A stretch of 53,027 nt of DNA, the filler included, from Circinaria calcarea (Eukaryota): assembly GCA_051942165.1 (NCBI GenBank). It is 3 parts of 3 records of this genome, joined end to end, with 100 filler letters (N's around TTAATTAATTAA, not from the genome) between each part and the next. Parts side by side here need not be neighbours in the genome. Positions count along the whole stretch, not along the records: positions 17,757 to 35,352 come from JAVECS010000263.1; 2 more parts are not named here. The stretch is one strand, 5' to 3'. The notes under the pieces were generated by a model. It was given only the letters and a program-made list of their open reading frames with translations. It was not told the origin of the DNA and ran no database searches. The first letter of the stretch is position 1, and each line of letters starts with the position of its first letter. Both the position numbers and the translations under genes were made by a program. Below, piece after piece: positions 1-53,027 of this stretch.

Positions 1-945
1 GTTGGGCAGGAAGGTACTTACCGGAGGAAAAGAATTTGGTCAAGCCAGGGCCGGTTTGGACGGTATCCGATGTGTACCCGAGGCCATGCCACCGCAATTG
101 GGCACAATCAACGACCGCAGGGCTTCCGAGTTTTGAGTCACAGACATAAGTCATTTCGTCCGGAGTCGACGAGGCTCTTTGCCACCATCTCTGTGAACTG
201 GCTCTCCGCATGCTCATGCCACGCAGTGCAATGTTGGTGAAACTATCCAGGATGTGATATTGACCGGCCCTGTTCGGCGAAGGAGTTCCAAAGTTCGCCG
301 CTTGATTTATAACTGCGATTGGGACAAGCGGATCGGTGTCCCCGGGGCTCGTCATCATAACATCGGGGCCGCTAATGGTGACGGTGATGAACCACAAGGC
401 GCTTGCTTGGAACCGTCAGTGGGGAAATAGCTCCAAGATACGGCCTTATGGTCTTACTGTCCCTATATACAAGCCAAGGTCCAGAGTACCTCAAAGCCTC
501 GATGAACGACCCTAGACCATGAGTGATGAAACCACCGAAGCCATCGAAGCCAACCGCACAACCATTGATTACATACCCTGCCATTGCACGGATATCATCT
601 GGGATCAGCGGGACGGAACGGAGACGTCCGAAATTTGGCCCGGCGACTTCGACCGTGATTGAACAGGTACCTTGTGACTGTCAGTATATGCAAAGCCATA
701 TATAGATAGACATGTGGTTAAGTGTTGCCGGGTTCCTGACCGTGCGTCACCCTTAACGGCAACTGATTCGGCATCCGCCCCAGTGGACCGTTCAAGTAGT
801 AATCCATTGCCGTCGCCCCTTGCGAGAGCATGCCACCCGCAATCTCACAATCCGCCGGAGCGATTCCTCGACCGTACTCGACATGGCAGGAAAAGAAGTC
901 CGGATCGACAGGCGCGGTTGCAATCAGTGCTCGATGGCTCAGCAT
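1..945 (-). CDS. Partial multi-exon hypothetical Cys-rich protein, possibly secreted; 3' end runs out of the window and the 5' end is uncertain
   Basis: Three minus-strand coding blocks joined by GT..AG introns: CHVEYGRGIAPADC..., GTCSITVEVAGP...GFGGFITHG..., and ...MTYVCDSKLGSPAVVDC...FFSS, followed by a GTAAGT donor at 21-16. Confidence 0.55.
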
Positions 946-1000
946 CCCCCCTAAGCTTGAGAAGTGTTGAGAGACTACGTTGCCAGAAGGAAATTCGAAA

Positions 1001-1069
1001 AGGGAATCAGATTGGGAGAAAGGGAATCAAATTGGGAGAAAGGGAATCAAATTGGGAAAAAAAGGAATC
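1001..1069 (+). repeat. 20-bp tandem repeat, about 3.5 copies of AGGGAATCAAATTGGGAGAA
   Basis: Units read directly at 1001-1020, 1021-1040 and 1041-1060, plus a partial unit. Confidence 0.9.
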
Positions 1070-3341
1070 CTATCAAACCAAAAGCATCATAACAAATCTA
1101 CAATGCGCGAGCAATCGAGTGACGGACATGAGAATTCCTCCTATATGTATAAATCCCCCAAAAGGCGCCAATTTTCGTCGGCTCTAGTGAATCGTAAGAA
1201 GAGGCGCCCCGGATGTTGAATTGAAACATGTGTTTTGGGATAAAAAGTAGGAGGATTTCCCCTGTCATCGTGTTTCCCACGTACATTTTTGTAGGGGATA
1301 TGAGAGTACTGGCGAAATTTCGCGACAGAAGCGAGTTTCTGACGTGGAGCTTACCATTGCGAAGAGCTACCGAAACACGCAAGGTGAGCCAATGCGTAAA
1401 ATGAGGTCGTGAAAGGGGGGACTCGAACAGGATAGGCGCTTTCTGATGGGTTCTAGGATAGTAGTGGTATTCCCGCCTCCTGTTTCTAAGGGGTGTTCCC
1501 ACTATATAAACAGTACACCCTTATTCCCTACCGTGTACAAACCCCATGTTTCATCATCATAACCCAACCCTTTCCCTCCCCCTCCCGCGAACCCCGACTT
1601 AAATACTGAAAAGAGGTTTCGTGCTGACATGAATGGGTGAGGTTCTAAAGCTAGAAGGCATAAATAAGCCATACAGTAGCGTGCCAAGATATACGCCCCA
1701 CAATGCTTAATTTACTCGGCATATTTAGTGTAAATAACTTATTTAAAGACCACATTTACAAGGACATGCCATAACCTGCCGGGTACATCACATGCATGAT
1801 TCGTCCTCAAGGTTTAGACTTACACAATTAATAATGAGCTTTAGATAACCCCAGATTAGGTGACCCGCTCCACCGAATGCGCAAAAGATATTCGAGGCTA
1901 TGGACAGTGGGAAAGTTTCTCGCTTAAACCCCCCTACCCTCCTCCCCTCCGTAGCTCCGCCATCCCTTCTGCTCACTTTCATCGCCGAAAATCAAAAAAT
2001 TCCACCCAAAATCCCTACATCCTCCATAGGGCTATCTCCCTATCCTCCCCCTCCCCTTCAGGTCTAATCCGCTTTCCCTGTACTCCCGAACGCGAACCCT
2101 TTCCTTCCTCCCTACTCACCGTCCTTGATGAAAAACACCCGCCTAACCGCTTTTTTCACGAATAGGCAATTAGCCCTCTCTTGTTTGAGTTATTGATGCC
2201 CCCTTTTATTTCTGTAGGGGAGGGGAAAAAGAGGATTAGGTGATGGAAAGATCGAAGAGGCTTTGCGAATGAGGACTTCCTACCGCCCTCCCCTCCTCTT
2301 CGCGCCTCCCCTTTCTCCTGGGAGCCATCTCCTTCCTCCCCCCTCTCTCTGCAAAGAAAAGCCAGCCCATGCGCCCTCTGAGCTTTTCTTCAACCACTCC
2401 ATCTCCTAACCTCCCTTTCCCCTTCCCCTTCTATCGAAACGCCTGCATCTCTCACGTAGAGCAAAGACCAAGAACCCAATATTTCAAAACTCTACGAATC
2501 TGGATCCTGCTTGCCGATCTATCCTTGTGCAGCCAATTCAATCTAGGCAGACCGGGTAGGGCAGGGCAGGACGGACTGGGTCGCAAGGCCTGTTTGGAAA
2601 AGCAAAAGGTTTCTGCGGGAGTCGAGGTTAGGGGAGTGACGGGATTAAGGAGGAGGGGAGGGGGAAGGGAGCGAGAGAATGAGAGGAGTGAAGGTATGGG
2701 CGGCTAAGAATGTTTTTTCTTCCCACTCTTCCCACCTCCCTCCCCCAACTCCCAGTAAGACATACATATAGCAAGTGCGCGGCAAGGGACGCATCGGTGA
2801 ATAGGCGCCTTTCCAACAGCACAGCCGGTTAGGAAAATGATCACAAAGGAATAAAACGAGAAAAAAGGGGATTGTGGACGGAAGGAAAAAAGAGGAAGAA
2901 AGGAGATTGAGAGCGCAAAAATCTTCTCCCCGATCTACTTGTGGGATTGTTAGATGTGTTGTAGTTGGCAAGGTAGGAGTAAGAGTAAGAGTAAGAGTGG
3001 GAGATCATCCGATTGTTAGCGGAGCGCGCACCAACAGTGTGGCAAGGCATATTTAGAATACGTAACAAAATAGAGAATTGATAATGAGCATGGAGAGTAT
3101 AGGATAAGAAATTTTTCGGGCTTGTGGAAAACTACTTTTGAACCCGGTGATTCCAGATACAAGAATGTATCTCACCTTTGCATCTCTTCGAGCAAACCTT
3201 ATAGAGCAAACGCTTCATGTTCCGAAACAGGAAACTTTACCGTTCCCGTCCTATATCACTACAGAACACACAAGCCCTAGACCATATCCCAGCAGAGCCC
3301 CAAAAACTCCCCTTGGGCATCCGTTCGTACCATTTTCCGGC

Positions 3342-6011
3342 CTACCCGCCCCTCTCCCCAAACTCCTTGGCCCAATTCTCAAACTCTTGCAATCCCTCTT
3401 TACTGACACTAGGCCTAATGTTGATCAGACTAGCTTCAAAGTCCTCGAATCGAATCGGCCGAATCTCATCCATGGACATCTGCAGAAGCGCTTCGCCGAG
3501 ACTGCGCAGAGGGCCCATGGCTGCGTCTTTGGCGAGAGCAGTTATGTCGGAGCCAGAGTAGCCTTAAAAATTGTCAGTGAGTTTAAAATAGGGCCTACCT
3601 AGGATTAAAGTGTAGTAGGGCTTACCATCCGTCAGTTGGACCAATACCTCTAAATCCTGCTCATTCAACTCATGCTTCTGATGTCCCAGTAAGGTCTCCA
3701 ATTGCGCCCTTCGCACATGGGCTTCCGGCAACGGTATGTACTGCCGTCTGACAAACCTCCTCCTTGCAGCCTCGTCAATGGCCCAAGGCAAATTTGTCGC
3801 CGCTAGAACCAAAACCCTGCTCGCATCACCCTCCTTCTTCTCCTTATCCGTCTGCTCCTTACCTGCCGCCGCGCGTTGTAGATCGGACCATTGGATAAGG
3901 AATTCGGTCTTGATCCGCCTTGTAGACTCATGCTCACTAGATCCTCCTCTTGACGAAAGCAGAGAGTCAATCTCATCAACGAATATAATACTCGGCGCTA
4001 GCGCCCTTGCTAGCGCGAATAACGCGCGAACCAACTTTTCAGATTCGCCCAACCATTTAGATGTCAAACTTGATGCTGATATCGCGAAGAAAGTAGAGCG
4101 AGACTCCGTTGCGACCGCCCGCGCAAGCATAGTTTTCCCCGTTCCAGGTGGCCCAAACAGAAGCATGCCCCTCGCTGGTTCTCGTAAACCCATGAAGAGA
4201 TCCGGCCGTAGAAACGGATATACCACTGCTTCCTTCAGAGCTTTCTTTGCGGCATCTAATCCGGCGACATCATCCCAATGTACCTCATCACCTTGGACTA
4301 CGATCTCGTTGAAGATTTGCTTGGCTGCACCTTCGTCGATACCTTTTGGGAGGTGTTTCTTGATGTAGCTGAGACGCTCGGTCCAGTCTTTCGATGTTGC
4401 AGATCCTTCAGGAGAGTCACGATCTGTTGATGGTGGGGTAGTCGGAGCAGCACTGGATGCAAGCTCTGATCGCTTTCGACGAGGCAACCGCCGGTCGTCG
4501 TTCTTTGCTTCTCGGCTACTACTAGTGTTTTCGTCGGCGCTTTCCGAAGATGCTTCCTCCGTTTCATTCCTGCCTATGCGGTCCAGTCGCGGGGATGAAG
4601 TGTTTGCTGCAGGCCGACGAGACATAGGCGGAGGTATGGGTGGCCGAATTTTCCTTTGGGGTGAACGTTGCCGGGAGATTGCAAAAGTGCCTCTATCTTC
4701 ACCAACCTTCCCATGACGGCTTTGAAGCGAAGCCTTCGCACTAGGCGTAGGGGCTGGGTACTCATTTCTGTAAGTCAGGTAATCGGGAACGGGCTGCTGC
4801 TTTCTATTAGGTAACTTTCTCGCAACTGGATTCAGGTTCGTCTCCTTCATCTCGGGCTGTGGCAATGGAGCAATAGGCCGCTCAGGGCACACTTGGTCTT
4901 CAGCACCCGATTGTTTAGTTTCGACAGCACTTAGTCCTTTTCCTTTTGCGTTAGCATGGTCATGATTGCCTCTTGGTTGCGACAAGTCTTGTCGAGATAG
5001 ATACTCCAGGGGAGAATAAGGTCGTGTGGAGCTATTACTTTGTGATGCAAATCCTTCCCCCTCGACTCCGGAAAGTGACTCCCGTTTAAGAGTGTTTCCA
5101 TCTCCAAAGCTGTCTCTGTGGACGGAGTTTAGCGTTGTGGTGCTACCACCTGTAAGACTTTGCCCAATTTTTGATCCTGAAGCTCGCGATATTGAATCCC
5201 AAGCTAAACCTGCAGCTTTTGATGCCTCTAGCGGCCTAGGACTTTTCCCGCTTGATGTCCTCGGAGACCTAGCTGGCCGTTTCCCATCTTTACTTGGTCG
5301 AAGCGTCGTTAGCATCCTATTTCTCTTTTCTGGGCTTGGTGTCCTAGATACATGCTTGAGCGGTGGAGGCAAAGCAGGGGGTGAGTATGGCGAGGGAGGG
5401 TCAAGAAGAGGTTTTTCATGGGAAGCAGTTGGTGGTCGGGATTGCGAGTCAGCGATCTTTTGCCCTGACATGGCAGGCCTTGCGGGTAACGGGGGCGCAG
5501 GTCTTGACAGGTCAGGGTATTTCACAGCTGGAACAGTGCCTTGACCCAACCATCCAGCCTTCTCCTTCTCAACCTGTTCGTTTGGTGTTTTGGATAAGGA
5601 GAAACGTCCGAGGACGCTAGTGCTATTATCTTGCTTATCGCCAGTACTCTTATCTTCCATTCGACTTTGGCGCAGAGCCTCAAGCAAATCTACTCGCTCC
5701 TTACACTGCAGCTCCATAGATCGTAACGAGTCTTGTAAGGCCTTTTCAGTTTCTGATTTCGGTCGATAGTTTGGTGGAACTCGATAGGCATTGTGGTAGT
5801 AGATTTGATCAAGTGCGGACCGCCATGAGCGGAGTGCCTCTGCTTCATTGTTCTAGGAAATTACATGTAGTTAGCTAAGGTCCAAGAACCAGATAGAAGC
5901 CGGACGGTGACAAGTACTGACCTGACCCTCAAAGTAGACGGCAGTCGAACAGATCAAATAGCAGTCATCGTACGTCTTCTGCATGGAAGACGACGTCTTG
6001 TTGCGCATCAT
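3342..6011 (-). CDS. AAA+ ATPase of the spastin/fidgetin (Sap1/Yta6-like) family; exons 6011-5922, 5852-3626, 3562-3342
   Basis: Walker A GPPGTGKT, Walker [28 protein letters not shown] and a Vps4_C-like tail ([21 protein letters not shown]). Canonical introns keep the frame. Confidence 0.92.
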
Positions 6012-6990
6012 TACTTACAACCAGAGTTTTCCGGTATCTCATGACAATATGAATAACTTTACACGGAGGTAGATGTTCTATTGAGACGATATGCTGTAAC
6101 AAGCCAGCCTCGTGGTGCTGGTCCCCTTGACCGTATGACGTTGCACCTACCAGATGCACGGCCCAAGCGCGCTCCTAAGTATTCTAGGATAATACAAATC
6201 CTGAGTAAAATTCTCTTATAGTAGCAGACATATTCCCCGGAGAACGAGGTAACCAGTAACCTTGACAAAATGAAAAACTGCAGAGTAGTTACTGCCACTT
6301 TAATGTATTCGTTATTTTGTTTATTTTGAGAAGACATGAGAAGGCATAACCTAAGCTAAAGGAGTGCGCCGCATTGAGCACATCTGGCACCCCGAAGCGA
6401 GATAAGCCATGAGTTACCATAAGCGCCCTTATCTTTATCGATTACTCAGCCCTACCATCTCACCTAGCATTCAAGGGTTTAGAGTAGGGTTATACCTGTT
6501 ACAACCCTTATATGGGTAGAGCATCTGGCGAGCGTTTGGAGTGTAACAGTATCAGGGTAACGAGTCTCTGATTCGCCTGCCCTTTGATGTGCAGCCCTGC
6601 TCTCCAAGTACTGGCAGTAGCTGGGCCCCTGATGTATATACATATGGAGCACGCCTTCCCCGAAGGCCTCTTTGATTATTTGTAAACGCCGGAGAACGAC
6701 CTGTAAATGCAGACGACGCAGTCGCATAATCGGTATCGTCGTAGCCAGCCTTTTGCAAAGACAAATGCCTACCAAGTCTATCATAATACATTTGACGCAG
6801 CATGATGCAACGCTCAAAACACAAATACCGGAGTGTCTGTCCAATACCAGATCTTGGTATCTGTTAAACAAGAAATTAGGAGGTCAGAGGGGCCCTAGAT
6901 CCTGAGGAAGGTTCCCCCAGTGTAGATAGGATACAGTCAGATGGATAATCCATCAAGAGGGTTTGGCGTGATGGCTCATGCCGTTTCGGG

Positions 6991-8304
6991 TCATAACGCC
7001 GATGTCTCCTTGGCTTGACGTACAAAGTACGCCTTTGCCATTTCGTAAGAGCTCCTGTTTGTTTTCGTAAGCCCTAATTAACGAATGCAGCAAGCTTCAA
7101 ACTCACCAACAAATGGCTGTACTTGGCATTGCCGTGATGACCCTAGGCCGCAATCCACGGAAGAAACCTGCGTACCCATATCTCTGCTTAATAATCGACG
7201 CTGCAACTAGCAGTCCCTTTGCTGACCTTACACCGGGATCGTTTGCTGTGCCTCGAGTTTGCAGTAGAGTCTTGATAGTATCCAGAGGGGTAGTTAAACC
7301 CGCAGCAAAACCACCTGCCAGACCACCTGCTACGCAATGTGTGAGCGGATCGTAGTTTCTCGAAGGATTAATCACTTTCGAGATAGACTCGTAGGCCATG
7401 AACTGTAGCGCCGTGAGAGGTACCGTCATAAAAAGAGTCGTCGGGTAGGAGATGTAGAATGCTCTGAAGCCTTCTTGACTGTAGACACGACGGGCGCACT
7501 GGAATGCATTCTTATAAATAGAGCCATGTACTTGCATCCGTTGTTTTATAACTAGACAGCCCTGTTAAGACTCACTAAAAGTCGAACGGGAGGGAGCTCA
7601 CCATCAAAAGGATTCATAAGTCCATCGCTAGCAATCGTAGCACATGCTCCACTGGTAGCTAAGGGTACATGAGCCACGAACTCATCAGAAATGCTAAGGA
7701 TATATCGACCACATACCGGCTGCAAGAGGGTGATGTACGCTGCGATCATTTCCTCCCATAGCATGTTTAACCGCCTCGTACGTTGCAAAGTAGACCGCAT
7801 GAGCAGGACCTATACAGTTTTCAGCAGCCATTCCGCCATGCAAGTTGTATCCATGCATACCAGCTCCAACGATCACGCTTGTCATCCCTCGCCACAGCGA
7901 CTGAAAACCTTCTAACCTCGCGATCGTAGTCATGGCATTGGTGAGACCAGAATAGATTGCACCCGGCGAAGGATTGATTACTTGCATCCGTGTCTTGAAT
8001 CCATCAGTATGGTTCTTATATGCCCAGGCAGGCGCATACTTTGAGCAGATCGACAGGATACATAACCGTATGTTCCTTTGTCTCCTTCAGCTATGATCCC
8101 CTATGATATGCTCACAAAGGCAAGAGCATATTTACCGCTATCCCCGCGAACGCCCCCGCGAGCATGTTGTTGGCAAGGGAAAAGTTGGGAGGCAAACCTT
8201 CGTAGCTAGAATGAGCTGTCAGCAAGGTCTTCGACAGACTGACCCGCTAGAGGTAGGACTTACTCATATTCCTCGACGGGAATTGGATCATGCGCTGCCG
8301 CCAT
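6991..8304 (-). CDS. MRS3/MRS4: Mitochondrial carrier, mitoferrin (iron importer), multi-exon
   Basis: Carrier signatures YPVDLLKTRMQ, NPFD..K.RMQ and TPLDTIKTLLQ; GAGPAHAVYFATYE; C-terminal PSTAICWSSYEMAK. Confidence 0.88.
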
Positions 8305-8980
8305 AGCTTCTTCTGCTAGCTATGTTACAGAAGGGGCGGTTTGGGGGCCTTTTCGCGAGACCTAAGGTGAGACTGAACAGGTCAAGGAGATGGACAGATC
8401 TCTTAGAGTTGTCATGAGGGCTATGTGGGGCATGCCGGTTCAGCACTCTCTTTGACGTTGGCACCACATATTCCGGCGCATTCTGAAATATTTTGCTCCA
8501 ATGGTGATGACCTCAACCTCTACACATTTTCTTTTTCAGTCTAGACACATCCCTGCATACTTCCTTATCAAACTATATGAGAGATTGTATTGCATAACGA
8601 GACATCAAGGATAAGCCTTTAACTATTTTGATAGTTCTCAGTTCTAAGATGTCCTAATGTTAATAGTGACTAGGCTTAGAGTCGTCCCAAAAATGATACT
8701 ATGCCGTAATTAAAATGCAATAGACTTTAAGCACAAATTATGCGCTCAGAACCACCAGTAACACCAAGCCCCGAATGCAGTACAAGTATTTGAAGGACAG
8801 CCCTTCATCAAGGGGATAAACATGTATCTCATGCTGTCGCGTAACCATGTCTGTTAAGTTCTCCGGCAAAGTCAATAACCTCCTGCACATTATGGAAACC
8901 AGTACCAATAGACATCCAACGCCGAATATTCACCAATGATGAATGTGGGTATCCCAAAAAGGTTACAGACCTGGTCGATT

Positions 8981-11864
8981 TTATATGTTAACGCCTGCGC
9001 CTCTACCCTCGGTTTGAGCCTTCGAAAATTGGTATACAAGCCCCAGAACCCCAGGGCCTTTGTCGCCTTTGACTGCCTGGGTACCTTCCTCGCCATTCTC
9101 TTCGTCTACGTTGCCTGCTTGGGTCGTCTTCCAGGACTCTCCGAGATTGCTGTCGTACGCTGCCCCAGTCATACCTTCCATACTGGACTGCTCATTGGTT
9201 TCTATGTGTCTCTCTTCGTCATCTTCGATAAGATCAACAGTAGGCTGTTTTGACACCCGTAACCGCGATTGAGCTCCAAATCTGTGCGGTTGTTTACGGG
9301 CCGCAGGTAAGGGCTGGTGTTGAGGGTCAAGTAATATTGATGTTACCGGCGACTGTTGGTCGCTGAGGGGACCAAACCGCGGTGTACGTACTGACCCGGT
9401 GCCGATCGTTGAATGACGTGTCGTGGTGCGCTCCTGAGTTTCCGTATGATTCTGTCTCCCAACTCTAGCTTCGTGTCCTTCTGCTCTTAGAGGTGGGGAC
9501 ATCAGGCCCGGGAATACAGGAGGGGGATGGAACTGGCGTTTCTTCGAGGGATGTAAGAATGGTGCACCGGCCTTCGGATTAGTGACATAGTTATCAAGGA
9601 AGCCGTAGTAAGACGCGAGCATCTTTCCGTCCTTCGTGGAATAGTACCCCTCTCGAAGGCCCTGTCCACTATTCCCTTGTTGTTGCTGTTGCTTTTGTTG
9701 CTGCGGTTGACCGAGATTGCTTCCACCCTTTTTAAAGTCGAAGACCGCAAATGAACAGACGAATCCCAATCCATCAACATGAAGTGTAAACTCTCGGAAG
9801 AAGTCCACTATTCGGTCGCTGCACTGGGGTAGGCTGATCCATAGGATGAAGGGGGTAAAGATAATGCTGAGCAATTCTTCGAGGAAGATGACGACTTTCA
9901 TTTGGTAGAGCTGGGCAAACTCTTTACGCACGTCATCACTATGCATTCGCCCACGCCACTGAGCAGGAAGATAATGTGTGTATTCTGTAACGTTGCTAAG
10001 AGCATACTCCGGATCAAAGACAAGGTTCTCCTCAGGTACGGCACCTCTCGCAACTGCCCAGACAGTCCCGAATACTCCAAGGTAGAATAGTACAGTACGT
10101 TCAGGAGTGATCTGAAATCCTAGGAATAGTTCGGGATCTATCACTGATGCTAAAGCGAGAACAGATGCGAGTGCTCCAGTGACAAAGGCTACAAATCGTG
10201 AAAGTTGAACGGTCTTGTCTTTGGGGAATTGATCAATGTACCGTGAAGCGAACGGATAAGACATATTGATCCTTCGCTGAAACAGGTGCCATAATTCGTT
10301 GAACTCTCGAAACTTCCACTCCGCAAAAGGTGTGTATTGCCGAGATCCCAATTGAGACGGGTTTTTCTGGTATTCATTGAAATAGCGGAAGAAATACAAC
10401 ATCATAAAATACACCAGTATAAAGGGGGCGCAAATAACGTTCATAATTCCTGCGAAGAGAAATCTCCGGCGCAAGCCATTGCTTAATGCCTTGCGATGCG
10501 TGTCCTTAAGAAAAAGCGGCCGAACCTGACCTTGCTCGTTGAAAACATAATCCAGAATGCATAAGCTCAAGTTCCATTCGAGGGTCTTAGAAAACAATTG
10601 CCGATTCCTCAAGAACGGGACTGGTAGGGTTAAATCCAGAACATCTTTATTGAAAAGAGCAATCAGGTAATTATCACGACGCATCAGACGATTTGCGATA
10701 TCATGTGCATCCATGCGTTGTTTCGACTGGCTCCCGATAAATCGACGGTGTCGTTCCTTGACTCCTGAGGCAGTAGATGGATTCGCGTCTCTCAATAACA
10801 TAAGGCGCTTGACAACTTCTTGCCATGAAATGGTCTGAATATCGGTGTCAGGTATCTCAAGAAGGTGGTGATAGAAGTCGTGCATGTGCCTCAGCCGCCT
10901 GATATCGAAGAGGTACTGAAAGGCCTTTGCGACCCATAGGAACGCGAATAGCCAGATCAACATATTTGCGAATCTCGACATGTTTGTCGTACATTGCGGT
11001 ATTAATATCTCCCGAAGTGCTTCTTTCTGTGGTAGAAGTTGAAAGTCGATGCACGACGTTAGGAAAGTGCCAAAACCTACCACGAATGCTAAAGTGCTAA
11101 ATCGTGTACATTAGCTGAGACATCCACTTATAACCAAAGGACACTTACAGTAAGTTCAAAATCCGACCCAACAGAATGCACCATATGCCGTTGCCAATAA
11201 AGTAATCATACACATCCCTCAGGAAGTTGTCAAGGTTTTCAACGTTGGCCCACCTCCACATTGCTTTCTCCTTTGGATCCACCATTACCAGTGGATTCCT
11301 TGTTCGAAAGGGCTGTCTATTACGCGCTGGCTCTCGAGAATCCTCTTGATAAGGTGATTGTTGTAGCTGCTCCCGCGTAGTTTGCCACTTTGCCCTTGCA
11401 GGGTTGGTAGCTTGCCCAGCAACGGACATAGAAGGTGGATTTGGTAGCTCATGGCCTGCATACAGGTACTCTGGAGACACTGGAGCACCTGGTTGATTCT
11501 CTTCAACTAAAAGGGATAAGGGAACTTCGTCGTCCAGATCATCCGTCCCGAGCAATATTGGTGTTCTTTGAAGTCTCTTTGCCTTCCTCGTCGTAGGTGT
11601 CCCTTCCCTCCTGCCTTGTTTATCCTTCTCTGCTTCGACGGTAGAATGATCTAGTTGAGACTGGCTTTCCATAGTATCCACGAGAGCTTGGTCGAGTTCG
11701 AATGTATGATCAGCCAGATTTTCCTCATCTAACAAAGCCGTGCCAGCTCTTTCTTCGATATCAGTCCCATCAGATGACTCGTCGTATTCCCGAAGCGCTT
11801 CGTAAACAGATGGTGACCCAGCAGTAGAAGGCAATAGCCGGGAAAGGATATTTGAAGCCATCAT
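8981..11864 (-). CDS. ATG9: Autophagy lipid scramblase Atg9 (one intron near 11097-11148)
   Basis: [70 protein letters not shown] and [10 protein letters not shown]. Confidence 0.95.
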
Positions 11865-12204
11865 AATTCATGGAGGCCTTGACAAACACTTAAGAAATGT
11901 GGCTGATGAATGCAGGTTGCCTTGAGTCAGGAGCACAAGACCCTGCGGCAGACAGCTGCGCATACTCTCCGCGAGTGCCTGTACAACGATACATGACAGT
12001 CTATACGCAGCCTTGTGTCATCATGTGAGACAGTTGATAGCTAGTCACTACAAGGTATTGTCATGTGGAGGTGTGTTGCTGTGATGGGGGGCGGTCGTGC
12101 CAAGGATCTTCCCGCAATCCCGCCATAAGAGTTATATGTAAACCACCCCCTCCATACGAATATCATCCAGATTTATTCTCCGTGATGAATTAGAACATGA
12201 AAGG

Positions 12205-14373
12205 ATGGCAGCTTCCGACTACGAATTTAGCTCCCTAACAGCTACCTACGACGATCCTTCAGCGACTTCAGCCTTTCCTCAAAGATCCCATGCCTTATCC
12301 AATAAGGTAACCAGTATTCTATCCACTTCATTTGCGGACACAGAAATCCGAGAAGCTCTACGAGCACTGGATGGGAATCAGATCAAAAATACACCGGACA
12401 CTCGACGATGGCTTCGATTGGACGCGCAAAAAGATGTCATCGATTGTAATAGCGAGATCATCGAAGATTTTGGGCATGTTGCGGAGGTTTGTCGCCGGCA
12501 GTATAAAGGTGATAGGCTATACTGAGAACGAAATCAGCAACTAAAACGAATTAGTTCGACCATCACGAGCCTCAATCAGTGTTGTGAGGACATGCGGAGA
12601 CATGTTCAAACCGCGCAGCGAGAAACGAGACCAGTGATAGGGGAAGCTACAACTCTCTTCGCGCAAAAGCAAGAAGTCGAAACCAAAAAGGAGCTTCTGG
12701 ACGCATTCAATCAGCACTTCATCACATCCAACGAAGAAGAGGAAGTGCTAACGTCCATGTCAGTGGCAATAGATGATAGGTTCTTCAATTCATTGGCTCG
12801 ACAGAAGCGCATCTACACGGAATGTCAAGTTCTTCTTGGCTCTGAAAATCAACAGCTCGGACTGGACTTGATGGAGAAGAGTACGAGAATATTGAACAGT
12901 GCTTTCCAGAAGCTGTTCCGGTGGGTTCAAAAAGCCTTTCAAAATCTCAATCTCGAGAATCCCCAACTCAGCTCTTCCATACGTCAATCACTCCGTGTAC
13001 TTGTTGAACGACCAACTCTGTTTCACAGTTGTCTTGATATTTTTGCAGAGGCCCGAGAGCGGAACTTGTCCGAATCTTTTTATGTGGCGCTGACTGGGTC
13101 CGCAACTCATACTCACGTACTTGGTCAAGCGGATGATCCGACAACAAAACCAATTGAATACTATGCTCACGATCCACTTCGATTCGTTGGAGATATGCTT
13201 GCGTGGACTCATTCTGCGACTGTCTCGGAACGTGAAGCTCTGGAAGTCCTTTTCATATCGGAGGGTGACGAGTTGGCTAAGGGCATAAAGGCTGGAAGAG
13301 ATAGTGAGCCCTGGTTACAAGATAATAATGAGACATTCGATGGGCAGAGATCCTTAGCACAATTAGTTAATAGGGACCTTGCCGGCGTAGCTAGGGCACT
13401 CCGCCAGCGTGTGGAGCAAGTAATTCAGAGTGATGAGGACCCTGTGCTGGCTTACAAAATTGCGAATCTCATCGATTTCTACCGCGTTACGTTTGGAAAA
13501 TTGCTCGGCCCTGATTCAAGTGTTCTGGACACTCTATCGCAACTCCGGGAATCGGCCCTCCAACAATATCGTAACAACCTTCAGGACCACGTCAACTCCA
13601 TCCAAGCAGACGCAGGCCATCTGACAGCAGATCTGGCTATTCCCAATTTCCTTGACGAGGCACTGGTACAACTAAGGGAGTTGATGAAGACTTACGATTC
13701 ATCCCTTGCAGCCACCACATCTCGAGAGGTTGAATTTCAACCTATTCTGGCTGAGGCTCTTGACCCTTTCCTGGAGCGCTGTGAGCAAATAGCCAGACGA
13801 CTAGAGGAACCTTCGAAGAGCACTTTCACGATCAATTGTTTGACAGCATCGAAGGTAGTTGTATCGATGTACGGTTTTACTAGCCAGAAGCTATCAGAGC
13901 TAAGCAATGAGATTGACAACTATGCCTCTAATCTTATAGAGTACCAACATGCGTACTTTCTCCATCAGTCCGGTCTACACCCTTTGATCGTTGCATTGGC
14001 TCCACTATCAGATTCGAACGAGGAAATCAGGTCTATTGTTGACCTTGAGGCGTTCAAGCCTCAAGCTTTGAGGGATGCAAGTCAAGTGCTCGATGACTTT
14101 CTCCCATCTGCTTTAATGGACGCAATGGAAAACCTGGCAAGACTGAAGAATGCTCGGCTATCTGAGGAAATTACAGCTGAGGCAGCTAACAGATTCTGTG
14201 AAGATTTCGAATTCGTGGAAGCAAGGCTGTCAGCAGTGGATGAGCTACGTAATAGGGAGAGTGGCGGAGAAGAGGACGATGATCACGAAAGTCAGGATGG
14301 CGAACAACATTCCAAATCACTAAGGGCTCTATTTCCAAGAACCAGTGGGGAGATTAAAGTACTTCTTAGTTAA
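12205..14373 (+). CDS. COG6: Conserved oligomeric Golgi complex subunit 6 (intron 12487-12537)
   Basis: KPIEYYAHDPLRFVGDMLAWTH motif and C-terminal FPRTSGEIKVLLS. The GTTTGT..CAG intron joins the two ORFs. Confidence 0.93.
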
Positions 14374-14691
14374 ATGGAGATAACTGGCTCTGATATAAAG
14401 CGTCGCTTGTGCCTCAGAATGCTCTATGAATGAAAAGAGAAGCTCATGTTAAGCGCCCGGCATGATTTATCACTGGCAGCGAGGATGGGTCCCAGCCCGG
14501 CTTTCAATGTCAATATGCTTCAGTCCATGCACCGAAGCGTACCAATTTTGATTCCCAGGCCTTTCTCGCTCCCCATAAAAGGCGCGTACATGTCACATCC
14601 CCCGATTGATGTTGTAAGGTCTTAGAGTACCTGGCAACCTGCATAACACAGCTCTGCTAGTCTGCTGACTCCAAAGTCACCACCTGGAATT

Positions 14692-15185
14692 TCATACCCC
14701 TTGCGGCATCCCTACCCCTTCCTCGGCTTGTTTCCTCTGCCATTCCTCTGGGGTGAAGCATTTCGGTGTCCAGGCATGTATTGCAGCGATTTCTGTCTTC
14801 AGCGCTGAGTTGACTAGCCGGTGTCGTGCCAAGCTGTTCTTCTTCTCGAATTGAGGGGATACGATTATAGCTTGAAAGGATTGACCGCAGCCACCTAAAT
14901 AATGAATCGAGTTCAGCACCTCCGACATGTCTCCAAGAAAAGGATCCAAGGCCTACCAGAGATGTCATTGACATCGACATGCTGTGCACCAACCTTTTCT
15001 ATCAGGGTGGTTTGGAGAGATGTTGTGGTCACACCAGTTAGGTTCGCAACCTTGGCAGCCTGAGTGTCCGTCTCGGCACTCATGCTTGCATGAAAAGATC
15101 TGATGTTATCTTTACCGAAACGAATGGCACGATATGATACAGGTCCGACTGCTTTTAAACCTCGATATAACGTTGCAGACGTCAT
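14692..15185 (-). CDS. BolA-family protein (one intron near 14895-14956); starts at ATG 15185 (with presequence-like extension) or ATG 15083
   Basis: DISG|GCGQSFQAIIVSPQFEKKNSLARHRLVNSALKTEIAAIHAW is the BolA fold with the conserved Cys and His. Confidence 0.88.
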
Positions 15186-15364
15186 TGGTTGCTGCGCGAA
15201 AGAAACTCCGTATCGAATATTACACGAGTGCATCTGTGGCACACATGCATCCAATGACGTCGCTTTTAGCTTCTCCACGCTATTGATTTAAACTCATCGT
15301 TACCAGGAAGTTGAGGAGATCGATCTTGATAAATCTAGATGGGTCTCCCGCGTATAGTTCCTTG

Positions 15365-17019
15365 ATGCTTCGCGCAACGTTCAAACGGCTAGCAAAGATG
15401 AGCATGAGCACTTACACAACCGACAAGGCCTCGCCCTTTACCCGGGCGGTGGTCGATTCCATGAGGAAACTGTAAGTCTATCGTTTGAAACAATTGGAAT
15501 CAGACCTCATACCGTTTATCCTCAGATATCCAGAGGCGTTAGCAGATAAGAGCTTTGACAATACCGGCTGTAAGCAAGCATGGTGGGATTTCGGGGCACA
15601 TTTTCATTGTTCATGCCCTCTGATAATAGGAAAGTGCTGCTAGAAGCTCCATTCGACCCAATAAGACGGCAAATGAACTCGGTCCTTCTCACCATTGATC
15701 TAACGAAGGCCGTGGCGGACGAAGCCATTGAGCGCAAGGACTGTATTGTGGTTGCTTACCGTATGTCACACTCATATGGTTCAGGGCGTACAGCACGTAT
15801 TGAACATCTCGTCCACTCAGATCCCATCATATTCAAAGGCCTCAAATCTCTCACCCTTGCGGACACACAGCAACAATCGCTACTCCGGTTAGCGCTAGAA
15901 GGCATCAGCGTTTGTTCACATCCAGTGGAAGCCACGACTTCAACTACTGATACATCGGAGCCAGGTCTATAGCCCTCATACTGCCGTCGACGCGGCTCCT
16001 GGAGGCTTGGGAGACTGGCTAGCCGATATCGTGACAGGCACCTTATCCGCGCCCGAGCCTGCAACGAAAACGGCCGAGGTAGAGTCGTTGAAATCCGAAA
16101 CAGCCTCGCTCAAAACAGACTCCAGCGATGGAAGGCCAGTAGAGTCGGACGAGGACCCTTTTGTGGAGAAACCACAACAGGACAGAGTTCCCGAGATGAA
16201 AAACCCTAAGGCACGGCCTACAAGGATGCCCTTAAAGCGTACGTATTCAAGACCGACGTACCCAGAGCCATCGGAAATAGAGCAGTCAGACCTAACTCCG
16301 TTCGTAACCCCCCCCCCTCTTCTGGTTGATGCTCCCCTTATCCCACTGAACTAGCCGACAAACTAGGTCCTCAGCCACCCACAAACGAAGCACCATCCAT
16401 CCCATCCTAGGAGTCAAGGGTAGCCCTTTCCCATCTTTTACCACCAAAACCCCCTGTTCTAACGCTTTTCCTCCCAGGCTTCGAAACCGCCGGCATGGGC
16501 CGCCTGGTGACATTCTCCACGCCCCAACCCCTCACCTATCTCATCGAACGCATCGCCCGCGGCGTCGGCAGTCCCAAAGGCTTCCCCGTCGCCATCCCCC
16601 AGATGAAACAGGTCGAGGAGATTCAAATCCGCACCGTCGCCATCTGCGCCGGAAGCGGCGGTTCCGTCCTACACGACGTCTCGGCCGACCTCCTCTTCAC
16701 CGGCGAACTCTCGCACCACGAGGCGCTCGCCGCCACGGAAAGGGGCATGAGCGTCGTCACGCTCTTCCACAGCAACACCGAGCGAGGCTTCCTGTCGAGC
16801 GTGTTGCGGGACAAGTTGAACCGCGTCTTGACGGCCGAGTGGAAGCGGGTGCGGGAGGAGGAGAAGAAGGCCGAAGGGCTGAGTGTGGAGTGGGAGGAGG
16901 CGTTGGCGGATGAGGATGTTTTGGTCGAGGTGAGTGAGAGGGATCGGGATCCGTTTGGGATCGTCATCTTGCAGGGCAGTACGCAGGTGGGGAAGCCGTT
17001 GGGTGGTGGAGGTGGGTGA
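15365..17019 (+). CDS. NIF3: NIF3/DUF34 (NGG1-interacting factor 3) metal-binding protein, multi-exon
   Basis: YPEALADKSFDNTGLL, VLLTIDLT, AYHPIIFKGLK, YSPHTAVDA, VAICAGSGG, TGELSHH and HSNTERGFL across GT-AG introns. Confidence 0.92.
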
Positions 17020-17275
17020 GTGGGAGGAGTGTAGAGAACGAGAGGGGAGGGGAGGAGAGGAGGGGACTGGCAAAGGAGGTGTGCTCTGCATCTATCATTC
17101 GAGCCTTTGGTTTACTTCTTATTGTTTGAGCAGCGTATACTTTGATACCCTAGCAGTTTGCTAATGATTAATCCACTTTGATACCCTAGCATTTTTGCTA
17201 CTAGTTTAAATCACTTTCCCTCATCCTTCCCCATCCCCTTCTCCCTTCTTTCCATTCCGTCCACCTTCCCTATTC

Positions 17276-17597
17276 CTATCCTCCCAGCACCTTTTCCGCC
17301 CTCGAGACTACAATACCGCACCCCAGTCAGCCCGTTTTTTTTTTCTCACAAAATCCCACACCTTCCCACTCCAAACACCCCAACTCGCACCGTGAAAGGA
17401 GAAGAAGAGGAAGAAGGAAAGAAACGCATACCGTCCACGCCCGTCTTGTCCGGCTCGACAAACACGGCCCGGACCACTCCGTCCTCGGTCTGCAGCGCAT
17501 AGCGCTTACTCCGATCTCCACCGAAGATGGCCGCGCCATCGAAGGTCAGGTCGAGAGCGGATGTGAAGGCGGCCGAGGGGTCGGCGAGGAAGCGGAT
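17276..17597 (-). CDS. Peroxiredoxin (Prx5/Ahp1/PMP20 type), last two exons; the 5' part is lost in the gap
   Basis: Minus-strand translation IRFLADPSAAFTSALDLTFDGAAIFGGDRSKRYALQTEDGVVRAVFVEPDKTGVD|VSRAEKVLGG*, with a GTATGC..TAG intron. Not captured by the ORF track. Confidence 0.85.
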
Positions 17598-17656
17598 CTT
17601 TTAGGGGGGGGTCTAGTTGTGAGCGACATCCCCGAAGGAACGAATGGGAGGGGGAG

Positions 17657-17756
17657 NNNNNNNNNNNNNNNNNNNNNNNNNNNNNNNNNNNNNNNNNNNN
17701 TTAATTAATTAANNNNNNNNNNNNNNNNNNNNNNNNNNNNNNNNNNNNNNNNNNNN
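17657..17756. other. Artificial contig linker
   Basis: 44 N + TTAATTAATTAA (stops in all six frames) + 44 N. Confidence 0.97.
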
Positions 17757-17759
17757 CAC

Positions 17760-19229
17760 TCAATGTGTAAGCAAATACTCTACCGCCCCCTGCACACTTC
17801 CCCCCGTCCGCCTCAAGGCCTCGATATTCCTCTCAAACTCATAAAACCCCATATCGTTCAGCTGCCTCAACTGCTCCGCGTACCGCTCTTCCGGCGGTCT
17901 AGTGTCTGGTGGCGCTGCTGGTGGCGCCCCTGCGCCCATCCCGCCCATCATACCGCCAGGGCCAAATATCGACGCAAACGGGTTGAAGGCCGCTGCCCCA
18001 TCGTTACCGGGAGCGGCTGGTGGAGCACCGCCACCCATGGCTGCGAGCATTTGCTGCATCAGAGCTGGGTTTTGGAACATGGAGTTGGCATTAGGGTTAC
18101 CGAGAGCGGCAAAAGGGTTTGGTGGCTGAGAGGGATTCTGGCCTTCAGTGGAACCCGGTGTACCTGGTGCCGCCGGTGTTCCTTGGCCCCCAGGCGCGGT
18201 AGGTGGTGGCGTTGCTGAAAGTGTATTCCCGAGGCCAGAGGGGTTGAACAAGGCAGCAAAGGGGTTTCCGGCAGCGGCACCCACACCTGCGGCTGGGTTG
18301 CCAAACATCGCGAATGGATTGGCTGGAGGCTGTTGTGAACCTCCCGGCTGGGCTGCTCGACTTCCCTCTTGGCCTGGAGTTGTGTCCGTGACTCCTGGTG
18401 CGGGGAATGTGGCCGCCTCTCCACCTCCACCCATCCCGCCCATCCCACCTCCAAACATGCGCTGCATTTGTGACAAGTTCCTTATTGAATCTGGATCGGT
18501 CATCATCCGTCGAAACTCCGGCGATTGCATCATCTGCCGCACCTCCGGGCCCATATTGCGCAGCATTGGATTTTGTTGGATCATCATATCAATGAGTTGA
18601 GGATTCTGAAGCGCTTCGTTGAGAGTGCTTGCAAAATTCGGATTCTGCAGCATAGAGATGACTTGTTCGGGGTCAGGCGGTGGTCCCATCTAATTCCCCC
18701 AAACTCCATGTTAGTATTGAACCCGACCCCCGGTAAAAGTGGAATCTCCAAGAGAACCTACCCCACCATCTGGTCCAAACATGTTCTGATTAGGAAGCTG
18801 AGCGAAACCAGCATAGCGAGCACCAGTCAACCCAGCCAAGGGGTTGTTGCCGGTGCCCGCGGCGATGTTGGTGGGTACGCCTGCGGCAGCTGTAGTGGCA
18901 CCTGCAGCGCCGGTCGCTCCGGTACTTGTATTCGAGCCTTGGTTTGCAGGATTCTGTCGCTGGTTGCTGGCGGCTCCTTTGACCAGATGGACGGTGTGAC
19001 CTTCCTTGATCTTGTAGCTTCCTAGGGTGTCTGGATCTTTGAGCACACGGCCAGAATATATGAGTCTCTGTCGTTCGGGTGGTATATCGGCATATTCAGA
19101 TGTAGAGAGCTTTTGTTTGAGTTCGAGGACGGTGGTGGCCATGGACAAGGTCAGGACATATTTGGCGTCGCTGGAAGACTTAACGTTGAAGGTGATGGGG
19201 GTCTCCTCGGCGGGCGCATCGTCCGCCAT
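17760..19229 (-). CDS. DSK2: Ubiquilin (UBL-STI1-UBA) proteasome shuttle factor (intron 18690-18761)
   Basis: [15 protein letters not shown]...HTVHLVK, STI1 repeats (MLQNP/ALQNP) and [21 protein letters not shown]...[17 protein letters not shown]. Confidence 0.95.
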
Positions 19230-20040
19230 CGTGATTGTTTCAATGTCTTCACGTCCTATGGGTACAAAGGCGGTACACTGTTGACCTTGTCGGGAGTAGG
19301 CCGGTTGCTTATCGGAAGGGAGAACGTTGAGACGTGTGGACTTTTAAGCTTGATGGTTGCAGAGCGAAACCTCCGATGACGATGATTGGACGAACCAGGC
19401 CGGAGCGAGGAAAAGCGCCGAGGCCTTTGAGCGGCTCAACAATCTTAACCACTCTCTCTCTACATACGTGCGGGCTCCTCGATCTATCAAATCGACTACC
19501 CAAGACTGGACGACAACGCCAGTCATGTTTCGGGAGAGCCACTCATATACCATATCCAAGCAGATAACTGGCTTTATACACGGGCTCTGCGTTCAAACCG
19601 TATGCGATTTAGAACACAGAGGATCCAGCACAGTTGGGCCTCTTGATCCACTCTTCTAGTTAAATCTTCTTGATTCCAGCGGTCGAGTTCGTCCTACTAA
19701 ATAACAGTGCGAACAGTCCTGTCCATAGTCCTGCGGTACAGCAGAATGTCATCGGGATAAGGTCACATGGTTTTTTAAACTAAGAAAACACTGATGGTCA
19801 GCCACTGGCATGAGTCCGCGTGTGATATGTCTAATGTCTTATAGGCCGGTGCAACTACGAGATTGCTAAGCTAGAAACATGCCAAGTCTATTCTGTACCA
19901 ACGACAGTGGCAGAAATTTGCTGGAAAAGAAGGACGCTTTTATGCAAATGCCGTAGGGACCCTTTGGCCATCACAGGCCCGCATCCAAGTAGAATCTAAT
20001 TCTCTCTGCCACACTTAGCTGCCCCCTAGCTCAATCAACC

Positions 20041-22015
20041 CTAAGGGACGTTCTCAAGTAGCTCCAAGGGTAATCGTGTAAAGTCTGAATCATTTGAACC
20101 TTCTGATGGGCTAGCATCAGATGCATCTGCTCTTTTCGAGGCCTTCCTTACCGGCGACGAGCCGGTGAGATCGATTCCCTGAGCCGCCGCCATTTGTGAC
20201 GCTGGGATACTCGCTCTCTTTCTTTTGGCAGCACCAAGTCCACCAGTTACCTTGGACGACTTGTTGCTATCTTTATCTTCTTTACCATTCAATGCAGTGG
20301 AAGACTTCTTTCTCGCCTGCCGAGGGACCTCGACCTCATTCCCACCACCCTCCTTCCTGCCCTTAACTTCGCCTGCTGGCCTCGGAGAGGGTCGCGATGG
20401 CACATTGCTCTTGAGGGAGACTGTACTTTGGTTTTCGGAGAAGCGGGACTTAATGCTCGTGTCGGAGGGATCGCGAGTTGGAGGAGGCTCGTTCGTAATC
20501 ATCGACACCACCCTGGGCCGTCCGTTCGCATAGGATGCTGCACGAGCTTCTGCAGCAGCCGAAGGTTTTGTCGGGATTTGCGACATACTTGCTGTGCTGT
20601 TGGTCCTGATGTTCGCTAGAGCAGCCCATCTGCTATTTTCATCGTTTTGATTGCCGACTATTCTCTTCGCTCCTTCCGTCGTTTGGCCGTTACTTGGCAA
20701 GATACTGGGAGGTCTACTGTAGTCCGTCATGCTGGCACTATTTCGGTTGCTCATCGGTGTTATTGGGCGGGAATAGTCCGGCATCGGCTGGTCTTCTTCA
20801 ACTGTTTGAGCTGTATAGCGATTCTGAGTGAAGCATGGAGCATTCGCTACAAAAGGATCCGGCATCAATCCCATGGAATGCCATTTGGGCCCTGTGCTTC
20901 CGTTGTCAACTCTGGGTGGAGGGGGTAGTGGCAGAAATGGGTAGAAGCTCGAATTAGACTGGTCGCTTGTCGAAACTCTTTCTCCAATCTTAGCCATCGA
21001 CTCGACTCCGCGGCGTGGCGAGTGAGCGTGTAGGGTGGGGTCTGCATCGGCCTCAAGTCTTGACGGTGAGGCCCAGTTGTAGAATGGTTGAGCCAGCTGG
21101 TACCACATTCCTGGATTTGGCCATGCAACGCCAGAATTCTCGAGCACCTCTGGATTTAGACTCAGCCACCAAATCCAATCCGAAGGGCATGACTGAACCT
21201 ACTGAGAGGAGCATGCTGGAATGAAAAGCATACGACGTTCCTAAGTCGTACAAAGGGAACACTCTCCAGCTCTGACTTGAAACCCTCGGAGATAATCACC
21301 CTGATGCGGCCCATGTTCTCTCCAGCAGCCCACCAACTTTGAGTGAGCATCTCCGGTCGAAAAGGAGGAAACCGTAGGCATTGTGGATTGCCAGCCTTGT
21401 CCGTCTCTGTGGAGAATGAGACGTGGAAGTGTTCGCGGGCTGATTGTGAACTCACGAATTGACGCATCTGCCATTGATCAGCACATGCACCAAGAATTTC
21501 GAAGAAGCTTCTTCTCACTCATGACCTGCGGCCAAGGACCTTGATCACTGAACAGTACCCCTCTTGTAACCCCTCAGTTACTGCCCTGAGGAAAGCCGGT
21601 CCTGGCGACTACAATGGACTCACCCAACACAAATTTCGTCCACCAGGACTCGAGCCTCAAATGTGACGTGGCTACCAAACTGGGCGGCTGATTGGACACT
21701 AGCGCTGCTCACTGTCGGAGTTTCCCAGCTGTGTAAAGAGATTCTAAAGGGAGTCCCCTCGGGCAGGTTGGCGACAAAGCAGGTCACGGTAGGAATCTGT
21801 CGAGGCAACACGTTCTCAAAGGTGTCATTGCTAGCTTTGGGCAATGTTTCTTTTAGCATCCTCTCTTCTCCCCGAAAAAGTATACGCATACCGTTTGTGT
21901 TATCCGGTGAGAAGAACTCGGTATCCTGGACAGCGTAGCAGTTGGTCTTGAACTCCTGTGTAGGTACCTTGGATCCTTCTTGGAGCAGCAAAACGTCCCA
22001 ATGAATATACCTCAT
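20041..22015 (-). CDS. Multi-exon hypothetical protein (ordered N-terminal domain plus disordered basic C-terminus)
   Basis: Consecutive minus-strand ORFs (MRYIHWDVLL...PFRISLHSW; LRFPPF...GRIRVIISEGF...VCFSFQHAP; LENSGVAWPNP) separated by GT..AG introns. Confidence 0.75.
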
Positions 22016-23077
22016 GCTTACTCGAGACCTTGAGAGGTGCCAGGAATCATTGAGTCACCGTACTCAAACTTGGAAGGTGATGCGACGGAGTATCTACAAG
22101 GTCATCGGACGGCTGGTGGGCGAGGGAATTGGAAATGGCCGGTAACTGGATGATGATACCACATGCCCTTTCCTGAGAAGTGGGAGAGATGTGAGGGACT
22201 CAAACGGGAAAGAAGAGTCGAGGTCACAGATTAAGCGAATCGGCTAGGAAAGCCGGTGAAGACTTACTGCTGCAAGATTCTATCCCCATCGACCAACCGG
22301 CATTATCAATGCTCTCAGCTGATACATTGTCTTGAGACCCAGAGTTGAAGCTCATCTCAACTCAAGGGCGCTTCATCACAGTGACGCCTGCTCTTGGAGT
22401 AAGGGGATTCGGAAACATCGCCGGGTAGTCAAGCATGTCTTCTATCAATCACCGTGTAGTCTAGAGGTTTCTGCCAGGGAAACTCCGGCAGATCAGTCGA
22501 CCTCATGTAGAGAGTGCGGTAGTACCAACTTGGATTCCTAGTCAAATATGCCTCGACACATTGCGATTAGCACACGGTACCTAATTGGGGACTAAGAGTG
22601 AGTCTGTCAGAATTAGCATCTAGCATGGATTCAAGGCCAGCAATAGTCACACAAGATAACTTTGTATGGAGAGGGACTCGGCTCTTGTGTAATTGAATGC
22701 ATGAGCAGCCCAGGTGTTTCTCAGACAGTTCTTGGGGGAAGGCTATCCTATGCTTCAGCTTCAGGAGAGGTCATATTAGTGGTACATGGTTTCCCCAGCA
22801 TCTCTCGAGTTGTTCTGTAATCCCCACTCTCAAGTTCACGATTTGCCCTGCCCTACTTCCAGAGCTTCACTTTTCCAACCATGGCAGTATTCCCCCAACC
22901 CTTCTTCCTTGAGCGACAGAGGCTTGCATCGAAAGCCAACAATCCAATCCAGTACAAAGAGCGAACATGACCTTTATCGGAAGAAATGGTACTGGTACAG
23001 AGAAAGTGCGGTCTGTCAGAATCCACTGTAGGTTTGAGATACGACGGCAAGGATTTGACCTGACTGGAACATTCGCT

Positions 23078-25272
23078 TCATTGGGAAAAGACGCTATCGT
23101 AGCCTCTACTATCAGCCTCTAGACGGTCGTCAACACTTTGCTTTTGCTGCATATACATCTCATTCATACGGTTGACTGGAACTGCATCCGTCGGACCTGG
23201 AGTATCGGGACCCAGCGCGCCTGGCGGTCCTAGAGGAGGTCCTTGTCCAGGCATGACTGGCGGGTGCATGTGTACTGCGTGGGGACTAGAAATCAGATCG
23301 GGGTTGTTAGCTTAAAGACCGACTACTTCGCACATGAAGATTACGCGTTTTGTCAGAATGCACGTCCCACAATATGTTGCGTGAAGAGAAGGCTTGCACA
23401 CCCGACACTGAAGCAGGAAATTAAGATTATCAAGAGGGGAACATCAAGCTATGTGACATGTATCGGTTTTGGCAAACTGACAGAATGGCAAGCTAGTAAC
23501 GCAACATCTGGAACACCCTGATGTGCAAGAATGGCTCAATAGCTACACTGAAGTTGGTAATCTCGTACAGCTCATCATGACATCCTAAAAGACAACTCGT
23601 TATACCACCTTTCTGTCATGTGCTGCTCGAAAGAGAAAAGGCACTCAAATTGCCACCGTCAATGCTCCGAGGTGATGAAATAGCAGAAGTGAAATATCTT
23701 CAACCGCACTAATTTTCAAGATAGAACAGTTGCTTTTCAAGGCAAAATCTGGTAAGAGCTTATGACGAAGAGGGGTTCTTACTATCGGATTATCAGCAGT
23801 TGAAATTCAGTGTTTATACGGTTCCCAAAAACCTACCTTCATAGGCGCAAAGTTACCATATTGATGTGTAGGAGGCATACCCATTGACGGATAAACCGGG
23901 GGTGGCGGAGCTGGACGGTAAGGAGTACCCGCAGGGCCGGAGTTGTTCTGGCTTCGACCCCAGCTAAGTCGTACACGCGAGTTACCGATAGGATAACCTT
24001 GCATTTGATTGATAGCCATCTCGGCAGCATGACGCTGCACGAACTGAACGAATCCACAGCCTTTACCAGGAGGTATCTTCACGTATGTGATCTCACCGAA
24101 TCCCTGGAAGAATGAACGAAGCTCATCTTCAGTGACATAACCAGAGAGCCCACCAACGAAGACGGTGGTGTTGTTTGGGTCGGTGAACTGATTCATCGGC
24201 TGAGGGGCGCCATAATAGCCCATTGGGGGAGCTCCCATGGAGTACATGCCGACCGGACCTTGTCCGCCGCCCGGCATGCCCATTCCGCCTTGTCCAGTGC
24301 CTCCAGTCTTATTTTTGGGAGTGGCTGTGGAGATTCGCATCGGGCGATTTCCACAGTACACACCTTGCATCTCACCGAGAGCACGACTCTGCTCTCCTTC
24401 ATCAGAAAATCGAACGAAACCATAGCCACGAGACATGCCACTGATCGGATCGGTCATGATTTTAGCAGACTTGCAGGAAGCAAAGCGGCTTTGAAAAAGC
24501 GACACCAAAACAAACTCGTTAACCTCTGGGCCAAGATCGCCAACGAAGATGGAATACTCTGGACCACGATCATCTCGGCTATCATGTGTCAGTAATACGA
24601 ACTTAGATGTATGAAAATTACTGACCTTCGGTCAGCAAGGCCTCCACCAGAAGCCCAATTCAACTTGAAGGGACGATTAGAGTTCGGAATGATGGTACCA
24701 TTTAACGTCAGTGCCTTGGCAGCAGCGGCAGGGCTAGTGAAGTCGATGAAGCAATACCCAGCATTACTATACGTGTTTAGTACGCTTCGATAAGGCTACA
24801 TGGGGAACGCTTACCCTGAGAACTTATCACGAATCATTTTAACATTCACTTGCTCGCCCATGTTGTACCAAACGCTTCGCACGAAATTCTCGTCGATCCA
24901 CGGTTCCAGCTCGCCCATCCTAAGGGACATGACATGTTAGCATTAAGTCAGATTAACGGTTAAGGGACATCAGCACGGTTATGACACTGTTGACAAGGTG
25001 AAATCGAGTATCGAACGTGATGCGCACATCTATCAAAGGAAGACCTCTACCAATATCTTCACATACCAGAGCGTTGTTTTAGCGTCTCCACCTGGTTGTC
25101 CTCCAGTGGATCCTGGTTCACCGACATTCCCACCTTGAAAGCCTGCAGGAGAATTATCAGGGTTCTGACCACCCATAGCACTGTCCTGTTGTTGCGGCGC
25201 TCCGGGCCCAGCACCACCAGCATCTGGCTGGCCTTGCTGAGCCTGAAAGGAGTCATAATTTTGGAAACTCAT
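23078..25272 (-). CDS. NAM8: Three-RRM RNA-binding protein of the Nam8/Ngr1/Csx1 (TIA-1-like) family; short isoform stops at 23779-23781, predicted long isoform ends at 23078
   Basis: KTTLWMGELEPW, AGYCFIDF, FKLNWASGG, YSIFVGDL, SRGYGFVRF, DPNNTTVFVGGL, KGCGFVQF and RVRLSWGRS. Exons 25272-25067, 24919-24815, 24747-24626 and 24578-23838, plus a distal exon 23285-23078. Confidence 0.88.
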
Positions 25273-27833
25273 TGTTTCCGCAGAGTGTCTTGTGATGTTG
25301 CAGAGTTACGTAGATAGAAGCACTGGAGAAAATCTCACTGGATGTTGTGATATTTGATGGTCGGCAGGGCAAGATGAGATTTTCCAAAGGTTGGCAGATG
25401 CGTGAACGTCAGAGGCGACTTTGTGAATACCGATTAGCGTCTTCTTGGTAGGCCTCACGGCGATAGTGCAGTCATTTGCGACCCATAACACAATCTCCTT
25501 CTAACCCGTGTGCAGCTGACACTTACAAGAGAACCTGCGTCGTTCCTTGGTGCGCAATTCAATATCTAGAAACCACAATACCAGTGTAGGCTTTGGGAAT
25601 TCGCAGAGCCCAAGATTAACTGAGCAGAAGTAGATGAAGAAGTAGATGCTGCTAATAGCTGACGCGCAAACGGTTACAGGCAGGCTTTTCCGATGACAAT
25701 ATGCGAGGACTATTCGAACGTCTGGGAAGGGATCGTTAAGGACTGTCGGTCTTCCTGTACCGTCTAGATAAGATGAGCTGTGTGGGAAACGCGAACGATA
25801 CAGGCGAGGAGCTAAAAGCCGAGCGATGATCAGCCACTCACTCATTCACGGATGGCTTCACAATTCCAGATGTGTCATCCAGTCAACACAGCGCATGACA
25901 ATTGCTGTGAATGATGGGACGAGGATGCGGAGGTTGTAGACGACCGGATATCCATCAGGAGGTCGAGGGATGGACAACCGGAGCCCGACCAAATACAGGC
26001 AGGGGAGCTGGCTGATTCACTCGGGAAAACCAGAGCGTTTTCCGGGTCAATTGGCCCAGCACGACGGGCTTCAAGAGCCGTATCGCAGGCAAGGAGGTGG
26101 TTGAAGACGTGCCGGGACGATCGGGCCCAAGACAAAGGGGGAAAAAAAGAGTCGCAACTCACCAAGACGGGAAGGCTCCTGCGCAATGCAGACAAAGCAG
26201 AGTTGAGTCGATATCAAGAAATCAAGAACACCCGCGACACAAAGGGACCCGAAGGGACGAGATGGTAGTCGACGAAGATTATGCTTGGGGAGGGGGGAAA
26301 AGCAGAGGAAGACACGAGCAAGAGAAGGTTTGGTGGAGGGGGAGCCGATTTCTTAGCCAAAAGTGGAGTGGAGGGAAACTCAAACCGGCGTAGCGGGAAA
26401 AGTTCGATTGACGCCTATGAGGCCTAAGGTACGACCTCCCGGATCTCCTTCTACGCTGGCAGCCCATGATTCGCTGCGACGGGTTCAGAAAGCTTCAATT
26501 TCGATAGTATCATATACAGATATATACCCAGGCTCCTGGCACGCATACGGGCGTCCGGGAACCCTGAGGCTTCGATCTACGCTGTGGCTTCTATCCATCG
26601 ATGATCAGTGGGAGCATGTCCTCCGTAGCGTGGGAAGCGCAAGCAGGAACTATAGATCCTTGGTAGAACAAAGGGAAGCAAGGCCAGCCAAACGGCACCA
26701 GCTGAGTGGTCAAGGGAGGGCCCGTAGCTGCAAGTAAGTCTATTATGCATGCTGACCGAGGTCGGAAGGGTAATACGTATTCTATAGAAGACGTGCAACC
26801 GGGGAGGTTTGCTTGCACGCAAAAGTGGAGGCTGCAACGCACGGAACCAGACCGGTACGGTAGGTATGCAATCAGCCCGCCTCCCAATTTCTTAGAGAGA
26901 CACAATAAAGCTAACTCGTTTTCTCCTCTCTCTCGCAGCTGCAAGGGGAAAGCTCCAATGATCCCCTTACCTCCGTGCTGACTTGGACGATTTCCATCAT
27001 CATTCGCGCAGCAAACGTTTTGCCCATAGTTAACCCTCACGATCTACTTAGAGAAAACCTGCATGTAAGGTACTCAATTAGACGTAATTAAGACCATTTG
27101 TTGCGAGAGACTGCTGGAGGATCTAACTTTACCTTTATTTATTTTTTTAAAAAAAAGGGTTTTCCCATGGCCCGGCCCGGTCTAGATCTTTTTCGGGAAT
27201 GACGTGCATCAGTCTTGAATCACAGGACCAACCGGACTCGGGTCGGATAAGTGTCTGTCCTTGCGGATAACCACAAGACGTGATAGGTAAGATACAATTA
27301 CGGTCACGAGAAATTGGTATGCATAGAGTTCGATCAGATAGCTTCCAACCCGAGACGTTGATGTTTCTATTGGCAAGATTGTACTCTGTAATCTCGGAGA
27401 CAGACGGGGAAGCCGTAGGCCAAGGTTGACATGGGTTGGCTGGAAATTATGTCAACCTGGTTCACGGGCAACGTAAAAGCTGAGGTGGCTTAGATGCATA
27501 TTAGAGAGGAACCGGATCCTCTTAGGAATGAGAGGGTGTCTGACATGATCTACCTTGGCAGGCACACCCGGCAGGGCGCAAGCTTGAGAGCGGCTTGGTA
27601 GGGTTCTCTTGTCAGCTTCGAAACCACGTATACACACAACGCTGAATGTGGTCAGTTCTCAGATATGTATTTCATGCCTACATGACATCACACTGTCCTA
27701 GCTATATTCATGTCCGACAGCTAAATAGTGAACAACGTGTCCCGGGGATATCTTTTTGTCCAAATGGTCAACTCCAGATTCATCCCCAATCGTTATGTGC
27801 TGCAATGTACAATTCAACTCCGGCTGCGTCCAG

Positions 27834-30800
27834 TCATGACATTATTTTCATCGCCCCAAGCAGGATCTCGACTCCCCCGCCCGGGCCAGCGCTGTTCTTC
27901 CGCCCTCTCTCATTACCAGCCTTACTCTCTCTCCTCTTCATACTGTATGTTCCGCTCCGTTTTCTCTCCGTGGAAAGTGGTGGAGATTGTGTCTGTTTCG
28001 GCTCCAGCGGTATTACGCCGGCGCTTCCTTTATCAGACTCGACTCTGTCTCCATCGAATCGCAATTCCAGTCCCTGGATGTTCAGGCCCGCTTCATCACG
28101 TTTGAGACCCTCCTTCGTACCGTCGGTTCTTTCATCCGATCCCATTAGAGCAGGTGGCCGGTGTCTCTGTGCCTTTGCCTTGGCTAGGCTGATCGTCTTC
28201 TGCTGGTAAGTGCTAATGATCGGTTCACTATCGTCACGATCGATGGTGGCCTTCATGAGCGCGGCCATCCAAAGCCGACCTTGCGTTACGTTATCTACAG
28301 CGAAGTAGTGAACAGTGGGTCTTGTAAAGTTGACCGCACGGGATAAACCCGTCCGAGGTGGAACTAGCTTGAAGATGAATGTACTGTCCGTATTGGCTTT
28401 CTGAAAGGTAGAGGCGGCTTGGGAGGCGGCTTCGGTGGAGTTAATAGTTGGAGTCTGTGCATTCGAAGGAGATGTGGGAGACGACTTCGCACCGGTAAAG
28501 GTAGCATGGAGACCCGTTATCCTTTCGTTGTCTGCAGGCAAAACACGGTGGGAGGAAATGTCAATTAGTCCCTTTTCCTCAGTGTCATTCTCGGTATAGT
28601 AGTACGAGAGTCGACGTCCGCGGAGCACAAAGAGTCGTGGCTTCCATGTGGTCATAAGACTCGGGGACTTTTTCTTCATCCAGCCACTATAGTCACAGTC
28701 AACCATTTGCTCATAGGGAGATTTCTGCATAAGTCCACGCGTATATGCACTAGTCTGTTTCTTGGATTTTCGTCGTGTTGTCCGACTTGGCGGCGTTACA
28801 CCGGTAAGTGTGCTATCGGTCCCTTTGGAAGAGGACGCGTCCGTACTCTCCATTTCAAAGCTTTTTGATGCACCGGAAGTGGTTGTAGAGCATGTTCGAG
28901 TCGGGGACGGTATCGCAAATTCTTTCATAAACGAGGGATTGGAGGAAGGGGATGCTACTAGTGTCTTTTCTGATACTTGGGTAGCAGCAGAGCTTGCTCG
29001 AACGCTGATTCGAGGCTTTGGAGACGATTGAGGGTTCCAAATTTGCGATGTCTGTGAACCGTGTGAGATGACCGGTGATCCCTTATCAAGTATAGGTGAC
29101 GCTGCCATGAGGCTCGTTCTAGGTGTGTTTGCGTAGTCAAGCTTAGTGACGGTAGGTGAAGAAACATCTTTTGGAGGATCGGCTGTGAAACCACTCTCCT
29201 TGATGATTGAAGTACTGAATCGGCTCTTGAGGCTATCAGCTAGGTGCATCTTCGAAGCTGGAGAAGTCATTGCAGAAAGGGTATCCCGAATAGAGTCTCC
29301 GCTTCCGAGCCGAGATTGACGTTTGGACCCAGTAGTGATTCTCCGCTGCTGTTGCTCTTCTTTATGGCTACTCTGACGCGAATGTGATGCACTGACAACA
29401 TCCCGCTTCCTCAGAACGTTCCGGCTCTTCTTCACATCCACCTCACCACCAGATATATCACCGCGGTCAAGTCCGTTCGAAGGACTTGTGCCATGGTCAG
29501 AGCCTTGCGAGATAGGATCGAAGGTATTGCAGTCACTACTCAACGAAGGTGAATGGGCACGAGAGTCAACTGTTGATGCCGGACGGCCGTTCATTGCAGG
29601 TGCAAGGTTTCCCATTGTCCAATTCCGATCAAATGAAGGTTGCTTCCTGTGGGAAAGTGTAAGGCCTCTAGTGGGCGAAAGAGGAAGTCTCTCTTCAACA
29701 TCATCAACCGATGCAGCGGCGGTAGAGAAGTCAACGGACGAATGGCGTCGCGAGTGATTAAGCTCTCGTACCGAGGCTGCTGAAGGCCGATCTAGGCTCT
29801 CTCGACTGGGGCGGAATGTAGCAGTTGACGGCATTGAGGTCGTTTCCTGATTTGGTACTTGTAGCTGAGATGCAAACTGCGGTTGAGATGCATTCCTTGG
29901 GCTCTCCTGCTGGCTATGGCGGGCAGCAAGTTTTGAGCCTGGGCGATCAAGCAGGTTTGGGATTCTAGGTAACGTAGAACTAATCATGCTGCCTCGATTT
30001 GCGTTCTCTAAATTCCCCGGAGAAGTATTACCTTCGAGAGGACTGTTGCTCTTTGTGTCGTAGCACTTATTAGCTCGGACTTCCTCTTGTAGCGCTTTGA
30101 TCTTGTGCCAAGTTCTCAGCCGCCGCCCCACGAGACCCAGATTAAACTCTTTCATGAAAATAGAACTTTGATCCATGCCTAAAAGTACTTCTCCAGATAT
30201 TTCCTGCTCCATAAACACTTCGCAATGGCGACGTTCTACACCAACGTCTTCCAAGTACTCTGCTACTTGGGCGGGGGTCCATTTTGTCACTTCCTCTTCC
30301 GTGTGGGCGTTACGTTCCTCCTCGTCGGTCTCATGTCCATTTATATAAGATAAGCGGTGATCGATGTGATTGCTGTATTCGCTTCCAGAGTCGTTGATTC
30401 CCCTCTGTTCAACTGCAAGCAAGCTGGATCTTGGCGTATTAAGATCTATTATATGTTCATCAATCACACTCAGAGTCTCATTCATGACCGGACTGTCCTC
30501 GCCATGATGACGCACATTACCCATGGTCATGCTAATACTTCGCTGAGTAAATGGATGTGAGCCCACTGTTTGCGCTGGAGAGACGGGGTTTGGCACAGAA
30601 TTAGTTCTATGCAAAGGCGGCGTCGTGTTTAGAGGCGGTGGAGTGGCATCATGAAGATCGAAATACTCTGGTGCTGCTGCTGTTGACAATTTCTCGGATC
30701 CCATTGGGGTTTCGGCTCCCTGACTGTCATTTGAAGCTAAGCTTTGCACTTCATGGTCCGAGTCAACCAAAGTGACTAGCCTGGAATTATCGAGAGATTC

Positions 30801-31278
30801 CTGAATCAGAGCACCGAGCCGCGTGTTGGACCGGATGCTGTTCATATGAGGCGGTCGCGGGATTGCTGTTGTGTATACTGCAGTGTACGCATTAGAAGAT
30901 GCCCGTAAAAGCTTGTTGTATCTGGACTTCGACCAACCCTCGGGAAAAAGCCCTGATCGGCCATTCTGTAGATGTTTACCCAGGTACCACCCATCTCCAA
31001 AATCATCATCGCGCTCTATGAGCTCCAATCTATCCCCTTTACTTAGACTCAGCTCATCCGCACTACGGGCCTCGAAGTCATCTAAGTATCACTAACATTA
31101 GTTAACCATAATAGCAAGGCTCCCAAGTGCCCGAGCTGCTGCTAATAAACCATTATGCCAGGTATCATTTCATCTCTTCTCGTACAAATTTTCGTAGAGG
31201 CTATGACTTACGGATGACCATCAATAATTGTCCTGGACTGGCCTTCTTCGGCGATTCTCCTTGATGTCGGAAGGCCAT
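27834..31278 (-). CDS. BOI2: Polarity scaffold SH3-SAM-PH protein (Boi1/Boi2/Pob1 family); introns 31082-31211 and 30878-30937
   Basis: SH3 HDFEARSADELSL...GDGWY...GLFPE|VY, SAM WTPAQVAEYL...EISGEVLL, and PH YSGWMKKK...WKPRLFVL...LWMAALMKA. Confidence 0.9.
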
Positions 31279-32240
31279 GCTTGTGATCGATGCAGGTTTT
31301 GCGCTCCAATGCGGAGAAGGCAGCAGCCTGATTGTCAAATCTTATGCGCGCTGAACAATGCTTGGCTGCTGTGAGAGTACCAACGGCATCTCCACCCTGG
31401 GCCCTCTTAGCTCTGAGTACCTCAGATCGTATTCGGACCGTAGATCAGCGACCGACAACGTCTCAAGTAAGGTAGATGTGGCGTGGCCACCATAGGACCG
31501 TAAGATGTGCTCAATGAACCATATGGTGAGCATTTGAACACAGCAAAGCGGAGAGCAAGGACTCAATGACAGAATTTGAACCCGGCAGTCCGAACGCGTT
31601 CGTTTCTCGTATCAACGTTCACTTCATGATTTTGTCCGTCGTCAGGTTACCTCTGGCACTTTATTTTGTCTCTCCATGATGATGAGAGGATCGGTATAAT
31701 AAGTAACCGGAGCGATCCCAGAAAGCGTTAGGTTTGCCACTACGGGTAAAATTGTGAAATCGAGAACCTTAGAGTGTTATAAATAAACAACACAGAGGAG
31801 ATTGTGAACAGGAAAGCCATTTGATCTTAGAGACGGCCTATAAGAGCTGACTGATATCTCCCCCGAGTCGATTATGCCAGTGGATGACTTATCTATGTTT
31901 CAGTAGAGCTGCGAAGACGTGATGCTGAAGAAAGCATGACTTAAGAGTACGATTCCCTCTTTGATTAAGATAAGAAGTTTTTGCAAGCATGCCGCTCGAT
32001 TCTTGCTTGCCTCATTGTTGCTTCACATCAGTTTTGACTGCTTCTTCTTCTCCAAAGCATCATGCAAATGCATCACGTCGATTACCCCCAGGTGTACTGC
32101 TCTGGAAATTCCAGCATTTCTAGCTACTCAGAGACCTTGTTGAAAGAAATTCATCTGCTGTGGCGGCGGTCTCGAAATAAGCGGCTGGCTAGTGATTGAC
32201 TTAGATGCTGATTTAGAATTCTCTAGAGGTAGAAAACATC

Positions 32241-35200
32241 ATGGCTTCGTGCTCAGGCCGCCCTCGTGATAAGGGAGGCAAGTCTACTCCTGGGAAGGAG
32301 ATAGAAAGGTCCAATTCAACCCTATCTCACTTCTTCGGAGGTAAGCAGCGGGCTTGGATGACAGAGTCCTGTAGCACGAATGACTTGCCAAATGCGCCCT
32401 ACAAGCCGTTAAAAACGTCAAGCCAAGGTAGTAACACTCGAAATTCACTACGGCACATCGAAGCAGCCTTCAGCCATCAGGTTATACCGAGCCAGGCAGA
32501 CATCATTCAACAGATGTCTTCCACCAGACATCGTACAGATCGGGCATCAGCGATTAGAGAGAATGTCGAAACTCAGGTGGTCCTGATATCGAAAGACCAG
32601 TCGACAAGAATGGACCCCATGCTCCCCTCCCCAGCACCTAGCGAGGAGAATCTGCACGAAAATGACAGCAGCATTACGAACGGGGATGGCAAAGGACTGT
32701 CTCCGTTGCAGCGGTCAGGAGACTTGGAACTTTTCAAAACGTACCTTAGACGTAACGCGGTTGCTGAAACCGAATTCGCTCCGACCATAGAGAGCCAGAT
32801 CGATGCGCGAGAAGTACCTCCTGACATGGCAGCTGGAAAAGCTCCACTCAATCACATGAAAAGGTCCTCGGAGAGTGAAGAACTACCTAGCCCTAAGCGA
32901 CGGATGACTTCAGACGTCGAGTATAGCACGGATAGGCAGCCATTGTCAGAGCAGGCCGATCAACGGGGAATAGTTCCAAACCTTACCATGTCTCGCAACA
33001 ATTCGCAACCGTCAGATCCACCTTTGACATCCTATCTGACTGCCATCGATTCCCGCCTCGAGGTTATAGGGAACGGAGATACCTTAGAGGGGAGACGCCT
33101 GCGATTGCTGCGGGAAGCATGCGAGTGTGGAGATCCCTTCTATCTTGCAATCCATCAGCTGTTTTGTATGAGTTCTACGACGCTATCAGTTTCCCGGTTG
33201 GCTGGACTCACGAATCAACATTTTCAGGGAATGGTCGTCCTGAACCAGATCCTACTATCGAACGATGGCCTGTCGATGGACGCTATCCAGTGGTTCTCGA
33301 ACTTCCCGAGTCCGCTTGAGACTTTACTGCAGACGTCCTTCAGATTCCAGATGGCATATGAGTGTGCTCGGGAATGTATTGCAGTTTTGTACCAAAACTG
33401 GCAGCGGTACCAAAGCCATTGCTTTGCCCGCCTAATCCCACCACTTGTGGATGAGTTGGAGAGGGAACTCTGTGTCAAATCACCCATTTTGCAACGCGTC
33501 ATATATTTAGCTATACATCGTGGGTTTTGGATTGGTGAGGACGACACCTGCTCTCGCTTAAGCTTTACAATTTTCAACGCTAGTCAAGACAAGTACAAGA
33601 CATGGAGGAGTCGCTTCGGCACAGCCAGCCAACCGACAAACGAGGAGATGATTCGATACCGTGAAGCCCTTATAACTGACTTTCGGCACATTCGCAATAA
33701 CCACCACGAACGACATCTGCAACCAGGAATACAGACAAACGGACAGCAAACCCCTACACACCAGCCACAAATGACATTTCCTACTGAGCGCCCGCAGGGT
33801 AGCCAAATTCCTCAAGCTAGAGGTACTGAATCACAAACGGCCTGGGCACCGAATCCAGGTACAGCCACTTTCAATCCCACCATGGTCCTACCGAGCCAGC
33901 ATACCTCGGGCGCACCACCTCTGGAAATCTCAGTTTCTAAGCATCAGCATCCTCATTTGGAGAGGGGTGGGGACGCGTCTATGACATCGAACATGGCTTT
34001 TCACCAACGCAATGTATCAACGAGAAACCTATCACGCATGAATCCTCAGATGAGTCAGATGTATCAGGCAACGGAATCCGTTGGGCGACCCCAAGCCTAC
34101 TTCAACTCACCTACTACCGTTCGCATGAACCAAGCAAACCATCTATCCTCGAGTGTAAGACCTATTTCACGTACGAATAGTATGCCTATCCCAAGGGCAA
34201 CCACTACGCCTCTGACGAATAACGTGCCATCTATCAATCGATCCATTGGAAGGCCGCCATCCCTCAACCTTGTATATGGCAATACCAGTTCTCGAACAAC
34301 TAACAGCCTTCAGGCAGGTCCGCCTGCAATGGCAGCATCGCCCGGAATGGCAGCAATTGCTGCACCTTTTCGTCAAAGTCATAGGCTTACTTTAACACAA
34401 CCGAGACGAGGCAGCTCAAGGACGGTGACCTCACAAGCAAGGATGCCTGCGCAAAGTCCACGAGCTCGACTACATCTAAGTCAGCCTCTGCCGCCAGGCT
34501 CTTCCACATTACACAAGACTAGTTTCAACGATCCGCTTGTCGTTATGAATGGCGCGGTTGGCAATTCAGAAGTAGCCAACATACACTACCAGTATGTCAA
34601 AGATTTCGCTATCGAGCCATTCACAATGAGACCAGAGACACGTAACACTTTGAAGCATTTCACTATCTCTCCTGAGACCTGGGCCATCGTTCCGAAGCAC
34701 GTTCGGCAAACCAATGGCCAGCTTATCAGGGAAGTTGTGCCTGGTTCGCTTCAATACCGTCTGCGCTGTATCAAAATAACCAGCGTGGAAGGGATGTCTG
34801 AGAGTAACTGGGTCATTGAGGAGACGACATGGCCGGACTTTACTGTTGTTGTCGTGCTTAACGGGAAGGGCTTGGACATTGGTCGTAAGAACAAGGATGG
34901 CAAAAGTTCTCCGGTGGATGTAACACCCGTTCTCAACGAAGGGCCGAACACTCTCCACCTATCCATCATGCGTTCTGGGCCTGCCGTCGATGCGGTAAAC
35001 TCTTATGCTGTTGCCATAGAGATCATTGAAGTCAATGACCAGATGAGTTTACAGGAAGCAGTGGGGAGCTTGAGCGTCGCGGAGATGAAACAGCACCTAC
35101 TCCGTCAACTTAACAACAACGATCCCGATATCGAGGTTGTTAACTGCAATATTGCCATCGGGCTTACCGATCCTTTCAGCTCGTGCCTCATCAACAAGCC

Positions 35201-35352
35201 AGTCCGCGGCAAGGCTTGCAAGCACTACGAGTGTTTTGACCTCAGCACCTTCCTCCAGACCCGCGAGGGGCCAGTGTGCCGGCCCGAGCAATTCAGATGC
35301 CCTATCTGCGGGGCTGACGCTCGTCCTCAAACTTTGATAGTGGACCAGTGGA
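32241..35352 (+). CDS. SP-RING/MIZ zinc-finger protein (SUMO E3 ligase-like), truncated at the gap
   Basis: Long uninterrupted ORF with C-terminal LTDPFS...PVRGKACKHYECFDL...FRCPIC. Confidence 0.85.
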
Positions 35353-35452
35353 NNNNNNNNNNNNNNNNNNNNNNNNNNNNNNNNNNNNNNNNNNNNTTAA
35401 TTAATTAANNNNNNNNNNNNNNNNNNNNNNNNNNNNNNNNNNNNNNNNNNNN
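35353..35452. other. Artificial contig linker
   Basis: 44 N + TTAATTAATTAA + 44 N. Confidence 0.97.
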
Positions 35453-38400
35453 ATATTATATTTTATATATATAACGCGTAAAGAAATTTATTTAAATATA
35501 TATATAAATATCGGAAAAATATACGCCCGAGAAATAAATTTAAAAAATTTAATATATAATAAATTTAATAAATTTATATAAATATATAAATTATTATTAA
35601 AAAATCCTCGTGTAATATTTCGCGAGGAATTTTTTTTTTTAAATTAATACCTCGTGATTTCGGTATATAATTTCTTATAGGGTTCGTAGGGGTTCTCGAG
35701 TAAAATTTTTATAAAATGTTTTTGTAATACGGGCTAATTTTTGAATAATCTATTATATTAATTATTTTATGATGCTGTTATTCGGCAAAAGCTCGGGACC
35801 TTTAGGTTTCCATTTTAATAAAAGGATGGTGAAGTATAAGCTTTACCCGGCAGTAATTTTGATATTGTTGACCGGTAGGATTTTAATTATATAGTGGGAA
35901 AGGATTGACGATTCGAGCCGCAGTTCGTGGCCGGCATTTCATTTTGGCGAAATCAAAGTGCCGCAGCATATCGCGTAGACTTAGCCGTGGCCATTCCTGC
36001 ATATTCCGACCCATATAGCGTTCTATAGTTGATTTCCGGGTAACAACCTCTTCATTCTCGACCTCGAAGCCAACATTTTGCTCCTTTGGCAGCCGGGCAT
36101 CGAATGGTATGACCGTTCGAGAGCCATCTTGCAAGGGCAAGCCGAGCGTCAAATGGGATATCTCTTGGGCCGACCAATCCCGTTCGGCAATGAGGCTATT
36201 CATAAGCTTAGTGGTAATCGATATGAGCGGATGAGTGGCGGAAGCGTGGCTCATCACGTTTTTCAGCATGGAGCCATACGTCGCCGACTTCGTTTCAGCC
36301 TTGCTGCAGTATTTGGCGATGTATCGGAGCACTGCATCAGCACTGGTAGGAGGTGTCATATCCGTATTAGCCCCCCAAGCCATCGTACACAGAGGATTAT
36401 AGGAATTCAACAGCTCATTGTTCCTAATTGGCTCGTAAAGGAAGTGGTTGCCATTCCGATCTGTACTGACATATGCCCTTTCACTTAAATCGCGAGGGAA
36501 TTTAAACCGGCATCTTGCTATTGTATCTGGTCCCCTTTGTCCTTTCGGTTTCCTAAGGCAGTAGCTAGTTGTACAAACCGTGTGCCGTTGGAACCGATTA
36601 AGGAGTGCGGTCAAATGATCCTTCGTATTCGGCTGCTGGTCGAAAGGTAAACTGGAAGGATGTATGGCGTCAGGGCGTCGAGTCTGATCGGGGTTGAAAG
36701 CCATAACTTTATCAGCCCAGTAAGCAGCCAATGCATCCTGGCTTTGATGGGTTCGTATATCCGGCTGGGGGGCGTCGTCGGACTAACTAAATCTATGTAT
36801 ATGATCGCTACCCCTTGATTGCTATTCAAAATGGTACCAATAGTCCTTGAGCCCGAACTTCGGCTTTAGTATATGCTTGAAGAAAGAGCGAAATCGTCGA
36901 TTGAGGTACTCCGCGGCTATATGCGGGTTTTTCTGCAGGTTAATCCTCGATTTCCTCCGCCTAGCCGACTCGTCAGGGGTCGATTCATGATCGTCAGCCC
37001 CTGGCATATGCTTCCGAAGGTTATTCCATTGCAAATCAGCGGCACTAAAGGTGAAAAAGAGGTTCGGACATCCTATATTTCGAATATACCCCTCGAGCTG
37101 ACGACGTTTGCTGTTCCAGAAAGGTCTCGTGCCCCGGAGTGTAGCTGCACGGCGGATGATTCGACCCACCAGATGGGTTTCATCATTATCGTTTAGTAGC
37201 TTTTTCAGCTCTTCGATAGTCATATTACTTTCGGTCTGATTCTTCCGGGCGAAAAAGGAACCCATTTTTCTTGCGGCATCACGCATTAGCCCGTTGAATG
37301 CAATATAGCGGAAACTTGGATGCTGGGCAAACCGGCCATCTTTGTACCGCATTAGATGTTGAATATATTCCTCGTATCTAATAGTTCGTTGCCGGGGAAT
37401 GTTGAAATCCGCCTGGCCATAGGGGAATAGCGTAGGAAAGGCCATACGCAAAATAGGAACATCGTCCCATTCTGATATCGGGGTGGCGCGGAATTCCGGG
37501 GCTGTCAACGGTTGCGGTGCAAGATCCTGCCTCATACGTGCTGCCTCCGAATGCCTGGTAGCAAAATTCGGTACAGCAGCTGTCGTTTCGAGGTCTTGCT
37601 CGGGTTCACCATTGATCTCGGTGAGAATATCATTGATTTGGCCTTGATCGACGGCCTCAGATTGTTCCTCAATCTCTGGTATAAACTGCCGAACGCTGCC
37701 ATCCTCCAATAGCCTATTCAAAGCTTCATCATCGATAGTAATATTCCGATAATCAGGGTGACTTTGGCGTAGAAATCGTAGCCACGCAAGAATCGCTGAA
37801 CGCCGAACCCGAAAGTCTCTTTCGAATTGGCGTTCGAGTAACGGCTGTTCCCTGTCAGTATTATGCTGATCTTTGTCCTTATCTCTATCTCTGCATCGAT
37901 AGCAGATACTGTCAGTATCTAATTTCATATCGAACCACTTTTCATGGCAGCGAGAGCAAGCCTCCAATTCCAATTGGTCCATATCATGGCGGAAGTTCTC
38001 GGCCAGAATCCAGTCTACTGCGGGTACGGCTGGGGCAGAAGGGTCTGGATCCGCCAATCGTTGGGCTTCGACAGTAGCTTCATTCAATTGTTCGTTGGCA
38101 TCATTCAGCATTTGTTCGGCGTGAATAGCTGCAATCCGTGCACGGTATCGTTGAGAAACGCTCTGTTGTTGGCGGCATATATCACACATTGCAAGTTCTT
38201 CACCGTTCACAATGAATAAATGCCTCGGACGAGTATGATGACCATTAACACAGTATTTCATTTCTTCTTCCTCGTTATTATTATCAACAAAGCAATACAC
38301 GCATATATTGGGTTCGCCAGCATGCCTAATTAAATTATCCAGACCACGCTGAACGCTGTATAAAGAGCAAACGAAATAATGTCGAGGACCGCGAGAAGAC

Positions 38401-38714
38401 TGCACCGCAGAAAGTGGATTTATAGAAAGAACACGCCGCAAATGTTTTGGTGTTCTGCCAGATCGGGGCGAGGAAGGCGAAAAAGGATGAGAGGTAGGAT
38501 TAGGCTGGCGAATAGGCCTTGTTGGCGTTGCAGGCTGCCGTGGTGAGTCAGGCGGTGGGTCAGGCGGTAGGTTAGCTTCTTGAGAGGATGGTTGTGAGGG
38601 TGTATGACCACGTTTTATCTGTATAGCTCTTCTTCGACCCTTTCGTTCTGCTGCTTCTTTGGCTCTGCGTTCCTCTTTCTGCTGTGGTGTTTCTTGACTG
38701 TATGAGTTACACAC
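35453..38714 (-). mobile_element. Defective Helitron Rep(-helicase) coding region, with a premature stop and a RIP-degraded 3' part
   Basis: MAFPTLFPYG, RFAQHPSFRY, LRGTRPFW, LFFTFSAAD, FE*QSRGSDHIH (HUH motif with TAG at 36822-36824), CRFKFP, YIAKYCSK, RDWSAQE and YCRVKLILHHPF, followed by very AT-rich sequence. Confidence 0.9.
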
Positions 38715-39235
38715 ATATTACGCCCAGAACAGCGGAGAAGTGCCGTGTCTTAAATAATTTTTCTCCAAGATTTATTTATTTTTCCAACCCACGGATTAAA
38801 ATCGGGCCGGATGTTTAAGCTAATACTCTCGCTTTTCTAACCAATACGAAGCTTTAAAAGAACCGGATATTTACGCTAGCTACTTTTTCCGCATGCTAAG
38901 CCACTATTTCATTTTTCAGTCTCGATAATTAATCACGCTCGCAAGCTCGCGTAATAAAACTTACCAATAATTAGCCTATAGTTTTAATCCTTATAAACGG
39001 GGAATCACAGCCTCCACAATCGAGGCGACTCGTTCCAGAATCGCGCAACTTGAATCGATTTTGCCAAAAACAATTGTGACAATCGATTCCAATAAACGGG
39101 GGTATCCAAACAGGCCCTTAGACTTCTCTCGAAAAAGGTTTACATAATATCGGATCGGAAAAACCTTTTCTAGCGAAGCTAGTACGAAAGAAGTCTGAGG
39201 TCTCCGGAGCTTGCGGAGGTGGCACTGAGGCACCA

Positions 39236-39712
39236 TGTACCGCATACTAGGCTAGGGCGGTGGATACCTTTCGATTGCAGCACCTAAAACTCTCCCCTCC
39301 TTCGGAACCGAGAACCGTGACGTACTGGTCGGCCGTAATGAGATACGCAAGCCCGAGCACATCGGGGAATCTCTGTCTCCGGCACTGCGTCCGGGGGATT
39401 ACGGAGGTGAATATGGGCTCCGAATACCGGAGTCCGGGGAATGTTCAAGGCAAGGGACCCATCCTGGGACCCGGACCCGAGCGCTAGCAAGCGGGACAAT
39501 TCCTTGGCTGCCGGTGAATAGGCCGCAGTGTCAATGAGGGCGGGCGTCGGATGGACTTACGCTAAGCCAGGGCCCTAGCAGGGCCCTGCCAGCCACCCGT
39601 GTTTAGCGTAAAAGCCAGGGGAGTCGCGCTAGTGACTCCAGTGTATATAGTAAGGCCTTCGGCCTCCCTTTACATAATAAGAAATAAAGCGTTCAACCAC
39701 ATAACTTTGACA
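39236..39712 (+). mobile_element. Probable retrotransposon LTR
   Basis: TGT...ACA boundaries with a GC-rich body, a TATA-like GTATATAG near 39641 and AATAAA near 39683. No target-site duplication and no gag/pol sequence were found. Confidence 0.4.
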
Positions 39713-40139
39713 TTGGGGTGGCAGACATATTGGAACCATACGCAAGGTACTAGAGGAGATGCTCTCTCGATATGGGTCCTTTCCCCAAAACTGATTGCTA
39801 ATGAGATAACCGGAGATTTACAGCGAATGGGAATTTGACCAAGGGGTCCGGTACTCCGTAAATGAGCAAGGAGAGTTTTATGTTCCACTCTGCGCGAGAA
39901 AAAGAGTGCGCCACCGGGTGCCGAGATAGTCGCCACTGCAAGATTGGTTCCCGCTTCCAGGATGATGGATTGGGACTCCACGCCAATAGAATTCTAGCTC
40001 GTTGTAAAAAAGCATAGATGGTGTACTCGGAGTCACCGTACTAAATGTAGTCACACCGCCTATTATTTTGTGCTTCTATACCAGAGGAAGACATATCTAC
40101 CAACACCCAGCAGCAATTGGGCCCGGATGAAAGTTTACC

Positions 40140-41135
40140 ATGGAGTACTCTAATGATCTACGGCCTTTGACCGCTCAGCATGATGCGATTAAAGACTCTA
40201 TGGGTCGCCTCGTGTTGGCACCAGTAGATCTCACGAAGCCAGGTGCTCGGGTTCTCGACTCTGGAACTGGAGACGGTATGTATACAATTCCCCAAGATTG
40301 ACCTTGTTGGACCACGGTGGTAGGCGCTTATGTTGACCACTTTTGGCGAATACTAATCGTGGACAAACAGGCTATTAGCTCAGCGACCTAGCCGCGTTTT
40401 TTCTGCAGAGTCAGGCTGTCATATTGGTTGGCACTGATATCACACCAGCCAGATTTCCTCCAGCATCAGAATTATCCAAAATCACACATACTTCTCAATC
40501 GATAACCGACCCCTGGTCTTCAGATTGGCATAACAGCTTCGATCTTGTACATCAGCGCCTCGTCCTCGGAGCCTGTGGGGCATTCTCCCACAAGAAAGCT
40601 GTGACCAATCTTGCTGAGCTCGTCAAACCGGGCGGCTGGATCCAAATAATCGAGCCAGATCAAGTATGCGGCGTGAACGACGGACCTGCTATGCATGTAT
40701 AGTGCTTGTCACATGGGTTTTCGTCAGCAAAAGCGGAACTATCAACTACGCGGCTCACGTCAAGGAATGGCTGAAGGAATCAGGGTTGACGGATGTGCAG
40801 GAACGCGGTATTCCCTTATTCCTCGGCGCTGCGAGTGCGAAACGGGAACTCGCCGCCAGGACTGCACTCTCGACAGCCAAAGTAATGGAGCCGCTGGTAG
40901 CCTATGCTAAAAGTAAGTAGATATCGTTCGTCTTGTCTGGATTATCAACAAAGGGTTGACTTGGTCAGGTTCGACTGATCCGTTGCCGCTTCCAATCAAG
41001 CGCCTGGAGTCCTTGGTACCAAGACTTCACGAAGAGCTGCTAGGTCAAGGAGGCTACTATCCTTTGCGCGTTGTTTGGGGCCGTAAACCTCTTATCCAGC
41101 AAAATTGTAAAGTAGAGCAGTGTACCCGAAGCTAG
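40140..41135 (+). pseudogene. SAM-dependent methyltransferase, GliN/SirN-like, disrupted
   Basis: RVLDSGTGDG|Y*L (TAG at 40376-40378 where Trp is expected), LVGTDI, SFDLVHQRL, LVKPGGWIQIIE and RVVWGRKP; frameshift near 40698. Confidence 0.8.
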
Positions 41136-41551
41136 TGAAACTTGTAATTGATTTCCGAGCTCGTAGAATCTGCCATGTTCCGTTCAGCAGTGCTCATGTA
41201 GTGCAGGGTCGCATGCGCCAGGAGTAAAACTTGAGCCTAAACCTCCCTGTGGGCCTGTGACAAGCCTCCATGATGGCCCCTTAGAGGGATATTGCTAGGC
41301 CGTGATTGACGCTGTAGGAAAGCGCCGCAAGAACTCCGGCACAGTAAAAACGTATTCTGAACCGATTATAGCCTTGAGTGCGTGATCTAGGCCTGCTCCG
41401 GCCACTGTGACCGAAATCCGAAGGCTTTGAATAGGCAGACACGAAGGAGTACGGCGGGGTCTCAAAACCATGAAGATGGCCTTTCAAGGCATGGATAAAT
41501 TATATAAGTTATGTGAATCTGTTGTGCGCTCTTCTCTCCAGCCCGGCAAAT

Positions 41552-43250
41552 ATGATGCTGTACGTAGTGGATGATGTGCCATGGTGGCCTATATCTTATC
41601 GGCCCCTACAGTTTACGAGTTCTTCCTCGGTGATTGCGCTGCTTATCTTTTTCGCTCTGATAGCCTTTGCAAGGGGTCCTATAGCGAATGCGCTCACTGG
41701 GACTTTTTCAAGCGTTGTTAATGTAAGCAGCACAATCTACTCGAGTAACCAATTGCAAACCGTGTTTTTAAAATGGTTAGGCCTGCCTTTGTCTCTACAA
41801 TCCCATATACCATTCTGGTACAGGCTTATCCATACCAACATGTCCCTACCAATGGCCAAACGGTCAAGGTGACGTCGCGAAGTTTCTGGAAGGGGTAGAG
41901 AACAGAGATCAATGGTCCTCAAGGTATGGCAGGATATATCGGATATGGTCTGGAATGACCCCGGAAGTGTACGCGGAATCCTAATTGAGTATGAGTACGT
42001 CGCTTAGTCTGACATGCCCCAGTGTCCTCACAAGACCGGAGCACGTACAGGTTGCTTTTCGTGACTCGGACAAGCACTGCAAGGCCGTCGACAACAATTC
42101 CGGTTTCTATTTAGGCGAGCTTCTAGGCCAATGCGTCGGCCTCGTCAGTCGAGAAAGGTGGAAGACATTGAAATCGGTGGTAGAAGGTCCGTTCCTGCAT
42201 AATGCCGTCACCACCTATGTGGACGTCGTGGAGCAAAGAACCATAAAGTACCTTGCAGAAATCCGTGCTGAAGAGAAGCTCATAACAGGCTTGTTCGATC
42301 CTGTCATGGATTTGAAGATGCTTCCATTTCAGGTAGTCTCTGATATCGTGTATGGCACGCTAGGTCCCACCATGGAACAGCAGCTCGCCTAACTTGCACC
42401 ACGACGAGAAGAACTTTTTAAGCCTGCTATTCGAGACGGCATAGTCCGCTTTCGGCTATGCTAATATCTATCCTTGGTCGCAATATCGGAGCTGTCGTGG
42501 TTCAAGGCGGCATGGACTACCTTCAATAGAGACACTTACCTGCGTGCACGGTCTTCTGGGGCAGGCGTTCCAATCTGCAAGATGTACGAAGCAGTCGATC
42601 GGGGTACTATTTCTGAAGAGCTGCTGCTGCAGACGCTCGACGAGATGCTATTCGCGAACCTCGACGTCACGATGGGTGGAATCTCCTGGAACTTGGTTTC
42701 TCTTGCTTCGAATCCGAGAGTCCAGGAACGTCTCCGGCTGGAAATTTCCGAGCAAAACGAGAAAACCAAAGAGAGTTCGGGAGTTCGGGACTATCTCCTG
42801 AGCTCTTCGACCTATCTCGCCGCATGTGTTCTTGAATCATCGCGTTTGAAGCCATTGGCCGCATTCTCAGTGCCTCAATCTGCACCAACAGATCGCACGC
42901 TTAATGGCTTCCGAATTCCTGCCGGCACCAACTTCATTGTCGATTCATATGCACTGAACAGCGCCAACCCGATCTGGCAACCCGATCCGTCGACCTATCC
43001 ACCCAAGTGATTTCTGGAGCAGACCGGTCAGTCGTTGCGAAATAATTACTGGCGATATGGTTTTGGCCCGAGGCAGTGCATAAGTAAGTACCTTGCAGAT
43101 TTGATTATTCGCGCGCTGTTGGTCCATATCGTAGAAGCGTTCAAGTTGAGTTTGCCTGTAATAGACGGAGAGTGGTCGCGTGTGTCTGGGACTTGGATCA
43201 ATCATCCAAAGATGAAGCTCAGAGGGCCGAGGAGGGAAAGCAAAGATTAA
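41552..43250 (+). pseudogene. Cytochrome P450, GliC-like diketopiperazine hydroxylase, disrupted
   Basis: VLTRPEHV..FRDSDKH.KA.DNNSG..GELLGQCVGL, QTLDEMLFANLDVT, ESSR (ExxR), PK*F (PxRF) and heme loop YGFGPRQC. In-frame stops at 42390, about 42462 and 43008. Confidence 0.88.
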
Positions 43251-43407
43251 AGAAACTGGGCTTGATAGATAATAGTTAAGATTTTCTCCGGCTAGTGGAG
43301 CGTACACCATATCTTGGCACGCTGTATTCAATGGCCGATTGATGCTTTCCTGTTTCTAACTGAGAACTTCACCCGTTCAACCATTCTCCCTTTCGATGTC
43401 AGCTTCC

Positions 43408-46400
43408 CTAATTGTGGTTAATCAATGATTCAATCGTGACAGCCTCAAGACCAGAGGTTTCTCTAAATACATCTAATCTACTCCGCAGCTTTGTCCGAAG
43501 TTCTGATAACGTCGTGTAAGCTACGAGAACCTGCAGTTTCGTAATTTCGTAGGCTGTAAAGCACTGGCTATCATACTCTATCCTTAACACCAAATCCTCG
43601 TCGGAAAGCGCGGAGAACTCAAATATGAGTTTGAATTTAGATCCTTCGACCATATATAGAGTTGACGGAAGCTAGGAAGCGGAACAATTGCGTCGACCGG
43701 TTATCATAAAAAGTAACTATAACATCGAATAAAGAATGGTTAGGAAACTCAGGAACAATCTCTAGATGCTGGAGTGGTTTCGACTAAGGCACCGCATGAG
43801 CTATAGCTGACTGGCTGCGGCGCCGCACAAAGTCCGCAAAGGCATTTGTAGACTTAGGACATTCGGTCGGTTGATACTTTATTCGCACGGGCAATGGTTC
43901 AAGGAAGAGTCCTACTGTATCCATCTCCTCGGGTTGGCGGTTGAGGTAGGGAGCACCAATGACGATGTCCATGGCCTCGAACTCTGGTTGTGATGCCAGG
44001 CTTACTGCTGTTAGGCCAAGTTGATGGAGAGTATAACCAGTAACCTCTGCAAATCTGCAGAGCCGCACAGAGAGATTACCACGCAACCGGCACGTATCTG
44101 AAGCGTCCATACATGTCCTGCGGGCTGGGATAGATCGCTGAAGGTATCGTATAGGTGATGGGTTTCGCAAATACTTTGACCAGAAGTCAAGATGAGGTTC
44201 ATGCTCCAGGTTGCATTGTTGTAATGGTTTCTGGTGTGCTCTAGTTGCTACGGCAAGCGGAGTCCCGAGGTACAGACAGACTACCTCGTTAAGCAGTGTG
44301 CGCAACGCTGTCAGGTCGTACATAATATGACTGATGGAAATAATCATCTGATAGCTTAAGATAGCAACCCGGATAAAATGGTCTTTGTCTATCCGAAATA
44401 GATGATTAATCTCCTCGGTAATATTGATCTGTCTCACGCGTTGAACTCGAGACAGTGAATCGTGACACTTACGTTGGATTATATAAGAACTTTTACTAAC
44501 GTAATAAGAGTATAAGATACTATATCGATCAGTAATATTATCCCAGGCAAACTCCAGCCTTTTATAATCGATGCGATTAGGATCGAAGTTCCAGGCGACA
44601 GAAACATTAAACGCAGAATACCCTTCTCTCAATTGGTATTTCTGAACCCACTCAGCTTCGATAGTAGAGCTCCCATCGCAATTCGGGATAAGTTCTCGAT
44701 ATATTTGAGGTTCGTATGTGACGGAGGAGACAAGATAATCTGTTGCTAGAGCAAGATCACGTAAGATTTGTGCCTCCATGACTACATTCAGTTATATTAA
44801 GCGTTTAAAATGTGCTGACAGTCGACTAGCTAAATGAAGCTGAGAAACAAAATGTCCACCTAAGATAACGAAGTTCGAATCCGGTGTGAGCAATGTTTGA
44901 GGATCTAACTTCGAAATATCCCTCCACGTATGAGCAAGAATCGCCTCTGTACTTGTCCACTGAACAGGCATTAGACTGTTATTCTCCACAGTCGGTATAT
45001 TCATGAGTGCGGCATGATCTAGCTTTCCGGCAGCAGTAGGGAACCTATCCATTGCTATAATAAATCTTGGAAGAGCATAAGGAGGAAGGATCCGCGCGAG
45101 CTGGACTTTCAGACGTCGTATATCCAATGAGCAGGGCCGTACAGTAGCCAAGAGGTAATCTGCTCTGCGGACAAGAGCAACCGCGGAAACCTCCAGTACA
45201 TCGTTGCTAATGTGGTCTTCGAGTGCATTGAGATCCAGGCGGAAGCCGTTAAGCTTGACCTGACGATCAGTCCGGCCTAGGCAATGAATTTCCATGGACG
45301 AGTCCCAGTATCCACGATCGCCTGATCAGTAAATTATTTCGTTCGAAATAGAGCGTAACGAATCTGAGAGGAATCGCCGAATTGTTTCCTCGGGCTTATT
45401 CAAATAGCCCTTAGCAACCTGTACGCCTGCAATGTAGATATCTCCGATGACACCAGGTGGACAAGCTTCGTGTGACGATCCAAGATATACACGCGAGAGG
45501 AGGGATTGGGTTTCCCAATCGTGACTGGCTCCTCGCAGTGCAACCTCTTAATGGTGGCGCCGCATGTCGCTTCAGTAGGACGGTACATGCTAAAGAGCTT
45601 CTTCGAACATGCCCATGTGTTATTGATTTGCTGCGAAACCGGCTTACCCACGAGATATACCTGCTCTAAATTTAGCTATTAATACATAGTTGCTAGACTG
45701 AGTGGCTTATATTCTGGAGAAGCGGATAATCATCGGGATCTAGTACCTCGGCCAGGGAAGGTGTCAAAGTTGTGGACGTCGCTTCGGAAAGATGAGATAT
45801 CATGTCGCTGGACCCCGGGAGGACGACAGTAGCTCCATAGCTCAGGGCAGAAAATATTTCATGGATGCTGCCATCAAAAGCAGGTGACATAATCTGAGCT
45901 ATTCTGCATCCAGGCTCTGCATAGAGTCGAACCTCTTTGTTCTTTTGAAAGGCTACCAGCCCACCATGATGCCATAGCACTCCTTTTGGCTTTCCAGTAG
46001 AGCCGGAAGTAAAGCAGATGTATGCTGATGCAAAGAGGCCGAGGAGAACGCCGATGATATACTTCCTCAGTAGCAATGGTATCAAGGGCGGCAGTTGTCA
46101 ATATATCCTCTACAGAAAGAACGAGATCACAGACAGACGGTGCAGAAATCCTCTGTGAACTCCGTGGTGTCAGGTACATACAACCACCTGCACTCTGATA
46201 GTTCACTTCCCTGGTTCTTTCCGGCAGAGAGGGATCGGAAGGAGCATATACGCCACCCACTTTTAGTATACCATATATTGCAATAATCCAGTTGATGGAT
46301 CGGTCAGCGTGAACGCATACAACGTCGCCAGCCTTGATTGATCGACCAAGGTAACATGCAACTCGTCCTGCTTGGCTATCGAGTTCCGCATAGCTGATTC

Positions 46401-48181
46401 GCTCACTCCCCCTTTGGACCGCCACAGCGGTGGCATTCACTGCCGCGGTGGCCTCGAACAGAGTGACGAGATCATCAAACACTGCCTCTTTTGTACTTTT
46501 TACCGAGTCATAGTTGCTAGCCTCTCGTAAAACTTCACGGCAACGCTGAGGAAGTAGAGCATTCAAACATTGTTTCATCGTGCTGTGCGGCTGGATCAGA
46601 CTAGTTACCGCATTGCTATACTGCTCTACTAGTAGCTCAATGTCAGCATGAGCATAGCGTTCAGTGCGATAGGAAAGACTAGCAATGCCGTCAGAGCGAA
46701 CCAAGATGATAATCGGTATATCTGAAACCATCTTAAAAAAATTTGCAGCAACAGGCCGTATCGTACCAGCTTCTGAAAATCTAATTTCTACTTCCATCGC
46801 GATTGCAGACGAAAAATCACACGAGTACCCGTCCTGAGGAACCGATGCCTGCACCGGCTCGAGCCTTAGTATTTCTCGAAACATTTTTCGAACATACTTC
46901 TGACAATCCTCGGTCTTAAAGAACAGAGACATAGAATGATAACGTGTTGATAAGCGGGCCAACTGTATTTTCGACGCCTTCGATAGGAAGACCGCGGCCA
47001 GATACCACAGACCCGAATACGACCGAGTCGGAATCAGTGTATTTTGGCAGAACGAGTGACCAGGCGCTACAATGCAACGAAGCTACTGTGACTCCATGCT
47101 GGCAGTAGGTCAGGACATACTTCCTGCCCATTGGAACTGACATGCTATGAACTGCAGCTGCGTTGGGTGGAACAATCGCAGGCCGTGGAAGTAGGATTTC
47201 TGCAGATGCGTATGGGAAACGTAACTTCGTCTGTTTTCAGAACCTCTGGTAAGGCACTGACATAGCTTTTTGCAACATTTTCAACTCACTCGCCACTTTG
47301 AAAAAAGATCTACCGGGTCGAACACCATGGCCCTCTGCTGCTCGCCGAACTTTCTGATAGACCAACGACGCTGAATAGCCGTCGATAAGAACGTGATGGA
47401 CGTTCCAAACGATCGTGGTAATGTCTAGCTTTGAATCTTGCTTCAACCTCACAGCCTTAAAGCTCATGGTGGGAGAAGTTTCAATTGGAAAAGTATCAAG
47501 TGCGACTTGATACTCCGACGAGCTACCATAAATAACATCTGACCATTGGAACACACTCTTCACCACCTCTGTGGCAGTCTCCCGATCGAAAGATAATATC
47601 CGCCACAACCGGAATACGGGCTCCATTTCCACTACACAATGCCAAGCTTTCTTCATTGCTGGAACGTGTACGGACGAGAAGGTATCGAAGAACTGAATCA
47701 TATTCGAACTTGAATCCCTTTGACTGCCAGAAAGTAAGGCCATTTGCATCTCAGTCATCTCGTAGTCCTCTGTGAACACTTTCGCCTCCAGGCTCTGTGG
47801 CTGCAATCTCAGTAAGTACGACGCTGTGCTGGATTGATCATGGTCTCTTGGTAAAGTAGGTAAACATTCGTGATTGCCACTCAATGCATTTGGAAACGCT
47901 TCTTACCGGTCCAAAACCACCGAGCCGTGTCCGTCGATTGCATAGGCAAGGTCGGCCAATTCCGTAATACTAATATTGCGTAGTATGGCTTTCACGGACA
48001 GAAGAATGCCCTTTAACTTGCAACCCGAAGACAGAGAAATCGCGGTCAAGGAATGGCCGACATGGAATAGGAAGCTCTGGCGGAGGTCGAGCTCTGTAAT
48101 TTCAACAGCGAGGACTTCCGCGATAGTAGTGATAACTGTACTTCGTAGGTTATCATTTTCGCATACCCTGTTCGAACCCAT
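43408..48181 (-). pseudogene. Nonribosomal peptide synthetase with T-C-A-T-C(T) architecture (diketopiperazine/ETP-type), heavily disrupted
   Basis: T1 VGHSL, C1 HHVLIDGYS, A-domain YICFTSGSTGKPKGV, YRPTE, Y*SGD and GRTDRQVKLNGFR, T2 LGGHF (Ser lost) and terminal C SHIMYD. Multiple stops and frameshifts. Confidence 0.9.
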
Positions 48182-49788
48182 ACCGGCTTTTTAAGATGGC
48201 GTTGTAGAGATAACTAGTCAATCCAGAACGGTATATTAGCCAGGACGCAGGTTTCGGGAAGAATCAAGGCAGAACAGCTCCCGCGATACCTTCTTACTCA
48301 AGGTTCGAGGATTAGGAAAATAGAGAGGGGATCTCTTGCCCAGATAGTAGCCACTCCAAGATATATTCTATACCGTAGGCAAAAAATCTTGGCCCCAGAA
48401 CCATGACTGGACTGGCACCCCGCCCTAGATTCCTCCATGTATGGCGGCTTCTGTCGCGTTGTTGGCGCTGAAGCTTGAAAGGCTATCTTATGCTCCGGCC
48501 ACCGAGGGTATAAACTTCGTGATTTGTAGATAATCGCAGCAAGCAAGGCTGCCAATTGGGGGGTTCAGTTTTCCCTTGTTATGCTCGATGGATGTTAGGT
48601 AGGCCCGGAATAACAGTGCTCCCAGCCAATCAATACTCGTCTGCCCCTGCCTGGCTTTACATAGCTCCATTGTGCATCCACAACGGAGCTATGTTATGCT
48701 AGTGGACCTAGTGTGGCCAATACGAATGCACAGTTTCTGCCAGCTTGCCCCCCGTGAACCCCAAATAGTTCATCCTTACAGTGCAGGCCGGGAAATGCGA
48801 GCTCAAAAGAAGCGCGTATATGTGGCCCGTGGCGTACATATATGGCGCTCTGGACACAAATCGAGGTCTAGAGCGGCGTGTTTGAAACCGATGAATATGA
48901 ATTGAAATTTGGACCATGCCTATCAAGCACAGGTCCTGGGCCAACAAGTGCCAATAGGTGCCAATTGTGGAAGATTGAAACATGCCGTGAGCTTTGACAC
49001 TGGTATCTTCCACCGGCCCCCAGCTGATCTACCATTGGAAGAGAGACGGTTTCGGCATCTTGGCCACTATGTCTCCCACCGATCAGGGTCTGCCATTGTT
49101 GGTCGAGTTGATTATTGAACGTGTTTGAATGAGGAACCTGGACTGAGGAGTATCTCTTAATCCCGAAGATGACGTTGTTACCAACCAAGATTCCGCCAGG
49201 CCCTTGAGATAATTATGCTTTTGTTCAGACTGATACTACCATGCACTGGCTGTCCGAGCTACTTTTCGATTTTTTCGCCTTGATGTTCTGAAGACAGGAG
49301 TACTCTTCTGGACGAAGCGCTGGACAGTATACCCTTGACCGGGTCCATCTTACAATCAAGCGGAAAGCATTGGCACGCCGAGGCCAAGGCTACGCTATAT
49401 CACACTCACGCACGAACGCGGATGCAGCTTTGACTCCAGCATCACGACACAATGGGGTTCAGCTGCAGGAGAAGAGCTTACAAGTATTGTCGCCCAGCGA
49501 TATTGCCATCTATTGTGAATACCCTAACATGAGCATTCAGGGGCTGCGGTCATTAAAACTGCAGTAAGTCGTAGCGAGCTTATGAATATGGGTGGTCCAG
49601 AGCTTATTGCATTCCTGATGCTCAAAATGCAAGGCCGTAGCAGCTCTTACAGAGTGAGATAAAGTAAGGTCTTTGGTGGGACAAGCATGAAAGATCGACC
49701 TCTCCCATCAACGTGTGTCTGTTACTCTAAACCCTCACCAATAGTGGTGCATATAGAGTGAGAACGTCTGTCTTTCAAACCAAGGACC

Positions 49789-50801
49789 TTATGCCACCAG
49801 CATGGCCTTGATTGTTCCCGATGCCTTACTACTCCGCACTGACAGTTCTCGAGCTATCCCGGCTCCAGCATTCGCTCCCATCAACAAAGCCATAGGTATG
49901 ATCTTGAAGGCAGATGCACAGTCGCCTGCCGCAAATACGCCAGGTGTATTGGTATGGAAGAATGGAGGCTTGTTGACGATGTCCCTTCTCGCGTCCAGCT
50001 CGAGATCAAGCTGATCGACCAGTGAAAGGTTTATCTTTGCTACCGGCTGATGCACCAAGAAACATTCCACTCTGTTTCCTCCATTCAGTTCGACGATTAT
50101 GGTGCTACCATTTCCCTTTAGACCCGAGATCTTTCTGTTCTCGATCCGAGCTCCGGTCTCCTTGATCGCCACTTCCATCTCCTTAGCCAGCGAAGCATTA
50201 CCATCGGTGTATACAGTTACTTGTTTTGCAAACTTGAGCGTATCATCCACCACCAGCGCAGTATGCAGCGGGCTGGCCAGAGCCTCGCGATCAAGCAGCC
50301 CTGCGTTTGCAGCTCCGCGGTGCTCATACCCAAAGGTGAACATACAATGAAATCTGCCAGTGTCAGCCTTTAAGCTCAAGATGCACATATCGCTTGATAT
50401 AATTACATTCCCTCTGGATAGTTTTCCACGTAGCCGGGAATGTCTGGGAACACGTTGTGCTTCCCAGCCGTGATGAGGAGCTTCTTCCCTGCTCAATGCT
50501 CGCCCCCTGAATCCACGATTTCAAAGCTAAAGTCAGTTCTCTTGACCTCCCGAGCCTCGCTCTCCCTGAATGCCACGAGGCCAGTCTCCAGAAGCTCCTT
50601 CCGCGTGGCTGCGCGAAGGTCTTCAGCGTTGCGTCCCTCTCATCCTGTCAGTATGTGTGTAGGTGTAGCTCAGGCATCTCGAGGACGCTGAGTGTCGAAA
50701 ATAAGGGATGTGTGCATTTGACGATACATCGTCAGGGCAGCTGAAAGGCCCGCATGTCCTCCGCCCACAATGAGAACATCTTAGACCTCTCCGATTGCCA
50801 T
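49789..50801 (-). pseudogene. GliT-like FAD-dependent thioredoxin-reductase-fold oxidoreductase with a CMFT (CxxT) motif
   Basis: DVLIVGGGHAGLSAA, FPDIPGY, FHCMFTFGYE and TNTPGVFAAGDCAS. Four in-frame stops in exon 1, three of them TGA at apparent Trp positions. Confidence 0.85.
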
Positions 50802-51027
50802 GTTGCCATAGTCTGTCCTGGGCAACGAAGAAGGCCCAAAGCTACCTTGTGTAGAAGGGGTGTTATCGGGCTCCGAGAAATTAAACCCGATGCAACCAAG
50901 ATTCTTTCATTCCCTTAGATGACTCAATTTCATACATCTGAAAGCATTCCTCTCGGAGGCACCATTAAACTAATTCCTTTCAAAATTTCACGTTTAACAA
51001 ATTCCATTTCAGCACTTTCACTTCATT

Positions 51028-51703
51028 ATGGCAACCGTTGACGTCCTCGTTATCGGAGGAGGACCAGCAAGTCTGACTGCGGCTACGGCATTAGTCCGTC
51101 AGCTTCATACTGTCATGGTCTTCGACTCTGGTAGTTTTGGGAACAGTATGTCTAAGCATATGCACAACATGCCAACATGGGACCATCGAGACCCAGGCGG
51201 ATTCTGGGCGGTCGCGAAAAAAGATCTGCTGTCGAAATACACCACTGCAATTTTCCACGATATAGAGATTCAGCCTCATGGAGGTGCCAGGTAGATTCGA
51301 GGCTCGCGCTGCCAGCGGCGAGACGTGGAGAGTCAAGAAATTTATCCTTGCGACTGGAGTTGCCGACAAATACCCCGATATCGATGGTTACGCAGATTGC
51401 TGGGGTAAACGCATGTAAGTGTTATCTATTCTCATCCCCCCTCCCTTGTATACTTATTAAACTGCCAATTGATCAAGGATTTTAATTATCACTGTTTGTT
51501 CTGCCACGGCTATGAGGAAAGGGGCGGCGCCTCCGCCGCCGTCCAGATGTGCGCCACTCCGCATTTCGCATTGTATCTTACCCGCAACGCCGCCCAGTTT
51601 GCGCAGTTGGTAACCATATCGCGGCGGTGGGCGAAAATCCTTATATTACGGCGGATAGTCGCTCTATTAAGCGCCTTGCTATAGGCGAAGAAGGAAAAAT
51701 TGT
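51028..51703 (+). pseudogene. GliT-like dithiol oxidase with canonical CLFC motif, frameshifted and truncated by a TIR element
   Basis: DVLVIGGGPA, HMHNMPTWDHRDP, ILATGVADKYPDIDGYADCWG and HCLFCHGYEERG. The C-terminal GD motif is absent after 51703. Confidence 0.85.
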
Positions 51704-52595
51704 CGGCGAATTACTAAACTACCCCTTGTAAATCCCTGTATTTACTATTCTGCTGCATTTATCCATGTAATTGGCATCTTACTGAAATGCCCCATGTCAC
51801 CCCCCTGGCCACCACCTCTACGCCCTCCGATTGGTCTAATTGACCTCGCCGTCGCCTCTCTCAATTGCTCTGCTGTCGCCGTGCTGGAAGGCTGGGTAGA
51901 AGTCGAATTGGACTTGGTGTTGAAAGGGGTTAAGAGCATGGAATACAACGTTGAAAGGCTGGGTTTGAGTCATATTGGACTCGGTTTTGGAAGGGTTTAA
52001 GAGCTTGGAATTGCGATATACTGTACTACTATCTAAGATAGCTACGGTCGTAAAATGCAAGCGATTTATCGTCTGTTTTTATGTATTCTCTCCTCCCTCG
52101 CTGTCCTGAATCGACACGTTTGGCGATTCAGGATAGCGAGGGATTTGGGCGTGTTTCTCTGAAAAAACGCGTGTAAAAAGGGCTATAGTGCACGGGAAAG
52201 TCGATTTTTGCAGTGGAGGTTGGTTTTTCGCAATGGACGCTTGTTTATCCTCTTTCCCGTGCTTTATAGGCCATTTTATACGTGATTCTTTGGAGAAACT
52301 TCATGGAAATGTCGGAAATTGCGAAAATTTCGGTGTGATTGAGGGTATACGAAGACATGGAATTCGTGAGTCACTTAGTGACAGCGAGGTATGGCCATAG
52401 GTAGTCTATATTATTCTAGGGAGGTCTACTAGCGATCTATAGGGGGGTATTATAATTTCAGGGGCCATATGCATGTGGCGTCACATTAAGCATGAGTATG
52501 GCAAGGGGTAATTAAGTAAAATGCTATTTATATGGATAAAACAGTTTAGCCGAGTAAATACAGGGATTTACAAGGGGTAGTTTAGTAATTCGCCG
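51704..52595. mobile_element. Non-autonomous DNA transposon (MITE-like, about 890 bp) with long terminal inverted repeats
   Basis: Perfect 43-bp inverted repeat at 51704-51746 / 52553-52595 (CGGCGAATTACTAAACTACCCCTTGTAAATCCCTGTATTTACT), extending imperfectly to about 95 bp. No transposase ORF and no TSD seen. Confidence 0.8.
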
Positions 52596-53027
52596 CAATA
52601 AATACCCCTACGACCAAAATATTAATTATGAGAAGATTATTTAAGCGAAATACCATACGGTTATTCAACATACATATGTGTGAGGCCGTAGAGTACTTTA
52701 CTTAAAAAGTATCTAAAGCTAAGGTATGTGGTAATATGAGGCACGAGTAATACGATGGCTATACGCAGTATGTGCGAGAACTAATTATTATAGAAGAAGA
52801 AGTGTGCGAGTGAAAGGTTTTCACTATACGCCAAGACGCCAAGTAAGCGAGGTATCGCCACCCCCTGACCGTAGAGCTTGACAGGAGGAGACTTGGTGGG
52901 AAAAATCACGAGCCTACGCTACCTACCTAAAGCAGCAGACACAGAGAGAGAGACACATCCCAAGGAGAATTTAGCCACAACCTAAACATTTCCAGTTTTC
53001 TGCGGTATTTTTTTGGGGGGTTGGGGG

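Follow-up and report, generated by a model that had tools for sequence, protein, structure and literature searches.

Can the intermediate of a two-step splicing pathway itself serve as a messenger RNA? The question is raised by a NAM8-like gene of the lichen fungus Circinaria calcarea, studied here within a stretch of 53,027 nucleotides joined from parts of three genomic records (hereafter, the window). We estimate at roughly 80% the probability that the 552 nt at 23837-23286, which form the final intervening sequence of this gene, are a [D1,2] spliceosomal twin intron, or stwintron, which switches the encoded protein between two C-termini. The arrangement is best described as a [D1,2] stwintron that is deeply conserved and whose intermediate doubles as the mRNA of the short isoform.

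Gene structure and protein family

The features of the gene are collected in Table 1. The RNA evidence comes from assembled contigs of four public sequencing runs (three RNA, one DNA) of a relative with approximately 96-97% identity; public runs matching the gene shared at most 0.26 of the query words. The joint 24918^25066 (with the cut read as +1), which corresponds to the removal of intron 1, was present in two of the three RNA runs, and in the third RNA run intron 3 occurs as a 48-nt variant with one extra letter.

Table 1. Coordinates of the NAM8-like gene and of the parts of its proposed twin intron in the window.
Feature	Position	Strand	Details
NAM8-like gene	25272-23078	minus	three-RRM protein, Nam8/Csx1/RrmA family
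Coding exon 1	25067..25272	minus	ATG at 25272-25270; sequence and translated gene model
Intron 1	24920..25066	minus	147 nt, GTATGT...TTAG; RNA joint and gene model
Coding exon 2	24815..24919	minus	RNA joints and gene model
Intron 2	24767..24814	minus	48 nt; joint 24766^24815 in 3/3 RNA runs
Coding exon 3	24626..24766	minus	RNA joints and gene model
Intron 3	24579..24625	minus	47 nt; joint 24578^24626 in 2/3 RNA runs
Coding exon 4	23838..24578	minus	RRM2, linker, RRM3, proline-rich stretch; ends with AA of the last codon
Shared G	23837	minus	last base of Lys398 (AAG) in short mRNA; first base of outer donor in long mRNA
Inner intron	23782..23836	minus	55 nt; GTAGGT (23836-23831), branch GCTGAT 23797-23792, acceptor TAG 23784-23782
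TAAGA	23777..23781	minus	TAA 23781-23779, short-isoform stop; with G 23837 gives donor GTAAGA
Outer intron remainder	23286..23781	minus	496 nt (497 with G 23837); branch GCTAAC 23311-23306, acceptor TAG 23288-23286
Short mRNA 3' UTR (first part of outer intron)	23413..23778	minus	putative 3' end, from RNA contig ends
Distal coding exon	23081..23285	minus	T 23285 completes Asn398, then 68 codons (P0002)
Long-isoform stop TGA	23078..23080	minus	sequence, ORFs, gene model

The translation of exon 4 (P0001) has 98% identity to proteins annotated in Varicellaria rhodocarpa and Icmadophila ericetorum, and three stretches of a long-form relative (P0168) match the Pfam family RRM_1 (E 5.6e-42). The closest solved chain is that of yeast Nam8 (5zwn_V, E 6.7e-74), compared with Pub1 (E 8.6e-23) and TIA-1 (E 1.4e-22); the label 'NAM8-like', used in a preliminary description of this locus, holds by sequence. 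Orthologues carry names such as 'mRNA binding post-transcriptional regulator (Csx1)' and 'RNA binding protein involved in regulation of arginine catabolism'. The studied orthologues, RrmA of Aspergillus nidulans and Csx1 of Schizosaccharomyces pombe, are presented as mRNA-stability factors in the accessible text of PMC4282371, and a term search of that text returned no occurrence of 'intron', 'splic' or 'isoform'.

Anatomy of the proposed twin intron

Exon 4 ends with the codons ATG AAG (23842-23837), directly followed by GTAGGT. Removal of the inner intron generates AAG/TAA, a stop after residue 398, and the same joint rebuilds a donor, AA/GTAAGA. The inner intron is complete in itself, with a canonical donor, a branch and an acceptor, and it interrupts the external donor after the first base, separating this G from the T at base 2. 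Further downstream the external intron is furnished with a second branch and acceptor, and together these elements make up the structure of a [D1,2] stwintron. When the exons were joined by script from the window, the short product comprised 398 aa and the long product 466 aa; when the inner donor was spliced directly to the distal acceptor in a single step, the tail came out in a shifted frame and comprised 41 aa. Removal in one step cannot yield the long product, since the inner donor shifts the frame and joining from AA would need a GG donor. In these respects the preliminary description was accurate: its splice elements and coordinates on the minus strand are correct to the base, and its statement that direct splicing from GTAGGT to the distal exon is out of frame was reproduced by the script-joined exons.

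The proposed switch would operate in two steps. The 55-nt inner intron would be removed first and AAG joined to TAAGA, a reaction seen in the RNA of the near relative; this joint would place UAA directly after Lys398 and create a 5' splice site, AA/GUAAGA, that is absent from the primary transcript. Two fates would then be available to the product. The transcript may end some 345-370 nt further on, inside the outer intron, and provide the mRNA of the 398-aa protein. Alternatively, transcription would reach the distal branch and acceptor and the rebuilt donor would be used, as seen in relatives; removal of the 497-nt outer intron would then turn Lys-stop into Asn and add 68 residues, giving a protein of 466 aa.

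RNA evidence from a near relative

Two RNA junctions had been predicted for the switch. The one belonging to the first splice, 23781^23837, was detected in all three RNA runs, with GT..AG ends on the gene strand, and is absent from the DNA run, in which the inner intron is present. Contigs with the inner intron removed run 345-369 nt into the outer intron and represent the [D1,2] intermediate; both the [D1,2] anatomy and the stop made by the first splice are thereby borne out. The other junction, from 23838 to 23285, occurs in none of the contigs of the four runs, an assembly product in which rare forms are dropped, and because the runs are contigs of a relative, the missing joint is no evidence of absence. 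The contigs carry no strand, no poly(A) tail and no isoform ratio.

The preliminary description had further proposed that the second splice competes with 3'-end formation in the outer intron. The RNA contigs that extend without a break from the coding part end at 23413 (X1 and X4) or 23437 (X3), all within one study, and the stretch 23284-23412 is without any RNA contig and is spanned by a DNA contig. These ends and the gap lend partial support to such competition; neither a poly(A) tail nor a polyadenylation signal was seen on the RNA contigs of the short form, and the 3' end of the short mRNA is for this reason given as putative.

The distal exon is covered by RNA contigs at 22947-23283 and 23049-23262. 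Contigs on this exon begin at most 2 nt from the acceptor, with the 129 nt upstream lacking RNA cover, and RNA contigs extend from the exon to below 22700. The origin of the distal-exon contigs is ambiguous because the next gene lies on the same strand; they could stem from another transcript.

Long-form and short-form products in relatives

The predicted long product has a close counterpart in P0168, a protein of 466 aa on a 2409-nt contig, which shows the Met-Asn-Pro junction as predicted and whose nearest named relatives in the set are Lecanoromycetes. The conceptual long product of the window aligns with it over residues 1-466 at 86% identity. Two further proteins, P0171 and P0180, have the same kind of junction, reading Leu-Asn-Pro. 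The in-frame Asn junction proposed for the second splice is in this way supported by sequences of related taxa, and the route through a micro-exon is excluded, since the long-form proteins read Met-Asn-Pro with nothing between. No same-species pair of a long-form transcript and inner-intron genomic DNA was present among the 80 loci. Use of the second splice to 23285 in this organism is strongly implied.

In the transcript assemblies the short form is the common one. In a set that took only proteins of at most 433 aa and excluded long forms, 25 of 28 transcript-like orthologues end exactly at the splice-site Lys or Gln. Eight of 20 annotated orthologues stop at the Lys and 12 continue into the inner intron; four gene models (three Lecanoromycetes and one Peltula) reach the tail via four different ad hoc junctions. 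As orthologue models stop at the Lys, read into the inner intron or use ad hoc junctions, a conserved C-terminus is missing from most fungal proteomes.

Conservation of the split donor and the distal tail

The comparison set comprised 62 distinct exon-end contexts, namely 61 metagenome loci and the window. The inner intron is present in 25 of them, and the last exon base is G in all 25, within the codon AAG (21), CAG (3) or GGG (1); the homologous inner introns of the 24 other distinct loci are 48-83 nt long. TAA directly follows the inner acceptor in each of the 25 loci and TAAG in 23, and the rebuilt donors read GTAAGC (14), GTAAGA (7), GTAAGG (2), GTAAAC (1) and GTAAAG (1). Conservation of the split donor G/TAAG, on which the preliminary description had made its proposal depend, was thus confirmed. 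Four cDNA-like loci (L013, L030, L033 and L073) read AAG or CAG/TAAG across the joint, and a fifth (L015) reads AAG/TAAT. The consensus T at position +6 is found in 15 of the 25 inner donors and in none of the 25 rebuilt ones, which fits a deliberately weak donor and also a site under no donor selection.

A branch and a YAG/T acceptor in the same register and phase were found in 17 of the 23 loci examined, and the loci that have the twin-intron arrangement are similar to those of at least four classes (Lecanoromycetes, Eurotiomycetes, Dothideomycetes and Leotiomycetes). The distal exon can be lost, as it is undetected in 10 of the 25 inner-intron loci. One of the ten (L060) has merely 321 nt of downstream sequence; the other nine include Eurotiales-, Dothideomycete- and Leotiomycete-like loci. 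Because eight of these ten retain TAAG, this motif may partly be held for other reasons, e.g., stop-codon context or 3' UTR elements. A genomic counterpart of the alternative tail of L020 and an acceptor giving Asn-Tyr-stop in the Eurotiales-like loci were looked for and not found.

The search with the distal peptide returned 41 matches at E ≤ 1e-3, 22 of them at E ≤ 1e-10, among 1.84 billion representatives, and the C-terminus of the tail falls at the same aligned position in the homologues; the peptide is conserved, as the proposed switch had demanded. Between inner-intron lineages, pN in the distal exon is 0.01-0.31 and pS 0.19-0.92; dN/dS, computable in 14 of 28 pairs and with synonymous sites near saturation, is 0.03-0.19. 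Judged from these comparisons, the distal exon is under purifying selection in inner-intron lineages. The tail matched no Pfam family and had no usable match in the ESM Atlas, and its profile yielded nothing meaningful among solved chains, the sole match being unrelated (E 0.31) and the Nam8 chain not being matched. The tail is probably the ancestral C-terminus of the family across Ascomycota.

Older forms of the intron

Truffle-like and Tuber loci have AA/GTAGTT...YAG/T at the same position, without a nested intron and with a donor that overlaps the stop. The genomic locus L004 (truffle-like) reads AAG/TAGTTT...TGTAG/TCC, and the transcript-like protein P0177 is identical to it in the 79 residues that close exon 4 and throughout the 67-residue tail, reading Leu-Asn-Pro at the junction. 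The same intron lacking the nested one is, to judge from this pair, in use in a truffle-like fungus, and the Leu-Asn-Pro junction also occurs in proteins annotated for Tuber and Morchella. A canonical intron at the same position in other taxa, which the stwintron literature takes as comparative support, is thus found. An intron-free long form is encoded by class C genomic loci and seen in annotated proteins of Lipomyces, Blastobotrys and Saitoella.

We regard the stwintron as deeply conserved because inner-intron loci keep the split donor, truffle-like loci have a one-step intron and others are intron-free. The comparison suggests that the outer intron is old and that its donor already overlapped an in-frame stop before nesting; truffle-like fungi with AA/GTAG would make both forms. 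A second intron would then have settled behind the first G of the donor in an ancestor of most Pezizomycotina classes and been kept since.

Alternative explanations

It could be argued that only the short isoform is made, with the 55-nt intron as an ordinary last intron before a stop and the distal ORF as what is left of the ancestral C-terminus in downstream untranslated or intergenic DNA. The near relative's contigs, which lack the junction to 23285, the stop at the Lys in most annotations and transcript assemblies and the ten inner-intron loci in which the distal exon is undetectable agree with this account; however, the distal ORF is intact, its branch, acceptor and phase are conserved, dN/dS is low among lineages that all have the inner intron (synonymous sites again being close to saturation), a long-form transcript protein is known that is Lecanoromycete-like, and the RNA contigs on the distal exon start at the acceptor, downstream of a bare stretch. 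A gene confined to its short product is therefore unlikely. A different doubt concerns the ownership of the distal ORF, which might belong to the downstream gene, encoded on the same strand, as its first coding exon, or form a small transcript by itself: P0140 (470 aa) begins inside the distal peptide and continues into the orthologue of the downstream gene, and the RNA contigs run on beyond the exon as described above. Yet the conserved peptide starts at the acceptor and not at a Met, and it is ended by a conserved stop, around which P0140 must splice. It also forms the C-terminus of full-length RRM proteins in Tuber, Morchella, Lipomyces, Blastobotrys, Saitoella and transcript-like contigs, and is contiguous with RRM3 in some fungal genomes, which renders an origin outside the NAM8-like gene highly improbable.

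The remaining accounts accept the long product and derive it from a single reaction. The GG at 23837/23836 could act as a non-canonical donor and be spliced to the distal acceptor with no prior removal of the inner intron, and as the final product of this reaction is the same as that of the two-step route, reads of the end product cannot separate the two. Against it, the U2-type spliceosome requires a GU (or GC) donor, the joined intermediate with the canonical GTAAGA is abundant in the near relative's RNA, TAAG is maintained after the inner acceptor in nearly all inner-intron loci (23/25), and fungi lacking the inner intron have a contiguous GTAG donor, which is used; the GG route is accordingly very unlikely. 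One ordinary intron with other canonical sites has also been considered, e.g., with the pair TATG/GTAACT (donor 23856) and CACGCAG/TA (acceptor 23274), which is in frame in the window. Its removal would delete Gly-Asn-Phe-Ala-Pro-Met/Leu-Asn-Pro-His/Tyr-Ala, a stretch kept in every long-form protein, Met-Asn-Pro is retained there in intron-free genomes, and the acceptor is not conserved, L008 and L039, for example, having no AG at this place. This pair was rejected, as the long-form proteins and the intron-free genomes keep the deleted residues, and an ordinary single intron is scarcely credible. The [D1,2] twin intron with two C-termini remains our preferred reading.

Possible function and significance

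Nam8 associates with the U1 snRNP in yeast and aids 5' splice-site choice, and NAM8 and NGR1 are duplicates in baker's yeast. A wider role of the twin intron can be imagined, doubtful as it is, in which one gene does the work that baker's yeast splits between these two. The long isoform would be nuclear and act on weak 5' splice sites followed by pyrimidine-rich tracts, and the short one would be a cytoplasmic mRNA-stability factor of the RrmA/Csx1 kind. By binding the pyrimidine-rich tract just downstream of the rebuilt donor in its own pre-mRNA, the long form might control how much short product is made relative to long. Within this scheme the nested intron would be a timing device, because the donor is unrecognisable until the first splice is done and the intronic 3'-end site gets a head start.

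Stwintrons are known for the most part as oddities of intron evolution, with intermediates that serve no purpose themselves; in this gene the intermediate would be the main mRNA. One and the same set of bases, brought together by the first splice, spells a stop codon and a splice site able to erase that stop. The twin intron sits on an older one-step version in which donor and stop already overlapped, and the locus may offer a dated, stepwise example of a nested intron arising inside a working regulatory switch. Gene finders cannot model the arrangement, and the tail missing from annotations concerns post-transcriptional regulators of a well-studied family; of two isoforms, only one may have been covered by work on RrmA-type proteins.

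Comparison with known systems

With Nam8, TIA-1, Pub1, RrmA and Csx1 the window gene shares its three RRMs, Nam8 being the best solved match, and the solved Nam8 chain has no detectable counterpart of the distal tail. Stwintrons are already known as a class, and the new element is the stop-writing intermediate that would serve as an mRNA. No published description of a stwintron in this gene was found in the openly accessible stwintron papers searched. One stwintron paper (PMC5639578) contains none of the gene terms, none of the stwintron papers that mention stop codons proved relevant, and in the literature on Csx1 alternative splicing in filamentous fungi the matches concern a LAMMER kinase only.

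According to the available portions of PMC9024468 and PMC12403724, standard splicing takes place twice in succession in the removal of [D1,2] stwintrons of Pezizomycotina. If the inner donor is used in a single reaction, one G stays behind and the frame shifts, as described in the former paper (PMC9024468, available portion), and the one-step frameshift of the window gene is the same. Among the stwintrons described, many are confined to one species or family, as far as the accessible text of PMC12403724 goes, whereas that of the window gene occurs in loci like those of at least four classes. It differs further in that the product of the first reaction would be more than a transient form, carrying a stop made by the joint and constituting the common mRNA of the short protein; in that no intervening sequence follows it and the short mRNA apparently ends within it; and in that the rebuilt donor is always suboptimal at +6.

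The reticulon-like gene rtnA of Aspergillus niger and Neurospora crassa is alternatively spliced via a [D5,6] stwintron with verified intermediates, by the accessible part of PMC6616335, and there too a stwintron helps to make two mRNAs from one gene. What is chosen in rtnA, as presented in that part, is the acceptor of the internal intron, for which there are alternatives, and an exon is skipped as a result. In the window gene, the choice would be whether the second reaction occurs at all, and its outcome is a stop or no stop.

The secreted and membrane forms of immunoglobulin mu arise from a contest between splicing and intronic polyadenylation at a composite terminal exon. The likeness lies in a weak 5' splice site that competes with a cleavage site inside its own intron, the intronic 3' end being a putative one in the present gene; here, in contrast, it takes the removal of another intron to bring the competing donor into being. 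Recursive splicing in animals takes place at regenerated 5' splice sites, and the two systems have in common a 5' splice site regenerated by the preceding splice. The donor in the window gene, however, borrows the last base of the exon and is not supplied whole by the downstream piece.

Anatomy of the nested intron

The fourth exon of the gene, translated as P0001, shares 98% identity with annotated proteins from two lichen fungi, Varicellaria rhodocarpa and Icmadophila ericetorum. P0001 has close relatives in the thousands throughout Pezizomycotina (of 2795 candidates, 2527 reach E ≤ 1e-3). Some of them bear source names of the A. nidulans RrmA type, either 'mRNA binding post-transcriptional regulator (Csx1)' or 'RNA binding protein involved in regulation of arginine catabolism'. 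The preliminary description had called the gene NAM8-like, a label that is fair by sequence because yeast Nam8 is the nearest solved chain (E 6.7e-74, with Pub1 and TIA-1 far behind at about 1e-22) and three RNA-recognition motifs are predicted. Characterised orthologues are mRNA-stability factors according to PMC4282371, which contains no mention of 'intron', 'splic' or 'isoform'.

Features of the gene and of the nested intron in the window
Feature	Position	Strand	Basis
Gene, three RNA-recognition motifs	25272-23078	minus	Pfam RRM_1 three times
Exon 4 end, ATG AAG	23842-23837	minus	sequence
Inner intron, 55 nt: GTAGGT, branch GCTGAT, acceptor TAG	23836-23782	minus	sequence and RNA joint of relative
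TAAGA after inner acceptor	23781-23777	minus	sequence
Distal branch GCTAAC	23311-23306	minus	sequence; about 470 nt beyond TAAGA
Distal acceptor TAG	23288-23286	minus	sequence
Distal exon, T CCC CAC ... to stop TGA at 23080-23078	23285-23078	minus	sequence

All sequence elements from which the arrangement had been proposed were recovered in place. With a probability of roughly four in five, 23837-23286 is a [D1,2] stwintron, an intron nested between donor bases 1 and 2 of another, that acts as a switch. In the proposed mechanism, the first splice lets the same bases write a stop codon (TAA) and a rebuilt donor (GTAAGA). The short mRNA would then terminate within the outer intron; alternatively, the suboptimal rebuilt donor would be used in a second splice, and the stop would be replaced by Asn and 68 further residues. 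The anatomy, the first splice, conservation of both halves, the long product in relatives and a one-step ancestor are shown; use of the second splice in this organism, the order in which the two splices happen and 3'-end formation within the intron are inferred. Exons were joined by script from the window, with borders set by the RNA joints of a relative and by sequence, and the conceptual products comprise 398 aa (short) and 466 aa (long). Splicing the inner donor directly onto the distal acceptor is, as had been argued, out of frame, giving a 41-residue frameshifted tail. The sole in-frame route to the distal exon in this anatomy is predicted to be an upstream exon ending at AA.

RNA evidence from a near relative

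No run of this organism was found, and public metatranscriptome and metagenome runs holding a relative about 96-97% identical were used as assembled contigs (three RNA runs of one study and one DNA run of another). The predicted junction 23837^23781 is present in all three RNA runs: each has a contig that lacks precisely 23782-23836, a gap bounded by GT..AG on the gene's strand. The three upstream introns are also absent from the RNA contigs, and the DNA run is colinear through the whole region. Past the inner joint, the RNA contigs extend into the outer intron, ending at 23413 in two runs and at 23437 in the third, and no RNA contig of the three runs covers 23284-23412. The distal exon is covered by separate RNA contigs (22947-23283 and 23049-23262), one of which begins ≤2 nt from the predicted acceptor. 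The other proposed junction, 23838^23285, was seen in no contig of the three RNA runs and the DNA run, contigs being prone to drop rare forms. Since rare forms are lost and neither strand nor poly(A) is visible in contigs, these data establish the short mRNA in the relative's lineage, their ends suggest a 3' end within the outer intron, and the long mRNA is neither demonstrated nor excluded in this lineage.

Two deviations were observed elsewhere in the relative's RNA contigs: a replaced 34-letter stretch in exon 1 (run X4, window 24920-25111) and a 48-nt intron 3 variant with one extra letter (run X1, window 24577-24626). Both are most likely strain or species differences or assembly effects.

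Short and long forms across fungi

Among 20 annotated orthologues retrieved, eight stop precisely at this Lys, and the other 12 continue with Lys-Val..., translating the GT that opens the inner intron. Transcript-like orthologues (contigs of about 1.3-2.9 kb) were fetched with a limit of ≤433 aa, which excludes long forms by design; 25 of these 28 end exactly at Lys or Gln, two run into the inner intron and one ends Met-Asn-Tyr.

A search for longer proteins returned P0168, a 466-aa product of a 2409-nt contig found in two sources, whose nearest named relatives in the set are Lecanoromycetes. Its junction reads ...Phe-Ala-Pro-Met-Asn-Pro-His-Ala-Val-His..., precisely as predicted, and the window's conceptual long product matches it at 86%, aligned over 1-466. 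A profile search added the transcript-like long forms P0171 and P0180 as well as annotated ones in Morchella, Tuber, Lipomyces, Blastobotrys and Saitoella, which makes the tail the old C-terminus of this family within Ascomycota. Four annotated gene models (P0166, P0179, P0183, P0119), of which three are from Lecanoromycetes (Pleopsidium, Gallowayella, Lecanora helva) and one is from Peltula, connect RRM part and tail through four differing improvised junctions, none with the Asn junction, as is expected of a gene finder facing an intron that would have to begin GG.

The distal peptide itself (P0002, 68 residues) has 41 matches at E ≤ 1e-3 and 22 at E ≤ 1e-10 among 1.84 billion representative proteins, nearly all of them short ORF calls on genomic contigs with a common C-terminus. 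Their conserved part begins right after a Ser codon AGY, in which AG is the acceptor and Y the first base of the exon, and a pattern search of the acceptor region placed a branch followed by YAG/T CCN in 17 of 23 distal-exon loci, AA plus T giving Asn. Between lineages with the inner intron, the distal exon differs by 0.01-0.31 per non-synonymous versus 0.19-0.92 per synonymous site; dN/dS was computable for 14 of 28 pairs and lies at 0.03-0.19. Because constraint on non-synonymous sites is so strong, the distal exon must, on this comparative evidence, be translated.

A 141-aa ORF, P0160, passes from an apparent decayed RRM3 through a frame slip straight into a degenerate copy of the distal peptide, and may derive by mutation or processing from the long mRNA of some fungus. 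The 470-aa protein P0140 starts within the distal peptide and continues into the orthologue of the next gene on the same strand (window 20041-22054, minus); most probably this protein is a chimeric gene model arising from the unmodelled stwintron.

Comparative anatomy and history of the junction

A scan of metagenome contigs yielded 80 loci, which together with the window represent 62 distinct exon-end contexts. An inner intron of 48-83 nt is present in 25 contexts, invariably with G as the last exon base and TAA after the inner acceptor. The next base is G in 23 of the 25, giving rebuilt donors GTAAGC (14), GTAAGA (7) and GTAAGG (2); the remaining two read GTAAAC and GTAAAG. T at +6 is found in none of 25 rebuilt donors versus 15 of 25 inner donors (Fisher p 3e-6, not a true probability given that the loci are related). 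The exceptional loci are L044 (3754-3802), in which a GC-donor inner intron (GCAAGT) is followed by TAAAC, and L066, with TAAAG after the inner acceptor; only these two lack G at rebuilt-donor +5, and the distal exon is detectable in neither.

A tail-based profile left the distal exon undetected in 10 of the 25 inner-intron loci, one of which has too little downstream DNA. TAAG is retained in eight of these ten, so part of its conservation may serve non-splicing roles, and it may partly be kept for stop-codon context or 3' UTR elements. The rebuilt donor may also still be used where the old tail is lost. Two transcript-like records use the AA/T junction to reach a short alternative tail: P0085, with best matches in the set to Eurotiales proteins, ends Met-Asn-Tyr-stop, and L020 (1503-1560; best matches including Zopfia and Cenococcum proteins) has Met-Asn plus 14 residues; the genomic loci of these two alternative tails were looked for and not found. 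One lineage, with a Cladosporium protein as its nearest named match in the set (L068, L069, L072, L074 genomic; L055, L057 cDNA-like), reads CAG/TAAAGC directly in the genome, with no inner intron or detectable distal exon, and is apparently a fixed short form.

The stop lies directly behind Lys or Gln in 24 of the 62 contexts, some being cDNA-like contigs of the short mRNA and others genomic without inner intron. Truffle-like and Tuber genomic loci read AAG/TAGTT... with no inner intron and have the distal exon 225-271 nt downstream. The transcript-like P0177 and the locus L004 are identical in the last 79 exon 4 residues and all 67 tail residues, and P0177 reads Leu-Asn-Pro; a canonical intron AA/GTAGTT...TGTAG/T is therefore used. 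Short-form transcripts exist in such lineages without inner intron too, the end of P0035 being that of exon 4 in L023. A further 13 contexts are continuous, encoding Met-Asn-Pro intron-free, some on genomic contigs with upstream introns retained. Under the simplest history, the ancestral state would be an old phase-2 intron whose donor overlapped an in-frame stop, so that retention already meant 'stop' and splicing 'tail'; a second intron would later have been inserted behind the first G of the old donor.

Outer-intron sequence and possible autoregulation

Across loci, the T fraction is modestly enriched over the 20 nt that follow the rebuilt donor (0.41 vs 0.31 further on), and the window has no such enrichment (0.30 vs 0.34). 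Enrichment of this kind would fit a Nam8/TIA-1-like protein binding there and proves nothing. Conserved non-coding blocks also occur in the outer intron, which doubles as 3' UTR of the short form (window 23413-23778, minus, and the matching stretch in loci L006-L077). By eye, 13 of 39 sequences show a motif GC[GA]G(N0-2)A[GC]T[TC], often GCGGGAGTT, 27-50 nt past the stop, and most of these 13 are Dothideomycete- or Eurotiales-like. Lichen- and Leotiomycete-like loci carry a block like TTCTCC..TTAGCGTTAC at a distance of about 105-125 nt from the stop, likewise read by eye. Such blocks may act as binding sites or belong to the 3'-end signal.

Relation to known stwintrons

No description of the stwintron in this gene was found in the main texts of the openly accessible stwintron papers. 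[D1,2] stwintrons and the frameshift by one G that follows their mis-splicing have already been described (PMC9024468, PMC12403724), as has alternative splicing by way of a [D5,6] stwintron (PMC6616335).
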